DNA of 32,000 nucleotides, taken from positions 18,118 through 50,117 of the forward strand of contig JAEOSH010000011.1 of NCBI GenBank assembly GCA_016840465.1. Reading direction: 5' to 3'. This document shows positions 1-32,000 of the stretch, piece by piece. Position numbers and translations under genes: made by a program. The notes beneath the pieces were generated by a model that saw nothing but the letters and a program-made list of their open reading frames with translations, was not told the origin of the DNA and searched no databases. This DNA comes from Candidatus Baldrarchaeum yapensis (GTDB taxonomy: Archaea > Asgardarchaeota > Baldrarchaeia > Baldrarchaeales > Baldrarchaeaceae). Position 1 is the stretch's first letter, and the number at the start of each line of letters is the position of its first letter.

Positions 1-436
1 ACACCTTGGGATTCAATGTGGGTTCATCGATAGGGGATGCTGCAAGAGCAATTACCATCTTTGCTCCCATACTCACAACCGTTCTTGCCACGAAGTCGGA
101 TAACATGTTCATTCCTATTACTGACGTTGGTTGCCACTCCCCACTGATAAATATGAAATCATTTTCAAGTTTATCATTCTTCCAGACATAAATTCCGCAG
201 GCGGGCGCTAAAAGCCTACCTTCCAAGGTGACCTTGACGTTTGGTGGGAAATCCGCAGAATATATTTCTGCAACTTTGACGGCATTTGTATTTTTTATCA
301 AAAAATCAACTGCTGTTTTTCCAGCAAGGGCGATGCCGGGCATCCCTTGTATACACACTGGGTTCTTTAATTTCAGCGAATCAAGTTGTGTGAGTTCTCT
401 CATCTGCACCTCTAAAAGTACGCTTTTCTCCTCCAT
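1..436 (-). CDS. PAC2-family proteasome assembly chaperone (truncated by the window edge)
   Basis: Not in the ORF track. Manual translation from ATG at 436: MEEKSVLLEVQMRELTQLDSLKLKNPVCIQGMPGIALAGKTAVDFLIK...DFIFISGEWQP. The NP..I.GMPG...GK motif and the G..QP motif are typical of PAC2, and it resembles the 25729-26508 paralog. Confidence 0.85.
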   Translation of the reverse strand, partial: MEEKSVLLEVQMRELTQLDSLKLKNPVCIQGMPGIALAGKTAVDFLIKNTNAVKVAEIYSADFPPNVKVTLEGRLLAPACGIYVWKNDKLENDFIFISGEWQPTSVIGMNMLSDFVARTVVSMGAKMVIALAASPIDEPTLNPKV

Positions 437-726
437 CTGATGACACCATATAGAAGATTAAACACGTAACTTAAAATACTTGCTCATGAGGATAAGTTCT
501 CTAAAAGCACCGAACATAAATTATGTGACTTGATCTTATCACGGTAACCGAAATCTTCTATGCGTCGTTGCGATGATGTACACGTTTCTTAAACTTTCCT
601 CGTTGCTCTAATTCTTCCTATTAAGTGAGTTTACATTTCGGAATTACCCATGAAACCAACAATATGCGGTTCAGAATTTTAAGACAAAAATTACACTTAT
701 AGGGTAATTTGCGTTTTGAAAAATAT

Positions 727-787
727 GGCGATGATGAAAATTCCTTTAGCGTACGGTACGGATGAAGACCGACAGGCGGTCTGAGCC
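727..787 (+). ncRNA. Box C/D methylation guide sRNA (double guide)
   Basis: Terminal stem GGC(727-729)/GCC(785-787); C box ATGATGA 731-737; degenerate D' CGTA 750-753; C' ATGAAGA 762-768; D box CTGA 781-784. Both 11-12 nt guides are antisense to conserved SSU rRNA motifs. Confidence 0.72.
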
Positions 788-815
788 AACTCTACCCACT
801 AAAGGGTGAGATGTT

Positions 816-1196
816 TTGTCGACAGAAATAGAGAGGGCGAGACAACTGCTACAAAATTTGGTTTCAACATCACCGAACATCGAAATTTGCACTCTGATAT
901 CAAGTCAAGGACTGCCCATGATCACAATCGGAAGTTCTCAAGTCGATGACCGCGTTATTGCCGTAACGACACTCACTCTTTTCTCTGTGGCCAGAAAGGC
1001 GTTAAATGAGTTGAAGAGGGGCGATATTAAGAAGATGTTGATAGAGGGAGAGAATGAGTATGTTATATTAGCAAGTATTAATAATCAGGGCTTCCTTGTG
1101 GCAATTACTAGGAGCAAGAACGTAAACTTGGGACTTATACTCATGAGCATGTCCCGGGCGGTTGAGGAGTTGACCAAAATACTGACTGCCAAATAG
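816..1196 (+). CDS. Roadblock/LC7 (MglB-like) domain protein
   Basis: 126 aa with the roadblock pattern (LISSQGLPMI..., ELKRGDIKKMLIEGENEYVIL, NLGLILMSM). TTG start after GGGTGA. Confidence 0.88.
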   Translation: MSTEIERARQLLQNLVSTSPNIEICTLISSQGLPMITIGSSQVDDRVIAVTTLTLFSVARKALNELKRGDIKKMLIEGENEYVILASINNQGFLVAITRSKNVNLGLILMSMSRAVEELTKILTAK

Positions 1197-1253
1197 CGTT
1201 ACCTTTACATATATTAGTAACAATGTTGCTCGGCGGAAAAAGGAGGTGCGCCT

Positions 1254-2624
1254 GTGTCTCAGGGCTTTTTGATACACCCTATAGATTACAGATATGGAAC
1301 CCCAGAAATGAAAAAAATATTCGATAGAAGAAGTTGGCTTCAGAAGATGTTGGAAGTAGAGGCGGCGTTAGCACGCGCACATGCTGAAGTTGGAAATATT
1401 CCGAAAGAGGCGGCGGATGAAATTTCTAAGAAGGCATCCCTCGAGTTTGTAAAGTTAGAGAGGGTTAATGATATAGAGGCCGTTATTAAACATGAAACTA
1501 TGGCAGTTGTCAAGGCATTTGCAGAGGCTTGTGGGGAGTACGGAAAGTATATTCACTTAGGCGCAACAAGTTCCGACATTTTAGACACCGTCTTGGCATT
1601 ACAGCTTAAAGAGGCCATAGATCTGGTGGAAAAAAGGCTCATAGAATTATGCAAGATTCTTGTGAGTCTTGCTGAGGAACACAAGGATACTATTTGTGTC
1701 GGAAGAACACACGGACAACACGCACTACCTTACACTTTGGGGCACAAATTTGCGGTATGGGCCTATGAGGTCAAACTACATATAGAGAGGCTTAGAGAAT
1801 GCAGGAAGCGTGTATGCGTTGGTAAAATGAGCGGTGCAGTTGGCACATATGCCGGATTTGGCAAGCATGCGAAACTTATCGAAAAACTCACTATGGAGTA
1901 TCTGGGAATAAAACCCGCGGAGATTTCGACGCAGATAGTGCCTCGTGATAGACTTGCGGAGCTTCTATGCCTCCTTGCGCTGATTTCCAGTTCTCTTGAC
2001 AAATTTGCAAGAGAGATTAGGAACTTGCAGAGGACGGAGATAAGGGAATTGGAGGAGCCTTTTGCAGAGGAAACACAAGTCGGTTCGAGTACCATGAGTC
2101 ACAAGAGGAATCCCATAAATTGTGAGAGGGTTTGTGCGCTCGCGAAGGTCTTAAGAGGCATTGCCGTTGCGGCGCTTGAAAATGTGGTCTTGGAACATGA
2201 ACGGGATCTCACAAACAGTGCGTGCGAGAGAGCAATAATTCCGGAAGCGTTTGTTCTACTAGACGAGCAACTAGTTACAATGATTAAAGTTTTTCGGGGG
2301 CTCAGAATTTATCCAGAAAATATGGAGAGAAATCTGCATCTGACGAAGGGGCTCATACTTTCCGAGAATGTGATGCTTAGACTAGCAGAGAAAGGAATAG
2401 GACGCCAAGAGGCTCACGAAATTGTTAGAAGATGCGCGATGAAAGTTTATTCCACCGGAAAAACGTTTGCCGAGGTGCTTAAGAAAGACCCTGTTGTGAG
2501 AAAACACCTATCAGAGGATGAAATAGACGAGCTACTCAATCCCTACAATTACATAGGCATCGCATCGGAGAAGGTGGTAGAGGTCACGAATGAAATTAAA
2601 GAATTCCTGAGAAATCTCGAATAA
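1254..2624 (+). CDS. purB: Adenylosuccinate lyase
   Basis: HLGATSSD, GRTHGQHA, GSSTMSHKRNP (fumarate-lyase signature), HERDLTNS. SD-like AGGAGGTG upstream. Confidence 0.97.
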   Translation: MSQGFLIHPIDYRYGTPEMKKIFDRRSWLQKMLEVEAALARAHAEVGNIPKEAADEISKKASLEFVKLERVNDIEAVIKHETMAVVKAFAEACGEYGKYIHLGATSSDILDTVLALQLKEAIDLVEKRLIELCKILVSLAEEHKDTICVGRTHGQHALPYTLGHKFAVWAYEVKLHIERLRECRKRVCVGKMSGAVGTYAGFGKHAKLIEKLTMEYLGIKPAEISTQIVPRDRLAELLCLLALISSSLDKFAREIRNLQRTEIRELEEPFAEETQVGSSTMSHKRNPINCERVCALAKVLRGIAVAALENVVLEHERDLTNSACERAIIPEAFVLLDEQLVTMIKVFRGLRIYPENMERNLHLTKGLILSENVMLRLAEKGIGRQEAHEIVRRCAMKVYSTGKTFAEVLKKDPVVRKHLSEDEIDELLNPYNYIGIASEKVVEVTNEIKEFLRNLE

Positions 2625-2626
2625 CG

Positions 2627-4855
2627 TTACGTGCTAAAATCGAATATCGTAGTTTGCTTGATGATTTTTCTTCTTTCCTTTGGAACCTCCTCGGTTATCT
2701 GCTCACCACCTATTTGTTCTCTTATCTTCTTTATCGTTTCAGGGCCTATTCCAGGAACCATCAGAAGATCACTATTTCTTGCCCTTCTCAGGTCTTCTAT
2801 ACTCTTATATCCATAATTATACAATGCCCTCGCCTTGATACGCCCTATTCCCTTAAGCGATACGAGTTCAAGAAGTTCCTCTTTAACTCCATGTTTCACC
2901 CGTAACTCTAACCTTTCTAATTCTTTAACGCGATCTTTAAGTTCGAAGAGCCTTGCTATCTCCTTTGCGGCATATACGAGCCAACCAGCCGTTTCAGCGT
3001 ATCTTAAGAGATCGCCGGAGCCTAAATTATATTTATCAAGTATTTCGTCCTCGCTTTTCTCATTTATCCAGTCATATATCATCAGAGCGGTTTTCAGCGA
3101 TGCCAGATACTCTTCAAACTCCCACGGGTTAAAATCTGGATCTGGGCTTTTTATGAGGAGTTCGTCTTCCTTTTCGTATAGGACTTCCATCAGAACCTCA
3201 TAGTCCCGCTTACTTATGTGTAGTTTAGGCATATCTGGTGTGTAACTTATTAGATGTAGGTATGCAAGTTCATCTACATGCCCGCCGTCAATGGGCAGAT
3301 GCTTTCTTATTATAATAGCGCTCATGGGGTCGATATAAAGTTCGGATACCCGCTTTCCAAATAGCGTTGGCAGAAAGAATCTCTCCCTCTGCTCTATGAG
3401 CCCCTCCCCTGTTAAAAACATAAGAGTATCTCTAATATCGTTTAGAATAGTATCTGCTTTAAATCTGTACCCCCAGAAGGTTTTTCCTAAGAATTTTATT
3501 ATCAGCCCCTCGGTGTTTGCATAACCGGTTGCTATCATCGCGAGGAGATGAAACCTGAGGGCTGATGGTGTTGCCAGCTTCGAAGTTATCTCCTCCGGCT
3601 CTCCGAACACGTACCTCTCAAACAGGTATCTCCTTTCCTCCTCGCTCTTAGCTATGAGAATCGCCTCTCCCAAGTCGTCATACTTGGGTCTTCCGGCCCT
3701 TCCCGCCTGCTGCTTATATTCGAGTACCGGCAATTCTTCGTAGCCGTATTCCGGGCTGTATCTGTGGTGATCTCTTATAATTACCCTCCTAGCGGGAAGA
3801 TTCACTCCCGCTGCAAGTGTGGGTGTTGCACAAACGACCTTTATTAGGTTTTCGCGAAAACTTCTCTCAATAATCTTCCTATGCTCATACCTCAGCCCGG
3901 CGTGATGGTATGCTACGCCGTGCTCTATCAACTCGGATAATCTTTTGCTTTGCTTTGTGGTCTCGCCATGTTTTAATATTTCATTCGCCAATCTTTTCAA
4001 CTGCTCTTTCTCACGATTATTGAGGTATTTGTTAAGGTATCTTGCAATTCTTGCCGATAATGCTACTGTGGATTTTCTGGTAGACAGAAATACGAGGGCT
4101 TGTCCTCCGTTGTTGAGCGTATCGAGCACTATATTAACTGCGGGATCACTGTCGACTATTGGTATCGTCACATACGTTCCATCGTTGAATTCTATCTCTC
4201 CTCTGAAGTACACGCCCTCTCTTAGGTATACTGGTCGCCAGTTGCTCAGTATTAGTTCTGCGTTCAGCCATTCGGCAATTTCTTGAGCGTTCTTGATTGT
4301 AGCACTTAGTGCAAGAACTTGAGCATCAGGTCTCATCTGCATTAATCTTGCAAGAACAACCTCCAACGTGGGGCCACGTTTTTGATCCGTAATCAAGTGT
4401 ATTTCATCCGCAACTATGACCTTAACGTCCTTTAGCCACTTTGCATGATGGCGAATCAGCGAATCCGCTTTCTCGTTTGTAGTAACAATGATATTATAAT
4501 TCTCAAGCCAAGGGTCGGATGAATCATAGTCTCCAGTCGATAATGCGACTCTTAAGTCTATTTTCTCGTATTTAGAAAATTCTTCGTACTTCTCATTTGC
4601 AAGAGCCCTCAATGGAACCATATAGAGGGCCTTGCCGCCCTCCTCAAATATTTTCTTCAGAATTGCGAGTTCTGCCACAAGTGTTTTTCCTGAGGCTGTT
4701 GGAGCAGAAATAACAACATTTCTTCCCTTGAGGACTCCTTTCTTGACAGCTTCCTCCTGTGGCGGAAAGAGTTCAGTGATTCCTTCGGATATGAGCAGAT
4801 TCTTTGCTCGCTCCGGTATGTCAAGTTGCTCTATTTTAATGTCAAAACCCTCCAC
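2627..4855 (-). CDS. hel308: Ski2-like SF2 DNA helicase Hel308/Hjm
   Basis: APTASGKT, DEIH, LSAT, HHAGL, TLAAGVNLPA, AGRAGRP, C-terminal HhH repeats. The likely start is GTG 4855, just after the mcm stop (the ORF extends to 4894). Confidence 0.95.
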   Translation of the reverse strand: MEGFDIKIEQLDIPERAKNLLISEGITELFPPQEEAVKKGVLKGRNVVISAPTASGKTLVAELAILKKIFEEGGKALYMVPLRALANEKYEEFSKYEKIDLRVALSTGDYDSSDPWLENYNIIVTTNEKADSLIRHHAKWLKDVKVIVADEIHLITDQKRGPTLEVVLARLMQMRPDAQVLALSATIKNAQEIAEWLNAELILSNWRPVYLREGVYFRGEIEFNDGTYVTIPIVDSDPAVNIVLDTLNNGGQALVFLSTRKSTVALSARIARYLNKYLNNREKEQLKRLANEILKHGETTKQSKRLSELIEHGVAYHHAGLRYEHRKIIERSFRENLIKVVCATPTLAAGVNLPARRVIIRDHHRYSPEYGYEELPVLEYKQQAGRAGRPKYDDLGEAILIAKSEEERRYLFERYVFGEPEEITSKLATPSALRFHLLAMIATGYANTEGLIIKFLGKTFWGYRFKADTILNDIRDTLMFLTGEGLIEQRERFFLPTLFGKRVSELYIDPMSAIIIRKHLPIDGGHVDELAYLHLISYTPDMPKLHISKRDYEVLMEVLYEKEDELLIKSPDPDFNPWEFEEYLASLKTALMIYDWINEKSEDEILDKYNLGSGDLLRYAETAGWLVYAAKEIARLFELKDRVKELERLELRVKHGVKEELLELVSLKGIGRIKARALYNYGYKSIEDLRRARNSDLLMVPGIGPETIKKIREQIGGEQITEEVPKERRKIIKQTTIFDFST
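2636..2656 (-). other. C-terminal PCNA-interacting (PIP-box-like) motif of Hel308
   Basis: Terminal KQTTIFDFST matches the archaeal Q-x-T-(L/I)-x-x-F PIP pattern. Confidence 0.7.
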
Positions 4856-4856
4856 A

Positions 4857-6905
4857 TTAGGAGACCTTCTTGACGTATCCCTGTTTTGGCTCAAATATCA
4901 ATCCGTCCCTACGCAATTTATCAATTGCTTCCTTCACAAATTCCTCGCTTATTCCCTCGCTTTTCGCCCGTTCGATGACTCTTTCTATCGGAACCGCTCT
5001 TCCGAGTTCCATTTCAAGTTCCTCTATTATATCGAGAACTCTGGAGAGTCTGTCACGTTGCGAGCGGCTGTGTCCTGTCATAATCAGGTCTATGTCAATC
5101 TGTCCGGTTTCTTGGTCGTATCCCACCTGCTTCAGCGATGCCATCATTAACCTTATTGCCTCTTCCGCATCCTCAACTGTTACTTTATCACGCAATGCCA
5201 TCTTTGCATGGGCCTCTGCAAGCCTTATCAGCGACTCTAGTTGCCTAGGTGTGATCGCAACCGGCGAGTTTACCCCTTCACTCATCTTCCTTAGTTCTAG
5301 ATAGAATTGCTCTATCCTCTCTGCTGCTTCCTTTGTCAGCACTGGTTTTATGTGCTTCCTTGCGTACAGTATATATTTCTTTAACAGGTCCGGAGGTATT
5401 GGCGGTTTTTCTCCTTCCTCCATGTGGAGAGCGAGGATATGCTCAACCATTTGTTTGTCCCGTTCGATGGATGGTCTGTCTGTGAGAATGAATATCAAAT
5501 CGAATCGTGATAGAAGTGTAACCGGGAGGTCTATGTTGTCCGCTACGGATCTATAAGGATCATAACGTCCGAGTTTCGGGTTAGCGGCTGCCAAGATCGC
5601 GCATCTGGCGTTTAATGTCGCCACAATTCCTGCCTTTGCAATGCTTATAGTTTGTTGCTCCATTGCTTCGTGTAGTGCTACTCTATCCTTCTTCTCCATT
5701 TTGTCAAACTCGTCTATGCATACGACACCCATGTCCGCTAGAACTAAGGCACCCGCTTCTAGTGCGAGACCTCCTGTCTCACTATCCTTTATGACTGCAG
5801 CCGTCAAACCCGCGGCGGTCGTTCCCTTGCCCGATGTGTATATTCCTCGTGGCGCGATCGTTGCAACGTATTTGAGCAGTTGACTTTTTGCGGTTCCGGG
5901 ATCACCTATCAACAAAATGTTGCTGTCTCCTCTGATCCTAGTTCCGTCGGGTAAAGTTTTTGGCACTCCTCCAAAAAGCATGAGGGCTATTGCCTTCTTG
6001 ACATCCTCATATCCGTATATTGACGGGGCTATTGATCTAACGATTTTCTTATGTATCCACGGATCCTTTGCGAGTTCAAGTATCTTCTTCTCGTCTTCTG
6101 GCGTTATTTCCATCTCTTCTAGTTCCTTCTCCTGTATCTCTATGTTGTTAACATCAAGATACATCTTAAAGGTCGATGTTCTCCTCCTCTGCGAAGTTTC
6201 GGGCGCTATTCTTAAGATGCCTATTAGTGTCACTCTGTCACCTGGTCTCGCCTTATCGACAAGGTCATCGAGAAGGTACGCGTCGAGAAATCGTGGAAGT
6301 TGCCCTGGCGGGAGATCCTCGGGGCGCTCCTGTATTCTTATTTTCTGCCAGTCTATGAATTTCGATTCCTCAACTATCAAGCGGAAGGAACCTTTAGATT
6401 TGCAGGAAGGGCACTTATCAGGCGTCACCATTTTTCCGATTTCGTTCTGCTCCACTATTACTCGCTCACCGCACTTACATTCGAAACACCCCCTGACGAG
6501 GAGAGGGCGTATTTCACTGGCTCTCGTCAGAATACCATCTATTGCAACGAGTTTCCCGGCATGCTCAGATCTGATCCCTCTGAGCAGTATCTTTTCGGGA
6601 ATGTGTGAAAACCTCGCATAGAAGTTCTCGTATTGTTGAGCGTAATCCGGGTCTTCTATCATCAGCACGTTTTTCACGGCTTTGGAGGCCGCACTTATTC
6701 CCTCGTCTGGATTTAATAGGAGCCAATCCGATAACTTAGGGTCGAATGTACAGAGGTCTTCGAAGTTTATGATCACTGACTTTCCACCAGTTAGCGATAG
6801 CCTACGGATTGCCTCTCTATACTTGTACACTCCCTCCTCGCTAACATAATTTTTCAGAAAGTCCTCGAATCTCCCTATCGGATCGAAGACTTCGTCTACT
6901 TCCAT
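4857..6905 (-). CDS. mcm: Replicative MCM helicase (intein-free)
   Basis: Zn finger CKC...CPSC, GDPGTAKSQ (Walker A), IDEFDKM (Walker B), LLSRFD arginine finger, C-terminal winged helix; 682 aa. Confidence 0.98.
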   Translation of the reverse strand: MEVDEVFDPIGRFEDFLKNYVSEEGVYKYREAIRRLSLTGGKSVIINFEDLCTFDPKLSDWLLLNPDEGISAASKAVKNVLMIEDPDYAQQYENFYARFSHIPEKILLRGIRSEHAGKLVAIDGILTRASEIRPLLVRGCFECKCGERVIVEQNEIGKMVTPDKCPSCKSKGSFRLIVEESKFIDWQKIRIQERPEDLPPGQLPRFLDAYLLDDLVDKARPGDRVTLIGILRIAPETSQRRRTSTFKMYLDVNNIEIQEKELEEMEITPEDEKKILELAKDPWIHKKIVRSIAPSIYGYEDVKKAIALMLFGGVPKTLPDGTRIRGDSNILLIGDPGTAKSQLLKYVATIAPRGIYTSGKGTTAAGLTAAVIKDSETGGLALEAGALVLADMGVVCIDEFDKMEKKDRVALHEAMEQQTISIAKAGIVATLNARCAILAAANPKLGRYDPYRSVADNIDLPVTLLSRFDLIFILTDRPSIERDKQMVEHILALHMEEGEKPPIPPDLLKKYILYARKHIKPVLTKEAAERIEQFYLELRKMSEGVNSPVAITPRQLESLIRLAEAHAKMALRDKVTVEDAEEAIRLMMASLKQVGYDQETGQIDIDLIMTGHSRSQRDRLSRVLDIIEELEMELGRAVPIERVIERAKSEGISEEFVKEAIDKLRRDGLIFEPKQGYVKKVS

Positions 6906-6906
6906 G

Positions 6907-7467
6907 CTACTTCCGCCCCTCCCCTGTTATTTCTTCAATCCACGTCCTTATGATACCTGATAATTTCTCGTACAGTACTTTTTCCTCCTGAGAAAGAGCG
7001 TTCAACTCGGACGGTCTTGGGTTCTGTAATGCAAGTTTTATTATCTTGTTAAGTCGCGCGATCATTATATCTCTCAAGAAGGTTGCAAGTCTTTCAGATT
7101 CACCAGCTGCATGTGGACTTTCTCTTTCACTGGCTTTCATGCTTTCCATTTGCTCGCGCACCGTCAGGTAGAACATCTCTGGAAGTGGGTTTATTCCCGG
7201 CTTCCCTATCTCGGCCCTGAGAATCTTATATAGGTCCACAGATGTAAATTTATCGAGACCCTCTTCTATCCTTGCAATACCCTCTTGAGAGAGTATCTTT
7301 GCAAGCCATAGGTACATTTCGACGGTGTCACCTTTTTTGAATGGACCGATTTTATCCTCTCCGAGGTCGATTTCGGGGAAATCCCTTAGAAACATAACCT
7401 TGACCTTCTTGTGCAAGAACTCGAAGGCCAACCTTCTGAGAGCGGCACGCTCATCGGCTAATATCAT
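6907..7467 (-). CDS. gins23: GINS complex subunit Gins23 (Psf2/Psf3-like)
   Basis: N-terminal beta (B) domain KVKVMFLRDFPEI...GPFKKGDTVEMYLWLAKIL followed by a helical A domain. Directly upstream of mcm. Confidence 0.85.
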   Translation of the reverse strand: MILADERAALRRLAFEFLHKKVKVMFLRDFPEIDLGEDKIGPFKKGDTVEMYLWLAKILSQEGIARIEEGLDKFTSVDLYKILRAEIGKPGINPLPEMFYLTVREQMESMKASERESPHAAGESERLATFLRDIMIARLNKIIKLALQNPRPSELNALSQEEKVLYEKLSGIIRTWIEEITGEGRK

Positions 7468-7623
7468 CGATCATCCCTTCAAACTTAGGCGTTCATGGTA
7501 TTTGAGGGTTGCCTATCATATACAATTTAGTACCAAGACTTTGAAGTCGTGACCAGTATTTTAAGTGGCGTGTGTATCTGGTATAATTGTCGATTTGAGC
7601 AGATTGATGGAGGGATCACAAGT

Positions 7624-8151
7624 ATGCCACTAATCCCCTTTAATGGTAGAAGGCCAAGAGTCGATGCGACCGCATACGTTTCGGATCGAGCAGTGCTTAT
7701 AGGAGACGTAATGGTTGGCAAGTACTCGAACATTTGGGAGTACGCCGTGTTAAGAGCAGATTTTGATAGAATAGAGATAGGACGTTACGTAAGTGTTCAG
7801 GATAATGTAACATTGCACGCAGCTACGGGGCATCCGACCGTTGTGGGAGATTACGTGGTTATAGGGCATAATGCTGTCGTCCACGCATGTAAGGTTGGTA
7901 ATTACGTATTAATCGGAATGGGAGCACGAGTGTGCACAGGAGCCATTATCGAGGATAACGTAATAATTGGCGCAGGGGCCGTTGTTCCAGAGGGCATGCG
8001 AGTGCCTTCAAACTCGCTGGTGGTAGGGATCCCAGCGAGAGTGGTCAGAGAACTGAAGGAAAGTGATATCAGGAGAATAGAAATCGGAGCCAAGATGTAC
8101 GCAGAGCTTGGTCAAAAATATAAAAGATTGCTCACACGGGAATCATTCTAG
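7624..8151 (+). CDS. Gamma carbonic anhydrase family (hexapeptide-repeat) protein
   Basis: LRADFDRIEIG, QDNVTLH, GHNAVVH (three metal His). Likely start ATG 7624. Confidence 0.92.
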   Translation: MPLIPFNGRRPRVDATAYVSDRAVLIGDVMVGKYSNIWEYAVLRADFDRIEIGRYVSVQDNVTLHAATGHPTVVGDYVVIGHNAVVHACKVGNYVLIGMGARVCTGAIIEDNVIIGAGAVVPEGMRVPSNSLVVGIPARVVRELKESDIRRIEIGAKMYAELGQKYKRLLTRESF

Positions 8152-11028
8152 CAAACAACTCGTTCTTTTGCATCCACCGGCGCTTTCTGCGTCGAGCAGT
8201 GGTATTTTGTCTTTATATTTGGATAGTATTTCGATAGTGCGTCTCTCTATTGGTTCGACTCCTCCGAAGAAGATCACCTGCGTTTTCTTACTTTTATCTC
8301 TATACACGGTTATTCCCTTACATTTGAGCTTCCAAGCCAACATGAAAACCTTTGCGACGGTTTCTGGAGGTTCGTCATGGCGGAGGTTCACAGTCTTAGA
8401 AACCGCATTGTCGACGTATTTCTGAAAGGCAGCCTGCATTCTAACGTGCCATTCCGGATCTATGTCATGCGCAGTTTTAAATATTCTCTGAACATCTTCT
8501 GGGACATCTTCAAGTCCCTGTACACTTCCGTAATTTTCAACGATTTTAAGTAGGAGTTCTTTACTATAGAACCCGCGCTTTTTGGCAACTTCTTCGAATA
8601 GCGGATTTATTTCTATCATACCCCCTAGTATGTTGCGAACAAACACTATGGCGAACAATGGTTCTATGCCACTGGATGCACCTGCAATTATGCTTATCGA
8701 TCCTGTCGGGGCAATCGTCGTCACGGTTGCATTTCTCATATATCTATAGCCTAGTTTCTCCCAGAGACTCCCGGGGAAGGCCGGAAAGTTTCCCCGCTCC
8801 TCACCAAGTTTCACACTCGCGTTTCGCGCAGTTTCTGTGATGAATTTCATAACTTTCTCAGCAAGAGATAATGCTTCCTCGGAGTCATACGGTATTCCCA
8901 GTTTTATAAGCATATCCGCCCAGCCCATCACTCCTAGCCCTATTTTTCTTGTCCTTAGGGTTGCGATTTCTATCTGCCTGATCGGAAACCTGTTGACATC
9001 TATGACGTTATCTAAGAACCTCACCGCAAGTTCAACCACGTATTTCATTCTCTCCCAGTTTATGCGTGGTCTTCCCTTTCCGTCGACCTCCACAAACTTC
9101 CCAAGGTTTATACTTCCCAAGTTGCAGGACTCCCACGGAAGTAGTGGCTGCTCCCCACAGTTGTGAACATAGAACCCATTCGCGTCAAACGCATTCAATC
9201 CGAGAATTCTTACGTCATAGACTCTCTCCTCACCGCAGGGGGCAACCTCTTCAACTGTTGCCAAGAAGAGTTCCCGCTTAGGATTATATCTGTTGCACTT
9301 TACTGCGTTCTCCAGAATTTTCATCTTTTCTTTACTTCCAAAGCCTACCCTTTGGTAGAAGTAAAGCACGTTGTCATCTGTTATCGTCAACTCGTATCTG
9401 TCCGCTCGTCCGTTTCCTCCGTCGATTGCACGTATTCTGGAGAATATTCCGAATCTTAGAAGGATCCTCTGTACGGCTTTGAGAAGATCAAGATCATGCT
9501 CGGATAATCTAATAGTGACGCTGCCTGACTCGTTTCTTTCCACCAATCCGTTTACGTCAAACAATCCCCTTAAGAGGCCCTTGCAGAACTCCGATGATGC
9601 CTTTTCCATTGCCTCAGTTATTACTCTCTTGCACGTCCTTAATCCAAGTTCCTCCATTATTACTGTGACGTATGAAGGATGATTCTGAGATTCTTCCTCG
9701 ACTATCTGTGCACAGTTGGCGAGAATCTTCCCTACCAGGTAACCATCTTCCACTGAGTATTTTCCGTTCCATCCATTGAGGTTCCTGTGGTTATTCATGA
9801 GGATCTTGTCACCAGGTTTTAGATCTCCAGCTTTGACCCATTCCACTTCGATTCCACGTCTGCCAACTCTTTTTACTCTAAGAACCGGATGATCCTTTGT
9901 CAGGCGCAGTTCGAATCCCTCTTTGGTTTTAAGCATATAGACCTTCTTTACTCCCGTTGCGAAGAAGCCTTCATCGCCTGACGGCCATTTTTCGCCATTA
10001 ACAATCGCAGTAAATCTCCTTCCGATCAGGTCTTTAACCATCCTGGGACCTTCATCTGTCATTATCCACGTATCTGCTGTTATGCAGGGGTTTGTCGCTT
10101 CTATTTTTCCCAAATGTGAAACGGGGTGCTTTCTGTTGATCTCATCTATAAATATGAGTCCGGGGTCTCCCGTTTTCCATGCGCACTCTACCATTAGGTT
10201 AAATATGTATCTGGCGCGCACCTTCCTTACTTTCTCGCCCGTTCTCGGGTTTATTAACCAGTATTCGCCGTCCTCCTCAACTGCTCTCATGAAGTCATCA
10301 GTAACCGCGACACTTAAGTTGAAGTTCTGGAACTCCCCCTCCTTTTCCTTTGCTCTTACGAATTTCTCGATATCCGGGTGGTCTACTCTTAATACTCCCA
10401 TATTTGCTCCTCTTCTCCTCCCACCCTGCTTTATGACCTCCGTGGCCACGTCAAAGATCTTCATGAAACTCACAGGGCCGCTTGCAACACCCGCGGTGCT
10501 TCTAACAATGTCGCCTTCAGGTCTTAGCTTTGAAAACGAGAAACCCGTACCTCCTCCCGTTTTATGAATTAATGCAGCATATTTTACTGCGTCGAATATT
10601 GATTCGAGATCATCCTCTATCGGTATAACAAAGCACGCTGATAACTGTCCTATGTCAGTTCCCGCGTTCATGAGGGTCGGGGAATTTGGTAGGAATTCCA
10701 AATTAGACATGATCTCGTAAAAGGCCTTTGCCCACCTCTCCACTTCACGTTCGGTCGCTCCGTATTTTCGCTCTGCCCTCGCAACGTGTCTTGCGACTCT
10801 CCAAAACATCTCTTGTGGGGTTTCTATGATTCTCCCGCTAACGTCCTTGAGGAGATACCTATTTTCCAGAACCCTTAACGCGTTTAACGAAAACTGTAGA
10901 TCCTTGGGATTGATGGGCTGATCTCCCTTACCCGCCTGTTCGTAGATTCTCCTGAGTACCTCTAGCTTCATTTCCTCTAACTCTTCCCGCGTGAATATAT
11001 GAACCCTGATATTGCCACTTTCCGTCAT
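8143..11028 (-). CDS. nrdJ: Class II (adenosylcobalamin-dependent) ribonucleotide reductase containing one intein
   Basis: [40 protein letters not shown] after splicing, [24 protein letters not shown]-terminal CKRTSC. Likely start 11028 (the ORF extends to 11049). Confidence 0.95.
9160..10086 (-). mobile_element. Intein (309 aa) at the RIR1-b type site with a degenerate LAGLIDADG endonuclease
   Basis: Starts [13 protein letters not shown] (block A); LTKDH (block B); VYDV (block F); ends FYVHN followed by extein Cys. Block [15 protein letters not shown] is present. Confidence 0.95.
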
Positions 11029-11278
11029 AATTACCACTTCTATGTACACCTAAGAATGTGGACATTTTAGTTTTTGGTATCAGCGAACTCCTCCATTCCT
11101 CATAATACCTGTCCTTCGGCAACTATTCAACGATGCATTGCCTAGATGATTAGTGGGTCATCGAAACTTTTTGACGCCGAAACGGGGCGGAAGACTCCAT
11201 TATAGAAATCGAGAAATAATGCGCAGCAGATGTCCCGTATGGAAATATGCCAAGAGCAAGATGACGAGATGATAGAGC

Positions 11279-12052
11279 ATGTCGCCGGTCTGTGAGATCG
11301 TCGACGTACATTGCCATTTCGATGATTACATAGAGGCAGGAAGGGCTAAGGAGATCATAAAGGCTGCGCGGGAAGTCGGTGTAATAAAAATAATAGGCGT
11401 CGCATATGATGTCCCCAGTAATGAAAAGCTCCTCAAGTATATAGACATCTTTGAAGAGTTAGAATGTTGTTTGGGAATACATCCATGGGAGAGTTGGAAA
11501 GTGCCTGATAGCGAGGTTCGTCTAGTATTGGATCTCTTAGAGAGTAATTCTGAGAAGGTGGTAGGTGTAGGAGAAGTGGGGCTAGATTTCAGATTTGTAC
11601 GAGGAGAGGAAAGGTGGAAACGCCAGCGGGAAGTGTTTGAATTGTTTGCAAAGACAGCTGCTGATCTCGACCTTCCAATGAATGTTCATGCAATTAAGTC
11701 CGAGAATATCGTTTTGGAGATCCTGAGAAAGCATGACGTTGGTAGAGCTGTATTCCACTGGTACTCTGGATCTTTGACCCTACTAGAGGAGTTGCTCGAA
11801 CTCGGCTATTACGTTTCTACGAACCCCTCCATACTGTACTCACAGCGTTCTAGGAAGGTCGTTGAGATCACGCCCCTTGATAGATTACTTGTGGAGTCGG
11901 ACAGCCCATACAGGTTCGGCGACTTGGATGCTGACCCGCAACATGTAAGGCTGGTCGTGGAGGAAGTAGCAAAAATAAAAAACACCCCCCTTGAGAATGT
12001 ATGTCGTGCAACGACGCTTAACGCCTATAGACTGTTTAATATAAGGAGGTAG
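11279..12052 (+). CDS. tatD: TatD-family metallo-nuclease
   Basis: DVHCH, GIHPW, GEVGLD, VFHWYSG, LLVESDSPY. Confidence 0.93.
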   Translation: MSPVCEIVDVHCHFDDYIEAGRAKEIIKAAREVGVIKIIGVAYDVPSNEKLLKYIDIFEELECCLGIHPWESWKVPDSEVRLVLDLLESNSEKVVGVGEVGLDFRFVRGEERWKRQREVFELFAKTAADLDLPMNVHAIKSENIVLEILRKHDVGRAVFHWYSGSLTLLEELLELGYYVSTNPSILYSQRSRKVVEITPLDRLLVESDSPYRFGDLDADPQHVRLVVEEVAKIKNTPLENVCRATTLNAYRLFNIRR

Positions 12053-12057
12053 TCGTT

Positions 12058-12465
12058 ATGAGCGAGAGAAAAAGACCCGTATTGACGGTTGATGCAATAA
12101 TAAGGCTTGAAGACGGAAGAATCGTGCTAATAAAGAGGAAGAATCCTCCGTTTGAGGGATGGTGGGCGCTACCTGGTGGAATTGTCGAATATGGCGAGAG
12201 AGTTGAAGACGCCGTCAAGAGAGAGGCATGGGAAGAAACCGGCATCGACATAAAAATAGAGAAGCTTGTTGGAATATATTCGGATCCGAACAGAGACCCT
12301 AGAGGCCATTTCATATCTATCTGTTACCTGTGTAGCGGGCGTAGTGAGCAAATGCGTGCAGCAACCGATGCTGCAGAGGTAGCCGCCTTCCACCCGGATG
12401 AAATAAAGAAATTGAAGTTGGCATTTGACCACAGGAAGATGCTGAAAGATGCCGGAATAATATGA
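12058..12465 (+). CDS. Nudix hydrolase (ADP-ribose pyrophosphatase-like)
   Basis: Nudix box GGIVEYGERVEDAVKREAWEETGI, RDPRGH, LAFDH. Confidence 0.92.
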   Translation: MSERKRPVLTVDAIIRLEDGRIVLIKRKNPPFEGWWALPGGIVEYGERVEDAVKREAWEETGIDIKIEKLVGIYSDPNRDPRGHFISICYLCSGRSEQMRAATDAAEVAAFHPDEIKKLKLAFDHRKMLKDAGII

Positions 12466-12489
12466 ACTTAGTACAAGTAAGCATTTCAA

Positions 12490-13230
12490 TTATAGAACTA
12501 TGCGCATCTGGTCGTAGGCCACTAACACAGAGCCCAAGAACTTTTCTTCTGCCTGCTTGAGAAATTTCTTTTCCATATCCTGAAACTCAGGTGGTATGTG
12601 GAAAAGTATCAGAGAAGAAGATCCGCTCTCCTTGGCAATCCACGCTGCATCTTGGGGAGTGGAGTGTCCGAATTTTATTGCGGTTTCACGTAACTCGTTT
12701 GGAAATGTTGTTTCGTGAATCAGAAGAGTACTTTTCTCGGCAAGAGTTATTAGGTCCGCGCACGGCCGCGTGTCGGAAGAGTACGTCACAGATTTTTCCT
12801 TGCTCACTCTCAGTGCCAATGTGAATATCGTGTGATCTACCGGATATGTCCTTAAATCTCCCTCCTTGAACTCTCCTTCTATCTCGATGAACTCTATTTC
12901 GAAAAGAAAACTATCAATGGGCGTATTCACTATCTGCAAAAGCTTGTGGATTGCATCTTTAATCCCGGTCGGCCCGTAAATTTTCAGCTTAGATGTACGC
13001 CGCCCGAGCCAAAACGTCCATAATAATGTTACTATCCCAGAGATGTGGTCGGCATGAACATGTGATATGAAGACCCTCTCTATGTCGTCCGGCTTCAGGT
13101 TGAGAGATAACAACCTCTGCGTTGCACCCTCACCACAGTCTATCAGTAACTCTTTATCGAGAAGTATTGCTGGGCATGCCCTGTCCTTCGAGGGATAACT
13201 TCCTGAGGTTCCTAGGAAGACTATTTCCAC
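12490..13230 (-). CDS. Metallo-beta-lactamase fold hydrolase, RNase Z/BN-like
   Basis: FLGTSG, DCGEG, SHVHADH, YSSDT, LIHETTF, GHST, LFH. It lacks a long exosite arm, so it may be a paralog rather than the main rnz. Confidence 0.8.
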   Translation of the reverse strand: MEIVFLGTSGSYPSKDRACPAILLDKELLIDCGEGATQRLLSLNLKPDDIERVFISHVHADHISGIVTLLWTFWLGRRTSKLKIYGPTGIKDAIHKLLQIVNTPIDSFLFEIEFIEIEGEFKEGDLRTYPVDHTIFTLALRVSKEKSVTYSSDTRPCADLITLAEKSTLLIHETTFPNELRETAIKFGHSTPQDAAWIAKESGSSSLILFHIPPEFQDMEKKFLKQAEEKFLGSVLVAYDQMRIVL

Positions 13231-13308
13231 GCGACCACCTCATTGCGGCTTCTATTTTAATACCCTCGCGACAAAGTTATTCTTAGCATAGAGCAAGAGA
13301 GTGAAAAC

Positions 13309-14538
13309 ATGGTTAAAAAATTGCTGATCGTAGGGTTTAATGCGCGTCCCGTGGCGAAGTCTGCAAAGCTTTCGGGATACTCAACAATAGTAATTGATTA
13401 CTGGGGAGATGTCGATTTAATACCAGTAGCTGATCACTTTCTCGCAGTTACCCGATGTTTCGATGAAAATCGTATCTCGGAAACTCCCACGAAGGAGTTG
13501 TTCTTGGAGTTGGCCGAGAGAGCTGTAAAAATGTGGGGACCCGTCGATGCAATATTAATATGTAGCGGGTTCGACGACTTTCCGGAAATATGGAAGCAAT
13601 TGAGCGAATTAGCACCAATTTGTGGCAATGATCCGAAGATCCTAGAAAAAGCAAGAAATGTGAAAAACCTGTTTGATGAGGCTCGAAAGGCTGGTGCTTA
13701 TTTTCCAAAAACCTATTATGCTGCAGAGCCTGATGATGTGTTAAAAATTCGGGAAAAGATAGATTTTCCTTTCGTCATAAAGCCTAAGACCGGAGGAGGT
13801 GGGATAGGTATCAGGCTAATTCGCTCAGAGAAGGATCTTGATAGGGTATTCTCAATATGGAAGGAAAAGTACCCAAATGGAGCATATGTCCAGGAATACG
13901 TAAGAGGGTTGGACGTGAGCACTTCCGTCATGTGTACAGGCCATTCAGCCATCACAATCAGCGTGAATGAGCAATTAATAGGGGTTAAGTATGCATGCCC
14001 GCCCACGAGGTTCACGTACTGTGGAAATATTGTTCCGTTGGATGCACATAGCGAAATTTTAGAGCATTTAATGGAAATATCATCCACACTCGCTGAAAGA
14101 TTGCACTTAGTCGGTAGTAACGGATTCGATTGGGTGCTGGACATGGAGGGATGCCCCTTCATCATGGAATGCAACCCTAGGTTTCAGGGCACCTTAGAGC
14201 CCATAGAAATGGCAACAGGAGCATCGATCGTAAAAATGCATATACGCGCTTGTGAGGGCGAATTACCAGAAGGCCCCCTCCAGTTCAAAAGATACGCATG
14301 TAAGGTGATATTGTTTTCGGAAAGAGATATCCATGTACCCGATCTCTCAAATATTAGAAACATATTCGACATACCGCATCCAAACTCTGCCATAAGGCGA
14401 GGACAACCCATATGTACCATTATTGAGACGGGATACTCGAGAAAAATCGCATTAAGAAAATGTTTAATGAAGATCGCAGCAATTCGAAGGTTGCTGAGAG
14501 CAAGAAATGAAAAATTTAGAAGCCAAAAGCCTTCTTAA
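13309..14538 (+). CDS. ATP-grasp family carboligase (COG2232-like, often linked to C1/H4MPT metabolism)
   Basis: IDYWGDVDL N-terminus, FVIKPKTGGGGIG, VQEYVRG, GSNGFD, MECNPRFQGT. Confidence 0.75.
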   Translation: MVKKLLIVGFNARPVAKSAKLSGYSTIVIDYWGDVDLIPVADHFLAVTRCFDENRISETPTKELFLELAERAVKMWGPVDAILICSGFDDFPEIWKQLSELAPICGNDPKILEKARNVKNLFDEARKAGAYFPKTYYAAEPDDVLKIREKIDFPFVIKPKTGGGGIGIRLIRSEKDLDRVFSIWKEKYPNGAYVQEYVRGLDVSTSVMCTGHSAITISVNEQLIGVKYACPPTRFTYCGNIVPLDAHSEILEHLMEISSTLAERLHLVGSNGFDWVLDMEGCPFIMECNPRFQGTLEPIEMATGASIVKMHIRACEGELPEGPLQFKRYACKVILFSERDIHVPDLSNIRNIFDIPHPNSAIRRGQPICTIIETGYSRKIALRKCLMKIAAIRRLLRARNEKFRSQKPS

Positions 14539-14715
14539 AACCCTGTCTACTGGTGCGGGGAAATGGTTTTCTCTGTGTATCTTCATGCATCATCCCCCTT
14601 GCCATGGGATTTTCCGGCAAGAAGTAAGGGACTTTATTCAAGTACATGTACCGTTATACAGCCATCGAAATCATTAAAAGAGCAGTTCCGAGATCTGATT
14701 GAAAGGGAGATTCAT

Positions 14716-15144
14716 ATGGCGCCCGAGGAAGTAGAAGATCTGGAGCTCGAGATGATACGAAGGAAGAAACTCAGGAGGTATATGGAAATGCTGAAAAGGA
14801 AAGCGGAAGGAACGGAAGAAGGAAAAGGCGGCGTGGTTGAGGCGAACTCGAGGAATTTCAACGACCTCATTTCGAGAGGCAAGCCCGTGATTGTGGACTT
14901 CTGGGCGGAATGGTGCCCGCCCTGTAAGCTCATGGCCCCTATCTTCGAAAAACTCGCCAAAAAGTACGAAGACAAAATCATCTTCGCAAAGGTAAATGTG
15001 GACGAAAACCCCGATCTTGCAAGGGCATTCAACATTTACGCAATTCCGACATTCGTCATCCTGAAAGATGGGCGAGAGGTTGACAGGATCATAGGTGCAA
15101 TTAGAGAGGAGGAGTTAGAGGCGAGGCTGAGAAGGTACATTTAA
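14716..15144 (+). CDS. trxA: Thioredoxin with N-terminal charged helix
   Basis: DFWAEWCPPCK, AIPT. The likely start is ATG 14716; the upstream part of the ORF looks non-coding. Confidence 0.92.
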   Translation: MAPEEVEDLELEMIRRKKLRRYMEMLKRKAEGTEEGKGGVVEANSRNFNDLISRGKPVIVDFWAEWCPPCKLMAPIFEKLAKKYEDKIIFAKVNVDENPDLARAFNIYAIPTFVILKDGREVDRIIGAIREEELEARLRRYI

Positions 15145-15195
15145 ATCAACTCTCCTATTTCTTTCTGCACCAAAGACTTAGCCTTCTACAAACAG

Positions 15196-16194
15196 GTGGA
15201 CAAGTTGAGAAAATCAACGCTTGAGATTCTGGCATGTCCCCATTGTCGTGGAGATCTAATTTTAAGGGCGCGCGAGGAAAGGGGAGAAGAGATAATAACG
15301 GGAGGTTTAAAGTGCACTAGGTGCGGGGAAACCTACAACATAATCCGAGGAATTCCTCGTCTTCTCCCGTTCAGAGAAACCAAAAAACTGAGAAAGATGT
15401 ACAAGTACATCGAACAATACTATGACGCTTACGCCCCCCAGTACGATATCAACTATCACAATCCCGAAATAGAGTATATGCGACGCGTGGAGGACTCCTG
15501 CATACTCAAAACCCGCCCAAAGGGAACCGTTCTAGACATAGGATGTGGAGTGGGGCGTCAGTCATTAATGCTGGCGTCTTTGGGCTGCGAAGTCTTCGCA
15601 CTGGACATATCAAAGGAAATGCTCACGGAACTGAAGAGAAGAGCCGAACTCCTCGGACTCGAGGATAGAATAGAGGTAATACAGGCGTCCGCAGACCTCC
15701 TCCCCTTTAAAGATGAAATCTTCGACCGCGCATACGCGATTTTCGGGGCATACAATCACGTCCCCCACGTGAAACGGGCATTCAACGACCTCTATAGAGT
15801 CTTAAAGGGAAAATCCGCCGCGTTGCTATCGGTACTAAATAGGTATAGGCTAATGTGGCTACTCTATGTGATACTAAAGCGTAGAGCGCGGCACTTCATC
15901 AAAACTTTGCACTCCAAACATGGATACATCGTGATGAGAGCCGGCAGGGAGAGATACCGCGTATGGACAAGATACTTCTCTAAAAGCGAAATAGAGAACT
16001 TGCTGAAAAGTGCAGGTTTCCAAGATGTGAGAACTTGTGGAGTCCTCATATTCCTGCGACCGAGATTTTCCTACTCCTCCGATCTGAGACTCCGAGGACC
16101 TAAAGCCCTCCTTGCCAAGCTTGAAGATCTTGTAAGGTTCACTTACCCGTTTAACGCGCTCGGAACATACCTGATAGTCTTCGCATATAAATAG
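15196..16194 (+). CDS. Class I SAM methyltransferase fused to an N-terminal Trm112-like domain
   Basis: LEILACPHCRGDL...LKCTRCGETYNIIRGIPRLL (Trm112-like), then VLDIGCGVG, ALDISKEML, ASADLLPFKDEIFD. Confidence 0.85.
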   Translation: MDKLRKSTLEILACPHCRGDLILRAREERGEEIITGGLKCTRCGETYNIIRGIPRLLPFRETKKLRKMYKYIEQYYDAYAPQYDINYHNPEIEYMRRVEDSCILKTRPKGTVLDIGCGVGRQSLMLASLGCEVFALDISKEMLTELKRRAELLGLEDRIEVIQASADLLPFKDEIFDRAYAIFGAYNHVPHVKRAFNDLYRVLKGKSAALLSVLNRYRLMWLLYVILKRRARHFIKTLHSKHGYIVMRAGRERYRVWTRYFSKSEIENLLKSAGFQDVRTCGVLIFLRPRFSYSSDLRLRGPKALLAKLEDLVRFTYPFNALGTYLIVFAYK

Positions 16195-16229
16195 CAGTTT
16201 TAACTATCTCTAAGCCTTTAACCGATTTT

Positions 16230-17462
16230 TCACTCATCCATCCCGCTCATGCGTTCTCGACTTTTCAGAACCTCTAATGTTCTCTCGGCTAACCTCGTAG
16301 CAAGCCCATAGAGCCTCTCCGTAAGGCTATAATTTATAATTACGTACCAGTACGAATCTCTTGCAACAAATCTCGCAACTTTCTCCAAACGCCTCCTGAC
16401 CTCCGGCGAATTGAACGTACCGTGATGCAACAGCAAGTTTCGACCTCTAATCTCGATCATAATGTCCAATGCACCATGATATATCGTATTTCTTATCTTT
16501 CTCGCCAAATCTATTAAGAGAAGATCTTCATCGGAGATCTTAAACCCCAAATCCTCAATCTGCTTCCTGCTTCCTTTCGCGAAATCTATAAGTTCTAAAA
16601 AGGTCGATGCCTCGGCGCTTTTAAGATCACCCTCGATCAGATACCTTATTTCCCGAAGACACACCTCCATGAGAGCACCTAAACTCTCTAAAAGCCCGAG
16701 CACGTCATAAAGAACTTCTTCCATACCCAGCCTCCCGAAATCTACCCCTTGTACCAAGTTCCTAACTTCACGTAACCTGCGCATTATTTGTATGGACCAC
16801 GGATTCACCCATGCTTTCAGATATGCTAGCAACCTTCTCCCAATAGTAACCAAAATATAACTTTCCCTTTCACCAACAAGCCGGTCACACCGCCTATACT
16901 TGGAAAGAAACTCCATCTCATCGGCCTTTAAAACCCCAAGATCTGCCAGAAACCGAACTACGTCCCCCCATGTTGAAAACTTACCGTTAAGCATGGCTAT
17001 GAGATAACACAGCATGTGAACGGTCTTCATAAGAAAATCAAAACCCCGATAACCTAGCGCATTCAACCTTCCCTCTAAAATGCGAAGATTTCTCGCGACA
17101 AACGACTTTATACGTGTTATCGCCTCCTTTCTGACAACTTGAAGTTCTACACCTAGATCATCATCCCTCAAAAGAATAACACGACCGGATATTATCACAT
17201 TCGTCAGAAAAGGATCTCCCCTCCTCAGATATTCGAGAAATTCCGGCTTCTCATATACCACAAGATCTAAGCGCGTATTACCCTGTTTCGAGATTCTCAA
17301 AAGCCCCTCCTCAACTGATAACTGACTCCCCCTCTCGCACACAACAAGCACATCTATATCGTTATACTCCTCGTCCCGCAAAAAACTCCCAAATAGGATT
17401 ACGAGAATTACGTCGTCCCTTGTCTTTAGAGCATCTAAGATCCCATTAATTACTTTCATCAT
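16230..17462 (-). CDS. Minimal nucleotidyltransferase (Pol-beta fold) fused to a C-terminal HEPN-like domain
   Basis: N-terminal LFGSFLR..YNDIDVLVV plus a downstream LDLVV acidic residue. The C-terminal RNTIYH (Rx4H) lies at 16476-16493. Start uncertain (17462, 17459 or up to 17531). Confidence 0.65.
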   Translation of the reverse strand: MMKVINGILDALKTRDDVILVILFGSFLRDEEYNDIDVLVVCERGSQLSVEEGLLRISKQGNTRLDLVVYEKPEFLEYLRRGDPFLTNVIISGRVILLRDDDLGVELQVVRKEAITRIKSFVARNLRILEGRLNALGYRGFDFLMKTVHMLCYLIAMLNGKFSTWGDVVRFLADLGVLKADEMEFLSKYRRCDRLVGERESYILVTIGRRLLAYLKAWVNPWSIQIMRRLREVRNLVQGVDFGRLGMEEVLYDVLGLLESLGALMEVCLREIRYLIEGDLKSAEASTFLELIDFAKGSRKQIEDLGFKISDEDLLLIDLARKIRNTIYHGALDIMIEIRGRNLLLHHGTFNSPEVRRRLEKVARFVARDSYWYVIINYSLTERLYGLATRLAERTLEVLKSRERMSGMDE

Positions 17463-17564
17463 CTTTACAACTCTGGCATTTGCTCTTAACCAAATAATAT
17501 CTCCTCCAAGAAGATTATTTTTATCGAACAAAGTAACTTTAAAAACGACACATTACAAATCGAT

Positions 17565-17600
17565 GAAAAATTGAAATACGAAAATGGGAAAAATATTGAA
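17565..17600 (-). terminator. Probable oligo-T terminator downstream of tRNA-Tyr
   Basis: Several T4-T5 runs on the minus strand immediately 3' of the encoded CCA. Confidence 0.45.
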
Positions 17601-17641
17601 CCTGGTCGGGCCGCCGGGATTCGAACCCGGGACCTGGCGGT

Positions 17642-17658
17642 ATCTGTCCGAGCAGGGG
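17642..17658 (-). other. tRNA intron 2 (17 nt, canonical 37/38)
   Basis: CCCCTGCTCGGACAGAT. After intron 1 is removed it forms a BHB: central helix CUGU/ACAG, bulges A36-G37-C and A-U-A38. Confidence 0.78.
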
Positions 17659-17660
17659 CT

Positions 17661-17707
17661 ATTGCTCCTTGGGACCCTCTCTCACACCACATCAAGGGTC
17701 CCAAGGT
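17661..17707 (-). other. tRNA intron 1 (47 nt, non-canonical 35/36)
   Basis: BHB made of upper helix GGGC/GCCC, bulge A-U-A, central helix GGCU/AGCA (one G.A mismatch), bulge G34-U35-A, and a perfect 12-bp lower helix CCTTGGGACCCT/AGGGTCCCAAGG. Confidence 0.75.
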
Positions 17708-17797
17708 ACAGCCGCCCGCTCTGGCCAGGCTGAGCTACGGCCCGGGAGGATTTTCTTTTCTCTTCAGTTCCATCCTTATCTTTACATTAGTGTTGGG

Positions 17798-17811
17798 TTA
17801 ATATACTTTTT
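17798..17811 (-). promoter_or_regulatory. Putative BRE/TATA promoter for tRNA-Tyr
   Basis: Minus strand AAAAAG-TATATTAA about 55 nt upstream of tRNA position 1. Confidence 0.5.
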
Positions 17812-18164
17812 CTTGATGTAGGATGCAGAGGCTTTGCGATTTTATGGAGAGGTCTTGCCAATTAAGGGAGGAAATGATTATGGGTTTAAGCTTAGAGTTA
17901 ACGGCATAAGTGGCAGAGAGGGCGTTTAATGGTCGCTTGAGTTATTATTATTAGTGATTGCTTTAATCACGAAGAGAGGATTGCAAGGTTGATTAAAGGA
18001 TGATAGCTTACGGATCTAAGGGAGAACATAGGATTTTATATGGCGATGTAATGAGAGGTTGCGCTTTTAGAGGTCACACGTATTTTTGTGCGGTACTGTT
18101 TCATTTTGTAACTTAAGCCAACACATCTATATCATGTTGATACAATTCTCTAGCGGGTGGTAGG

Positions 18165-18863
18165 ATGGAGTTGTGCATTTTGATAGATAATGCGGTTGCA
18201 AGACCCAAGGTGAGGAGCTGTTGGGGTTTGTCTATTGTGGGCGTTCATGCGGGGAGACAGTTTATTTTTGATGTTGGTCCCTCAATAAGCATTTTAAGAC
18301 ACAATGCCTCGGTTATGGGAATAGATTTGAGGAAGATGTCGTTTGTCGTGATAAGTCATTGGCATGCGGATCACAGCGGTGCCCTTTCGGAGTTTGTGAA
18401 GGAGTTTTGTCCTGGGTGTCCGGTTTATGTTCCCAGGCTGACGTGGGGTTCGGTGGTTCCGGAGGATTATATTGAGGTTAGGGAGGGGCGGAAGATAGCG
18501 CCAGGGGTTTACACCACTGGTTGTGTACCGCCGTTAGAGTTCTGCGAACAGGCCCTTGTGATCATGACGGAAGTTGGTGCATGTGTTTTGACGGGGTGTT
18601 CACATCCGGGTCTTCTTAGGATATTGGAGGCGGCGCGTGAGGTTTGTGGGGAGAACGTGTATGCCATTATTGGGGGTTTTCACGGATTTGGTTCGAGCGA
18701 GGCGGAGAGGGAGGCCTTTATGAGATTTATTAGGGAGAACGGCACGGAGCTTGTGTGTCCATGTCATTGCAGCGGGGGTGCGATAATAAGGTTTTTGGAG
18801 AGGAGGATGCCGGAGGTGTTGGTGGAGGGCGGTGTTGGCCGAGTTATAAGGATACCTAGATGA
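18165..18863 (+). CDS. MBL-fold hydrolase, COG1237 family (dihydropterin/methanopterin-pathway-like)
   Basis: FIFDVG, SHWHADHSG, EQALV, GCSHPG, GGFHG, PCHCSG. Confidence 0.8.
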   Translation: MELCILIDNAVARPKVRSCWGLSIVGVHAGRQFIFDVGPSISILRHNASVMGIDLRKMSFVVISHWHADHSGALSEFVKEFCPGCPVYVPRLTWGSVVPEDYIEVREGRKIAPGVYTTGCVPPLEFCEQALVIMTEVGACVLTGCSHPGLLRILEAAREVCGENVYAIIGGFHGFGSSEAEREAFMRFIRENGTELVCPCHCSGGAIIRFLERRMPEVLVEGGVGRVIRIPR

Positions 18864-19458
18864 TGCCTGTTACTAAGAGCGTTCCGAGTGTTATGAATAT
18901 CGCGGCCGACAGTATTCTTATGTTTCTTTCGCCTATTTTCTCGCTGAGGGTTTTTCCGGCGATTGCGGTTATTCCGTTGATTGTGGCGAATGCGAGGACC
19001 GCACCTGTTATTACCATGAGTGGGTGGAGGAAGGTGGCGAAGATGAGGACCGAGATCCAAGTTTTATCGCCGATTTCAGACAAAAATGTAATTATGAAAG
19101 AAGAGATTATGACCGAGGCTGCAGTTGTCACCTCCCCCTTATCATTGCGGGTGGGGGGACCTTCCGTGCTTTTGTCTTTTTGACTTATTGCTGATTTAAG
19201 TGTTGCCAGTCCCATGAGGATGAACACTACTCCGCCTATCTTTTTCAACAGCGTATAGTCCGCAACTATGGATGCGATGCTTCCAATGCAGACGCCAATT
19301 ACTGTTGTGGCCGTTAATGCTAGGAACACGCCGATGAACACGTGCAAGCTACTTCTATACTTTCCCACGAGGGCGAGGGTAGCTAACCACGTCTTGTCCC
19401 CAAGCTCATCGATTGCCACTACCAAGAATACGATTAATGTGCTGAAGAGCTCTTCCAT
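18856..19458 (-). CDS. TMEM165/GDT1 (UPF0016) Ca2+/Mn2+ transporter
   Basis: Two copies of the family motif (ELGDKT, EIGDKT); about 6 TM helices. Confidence 0.9.
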   Translation of the reverse strand: MEELFSTLIVFLVVAIDELGDKTWLATLALVGKYRSSLHVFIGVFLALTATTVIGVCIGSIASIVADYTLLKKIGGVVFILMGLATLKSAISQKDKSTEGPPTRNDKGEVTTAASVIISSFIITFLSEIGDKTWISVLIFATFLHPLMVITGAVLAFATINGITAIAGKTLSEKIGERNIRILSAAIFITLGTLLVTGII

Positions 19459-19466
19459 GGGCGTCC

Positions 19467-20027
19467 CTATCCCTTGTGGGTTCTCTTAAGCATCTCGTTG
19501 ATGAGCATGTTGAAGGCTTCGGAAACGTTGTATCCTGTCTTTGCGCTTGTTTCCACGTATTTAGAGAGGTTTAACTCTTTTACTGCGTTTTCTCCTGCGC
19601 TTTCCGGAACCTTTCTCAGATCATTCATGTCGATCTTATTTCCGACCAGTATTATTGGTATGTTCTTGTCATAAGCCTCCTCTCTCAGCATATCTATCCA
19701 TTCAGGTATCTTTTCGAGGGTGTCGGGGTTTGTAACGTCGAAAACTGCGAGTGCGCCATGTGCTCCCCTTATTATGTTGCGAATGTGCCTAATAAATAGG
19801 TTCTTGAATTTTTCCTGTCCGCCGAGATCCCATATTTGCAGTTTTATCAGTTTGTCTCCCATGGGTATCGGTTTTGTTAAAATGTCAACTCCAATTGTTG
19901 GCTTGTATTCTACGTCGAAGTATCCGTGGGCGTACCTTCTGCAGAGAGAAGTCTTGCCGACCCCCCATTCTCCCACTATCACAACTTTTCTTAGGATTTT
20001 TGTCTTCTTTTCTTCACCTAAGGACAT
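19467..20027 (-). CDS. Rab-like small GTPase (Ras superfamily)
   Basis: GEWGVGKT, YKPTIGVD, KLQIWDLGGQ, GNKID, ETSAKTG. Likely start ATG 20027 (the ORF extends to 20045). Confidence 0.93.
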   Translation of the reverse strand: MSLGEEKKTKILRKVVIVGEWGVGKTSLCRRYAHGYFDVEYKPTIGVDILTKPIPMGDKLIKLQIWDLGGQEKFKNLFIRHIRNIIRGAHGALAVFDVTNPDTLEKIPEWIDMLREEAYDKNIPIILVGNKIDMNDLRKVPESAGENAVKELNLSKYVETSAKTGYNVSEAFNMLINEMLKRTHKG

Positions 20028-20054
20028 CTTGACTCCCCGAATCATATTTTTTAA

Positions 20055-20630
20055 GTGGGAGAGGGAACAGTTGTTGAACGATGCACATGCGTTCTTTTAC
20101 GTGATGAGCAATTAATATTTGTTGTTACTCGAGTGTTGCAGAACGGTGGGGTGGAAGCCTTGGGAGTGAGCGAAAAGGAGGTCGCAAAGAAGGCATTTAC
20201 GGAAGTATTGAGCGAGTTAGGCTTCAGGATCGAGGAGCCCAAGGTTAGTGGCGCAGATGTTTACGCGGTGAACGGCGATGAGTTGTATGTGATTCTTTCC
20301 GATAAGTGGGGCGAGAAAGTAAGGGAGGAGTTTAAGAGGTTTGAAGAACTTCAGGGTACTGTGAAGCGGGGCTATTGTGCGATAGTCCTGTACTTTGACG
20401 CTCAGAAATCGATGTTAAGCGAGAGGGATCTTGATGACGCCCGAAGAGAAGCCGCATTGCATAGGGTCAACCTGATAGGATTTGAAGTTACTGGGAAAAA
20501 AGTATTTCCAATTGCGCTTTCATTTAAGGGAGCCCCTGACGCTCTCGTTTCTCGCATGATGAAGGATAGGCTCTTTGAGGCATCGATTCGCCATCATGCG
20601 ACCCTTTACCGGAAGTCTTCGGAGAAGTAA
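20055..20630 (+). CDS. Hypothetical protein, possible restriction-endonuclease-like (PD-(D/E)xK) fold
   Basis: ELGFRIEE...GADVYAVNGDELYVI pattern. The real start may be about 20151-20166. The fold guess is weak. Confidence 0.5.
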   Translation: MGEGTVVERCTCVLLRDEQLIFVVTRVLQNGGVEALGVSEKEVAKKAFTEVLSELGFRIEEPKVSGADVYAVNGDELYVILSDKWGEKVREEFKRFEELQGTVKRGYCAIVLYFDAQKSMLSERDLDDARREAALHRVNLIGFEVTGKKVFPIALSFKGAPDALVSRMMKDRLFEASIRHHATLYRKSSEK

Positions 20631-21172
20631 AGATTTGGGTTCATGCGTGGGACTAATGCCATAAGTACGGCTATTTCTGTCAATCTCTGGCGGTTCATTA
20701 GATTCTTCGAAAGAAAGCCGATTGCTCCTTGTTTTTTCCCGAGGTTCTTTACGCCTGATATTTCATCCATGATGTTTCCTACTTCTTCTCCCCGTTCAAG
20801 TACTCGCTTTACCACGATGGGCGGGTACTCGAAGCCAGGGCCAGCACCTATGGTTATGGTACCTTTGTCATCGCAGATTGCACAAAACTGCACATCGACA
20901 TATCCGGTGATCGTAAATGGCATCTTCACTAGTCCCGCTTCTATCCCGACGCCAAATTTTGCACCGTTTACCACTCGAATAGCATTCTTGGCTCTATTTA
21001 CTGCGCCCTTTATCGTGGCCTCTAGACCTACAGGTTGTGAGCCCACACCTGACTCTACAGATACGGGAACCGCAATTATGTCCTCATGTAGGACCTCTTG
21101 GAATACCTTTTTTACGGCATTTACCTTTACGGGATTAGTTGAGCCTACTGCAACTACTATTGACATAATCAC
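20606..21172 (-). CDS. yjjX: Inosine/xanthosine triphosphatase
   Basis: VGSTNPVKV, SGVGSQP, GAVNRA, GIEAG, GAIGFLS, LMNRQRLT. Confidence 0.92.
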   Translation of the reverse strand: MIMSIVVAVGSTNPVKVNAVKKVFQEVLHEDIIAVPVSVESGVGSQPVGLEATIKGAVNRAKNAIRVVNGAKFGVGIEAGLVKMPFTITGYVDVQFCAICDDKGTITIGAGPGFEYPPIVVKRVLERGEEVGNIMDEISGVKNLGKKQGAIGFLSKNLMNRQRLTEIAVLMALVPRMNPNLYFSEDFR

Positions 21173-21197
21173 CGCCTTGTCTCCGACCTCCGAGGCA

Positions 21198-21770
21198 TTA
21201 ACTTATTACTAGCACCTTAAAAAGATCTATATTGAAGTACCCTTTCTTTCTCAGATCATCGAGACCCTTTAGGAGGTGTATTTTTATCCTTCTCGTGTAT
21301 TCGTCCTTCTTCATTTCCTCTTTTATCATATTAACCATTTCTATCAGACTTTGTGCATCTGCGAGCATTCCTGCAAAATCCTCAGACATTTTTATGAAAA
21401 TATCGGGGTTTGATATTCTTCCCTCCTCCACCTTGAATATTTTCTGCCCGTGGTGTTCAAATGTTTTTATGTAGATAGGGGTTCCACCGACAAGCATCTG
21501 TATGGCTATCTCGCTATCTCTAAACTTAAAAAGTACCTCTGGGGTGTTGAGTAGCATATTGAGACGCCCTTTCAGGGTGTATCTCCTAATTACTGGCACA
21601 TAGGCTGGTATCTCTATCGTTGGAGGAGCAGGTTGAGGTTTGATCTCCTTAACTTCAGGGAGTGGAGGTGTTCGAGTTGGTGGTGGCTGTATTGGTACCT
21701 CTTGAGTCTCCTGCCCCTCGGTGGGCTTCTTACTGACGAATTTCTTCAGCTTTTTGATAATGAATGACAT
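21198..21770 (-). CDS. Hypothetical protein: basic amphipathic N-terminus, Pro-rich linker, possible SCP2-like domain
   Basis: MSFIIKKLKKFVSKK; PIQPPPTRTPPLPEVKEIKPQPAPP; KVEEGRISNPDIFIKMSED. Confidence 0.6.
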   Translation of the reverse strand: MSFIIKKLKKFVSKKPTEGQETQEVPIQPPPTRTPPLPEVKEIKPQPAPPTIEIPAYVPVIRRYTLKGRLNMLLNTPEVLFKFRDSEIAIQMLVGGTPIYIKTFEHHGQKIFKVEEGRISNPDIFIKMSEDFAGMLADAQSLIEMVNMIKEEMKKDEYTRRIKIHLLKGLDDLRKKGYFNIDLFKVLVIS

Positions 21771-21869
21771 CGTTCACCACCAGTAAACCACACTCTCGTA
21801 AATTGAAAGACAGAACACTCGGTATATATTTTTGGCTCACTATTTTCGTGACAGGGCGTTCTACGCAGT

Positions 21870-22664
21870 TTAAGATTTTTGTTTTTCGAGCACATCTTTC
21901 ACCCGCTTCGAGATGAGATACGCGAAAACCGCCGCGTGCACCCCGTTATCTATATTTACAACCGCTAGTCCCGGAACGCAGGTTTGAAGCATCCCCATGA
22001 GGGCCGCGACGCCCCTTCCACCATAGCCGTATCCTGAGGATGATGGAACACCTATGACCGGAAGATCTACGAGGGACGCCACTATCGATGGGAGTGCGCC
22101 CTCCATGCCCGCTATCACTATTATTACGTCGACATCTTCCATTATCATTTTCTTTAACGCCGGAAACAGTCTATGGATCCCCGCTATTCCCACATCATAG
22201 GCTGTAACGGTATCACAACCCAGTTCTTCGGATATTACCCTTGCCTCCTCCGCCACAGGTATATCGCTCGTGCCAGCGGCTATTATACCTATCTTTCTCC
22301 CTATCTTTCTCGGCTTTGCATTCTTTCTCCTAACGATAACAATTCTTGCTTTTTCATGAACTTCTATCGTGTATTGATCCAATGGTATTTCTTTTAAGAT
22401 TGCGTCAATGTGCTCTTTCGATGCGCGCGATATTATTGCTCTTTCTTTCTCTTCAAGCACCTTTCTTACTATTAGTACTAAGTCTTCAGGAGATTTCCCC
22501 TCTGCAAGTATTATTTCCGGCGCTCCAGATCGCAATTCTCTAAGCACATCCATTTTCGCAATGTTTCCGATCTCGAGTATCTGTACGGCTTTTACCATCC
22601 GCTCGGCGCGCTCAATATCTATTTCCCCTCTAAGCAGTTTTTCCAGTATCTCCCGTATGCTCAA
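21870..22664 (-). CDS. larB: Nickel-pincer cofactor biosynthesis protein LarB
   Basis: PEIILAEGKS, AAGTSDIPVAEEA, DVGIAGIHR, AGMEGALPS, PVIGVPSS.GYG, VVNIDNG. Confidence 0.93.
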   Translation of the reverse strand: MSIREILEKLLRGEIDIERAERMVKAVQILEIGNIAKMDVLRELRSGAPEIILAEGKSPEDLVLIVRKVLEEKERAIISRASKEHIDAILKEIPLDQYTIEVHEKARIVIVRRKNAKPRKIGRKIGIIAAGTSDIPVAEEARVISEELGCDTVTAYDVGIAGIHRLFPALKKMIMEDVDVIIVIAGMEGALPSIVASLVDLPVIGVPSSSGYGYGGRGVAALMGMLQTCVPGLAVVNIDNGVHAAVFAYLISKRVKDVLEKQKS

Positions 22665-22744
22665 GGTCAGCCCTCCAGTACATTATTATACTTCGCGCGT
22701 TCTTTCAATATGATCACTATGACTCATCGAGGTGCTCACTATAA

Positions 22745-24010
22745 ATGCCGCCGCAGAAAATCTTACTGGTGGATTGCCGATCCGCGGGAATCTCGGGTGA
22801 TATGTTGCTCGGAGCGCTTATCGACCTCGGAGCAAATCGAAAATCGATATCCGAAACTCTAAATCTAATTCCTGACGTTGTTGAAACATGTAAAGAGTTT
22901 ATCATTGAGTTTAGAGAGGTCAGAAGAGGGGGAGTAAGAGCCCTAAGTGTGGTTTTCAGGTATGAGGATCAACGAAGTGAGATGTCCGGGGTCGATTTGA
23001 TAAATTATGTGAAGAAACTTTGTAAGATCTCTAATTTGAGCGAGCGGGCGGTGGATTTCTGCGAAAGAGTTGCGAACACAATTGTACATGCCGAGGCAAA
23101 AATACATGGTGCGGCTCCGAGGGATGTACACCTCCACGAACTCGGTAGTGTAGACACGATCGCGGATATTGTGGGAGTTGCATGTGCGTTGGACTCTTTA
23201 GGGGTCTTTAGCGGCGAGATCGCCATCTATGGAACTCCAGTTGCAATAGGTGGTGGTACTGTGAGGATCTCACACGGTGTCGTCAGCGTTCCCACGCCTG
23301 CCGTTTTGGAGATATTATCATCGAGGGCATATCCGTTCGTGGGTGGGCCCGTAGAGGGTGAGCTGACGACTCCTACGGGCGCGGCCCTCCTAGTAAATGT
23401 CGTTGAGAATATTGTCGATTTTTACCCCAGCATGGTGGTAGAGAGATACGGGTTTGGAGCAGGGTATAGGGACATTCGCGGATTAGTTAACGTGCTTAGA
23501 GCAGTCATCGGAAGGCTTTATGACGTTAGCGAGTTTCTTAGTGATAACGTTTGCGTTCTTGAAACGAATGTGGACGACGCAACAGGCGAGGTTATAGGCT
23601 ATCTTATTGAAAAGGTCATGGAGGCGGGCGCGAGAGACGCTTCTGCAATGCCCATCATTATGAAAAAAGGAAGGCCTGCTTATCTGTTGAGAGTAATCTG
23701 TGACCCTCATCTGGTAAACCGAATTACGCGAGTACTTATTGAGGAAAGCGGGACGCTTGGTGTCAGGATACTGAGGTATGTTGAGAGAAGAATACTGAAC
23801 AGGGAAATTATACCCATCTGCGTGACCATATATGGCAAAACGTTTGACGCGAGAGTGAAGGTTGCACGTGATTCACAAGGCAGAATTATAAGGATAAAGG
23901 CAGAGTATGAGGATGCACGCAATATATCAAGGAAGACGGGAGTGCCTCTGAGGGAGGCCATCAGGAGAATCGAGGAAGAGGCCAGGAGGATGTTAAAGAG
24001 TATTAAGTGA
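22745..24010 (+). CDS. larC: Nickel insertion protein LarC
   Basis: GISGDMLLGAL, AEAKIHG, VHLHELG..D, HGVVSVPTPA, ELTTPTGA, ETNVDD, TLGVR, EYED. Confidence 0.93.
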   Translation: MPPQKILLVDCRSAGISGDMLLGALIDLGANRKSISETLNLIPDVVETCKEFIIEFREVRRGGVRALSVVFRYEDQRSEMSGVDLINYVKKLCKISNLSERAVDFCERVANTIVHAEAKIHGAAPRDVHLHELGSVDTIADIVGVACALDSLGVFSGEIAIYGTPVAIGGGTVRISHGVVSVPTPAVLEILSSRAYPFVGGPVEGELTTPTGAALLVNVVENIVDFYPSMVVERYGFGAGYRDIRGLVNVLRAVIGRLYDVSEFLSDNVCVLETNVDDATGEVIGYLIEKVMEAGARDASAMPIIMKKGRPAYLLRVICDPHLVNRITRVLIEESGTLGVRILRYVERRILNREIIPICVTIYGKTFDARVKVARDSQGRIIRIKAEYEDARNISRKTGVPLREAIRRIEEEARRMLKSIK

Positions 24011-24590
24011 AGCGCTCTATTATTTTTTTCAGTAGTTCAAAGTCCTCACGCAATACTTCCCTCAGCGGGGGTTTGTATAGCGCGGTGGCGGGATGATACG
24101 TTGGTAGTAGTATGAAACGCATCTTAAGGGTATTTATGCGAAAGATCCTTCCCCTGACGCGACTTATGTTGGCCGGCTTGAGTCCAAATTTGGACATTAT
24201 GAATGTCGTGGCGTAGTTTCCAAGGGTGCATATTATTTTCGGGCGAATTATCTCAAGCTGTTTTTCAAGGTAAGGGGTACATGCTTTTATTTCCTCGGGA
24301 AGAGGATCCCTATTGTTGGGCGGGCGGCATTTGAGTACATTTGTTATATAAACATCTGATCTTTTCAAGTTTATATGCTCGAGCATTTGGTCAAGAACTC
24401 TCCCGGCCGCCCCACAGAACGGCCTTCCTTCCCTGTCCTCATTTGCGCCGGGAGCCTCCCCGATGAACATTACATACGTGTCGAGATTTCCTTCTCCAAT
24501 GACGACGTTGGTTCTTGTTTTCCACAGGGGGCACTTGCGGCAGTTCTTTATTTGATCTATGAGTTGATTCATCAGGCATGCCTTATCCAT
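24003..24590 (-). CDS. udg: Family 4 uracil-DNA glycosylase (4Fe-4S)
   Basis: CRKCPL, GEAPGANED, PFCGAAG, TNVLKCRPPNNR, YHPA. Confidence 0.95.
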   Translation of the reverse strand: MDKACLMNQLIDQIKNCRKCPLWKTRTNVVIGEGNLDTYVMFIGEAPGANEDREGRPFCGAAGRVLDQMLEHINLKRSDVYITNVLKCRPPNNRDPLPEEIKACTPYLEKQLEIIRPKIICTLGNYATTFIMSKFGLKPANISRVRGRIFRINTLKMRFILLPTYHPATALYKPPLREVLREDFELLKKIIERFT

Positions 24591-24726
24591 TGGGCACACC
24601 ACTTAGTACTACTCTTCGATCTTCATTTAAAGGCTCTTATCATGTATTTATCCACACCCATGCGTATCATGCAGAATAATACGAGTTTCTATGAATATTA
24701 ACTATGAATTGCTGCAGGTGCGGTTG

Positions 24727-25701
24727 CTACTTTATACCAAATGACAGCAATAACATCAACAGAATTAGAATCGTCACTGAGACCATAATTATGATTATTG
24801 CGAAATACTTCCTGTTTTCAACGATTGATGTAAATTTTGTCGCCTCTTTATGCGTTTGTTCTTGCTCAATATACATTTGCCTTAGTTTTTCCGTCAGAAT
24901 TCTAAGATTCTCGTAAACGAGTGCAAGCTTGTCCTCACCCGGTGTTCTGTTCGTTTCGGAGGCTATCATCTTTTTCACATCTTCTATCGTAAACTCCCCG
25001 AGCGATAATTTCCTCAGTATCTCCTCTGCAAGTGATGGTCGTTTTGTCAACGTCATGTATCCTCGAAACACAGCATACTCTATTATTTCCTTAACTTTAG
25101 ATAGGGGGAGCCCTAAGTACTTGGCAATAGAGGTTATTGTGAGAGAGCCATCTGCAATGCTAAGCACATCAATAGAGTCATGCCCGAATCTTGTTATTAA
25201 GTCTCTGTGAATGTCACTATCCCTTCTTAACACTTCTATGAGACTGCATTTACGCTTAGGGTATAAGCGTTCCGCGTCATGCTTACTTATCGATATAGGA
25301 ACTATCTTTGAGCGAGAGTTGAACTGTTCAGCAAGCATATCAATGTACTGTTCGAATGCTATGACCTCGGGAACCTTTCTTAGCACACCGCTGAAGAGGT
25401 AAAGTTTTCCCTCAAATCTTCTGAAGAACTCGGATATTACGAGATCAAGAAACTTCTCCCCCTCATATCCGCTTTTGTCATCCGTCGATACGACGAAAAG
25501 TAAGTTTCTGCGGACCTTAAACGTGAATGAGAAATGCCCCATGTCTATGTTACGGATTTCCGAGTGCCCCACCTCACGAGCAAAAATGTAAAGAGCGGTG
25601 AAAAAACCAGATATTAGATTCGGCTCTAACTGGAATCCTCCATAATTCCTGTGGATGAGACAAAGGCCGGAGGGATCAATTATCCATACCTCATAAATCA
25701 C
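24727..25701 (-). CDS. Longin-like domain + winged helix + coiled coil + C-terminal transmembrane helix protein
   Basis: N-terminal EVWIIDPSGLCLIHRNY...ISGFFTALYIFAREV is typical of Asgard longin-like domains. HTH-like DGSLTITSIAKYLGLPLSKVKEII; hydrophobic residues 299-321 at the extreme C-terminus. Confidence 0.7.
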   Translation of the reverse strand: MIYEVWIIDPSGLCLIHRNYGGFQLEPNLISGFFTALYIFAREVGHSEIRNIDMGHFSFTFKVRRNLLFVVSTDDKSGYEGEKFLDLVISEFFRRFEGKLYLFSGVLRKVPEVIAFEQYIDMLAEQFNSRSKIVPISISKHDAERLYPKRKCSLIEVLRRDSDIHRDLITRFGHDSIDVLSIADGSLTITSIAKYLGLPLSKVKEIIEYAVFRGYMTLTKRPSLAEEILRKLSLGEFTIEDVKKMIASETNRTPGEDKLALVYENLRILTEKLRQMYIEQEQTHKEATKFTSIVENRKYFAIIIIMVSVTILILLMLLLSFGIK

Positions 25702-25728
25702 ATCCCTACACCGTTTACCGAATTTTTC

Positions 25729-26508
25729 TCAAATAACATATGGCCAGCCCGGCTTACCTCTCTCCTCGGGGCTCTCCTCCTCATCTATTCCTAAAAGGTC
25801 GGACAAGTCTTTAAGCCCACGTATTTTCCTCTCTAATTCTACAAGGTCCAAATTCAGCTCCAGTTTGTCATTCAATAACTCAACTAGTGCTCTCGATGCG
25901 TTAGGATCTAATCTCAGGTTTTCGTGAGTTTCCGCAAGTAGTGCGACCCCATCTATTCCAAATAGCGTCTTGCAGAACACCGGTATTGTTCCATTGGCTC
26001 CGGTTATCGTGCCGCCCTGGTATTTTACTGCATTTCTATGCTCCGAGAAGTATTCTAGGAGTTCATCGGACGTTGCTGCGACGTGGACACGTGGAGTTTT
26101 TGGTATACGAAACATACTGTATGCCGCTAGGGATATTATCAGCTTGCATCCCCAGTTATGGAAAGTTTCCGCGACGAATTTTGTGAACTGATAAAGGCCG
26201 TGAGGGCTAATGGGCTGAGCATCACCGGTGAGGAAAAAGATGTCTCTGTCTTCACCCCGCCATATGAAGAAGGCGCTTCTCAGGAGTTTAGATACCCCGT
26301 TCTTGTTGACTATGACCCACGCGGGGAAATCATACGGGAATACTTCCATAATTTTCTCCGCACCAAGCCCCACTATCAGACTTATCACTGCAAGTTTCCC
26401 AACACGTGCAATTCCCGGCATGCCAACTATTGCGATCGGGTCTCTCAGCGTGGAGGGGTCTATTTCCTTTAGCACTTTGATTCTCATCATACCATCACGC
26501 TCTGTCAC
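25729..26508 (-). CDS. PAC2-family proteasome assembly chaperone
   Basis: DPIAIVGMPGIARVGK, LTGDAQP, ITGANG, LLAET...DPNAS. Confidence 0.88.
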   Translation of the reverse strand: MTERDGMMRIKVLKEIDPSTLRDPIAIVGMPGIARVGKLAVISLIVGLGAEKIMEVFPYDFPAWVIVNKNGVSKLLRSAFFIWRGEDRDIFFLTGDAQPISPHGLYQFTKFVAETFHNWGCKLIISLAAYSMFRIPKTPRVHVAATSDELLEYFSEHRNAVKYQGGTITGANGTIPVFCKTLFGIDGVALLAETHENLRLDPNASRALVELLNDKLELNLDLVELERKIRGLKDLSDLLGIDEEESPEERGKPGWPYVI

Positions 26509-26569
26509 GAGTTAATCATCCCATCATGAATGTTTAATACTATCCTTGGGGGAAGTGATGCTCATTCTT

Positions 26570-27118
26570 TCACTTAAATACGTTTTCGACATGCTTCCGG
26601 AAGGCCTCTGCAAGTTCTTTATTAAATCCTATGAGTACGACCCTCTTTAATGTCGTTCCCTCATCGATGTGGCTCTTTGCTTCCTCGCACATAACCCTCG
26701 CGGCGTCCTCGTATGGAACTCCTCCGACCCCAGTGCCCATTCCGGGGAATGCTATCTCAGTAATATTATTGTCCTTTGCACAATCGAGGGCCGCGCGTGT
26801 CGCTAACCTAACTTTCTCAGTATTCGTGCTCATGGCGGGTCTCTCCATCGTTGGTGCATGTATGACGTACTTAATTTTGGGTAGCTTCCCGGCATGTGTT
26901 ACAATAGCCCTTCCTATAGGCACTGGTGCATGCTTTACTGCTTCCTTCTCGATCTCCTCTCCCCCCTTTCTCCTAATGGCCCCTGCAACCCCACCTCCCA
27001 TTAGCATCTGGCTATTCGCGGGGTTCACTATTGCTTCTACCCCTAGTTCAGTAATGTCACCCTGCCATACTTCCACGGATACACCCTTATACTCACGAGC
27101 CATTATTTTCTCGGGCAT
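26570..27118 (-). CDS. Macro domain protein (ADP-ribose binding/hydrolase)
   Basis: QGDIT, AIVNPAN, GGGVAGAI, VIHAPT, AFPGMGTGVGG. Confidence 0.93.
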   Translation of the reverse strand: MPEKIMAREYKGVSVEVWQGDITELGVEAIVNPANSQMLMGGGVAGAIRRKGGEEIEKEAVKHAPVPIGRAIVTHAGKLPKIKYVIHAPTMERPAMSTNTEKVRLATRAALDCAKDNNITEIAFPGMGTGVGGVPYEDAARVMCEEAKSHIDEGTTLKRVVLIGFNKELAEAFRKHVENVFK

Positions 27119-27348
27119 AACGATCCCCTGAAAACTTTGGCTAACAGTACTTTTAAACTACACTATTGCCCGAATCGGACGTCGTTTGCCATATTTTCTC
27201 AATCGAGAATCACACTTTTAGAATAAAGTACACTATAGTTTATATTCCGGAAATCGTGCTTAGGTAAAATGTACTAGTTGCCATGGCGTGTACTTATATT
27301 TTTTCAGAGGGATTATCAAATGTTTCAAAGATGCCAGAGGGATGGACC

Positions 27349-28602
27349 ATGAGGACGCGTAAACTCTATTACGAGAATCCATATGTGCAGAAATTCGAGG
27401 CAAAAATTGTGAAGATATCCAAGAAAAACGATAAGATTACCATTATTCTGGACAAAACTGCATTTTATCCAGAGGGTGGAGGGCAACCTCATGATACTGG
27501 GGTAATCGAGGGAAGGAATGGCATTGCACACGTGTATAGAGTGTTGGAGGAAAATGGAGAGATACTACATTTCGTCAGTATTGAGGGGAAGTTTGAGGAA
27601 GGCGAAGAGGTTATAGGAAGGGTGGACTGGGAGAGGCGCATTGAGCACATGCGACATCACACGGCGGCGCACATTGTATGGGGAGCCATAAAGAGAGTCT
27701 TGGGGCACGAGGTCAAGGCGGCAGGGTCGGATTTGACGACCAAAAAAGCGCGTCTCGACGTTTTCATCGGTAAAGGAAAGAGAATAACTGCGGAACAAAT
27801 CAGGGAAATTGAAAGGCTAAGCAACCAAGTGATTTTGGAGAATAGGCCAGTAAGAACTTATTTCATAAGTGCAAAGGACGCTCTTGAGAGGTTTCCGGAC
27901 GTTGAGTTGAAGAAGGAAGTGGAGATGGTACGTGTCGTTGAGATCGAAGATTGGGATGTTAACTTCTGTGGGGGGACGCATGTCTCGCGTACGGGCGAAG
28001 TCCTTGCTATAAAAATCTTTAAGAGGGAGCGGATTAGTGAGGGGACGGACAGATTGCTGATTGCTGCCGGGAAATCCGCTCTTTCGATGTTATTTGACGC
28101 CCATAACACATTACAGGAAATATCCGAAATTGCAAAGACAAAGGACGTGAAAAATTGGGTAATTTCCATAAAAAACAAGCTGAAGGATGCTGAGGCAGAG
28201 ATAGAAAAACTTTCATCGAAAATTTACGCATACAAATTGCTAAGGCATTTGGAGCGCATTGAGCGATTTGGAGTGTTAGTAATGGAGGTTGATTGCCCTA
28301 AGAAGTTACTTAGTGAGGTTGCAAGGGCAATTGTGGCAGAGGAGCCAAATGCAATTGTGATTTTAGGAAGAAAGGATGGAGGCGCCGCATTGGTCGGTGC
28401 AGCAGGTAGGAATATTCCTAAATTTGTGAACGTTAGCGAGGTGCTGGGTGAGATTGCAAAGGCAATCGGAGGGAAAACAAAGGGATCGGCGGAATTCGCG
28501 CAGGGAGGAGGTCCTAAGGGTGAGAAATTAAACCAAGCATTAGAAGATGCAAAGAAAATTCTCAAAGCAAAGTTATTAGAGTTCACGAGGCAGCAGCCTT
28601 AA
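27349..28602 (+). CDS. alaX: Alanyl-tRNA editing protein AlaX with C-Ala (DHHA1) domain
   Basis: FYPEGGGQPHDTG, HTAAH, CGGTH zinc motifs, C-terminal GGK..G...FAQGGG. No aminoacylation domain. Start 27331 or 27349. Confidence 0.85.
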   Translation: MRTRKLYYENPYVQKFEAKIVKISKKNDKITIILDKTAFYPEGGGQPHDTGVIEGRNGIAHVYRVLEENGEILHFVSIEGKFEEGEEVIGRVDWERRIEHMRHHTAAHIVWGAIKRVLGHEVKAAGSDLTTKKARLDVFIGKGKRITAEQIREIERLSNQVILENRPVRTYFISAKDALERFPDVELKKEVEMVRVVEIEDWDVNFCGGTHVSRTGEVLAIKIFKRERISEGTDRLLIAAGKSALSMLFDAHNTLQEISEIAKTKDVKNWVISIKNKLKDAEAEIEKLSSKIYAYKLLRHLERIERFGVLVMEVDCPKKLLSEVARAIVAEEPNAIVILGRKDGGAALVGAAGRNIPKFVNVSEVLGEIAKAIGGKTKGSAEFAQGGGPKGEKLNQALEDAKKILKAKLLEFTRQQP

Positions 28603-28870
28603 CGGGTACGTAGAGCCTAGTCCTTCTATTTGCGAACACGAGTTTAACTATGCCTTTCTCCTCGAATTCTTTAAGCAACCTCTTTGCAACGCTGACCCTG
28701 ATATTATACTTCAGCGCGAGGTCGGTTGGCGTCACCACCTTCATGCCCTGGATTTCCTTTTCTATCCTTTCCTTCAGCTCACCAGTTACTAGGATGTCCC
28801 TCACCGTATACTCGTATTCGTAAACCTTTCCAAACTTTTTCTTTTTCTTCCGAACCTGGCGTTGTGCCAT
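28583..28870 (-). CDS. rps25e: 30S ribosomal protein S25e
   Basis: Lys-rich N-terminus; KVVTPTDLALKYNIRVSVAKRLLKEFEEKGIV...LYVP. Confidence 0.88.
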   Translation of the reverse strand: MAQRQVRKKKKKFGKVYEYEYTVRDILVTGELKERIEKEIQGMKVVTPTDLALKYNIRVSVAKRLLKEFEEKGIVKLVFANRRTRLYVPVKAAAS

Positions 28871-28897
28871 GCTATCACCACGTTCACGTTAGTAGGA

Positions 28898-29779
28898 TCA
28901 AGACAGCAAGATGGTTATAAATGTCACGGTGGTAGCGATGACGAGGGAGTTTAAGAGGTTATCATCGATAAGCGTGTCCATCAGGTCCACAAGGGCAAAG
29001 ACCGCCGCCCCCGCAATTGCTGCGATCGGATTTATAAAGAACAGGAGAACAACAAATGTTGAAAGAAGTCCAGCGATGAAGCCCTCCATAGTTTTTCGTG
29101 AGAATTCCATTGCCATCTTCCCCATACGGGAACCAACCACCGCTGCCATGGCGTCACCTATTGCGGCCGCCATCACCGAGGCCACTGCTATGTTCACGGG
29201 GAATGCCATCATTACAAGAGTTGCGGAAACAGCGAAATACGTATGTGGGCCGAATGTCCAATACTCGTTTCTCATCATTGAAAGTCTCGTCAGCCTCCCA
29301 AATGGGGAATACCCTGGGAAGAACATTCGCAGAACATCAAACGTGTAGAAAAATAAAAACGCCGCTAAGACAAGCGCTTTTGCCGCATCTCCACCAAATA
29401 ACAGGTAGATGACGATTATTATTGCACTCAGTCCGTGGAAAAGCTTTCGAAGAAGTTCGCCATGCCTCGTAGTGCTCATTATTTGTCTTCCTAGAAATAT
29501 GCCCACCACGGGGCTTATCAGCCTTTTCTCGACCTCCCTCACGATCAGGAGAAGGACAACGCTGAGGAAGGGGCACACTGCGAGCATGAATATTATGTCA
29601 GGATGGAGATTTAACGGCTTTGACACGTATACGAGTGTGCTTATGATGAGCATAAGAGCACCTGTCATTGTTGTCGAGAGGAACGCGCGCAGATCCTTCA
29701 GTCTAAGCGATATGTACGAGCATAATGCGGTAGGAATAGTTCCAATAGAGATTATCGTTGAGAGAAGAGCGTACCACAT
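28898..29779 (-). CDS. CTP-dependent isoprenoid/lipid kinase (dolichol/phytol kinase family) membrane protein
   Basis: RKLFHG, GDAMAAVVGSRMG, KTMEG, DDNL; multiple TM helices. Confidence 0.8.
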   Translation of the reverse strand: MWYALLSTIISIGTIPTALCSYISLRLKDLRAFLSTTMTGALMLIISTLVYVSKPLNLHPDIIFMLAVCPFLSVVLLLIVREVEKRLISPVVGIFLGRQIMSTTRHGELLRKLFHGLSAIIIVIYLLFGGDAAKALVLAAFLFFYTFDVLRMFFPGYSPFGRLTRLSMMRNEYWTFGPHTYFAVSATLVMMAFPVNIAVASVMAAAIGDAMAAVVGSRMGKMAMEFSRKTMEGFIAGLLSTFVVLLFFINPIAAIAGAAVFALVDLMDTLIDDNLLNSLVIATTVTFITILLS

Positions 29780-29871
29780 CGGTGCCCCCTACTTTTAGCT
29801 TTTCTGGTACGTAAAAAACTTTTACATCAGTGCATTCACAATTTATGAAAAGCGCACAGGTGTACGGGCTC

Positions 29872-30534
29872 ATGGAACACTTAAGAAATATCATTGATAG
29901 GCTCGAAAATGCTTATCCGGAGAGATGGGAGTGGAAGGAAAGAGATCCGTTCAAAATTTTGATTGTGACAATTATTTCTCAAAGGACTAACTGGAAGAAT
30001 GTGGATGCCGCTGTGCAAAGGCTTGAAAGTGAGGTGGGAATATCCCCGGAAACGCTCGCGTCTACTGACGTTGGAAAGATCGCTGAGTGCATCAGAGTTG
30101 CCGGACTTTATAACGAGAAAAGTGAAAAGATAAAGAAAATTGCCCAAGTCGTGCTTGAGGAATACGGCGGAGACCTGAGCAAAATTATATCTATGCCATT
30201 AGATGAGGCCAGAAGGGAACTTCTTAAGCTTCCAGGCATAGGACCCAAGACTGCCGATGTTGTTCTACTGTTTGGCGCAAGAAAACCCGTGTTTCCGGTG
30301 GATACTCATATAACGAGGATCTCGAAAAGATTGGGAATTGTAAGGGAAAATGCAGACTATGAGGAAATCAGGAGAGTTTGGGAGGATGCGCTGCCACCCG
30401 AGAAGTACGCCATCGCACACATCCTCCTCATAATTCACGGAAGGCGTGTGTGTAAGTCTCAAAAACCCAACTGTCAAGAGTGTGTCATTAAGGAGTATTG
30501 TGAGTACTATAAAAGAAAGGAGGGTTCCAGATGA
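29872..30534 (+). CDS. nth: Endonuclease III (HhH-GPD, 4Fe-4S)
   Basis: IISQRT, LPGIGPKTA, VDTH, CKSQKPNCQECVIKEYC. Confidence 0.95.
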   Translation: MEHLRNIIDRLENAYPERWEWKERDPFKILIVTIISQRTNWKNVDAAVQRLESEVGISPETLASTDVGKIAECIRVAGLYNEKSEKIKKIAQVVLEEYGGDLSKIISMPLDEARRELLKLPGIGPKTADVVLLFGARKPVFPVDTHITRISKRLGIVRENADYEEIRRVWEDALPPEKYAIAHILLIIHGRRVCKSQKPNCQECVIKEYCEYYKRKEGSR

Positions 30535-30935
30535 GAGTATTCTCGCGTGAAATTTCGTTTAACACCCGTGGAGAAATAGATATAATTGACATAACTGGTG
30601 AGGTTGAGAAAATTGTTAGAGAGTCAGGAGTCAAGAATGGCATTGCAACAGTATTCATACCGGGCGCAACTGGCGCCATAACAACAATAGAGTACGAGCC
30701 GGGTTTAATAGAGGACTTCAAAGATGCACTAAGAAGACTAATTCCACGAGAAATAAGATATCGTCATCCGGTTAACGGACATAGCCATGTCAGAGCGTCT
30801 CTTCTCGGCCCAAGCGTTACAGTGCCAATAATAGGGGGACATCTGCATCTTGGCACCTGGCAACAGATAGTGTTCATAGAACTTGATACCCGTCCTCGAC
30901 ATCGGCGCGTCATAGTTCAAATAGTGGGCGAATAA
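30531..30935 (+). CDS. YjbQ/UPF0047 family protein
   Basis: DIT, GATGAITTIE, NGHSH, LGTWQ...ELD. Confidence 0.9.
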   Translation: MRVFSREISFNTRGEIDIIDITGEVEKIVRESGVKNGIATVFIPGATGAITTIEYEPGLIEDFKDALRRLIPREIRYRHPVNGHSHVRASLLGPSVTVPIIGGHLHLGTWQQIVFIELDTRPRHRRVIVQIVGE

Positions 30936-31196
30936 CACATCAGGAGATCATCGTCACCGATGGTTTTTATTCACATGCCATATCTGATGCCCCCATCGCA
31001 ATGACGCACGAGAAAACTTTTAAAAGACGACTGGTGCTTCATGTTAGGTAACAACCCAAGGGGACGACCGGTGATGTCCTGCCAATTTCTTTAAACTTCT
31101 GCGGAATCTTGCATGATCCGGGTGTGTTTGTGGACTTAGTTCTCATTCTATACTGTGAAAATCTAAATTCAGGATACTATCTGGGAGGTGCTCCTT

Positions 31197-32000
31197 TTGG
31201 TAAGCGACTCTGCTGAGCATGTAGTACTATATTCTACGGAAAAGGCCGTTATAACGGCGTTTCCAAGGGATAAGAGAGAGGTCACTCCCCAAGAGATAGC
31301 GAGAATTTCCGGAATGCCCGTCGAGAAAGTTCTCTCGACGATAGCATCGCTACAAAGTAAAGGCCTAATAAGGGTTTATGAAAGGACGAAACGTATCGTA
31401 AGGCTCACTGAGGAGGGTAAAGAATACGCGGAGAAAGGATTACCCGAGTACCGCCTTCTTAAGTACTTATCGGAGCGGAAAAGTGTAACTATCGACGAAT
31501 TAGTGAAGAAAGGGGTGCCCGGGCTTGATAGGAAAAGGATCAATATAGCGATTGGCCACCTCAGAAGGAGGGGATTGATCGAAATAGAGAAAGTCGACAA
31601 TAAGAGAGTACTTAGGGTGACAGAACAGGGGCTTAGACTTTCGAAAGAGGTGCCGGAGGAGCAACAGGTCTTAGGCATGATCTTGAAACAAGGGTGGGTT
31701 CCCGCGGAGGAGGTAGATGAAAAAATATTTAAGTCACTTGCCAGCAGAAACCTTGTTATCATCGAAGAGAGGACCGAGAGAATTCTGAAATTGACCGATC
31801 TGGGAGAAAAGGTTGTCAGCGGAAAGATCAAAATACTTGAGGAGGTCACAAGGCTAACAAGGGAACTTATAATTTCGGGTAAGTGGAAAGAGGTGAAGTT
31901 GAGAAAATACGATGTGACGGTGGAGCCCCCGAGAATATACCCCGGAAAGAAGCACCCCTATGTTGAGTTTTTGGAAGAGGTGCGCAGAATTCTGATAGGC
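31197..32000 (+). CDS. pheS: Phenylalanyl-tRNA synthetase alpha subunit (partial, runs off the window)
   Basis: Not in the ORF track. TTG 31197 after GGAGGTG, open to the window end; LTEEGKEYAEKGLPE and SGKWKEVKLRKYDV...GKKHPY. Confidence 0.93.
   Translation, partial: MVSDSAEHVVLYSTEKAVITAFPRDKREVTPQEIARISGMPVEKVLSTIASLQSKGLIRVYERTKRIVRLTEEGKEYAEKGLPEYRLLKYLSERKSVTIDELVKKGVPGLDRKRINIAIGHLRRRGLIEIEKVDNKRVLRVTEQGLRLSKEVPEEQQVLGMILKQGWVPAEEVDEKIFKSLASRNLVIIEERTERILKLTDLGEKVVSGKIKILEEVTRLTRELIISGKWKEVKLRKYDVTVEPPRIYPGKKHPYVEFLEEVRRILIG

Follow-up and report, generated by a model that had tools for sequence, protein, structure and literature searches.

The window analysed here, a stretch of 32,000 nucleotides, belongs to an assembly of 2,267,786 bases in 100 contigs with a GC content of 45.9%. 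Near its start, on the + strand at 726-788 and between two open reading frames, lies a box C/D sRNA of about 61 nt with two 12-nt guides. It is flanked by a PAC2 gene (minus strand, starting at 436) and a Roadblock/LC7 gene. The features of this locus are:

696-701, + strand: TATA-like element; CTTAT precedes the stem by 30-31 nt in the window as well as in its orthologue on contig L193
726-729, + strand: 5' arm of the terminal stem (UGGC), pairing with 785-788 in a 4-bp stem
730-732, + strand: bulge of the canonical K-turn formed by box C with box D
731-737, + strand: box C, AUGAUGA, canonical and invariant in the alignment of homologues
738-749, + strand: D' guide, 12 nt; predicted target A915 by the N+5 rule
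750-753, + strand: box D', CGUA, non-canonical and without GA; the same in L193
754-761, + strand: loop
762-768, + strand: box C', AUGAAGA; the same in L193
769-780, + strand: D guide, 12 nt; predicted target C1402 by the N+5 rule, with a look-alike target at C882
781-784, + strand: box D, CUGA
785-788, + strand: 3' arm of the terminal stem (GCCA)
816-1196, + strand: Roadblock/LC7 gene downstream of the sRNA, preceded by a Shine-Dalgarno-like GGGTGA at 804-809; the same arrangement in L193

The position of the TATA-like element, about 30 nt upstream, makes it the probable promoter of the sRNA itself, which probably sits in the leader of a Roadblock/LC7 transcript with which it would be co-transcribed. 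A tblastn scan for Roadblock gave no match. The metagenome contig L193 carries a syntenic orthologue of the locus, including a PAC2 gene 79% identical to that of the window and the start of the downstream gene; its sRNA has boxes and guides identical to those of the window and differs in the loop and flanks, in keeping with the original identification of the element as a C/D sRNA. The host genome encodes fibrillarin, Nop5 and L7Ae-family genes, and further unannotated C/D sRNAs are found on its contigs C1, C60, C68 and C72; that at C68:39171 has a perfect D' guide ahead of a degenerate D' box.

A strict four-box pattern recovers 13 matches in the host genome, while the reversed genome gives none and triplet shuffles give 0-1, and hence the element is not a chance occurrence. 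Its terminal boxes, C (RUGAUGA) and D (CUGA), are present, the stem is short and the geometry is that of a K-turn. The complete C/D'/C'/D architecture described by the sequence-only reading has every box at the place claimed for it, but that reading missed that the D' box, CGUA, is non-canonical. In the putative internal K-loop box C' is good, and the D' box, in spite of lacking GA, is conserved and stands in register with the canonical boxes of homologues, in which the same position holds CAGA, CGGA, GGGA or CUGA. The Rfam families sR1 and sR39 align across the full element through the boxes only (E-values 0.04 and 0.09), scoring 23 bits against gathering thresholds of 45 and 50, and their guides differ, so that the element belongs to neither. 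The folding z-score is 0.29, as expected. Together with parts of boxes C' and D, the D guide is able to form a self-complementary hairpin of 6 bp (766-782), which is kept in L193. A hairpin of CGUA with UACG was ruled out as a true structure, as it is not kept there. On the features that can be tested from sequence the element is a real archaeal box C/D sRNA of the long-range double-guide type, and its expression is predicted.

The host 16S rRNA lies on contig C59 without its first ~700 nt, and the target scan was confined to the portion 3' of that gap. Positions are given in E. coli numbering, anchored on what we take to be the conserved 907-926 and 1391-1407 motifs and in agreement with the offsets of PMC4644070. 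Against this rRNA the D' guide pairs with 911-921 (C59:225-235) through 9 Watson-Crick and 2 G-U pairs, one of the latter at guide position -3, where the host has G913, and the N+5 rule points to A915 (C59:229). Only 4 of 400 shuffled guides score as well. This is its best site among the host rRNAs and tRNAs, with no better target in tRNA, the ITS or 23S. At the high temperature of 70 C this duplex is weak (-3.9). A letter-for-letter identical guide precedes a CAGA box in the homologue L309, which fixes the D' register of the window, and a near-identical D' guide in Methanopyrus kandleri sR70, an RNA seen by RNA-seq, has been assigned to A897, the equivalent of E. coli A915 (PMC4644070). A loose pattern for A915 guides in Asgard genomes was swamped by coding matches. 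The proposed A915 target thus holds against both the host's own 16S and comparative data; given the CGUA box, methylation of A915 by the D' side is favoured by a small margin.

The D guide pairs with 16S 1398-1408 (C59:714-724) through 10 Watson-Crick pairs, with N+5 at C1402 (C59:718). It was suggested earlier that the A at guide position -7 might be compensated by U1404; the host instead has C1404, giving a true A-C mismatch that costs the duplex about 6 kcal/mol and breaks the strict rule of nine contiguous pairs. The same region (C59:710-724) has U1397 and G1408. The base facing the mismatched guide position, C1404, is modified in several prokaryotes, with hm5C1378 tentatively placed in P. 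abyssi (PMC7005279). Both guides have a Watson-Crick pair at N+5. Taken alone the D pairing is not significant, since 62 of 400 shuffles do as well, and two other sites compete in energy. One is a look-alike at 878-885, with target C882 (C59:196) only 33 nt from A915, for which the duplex energy is -18.1 kcal/mol as against -17.4 kcal/mol at the 1402 site, which amounts to equal stability; the sequence-only reading had named C1402, which stands, and overlooked this local site. The other is a 23S site (C59 ~1362-1373) of similar energy, which we rejected for want of comparative support.

What separates C1402 from C882 is the behaviour of guide positions left free in our comparison. When positions -1 to -6 alone were specified, pattern searches gave C/D-shaped elements in Asgard archaea, Micrarchaeota, Methanofastidiosa, Undinarchaeota and others, yielding 29 distinct archaeal guides. 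Among these, position -9 is A in 21 and G in 7, and position -10 is G in 26, which fits U1406 and C1407 and not G886 and G887; none of the 29 is of the 882 type. Because these free positions fit the 1402 site across archaea, C1402 is favoured over C882. Position -11 likewise tracks base 1408 in the two named cases and the host in which it was checked, being U in M. kandleri sR114 (A1408) and C in Sulfolobus acidocaldarius sR122 and the host (G1408). Cm at the 1402 equivalent has been measured in P. abyssi (Cm1376), yeast and human (PMC7005279). In Thermococcales guides to C1402 or A915 were not found with the patterns used, though Cm1376 exists there. With the -7 mismatch taken into account, methylation of C1402 by the D guide appears reasonably probable, somewhat more so than that of A915.

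The two target sites, separated by 489 nt, emerge from the base of helix 28 on its 5' and 3' sides, and the host strands between them pair, bearing out the earlier statement that targets about 490 nt apart flank this helix. Since the sites are single strands leaving its base, formation of helix 28 would allow a single RNP to hold the two together. Pairing of a 912-915 guide with a 1402 guide in one sRNA occurs in six patchily distributed lineages, namely Asgard, Korarchaeum, a Thermoprotei family, two DPANN groups and Methanopyrus (sR114). Besides the window and L193, it was recovered in Ca. Korarchaeum cryptofilum and related contigs (the L184 family, L190 and L200); in five genomes of one Thermoprotei family (L189/G906 and four relatives); in register 914 in a group akin to Undinarchaeales-type genomes (L135, L191, L202, L299); in register 913 in a small DPANN genome (L143); and in M. 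kandleri sR114 in swapped order, with U912 on the D and C1402 on the D' side. The linked sRNAs as a whole thus span registers 912, 913, 914 and 915. In four Thermoprotei genomes (L308, L309, L311, L312) the 1402 guide has an A at +5, opposite C1402, and the 915 link is kept; such a guide can pair but, by the N+5 rule, cannot methylate. Strict patterns find the linked form in 1 of 400 Asgard and 1 of 401 Thermoproteota genomes.

In the predictions of Dennis et al. (PMC4644070), 9 of 735 guide interactions target 912-915. Against a background of 1.2-1.8%, a 912-915 partner in 3 of 23 other lineage-level C1402 sRNAs, which were hand-counted and hand-grouped from searches not aimed at the link and whose kin are not independent, gives a binomial P of 0.003-0.008, rising to 0.03 with a 3% background. 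The earlier suggestion of bridging is helped by the reappearance of this guide pair in archaea far removed from the host, but not by the nearest relatives, which use other partners: in two members of the same order, as in many Sulfolobales-type sRNAs, the C1402 guide is joined to one for 16S ~1236, and elsewhere the partner is 1533 (Micrarchaeota), helix 44 or 23S sites. C1402 with 16S ~1236 is itself a second recurring pair, seen in either order in same-order Asgard and many Thermoproteota (L026, L027, L204-L211). A group of Korarchaeum homologues (L184, L187, L192, L195-L197, L199, L201) has a CCCC/GGGG stem in place of the C'/D' K-loop together with a perfect C1402 guide.

We therefore read the element as a methylation-guide sRNA that works with L7Ae, Nop5 and fibrillarin, its D guide directed to C1402 and its D' guide to A915, in one RNP able to hold both sites (probability about 0.68). 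That a single RNP does bind both sites at once, and in doing so positions the central pseudoknot together with helix 28 and the upper end of helix 44 as the 30S subunit assembles, has in our judgement slightly less than an even chance. The recurrence of the pair across phyla may, on comparative grounds, reflect a pairing or chaperone role across helix 28. Under this reading the sRNA would most likely be cut from the leader of the Roadblock transcript, and L7Ae would bind its K-turn and probably the variant K-loop. The D' guide would pair first with nascent 16S 911-921, beside the central pseudoknot, and the D guide would follow at 1398-1408 after synthesis of the head domain, with helix 28 passing across the C/D end of the RNP. 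C1402, in the P site, and A915 would then be 2'-O-methylated, the timing and simultaneous binding being conjectural, and after release helices 2 and 44 would be free to form. It is conceivable, though we regard it as unlikely, that this sRNA represents, within Asgard, an ancient design shared across phyla which clamps the two strands flanking helix 28, on the central pseudoknot side and at the decoding strand, in 30S assembly. Such a design would have been selected for pairing over the methyl marks, with a decoding duplex weakened for release, and its D guide might pass from 878-885 to 1398-1408 as transcription proceeds.

Three other accounts bear on this reading. In the least probable of them, which we consider improbable, the RNA would be a local double guide whose D guide acts on 878-885 and clamps helix 27, alone or besides its action on C1402. 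At the C882 site the guide can form an unbroken run of seven Watson-Crick pairs, in which the -7 A meets U884, and one further G-U pair, and about half of archaeal sRNAs use two sites less than 100 nt apart (PMC4644070, PMC6009581). Against it, positions -9 and -10 mismatch G886 and G887 and yet are conserved as A and G across archaea; the Dennis et al. predictions contain no C882-equivalent target (PMC4644070), and the A at -7 is found both in guides that have a 915 partner and in guides that do not, most linked sRNAs lacking it. A rather less remote account, still doubtful, holds that the RNA methylates at a single site: only the D side would be catalytic, CGUA and box C' would assemble no second fibrillarin, and the D' guide would be a pairing-only anchor compensating the weak D duplex. 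The absence of GA from D' in the window and L193, the Korarchaeum stem and the CCUA that takes the place of D' in L200 point in this direction, whereas the register of 12 nt is retained, D' boxes close to canonical occur in other homologues, and the host sRNA on C68 likewise combines its perfect D' guide with a degenerate box. Moreover, CGUA and AUGAAGA could form G-A, A-U, A-G and G-C pairs as in variant K-turns.

The strongest of the three, although it too is unlikely, regards the two guides as independent occupants of a scaffold shared through ancestry or guide shuffling, with one site bound at a time and no bridging. It would account for the wide variation in C1402-guide partners, even inside the order of the host, and it fits both the recurrence of the 1236 pairing and the status of 912-915 as a hotspot in its own right (9 guides in 7 species). 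It is harder to reconcile with a linkage that is kept despite the shift of register from 912 to 915, the swapped order and the lost +5 pair, or with the enrichment of 912-915 partners among C1402 sRNAs over background. The long-range double guide to C1402 and A915 thus remains our preferred reading; if there is no bridging, the element is an ordinary unannotated guide.

Cm1402, guides to the A915 region and long-range double guides are all already known, and the 912-915 plus 1402 pair across phyla was not found in the earlier open-access literature examined. Nanoarchaeum equitans sR17 and sR15 and Pyrobaculum calidifontis sR56 and sR53 likewise use two far-apart 16S sites that are adjacent around helix 28 (Dennis et al. 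2015, PMC4644070, Table 3; Lui et al. 2018, PMC6009581). A chaperone role has been proposed for these RNAs, which are restricted to a species or genus, whereas the present pair spans phyla. M. kandleri sR70, with a D' guide like that of the window, differs in having a local partner (G886), and sR114, with U912 and C1402-fitting guides and detection by RNA-seq, differs in its order and in that its C1402 guide is listed without prediction (PMC4644070, Additional file 1). The chaperone role of archaeal double-guide sRNAs has so far been proposed from such single-species cases; occurrence of the pair in Asgard, TACK, DPANN and Methanopyrus, with tolerance of a lost methylation register, supplies a natural series in which pairing could be separated from methylation.

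RsmI gave no match in the host genome (96% complete), and the sRNA is the likely source of Cm1402 in this Asgard archaeon. Eukaryotes also direct the mark by guides, presumably snR70 for yeast Cm1639 and U43 for human Cm1703, and we know of no 915 guide on either. These marks are at the same nucleotide, as is the 2'-O-methyl of bacterial m4Cm1402 (PMC7005279, Table 4). In bacteria RsmI serves here as a stand-alone enzyme.

Imperfect C1402 guides predominate. None of the 29 guides is a perfect complement; their defects are an A at -7, a U at -8, both, or a bulge. The -7 A-C mismatch is common to many archaeal C1402 guides, and those of Thermoproteota mostly have the U at -8. The generalisation that a C1402 guide is never perfect was rejected, as perfect cores occur in Korarchaeum, L200, L288, L289 and L299. 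Pyrobaculum sR25 and Thermoproteus sR35 also carry imperfect guides to 1398-1408, with the mismatch at +5 and a partner near 1362, and S. acidocaldarius sR122, listed as an orphan, has a G-U at -8 where the window has its mismatch at -7. The D' guides of M. kandleri sR114 and S. acidocaldarius sR122 (PMC4644070, Additional file 1; see also L212) were published without prediction because their C1402 duplexes are imperfect, each fitting with one G-U pair. We reassign both to C1402, an assignment absent from the earlier open-access literature examined, and imperfect duplexes explain why guides for the near-universal Cm1402 have been listed as orphans. The -7 mismatch may have been selected for easier release from the decoding strand.

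Records labelled Sulfurovum, Deferrimicrobium and Halobacteria (L135, accession JAIVYC010000003.1, L066 and L123) contain C/D sRNAs of a typical archaeal kind with matches in other groups of archaea, and their labels or bins are probably wrong. Elsewhere in the window, 17606-17744 on the minus strand holds a tRNA-Tyr(GUA) interrupted by an intron of some 67 nt, in which a perfect stem of 11 bp is accompanied by a second, small hairpin.

Follow-up and report, generated by a model that had tools for sequence, protein, structure and literature searches.

The minus strand of the window (the whole stretch of DNA analysed, 32,000 nucleotides) carries a tRNA-Tyr gene whose anticodon loop is interrupted by 64 surplus bases. 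The question raised by this locus is how these bases are removed from the precursor: in one piece, which would leave a pyrimidine at position 37 of the mature tRNA, or as two nested introns, which would leave an exon of only two nucleotides, A36-G37, between them. The features of the locus are listed in Table 1.

Table 1. Features of the interrupted tRNA-Tyr locus, with related tRNA calls elsewhere in the genome (positions refer to the window except where a contig is given).
Feature	Positions	Strand	Remarks and basis
tRNA-Tyr(GUA) gene	17603..17744	(-)	142 nt including encoded CCA
5' exon, C1 to U35: acceptor stem, D arm, G26, GGCGG, C32-U35	17708..17744	(-)	Direct reading; cut from BHB1 geometry
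Proposed intron 1, 47 nt, position 35/36: A, 13-bp hairpin, AGCAAU	17661..17707	(-)	BHB enumeration
13-bp hairpin, helix B of the proposed BHB1; loop UGAUG...UGA, K-turn/K-loop-like	17667..17706	(-)	Listed pairs
Proposed 2-nt micro-exon A36-G37	17659..17660	(-)	Between BHB1 3' cut and BHB2 5' cut
Conserved intron element UAGCC..GCUCGGACA	17645..17661	(-)	Alignment; would supply the AG exon, BHB1 helix A and most of intron 2
Proposed intron 2, 17 nt, canonical 37/38	17642..17658	(-)	BHB2, in the intermediate only
3' exon, A38 to A76	17603..17641	(-)	Direct reading and Rfam alignment
'tRNA-Pyl(cta)' and 'tRNA-Stop(tta)' calls	G000 C51:23841-24008, C67:85757-85877, C66:15035-15141, C67:32444-32531		ARAGORN; probably artefacts

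The interrupted tRNA-Tyr gene

A real tRNA-Tyr gene had been proposed here in a preliminary description of this DNA, and the present results bear this out. When the region alone was searched with Rfam, RF00005 matched 17606-17744(-) with 49.6 bits (E 4.9e-10) and a 67-nt insertion in the anticodon loop. By direct reading, the gene has C1-G72, A73, an encoded CCA, normal D and T arms, and anticodon stem strands GGCGG/CCGCC, with CUGUA directly after the stem. The cloverleaf, the GUA anticodon, C1-G72 and A73 are those of an archaeal/eukaryotic-type tRNA-Tyr. The same 142 nt are present in six other assemblies of the species (seven in total), in which the flanks vary at a few sites by SNPs. The gene, including the C that follows A36, is therefore not an assembly error.

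The spacing from G31 to C39 is 71 nt instead of the expected 7, leaving 64 surplus bases that sit between U35/A36 and A38. With introns allowed, ARAGORN reads the gene as Tyr(gta) i(38,64), that is, with one 64-nt intron, which is the call that had been anticipated from scanners assuming a single intron. The gene was missed by ARAGORN without introns, by a window-wide Rfam search at the gathering threshold, and by a whole-genome RF00005 search. It is the sole Tyr gene detected by ARAGORN with introns in this 96%-complete genome of 100 contigs, and no second Tyr candidate was found there either by ARAGORN with introns allowed or by a DNA search.

Splicing routes and the base at position 37

Possible excisions were enumerated with a strict BHB rule (bulges of 3 nt on either side of a 4-bp central helix, each bulge being cut after its second base), which also rebuilds ten other interrupted tRNAs of this genome correctly. 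Only two loops, CUGUAGA and CUGUACA, can be reached by strict routes of up to three steps (<=3), and CUGUAGA is always reached via a cut at 35/36. The two-step route is the only strict-BHB route that gives a purine (G) at position 37, and every excision in one piece leaves a pyrimidine at this position (CUGUACA or CUGUAUA).

The first site of this route, BHB1, consists of a central helix GGCU/AGCA, bulges GUA and AUA, a 4-bp helix A (GGGC/GCCC), and the intron hairpin as helix B, with cuts after U35 and after 17661. On the strand opposite the 5' cut, the hairpin, central helix, bulge and helix A are contiguous. The site was found where the preliminary description had placed it. Only three of the four central pairs are formed, with G30 opposite A, and the outer hairpin is 13 bp long (12 Watson-Crick pairs and one G-U). 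The second site, BHB2, has a complete central helix (CUGU/ACAG, 4/4), bulges AGC and AUA, a 5-bp helix A, and a 2-bp helix B (CC/GG). With these dimensions, both sites have the geometry of archaeal BHB introns. The earlier boundaries of both introns, of the AG between them and of A38 (17641) were all reproduced.

The AGC bulge and the CC/GG helix of BHB2 occur only in the 95-nt intermediate and are absent from the enumeration of the primary transcript. The 3' site of intron 2 (the AUA bulge, cut before A38, beside CUGU/ACAG) is already present in the primary transcript. The order of splicing, which had been described as apparently obligatory, is thus predicted to be so for the 5' site of intron 2, which needs intron 1 to be gone, but not for its 3' site. 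With this exception, the predicted precursor behaves as a nested multi-intron pre-tRNA, in which the second BHB appears after removal of the first intron.

From this geometry, we infer a route in which the 64 surplus bases would be removed by two successive EndA cleavages, each followed by ligation. In the first step, the 5' strand of the anticodon stem (G26-U33) would pair with the intron instead of its usual partner, forming a strict BHB with the 13-bp hairpin as its outer helix, and cuts after U35 and U17661 would release 47 nt. Ligation would join U35 to A17660, and a free 2-nt piece would never exist. In the second step, the anticodon stem would form and CUGU would pair with ACAG, giving an ordinary 17-nt canonical BHB intron whose removal would leave the loop CUGUAGA. 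The product of these two steps is called by ARAGORN as a 78-nt tRNA-Tyr with the loop CTGTAGA. The removal of two nested introns in this order, with A36-G37 as a micro-exon, is the best explanation of the locus and is probably correct.

Both BHBs are within the range of other introns in the same genome. Its canonical introns are 14-18 nt long with a helix B of 2-3 bp, matching the proposed intron 2 in size and shape. Several of its accepted introns form three of four central pairs, and that of tRNA-Thr(GGU) has a G-A mismatch at the central position symmetric to the one in BHB1. Two further genes, tRNA-Met(CAU) (G000 C51:23421-23542) and tRNA-Ser(GCU) (G000 C56:88281-88405), contain two introns each, with a middle exon of 7-8 nt. 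No copies of intron 1 were found elsewhere in the genome, giving no sign of intron transposition. The genome encodes two EndA paralogues of 193 and 195 aa, located at G000 C56:16106-16687 and C53:3852-4439, each with both EndA domains, and one of them is closest to the catalytic subunits of Aeropyrum, Sulfolobus and Pyrobaculum, which belong to crenarchaeal heterotetramers. The heterotetrameric type of EndA is reported to cleave non-canonical introns (PMC5829648), from which we infer a broad specificity that would enable the host enzyme to cut non-canonical sites.

ARAGORN mislabels tRNA-Met(CAU) as Gly(gcc) and tRNA-Ser(GCU) as Ser(gga), and its 'tRNA-Pyl(cta)' and 'tRNA-Stop(tta)' calls (Table 1) are likely spurious, owing to introns that are non-canonical or multiple.

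The base at position 37 distinguishes the possible products. A purine at this position is near-universal in tRNAs. Every sensibly resolved loop among the other tRNAs of this genome has a purine there, mostly G. In each of 36 other tRNA-Tyr sequences from the phylum (31 fetched distinct sequences and five from the sister genus), CUGUA is followed by G, and each of the 31 fetched ones reads CUGUAG and then enters an intron. When 400 genomes were scanned for CUGUA followed by a pyrimidine, this gene was the sole tRNA-Tyr match; the other three matches were one tRNA-Asn intron and two non-tRNA sequences.

The first alternative is a single 64-nt intron at 37/38, in which case the cell would use a tRNA-Tyr with C37 and the loop CUGUACA. 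We consider this unlikely, although several features speak for it. The 4/4 CUGU/ACAG helix, the bulge cut before A38, and the 5-bp anticodon stem are already in place in the primary transcript, the 64 nt are homologous to the one canonical intron of the relatives (see below), and this is how ARAGORN reads the gene. In addition, helix B is absent (0 bp) from about one third of those tRNA-Tyr introns of the phylum that are correctly placed, so relaxed 5' sites are tolerated in many relatives; the enzyme evidently accepts such sites and might cut two bases after CUGU and produce C37. The preliminary description had argued against a single intron from its anomalous C37 and from the lack of a proper 5' bulge. 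The former holds, but the latter does not, since a strict BHB can be drawn with the bulge ACC, CUGU/ACAG (4/4), a 5-bp helix A, and a helix B (UUGGG/CUCGG) that includes three G-U pairs.

This single-intron BHB, however, melts the 13-bp hairpin and is about 14 kcal/mol worse than the folds that keep it. Once the hairpin is formed, A36 is the sole base between it and CUGU/ACAG, which leaves the canonical 5' site with one unpaired base instead of three. BHB1 shifts the central helix two bases upstream and thereby places a 3-nt bulge before the same hairpin. Removal in one piece would require either a cut inside two G-C pairs of the hairpin or the less stable fold, would give a pyrimidine 37 with no parallel in about 75 tRNA-Tyr genes of the phylum or in the other tRNAs of this genome, against the near-universal purine, and would leave the presence of a well-formed alternative route unexplained.

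The coincidence represented by this alternative route was estimated by randomization. When the linker (19 nt, from the hairpin to ACAG) was shuffled, a comparable two-step route to CUGUA-purine appeared in 3 of 4000 cases. When the conserved intron element was kept and the linker was randomized (3-9 nt), the route appeared in 25 of 700 cases (~4%), and with the linker fixed at 5 nt in 224 of 1024. The null that keeps the element is the fairer one, because the element is inherited. Part of the BHB1 complementarity is likewise inherited and not selected for splicing, because the AG and intron 2 lie in an element that is intronic in the relatives. The coincidence is real but moderate, and the unique pyrimidine 37 in the sole detected tRNA-Tyr gene is the stronger argument for the two-step route.

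Folding energies are only a rough guide here, since the nearest-neighbour model misses the cloverleaf even for the mature tRNA; on this scale, the BHB1 fold and a cloverleaf-type fold are isoenergetic (-68.1 vs -68.5 kcal/mol at 37 C). When the acceptor, D and T arms are enforced, GGGC/GCCC (helix A of BHB1) forms with a probability of 0.8-0.9 at 37 C; at 60-80 C the value is ~0.2-0.4, comparable to that of the anticodon stem in this range. Nearest-neighbour folding prefers a register-shifted variant and assigns the exact central pairs of BHB1 a probability of 0.004. The unconstrained minimum-energy fold (-81.3 kcal/mol) contains a different helix, a 13-bp pairing of intron with exon, and is 13 kcal/mol more stable.

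It is accordingly conceivable, if quite improbable, that both routes operate or that another structure, such as this intron-exon helix, is cleaved to give a mixture or another product. Three folds lie within a few kcal/mol of each other once the tRNA scaffold is enforced, and the intron-exon helix is conserved with covariation; it has no BHB-like geometry, however, and no other excision yields a 7-nt loop with GUA. Least probable of all is a defective or minor gene whose working counterpart lies in the unassembled part of the genome: the incomplete assembly and the failure of the tRNA search to find even the known gene mean that another interrupted Tyr gene could hide, but all arms, identity elements and the CCA are intact here, the gene is identical in the seven assemblies although their flanks carry SNPs, and both searches for another Tyr candidate were negative.

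Origin of the intron and its pairing with the tRNA

Besides this genome, the class contains four others, all from one sister genus. In that genus, the tRNA-Tyr genes (L031-L034, L199) are interrupted at 30/31 and, after a contiguous GCUGUAG exon, again at 37/38 by an intron of ~54 nt; a further intron lies in the variable region of four of the five, giving two or three introns per gene. For the 30/31 intron of these genes, the best strict BHB would place each cut one base away from the position required for a correct tRNA; in the register that does yield the correct tRNA, three of four central pairs form and a helix of 2 bp intrudes into the D stem.

The 64 surplus bases can be aligned to the one canonical intron that the relatives have. 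In an alignment of this genome with the five sister-genus sequences, G033 and G008, the shared parts are the hairpin, the linker, YAGCC..GCUC-NN-ACA, [A/G]CAG and the A-N-A38 bulge. The same hairpin/YAGCC/[A/G]CAG/A-N-A38 layout is found in the canonical 37/38 tRNA-Tyr introns of the phylum (L298-L327, L012, L014; L031-L034, L199). Those genes keep G37 beside A36, whereas this gene has a C there and its hairpin begins one base after U35. The conserved intronic motif YAGCC contributes the AG proposed as an exon, and the proposed intron 2 is wholly made of the element.

The alignment suggests that this lineage lost the G after A36 and that the replacing C, which pairs with G17667, lengthened the hairpin. 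The hairpin would then start right after A36, with one unpaired base left at the canonical 5' site and exactly three for BHB1. An ancestral single intron may well have been split in this manner after the loss of G37, the AG of the conserved element becoming a 2-nt exon that needs the first splice. On the same grounds, the two introns are likely not independent insertions.

The six same-species copies are identical, and the next relatives, in the sister family, lack BHB1. No relatives between the species and the order level were found. A metagenome scan with the T arm and acceptor stem returned mostly bacterial tRNA-Pro; the useful matches were L199 and two unrelated archaeal tRNA-Tyr. A search with the neighbouring MBL-fold gene returned same-species contigs with the identical tRNA, and one relative of 65% identity whose contig of 1 kb lacks the tRNA. 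Chance matches dominated a scan of the genome collection for the intron-element pattern, and its one archaeal match lies in a coding region. The locus shows no synteny with the sister genus.

The conserved element (17645-17661) can pair with 17711-17723, which corresponds to about tRNA positions 22-34 and includes the 3' strand of the D stem, G26, the 5' strand of the anticodon stem, and C32-G34. The duplex, interrupted by one bulge, is 11-13 bp long in this genome, the sister genus, G008 and G033; outside this genome, it is found at L031-L034, L199, L014:1414-1515 and L298:492-567. The predicted duplex energies are -20 to -25 kcal/mol, compared with -10 to -14 kcal/mol for shuffles, and the matching is lineage-specific. 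A compensatory change is found at position 27, which is G-C in the sister genus and C-G in G008. This helix between the element and the tRNA is the one that forms the predicted unconstrained minimum-energy fold of the pre-tRNA.

In its sequence layout, the element resembles an H/ACA-type guide aimed at U35. Counted from the partner base of G34, an ACA follows at 14 nt in this genome, the sister genus and G008, and at 11 nt in G033. In the first three lineages, this agrees with the distance of about 14 nt from the target U to the ACA behind the lower stem of such guides, which also have a K-turn in the upper stem. The ACA is not conserved across the phylum. Pus7/TruD is present in all five genomes tested, and no guide is therefore needed for pseudouridine 35. 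On these two grounds, an intron-borne H/ACA-like guide for this modification is a side idea only; no Rfam match was found.

The loop of the intron hairpin (17680-17693) reads UGAUGU..GUGAG. Many tRNA-Tyr introns of the phylum (L300-L327) have a stem enclosing UGA(U/N)GA ... (R)UGA, which is K-turn/K-loop-like (a putative L7Ae site).

Relation to known systems and neighbouring genes

Nested and multiple introns were reportedly described in pre-tRNAs of Thermoproteales in 2007, and the processing of a multiple-intron-containing pre-tRNA is said to have been reported in 2009. The preliminary description pointed to the multi-intron tRNAs of Thermoproteales; the organism studied here, which is uncultured, appears to be an Asgard archaeon and not a member of that order. 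Under the two-intron model, the systems are alike in having several BHB introns per gene, one BHB that forms only after removal of the other intron, and a heterotetrameric EndA with a ligase. They differ in that the middle exon proposed here comprises 2 nt (A36-G37) within the anticodon loop, and in that the introns apparently derive from one split ancestral intron instead of from separate insertions. Ordered nested tRNA introns are already known; the proposed 2-nt exon and its origin inside a conserved intron are the new aspects. We know of no published case in which a 2-nt exon is joined, and to our knowledge no tRNA exon as short as this has been proposed before.

If the two-step route is correct, archaeal EndA and ligase can build an anticodon loop from a 2-nt exon, and the last base of the anticodon and the adjacent purine would exist only after an obligatory first splice. 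Introns would then evolve by fission with exonisation and not by insertion alone, and annotation with a single intron would give the wrong mature sequence (C37) for an essential tRNA. The locus is also a clean test case for the choice of EndA between competing pre-tRNA folds. Under the two-intron model, the mature loop should read CUGUAGA, and two fragments of 47 nt and 17 nt should be released where a single intron would give one of 64 nt.

In October 2026, a census described tRNA genes of Asgard archaea as heavily interrupted (bioRxiv 10.64898/2026.10.13.758758). As at this locus, the census reports multiple intervening sequences per gene and BHB sites, and genes missed by standard annotators. 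It probably covers the same phylum and gives counts and positions, and the part of its text that was searched mentions neither tRNA-Tyr nor nested introns.

The gene just 3' of the tRNA (16230-17462, minus strand) encodes a nucleotidyltransferase-type protein, previously described as an MNT-HEPN fusion, for which no homologue outside the species was found among 5.8 billion clusters at E<=1e-10. The gene at 19467-20045 (minus strand) encodes a small GTPase of the Arf/Ras family, as judged from the Pfam families of the identical gene on same-species contigs, which fits an Asgard origin.

What the first reader, a model, noticed from the sequence alone, without database searches (positions are those of the whole stretch)
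24727..25701. Tail-anchored longin protein with a membrane-proximal coiled coil: a longin-SNARE-like architecture
Seen in the sequence: residues about 1-128 are longin-like; about 165-218 resemble a winged helix; 259-294 keep a 3-4 heptad repeat (L259, V262, L266, L269, L273, M276, Q280, T283, A287, F290, V294). A basic-aromatic juxtamembrane NRKYF follows, then one TM helix (299-321) with only GIK after it. Established: longin + coiled coil + C-terminal TM is the layout of the longin R-SNAREs VAMP7 and Sec22. A287/F290 sit where synaptobrevin has its +5 Ala and +6 Phe. Caveats: the coil is about 36-40 aa rather than about 60, the equivalent zero layer is Leu269 rather than Arg or Gln, and the winged-helix insert is not found in eukaryotic SNAREs. 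It could be a proto-SNARE/tether or a membrane-anchored longin regulator of the small GTPase.
Basis: partly seen in the sequence, partly recalled or inferred. Interest (0 to 1): 0.78.

Follow-up and report, generated by a model that had tools for sequence, protein, structure and literature searches.

The report
Tail-anchored Asgard longin protein, not SNARE

Summary
The 324-aa gene and its parts are real: longin (1-130), winged helix (138-221), three helices (224-276), one C-terminal transmembrane helix. The genome matches Ca. Baldrarchaeum yapensis (Asgard). The SNARE reading fails. Only 45 residues lie between a Pro-Gly break and the membrane. The heptad signal is confined to 259-276, a helix also present in relatives without a membrane anchor. 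The membrane-proximal half has no heptad signal and is the least conserved part. In 14 sister-family orthologues the segment is 6-8 residues shorter, holds 2-5 Pro/Gly, and none matches Synaptobrevin. Folded alone, the winged helix ranks GATOR1/SEACIT subunits first of 48,161 chains (Z 10.8 and 9.6). The protein is therefore a longin + winged-helix protein of NPRL2/NPRL3 layout, a kind already reported in Asgard archaea. It lacks NPRL2's GP motif and a conserved arginine finger. New here: an Asgard-wide family with a swappable C-terminus (nothing, a C1/PHD-like zinc finger, or, in Baldrarchaeia only, a tail anchor). Best guess: a non-catalytic, membrane-tethered small-GTPase platform subunit; no partner or activity is shown. 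The scan reported NPRL2-like Asgard proteins before on other DNA, including a paralogue in this genome, but not this family.

The parts
24727..25701 (-). The gene: 324-aa longin + winged helix + three-helix unit + C-terminal transmembrane anchor
   Evidence: orthologues at 40-42% identity over the full length
25312..25701 (-). Longin domain, residues 1-130; closest in shape to TRAPP, Fuzzy/Mon1, VAMP7 and AP longins; no GP motif and no conserved arginine in the beta4-beta5 turn
25039..25290 (-). Winged-helix domain, residues 138-221, of the subtype found after the longin in NPRL2/NPRL3/Npr2
   Evidence: folded alone: top matches 8fw5_C Z 10.8 and 8adl_S Z 9.6 among 48,161 chains; 9o5d_C Z 11.2, 7t3b_B Z 8.1; Foldseek ranks 1-5 are SEA/GATOR1 chains, E 0.02-0.19
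24874..25032 (-). Three-helix unit, residues 224-276; its third helix carries the whole heptad signal; also present in relatives that end in a zinc finger instead of a membrane anchor
   Evidence: P0019, P0020, P0024. That the three helices pack on each other is inferred; I could not read contacts from the model.
24805..24873 (-). Membrane-proximal spacer, residues 277-299: helical in the model, no heptad, least conserved; shorter, Ser/Thr/Lys-rich and mostly basic in orthologues
24727..24804 (-). Single C-terminal transmembrane helix (about 300-321) and a very short tail: a tail anchor, kept in all Baldrarchaeia orthologues and in no other longin + winged-helix relative examined
25729..26508 (-). 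PAC2-family gene directly upstream (27-nt gap, same strand); a PAC2 gene lies within about 3 kb of the family gene in 4 of 7 Asgard families sampled. Neighbour; functional link not shown
19467..20045 (-). Rab-like small GTPase 4.7 kb downstream; its apparent orthologue (54-55% identity) lies about 8 kb from the gene in two sister-family contigs. Candidate client only

Best explanation
A tail-anchored member of an Asgard-wide family of longin + winged-helix proteins laid out like the GATOR1 subunits NPRL2/NPRL3. SHOWN (computed): the folds, their order, the winged-helix subtype, the family's range and its variable C-terminus. INFERRED: the protein is inserted by its C-terminal helix with everything else in the cytoplasm; the longin pairs with a second longin or roadblock protein to form the two-domain platform on which a small GTPase sits; the winged helix and three-helix unit are protein-contact surfaces; 277-299 is only a spacer. 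Because it has neither the GP motif nor a conserved arginine finger, it would be the scaffolding half (NPRL3-like role, or a TRAPP/Mon1-type exchange platform), and its job would be to hold a GTPase-regulating complex at the membrane.
For: Winged helix alone ranks GATOR1/SEACIT chains first by two aligners, and the full model does so too. In 7t3b_B the match is residues 167-236, directly after the longin as here (that this chain is NPRL2, chain C is NPRL3 and 8adl_S is Npr2 is my reading from chain sizes and own knowledge). NPRL2/3 are longin + winged-helix proteins that pair through their longins (PMC3747258; PMC8534245). An Asgard family of this layout was reported in 10.1101/2020.10.19.343400. 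A paralogue in this genome matches Pfam NPR2 weakly across the same junction (E 0.012) and lies in an operon with a longin-fused Arf-like GTPase. Conservation falls from longin (55% query-to-orthologue) and winged helix (47%) to 11% before the membrane helix. In two other families the gene lies next to a stand-alone longin gene; in the sister family a second longin and a roadblock gene lie beside it. Relatives replace the anchor by a C1/PHD-like zinc finger.
Against: No partner, GTPase or activity is identified. The longin itself is closer to TRAPP, Fuzzy and VAMP7 longins than to those of NPRL2/3. The winged-helix subtype also occurs in unrelated bacterial enzymes at Z about 9 (3k9t, 8hkr), and sequence searches do not reach NPRL2/3, so shared descent as a two-domain unit is likely but not proven. 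The neighbouring GTPase is the same gene only within Baldrarchaeia, where UDG and PAC2 are kept in place as well, so this may be passive gene order. Most family members have no membrane anchor. Two of four sister-family genomes (91% and 84% complete) gave no orthologue.
Confidence: 0.55

Rival explanations
1. Longin R-SNARE-like or proto-SNARE fusion or tethering protein: residues 259-298 zip into a parallel four-helix bundle that pulls membranes together.
For: Order longin - helix - basic/aromatic - terminal TM. Weak Synaptobrevin match over 263-320 (E 0.05-0.1). VAMP7 and Sec22 longins are among the structural matches (Z 12.9 and 11.7). One continuous helix 257-322 in the model. One anchor-less relative has a weak Syntaxin_2 match over its three helices (E 0.005, below cut-off, not repeated in two others). 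A homomeric archaeal SNARE needs no partner genes.
Against: 45 residues from the Pro-Gly break to the membrane, too short for 16 layers; Leu at the would-be zero layer; no heptad in the membrane-proximal half. Orthologues: 37-39 residues, 2-5 Pro/Gly, no Synaptobrevin match in 14. Scores equal background in control genomes. The heptad helix persists in relatives with no anchor. Known archaeal SNAREs have 16 layers, a Gln zero layer and a three-helix N-terminus, and were reported only from Heimdallarchaeia (10.64898/2026.10.19.760048). Caveat: the 14 orthologues are one closely related lineage, so this is a comparison of two lineages.
Confidence: 0.04
2. Membrane-tethered one-component transcription regulator: the longin senses a ligand or partner and the winged helix binds DNA.
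For: Weak matches to prokaryotic HTH families (HTH_47 E 0.004, IclR, TrmB). An AsnC-type regulator gene follows the orthologue in the sister family. Position 202 is Lys/Arg in 10 of 15 relatives.
Against: The helix-turn-helix has net charge -4 to +5 across relatives, with Glu/Asp common at 191, 194, 205 and 208. Transcription factors score Z 6-7.7, below the GATOR1 chains. The two strands come from opposite ends of the domain, not from a C-terminal hairpin.
Confidence: 0.1
3. Membrane adaptor for protein quality control: it works with the neighbouring PAC2-family proteasome chaperone (or a ubiquitin-type zinc finger in relatives) and not with a GTPase.
For: PAC2 lies 27 nt upstream on the same strand here and within about 3 kb in 4 of 7 families; the PAC2 genes are 39-55% identical. 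Some relatives end in a PHD/RING-like finger.
Against: The orientation of PAC2 to the gene is not kept (co-directional here, divergent or convergent elsewhere), and it is absent from the neighbourhood in three families. No known PAC2-longin complex (own knowledge).
Confidence: 0.1
4. A GTPase-independent longin adaptor, as in AP/COPI small subunits or SRX, that holds some other cytoplasmic protein at the membrane.
For: AP sigma/mu, COPI and SRX longins match at Z 10-12. Some longins act without regulating a GTPase (PMC10933270).
Against: Does not account for the NPRL-type winged helix or for the paralogue's place in a GTPase operon.
Confidence: 0.2

Closest known systems
NPRL2 / NPRL3 (yeast Npr2 / Npr3), longin subunits of GATOR1 / SEACIT, the GAP for RagA/Gtr1
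   Same: N-terminal longin followed by the same winged-helix subtype (Z 8-11, rmsd 1.9-2.5 over 70-76 residues).
   Different: One winged helix instead of two or more; longin closer to TRAPP/Fuzzy types; no GP motif, no conserved arginine finger; a C-terminal membrane anchor that NPRL2/3 lack (own knowledge); no sequence-level match.
Asgard 'NPRL2-like' longin proteins (Liu et al., bioRxiv 10.1101/2020.10.19.343400)
   Same: Asgard proteins with a longin and a small NPRL2-type C-terminal domain.
   Different: Reported there for Thor and some Loki genomes, with fusions to two-component domains; no membrane-anchored form appears in the passages read. I could not map this family to their clusters (no supplement held).
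Longin R-SNAREs VAMP7, Sec22, Ykt6
   Same: N-terminal longin (Z 12.9, 11.7, 9.3); C-terminal anchor with a basic/aromatic stretch before it.
   Different: No 16-layer SNARE motif, no Arg zero layer, a 130-residue winged-helix and three-helix insert, and no conservation of the pre-membrane helix.
Heimdallarchaeal SNAREs HPS1/HPS2 (10.1101/810531; 10.64898/2026.10.19.760048)
   Same: Asgard tail-anchored proteins with a helix before the anchor.
   Different: They have a three-helix N-terminus, 16 layers with a Gln zero layer, a conserved motif and a solved homotetramer; 'longin' does not occur in the 2019 paper.
TRAPP Bet5/Trs23, Mon1-Ccz1 and Fuzzy-Inturned longin GEF platforms
   Same: Best matches of the longin by shape (Z 13-14) and by profile (Bet5 E 2e-5, Mon1 E 5e-4).
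   Different: Those are soluble, lack the winged helix and reach membranes through other subunits or lipids.

Membership tests
Longin R-SNARE (VAMP7/Sec22) | N-terminal longin domain | tested here: met
Longin R-SNARE (VAMP7/Sec22) | SNARE motif of 16 layers directly before the anchor | tested here: not met
   45 residues after a Pro-Gly break; heptad only in 259-276; 37-39 residues with 2-5 Pro/Gly in orthologues; HMM scores at background
Longin R-SNARE (VAMP7/Sec22) | Arg (or Gln) at the zero layer | tested here: not met
   Leu269 in the only register that puts F290 at +6 (synaptobrevin layer numbers from own knowledge)
Longin R-SNARE (VAMP7/Sec22) | Single C-terminal transmembrane anchor | tested here: met
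Longin R-SNARE (VAMP7/Sec22) | Forms a stable parallel four-helix bundle and drives fusion | not tested
Heimdall SNARE (HPS1/HPS2) | Conserved 16-layer motif with Gln zero layer and three-helix N-terminus | tested here: not met
   definition; sequence tests. The Heimdall-specific HMM was not available.
NPRL2/NPRL3-type longin + winged-helix proteins | N-terminal longin followed by the NPRL-type winged helix | tested here: met
NPRL2/NPRL3-type longin + winged-helix proteins | Two or more winged-helix repeats (PMC3747258) | tested here: not met
   one repeat in this protein; two in the paralogue on contig C76 and in P0025
NPRL2/NPRL3-type longin + winged-helix proteins | Sequence match to Pfam NPR2 / HTH_NPRL3 | tested here: inconclusive
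   no hit for this gene; weak hits for the paralogue (E 0.012) and for 3 of 34 related winged helices (best E 5e-5)
Catalytic longin GAP subunits (NPRL2, FLCN, SMCR8) | GP motif before strand 2 of the longin | tested here: not met
   Gly12 is followed by Leu, never Pro, in the 24 rows examined; motif defined in PMC12290439
Catalytic longin GAP subunits (NPRL2, FLCN, SMCR8) | Conserved arginine finger on a longin loop | tested here: not met
   Arg64/Arg65 lie in a two-residue turn and are Arg in only 1 and 2 of 24 rows; that this is the loop equivalent to NPRL2 Arg78 is from own knowledge
NPRL2/NPRL3-type longin + winged-helix proteins | Longin-longin heterodimer that acts on a small GTPase | not testable with these tools
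   needs biochemistry

The most novel reading that the evidence does not exclude
This family is an archaeal counterpart of the non-catalytic half of a GATOR1-type longin pair, and its C-terminus is an exchangeable membrane-targeting module: a tail anchor in Baldrarchaeia and a C1/PHD-like zinc finger in other lineages. It would then place a small-GTPase switch, perhaps the neighbouring Rab-like GTPase that has no lipidation signal of its own, at the archaeal membrane, and give a direct test of how Asgard GTPases reach membranes.
Probability: 0.25. Interest if true: 0.65.

Novelty: new variant of a known kind. Interest (0 to 1): 0.36.

Why it matters
A longin SNARE in an archaeon would have been important, because known archaeal SNAREs have no longin and are reported only from Heimdallarchaeia. 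This protein is not that, and it shows how longin + helix + tail anchor can mimic VAMP7 in a single sequence. What remains is modest. Asgard genomes hold dozens of longins and small GTPases with few assigned partners, and how these GTPases reach membranes is open. An integral-membrane NPRL-shaped longin, with soluble and zinc-finger orthologues as natural controls, is a usable test case for membrane recruitment of an archaeal GTPase regulator.

Tried and rejected
1. Complex prediction of residues 1-222 with the longin of the 351-aa NPRL2-shaped protein on contig C76: no verdict (score 0.13, mark 0.32). Not counted either way.
2. SNARE HMMs on the genome: nothing over cut-off. Other tail-anchored coiled partners: a hydropathy census gave 7 candidates; one 105-aa leucine-zipper protein has no SNARE match.
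3. phmmer of residues 222-324 against the PDB and an Atlas feature search of 221-324: nothing usable. The structure searches barely test the three-helix unit, so its fold family is open. My idea that it is SHOCT-like was not supported for this gene; only the paralogue on C12 matches weakly.
4. Sequence-level link to NPRL2/3: profile searches of the PDB and Pfam NPR2/HTH_NPRL3 did not reach this gene.
5. A shared GTPase neighbour across Asgard: rejected. The GTPase beside the gene in family f12 is not the best match of the window's GTPase, and those genomes hold 15-22 such GTPases.
6. 'RRNLL' as an NPRL2-like arginine finger: rejected, not conserved.
7. Expression: no RNA holder listed; no evidence either way.
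The promoter scan is bacterial and uninformative.
9. No second species of the query's own family was available, so I cannot say whether the longer helix is ancestral or particular to this species.

Full report
Origin. The window lies on contig C61 of a 2,267,786-base genome in 100 contigs. This matches the description of Ca. Baldrarchaeum yapensis As_130, 2.27 Mb in 100 contigs (10.1101/2020.10.19.343400), and an orthologue is labelled Candidatus Baldrarchaeia. The organism is an Asgard archaeon.

The observation. The ORF 24727-25701 (-) encodes 324 aa, and public contigs carry it unchanged, though they may be its source. AlphaFold2 on a 69-row alignment gave mean pLDDT 90 and pTM 0.54, so the domains are confident and their relative placement is not. 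It shows a longin (1-130), a winged helix framed by strands 146-150 and 216-220, helices 224-233 and 239-250, and a helix from 257 to 322 that includes the membrane segment. The longin matches TRAPP (Z 14.1), CPLANE (13.9), Mon1-Ccz1 (13.2), VAMP7 (12.9), AP/COPI subunits and Sec22 (11.7). It is a true longin, but it does not point to SNAREs more than to other longin families. There is one hydrophobic segment, at the C-terminus.

The SNARE test. SNARE motifs have 16 layers and a Gln/Arg zero layer. Here 45 residues separate a Pro-Gly break from the membrane helix. The heptad signal is confined to 259-276 (p = 0.004). Residues 277-298, which would be the fusion-driving half, have none (p = 1.0). 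The Synaptobrevin model scores 12.9-14 bits against a cut-off of 26.4; an unrelated ORF of this genome scores 14.3, and 10 of 14 control genomes ring at the same threshold. The SNARE model does not hit the gene. Fourteen orthologues from the sister family (40-42% identical) keep longin, winged helix, helical unit and terminal membrane helix. Their segment before the membrane is 37-39 residues long with 2-5 Pro/Gly, mostly basic and Ser/Thr-rich, and none matches Synaptobrevin. Identity to the query is 55% in the longin, 47% in the winged helix, 12% in 255-276 and 11% in 277-299; among the orthologues it falls from 94% to 40%. These orthologues are one lineage, so the comparison is between two lineages, but a fusion motif should be the part they share. 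Known archaeal SNAREs have a three-helix N-terminus and were reported only in Heimdallarchaeia (10.64898/2026.10.19.760048).

What it is. The full model's best Foldseek matches were SEA/GATOR1 chains spanning both domains. To exclude a longin effect I folded residues 138-280 alone. Foldseek ranks 1-5 were again SEA/GATOR1 chains, with weak E-values of 0.02-0.19. The independent search of 48,161 chains gave 8fw5_C (Z 10.8, rmsd 2.2, 75 aligned) and 8adl_S (Z 9.6) first, two bacterial enzymes at Z 9.0 and 8.8, and transcription factors at 7.7 or less. The second look added 9o5d_C (Z 11.2) and 7t3b_B residues 167-236 (Z 8.1). From chain sizes and my own knowledge these chains are NPRL3, Npr2 and NPRL2. 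NPRL2/3 are described as longin plus winged-helix proteins whose longins pair (PMC3747258; PMC8534245), and Asgard proteins of this layout are already known. A paralogue on contig C76 (longin plus two winged helices) matches Pfam NPR2 weakly at the same junction and lies in an operon with a longin-fused Arf-like GTPase. The catalytic marks are missing: no GP motif (defined in PMC12290439) and no conserved arginine in the beta4-beta5 turn.

The family. A profile search of 1.84 billion proteins and a search of 400 Asgard genomes found close relatives in at least seven families. They share longin and winged helix and differ at the C-terminus: nothing (210-240 aa), a long helical tail (about 660 aa), or the three-helix unit followed by a Cys/His finger that matches C1, PHD or RING models (P0020 reaches the C1_2 cut-off). 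Only Baldrarchaeia members have a membrane helix. In a maximum-likelihood tree of the two shared domains the anchored proteins form one clade (96/93) among soluble and zinc-finger relatives, apart from the C76 and C89 paralogues (midpoint root, deeper forks unresolved). A Baldrarchaeia-specific gain of the anchor is the simplest reading, not a tested one.

Neighbours. A PAC2 gene lies within about 3 kb in 4 of 7 families, in changing orientation. A stand-alone longin gene is adjacent in two families, and the sister family has a longin with 3-4 membrane helices and a roadblock protein beside it. The window's Rab-like GTPase has an apparent orthologue about 8 kb from the gene in two sister-family contigs, but UDG and PAC2 are kept too, and the GTPase beside the gene in family f12 is a different one. 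Gene order gives candidates, not proof.

Mechanism. Most likely (0.55) the protein is a tail-anchored, non-catalytic subunit whose longin pairs with a second longin or roadblock to form a small-GTPase platform at the membrane. The folds, the family and the anchor are computed results; pairing, client and activity are inferred from how longin dimers work in TRAPP, Mon1-Ccz1 and GATOR1. The genome encodes three full-length ArsA/Get3-family ATPases, so a route for inserting tail anchors may exist. Rivals: GTPase-independent adaptor (0.2), membrane-bound transcription regulator (0.1; the helix-turn-helix has no conserved basic face), PAC2-linked adaptor (0.1), SNARE (0.04).

Verdict. The anatomy is largely confirmed and the SNARE interpretation is not. 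This is a new, tail-anchored variant of a known kind of Asgard protein. Earlier notes of this scan describe NPRL2-like proteins in other Asgard genomes and the C76 operon of this one; I read them after reaching the NPRL reading, and none covers this gene. Interest 0.36.

Noticed in passing
L062:3591-7358 (G000:C76:39590-43357, -): Five-gene operon: a 351-aa longin + winged-helix protein found in 180 of 251 Asgard genomes searched, a longin-fused Arf-like GTPase, a 180-aa helical protein, a longin + two winged-helix paralogue of this gene, and a 157-aa protein. Already noted by the scan.
   Followed up: partly
L061:3918-4235 (G000:C96:33917-34234, +): 105-aa tail-anchored protein with a clean leucine zipper running into the membrane helix, the best heptad score among tail-anchored proteins of this genome; it lies among transposase and toxin-antitoxin-like genes and has no SNARE HMM match.
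   Followed up: partly
L073:4241-7748, also L074-L079, L083, L084: In family f12 the soluble orthologue follows a Rab-like GTPase and an Asp/Asn-tRNA synthetase gene on one strand, and faces a gene with a PLD-like domain and an N-terminus that looks MIT-like by eye (MITD1-type layout; MIT not tested).
   Followed up: partly
L019:5529-6931, also L022, L080, L081, L115-L119: In the sister Baldrarchaeia family a roadblock-like + winged-helix gene and a longin with 3-4 C-terminal membrane helices lie next to PAC2 and this gene; no full-length counterpart of either was found in the window's genome.
   Followed up: partly
window 25729-26508; G000:C61:17726-18553; C56:117132-117890: Three PAC2-family paralogues in the genome; the one here stays near the longin/winged-helix family gene in four Asgard families. 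Unexplained.
   Followed up: partly
G000:C84:62859-63776; C10:889-2876: Three full-length ArsA/Get3-family ATPase genes, two of them in tandem.
   Followed up: no
window 24687: One public contig (X4) has 10 extra bases, a local duplication, in the gap between this gene and the UDG gene.
   Followed up: no
window 8143-11049 (-): Class II ribonucleotide reductase with what looks like an intein with an endonuclease domain inserted at the NPC/GEQ site (read from the translation).
   Followed up: no
window 21198-21770 (-) and 20055-20630 (+): Two ORFs of about 190 aa without any Pfam match; the first has a proline-rich N-terminal linker.
   Followed up: no
L035-L039 (family f28): About 660-aa relatives with the same longin and winged helix followed by a 450-residue helical region of unknown kind, also near PAC2.
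   Followed up: no
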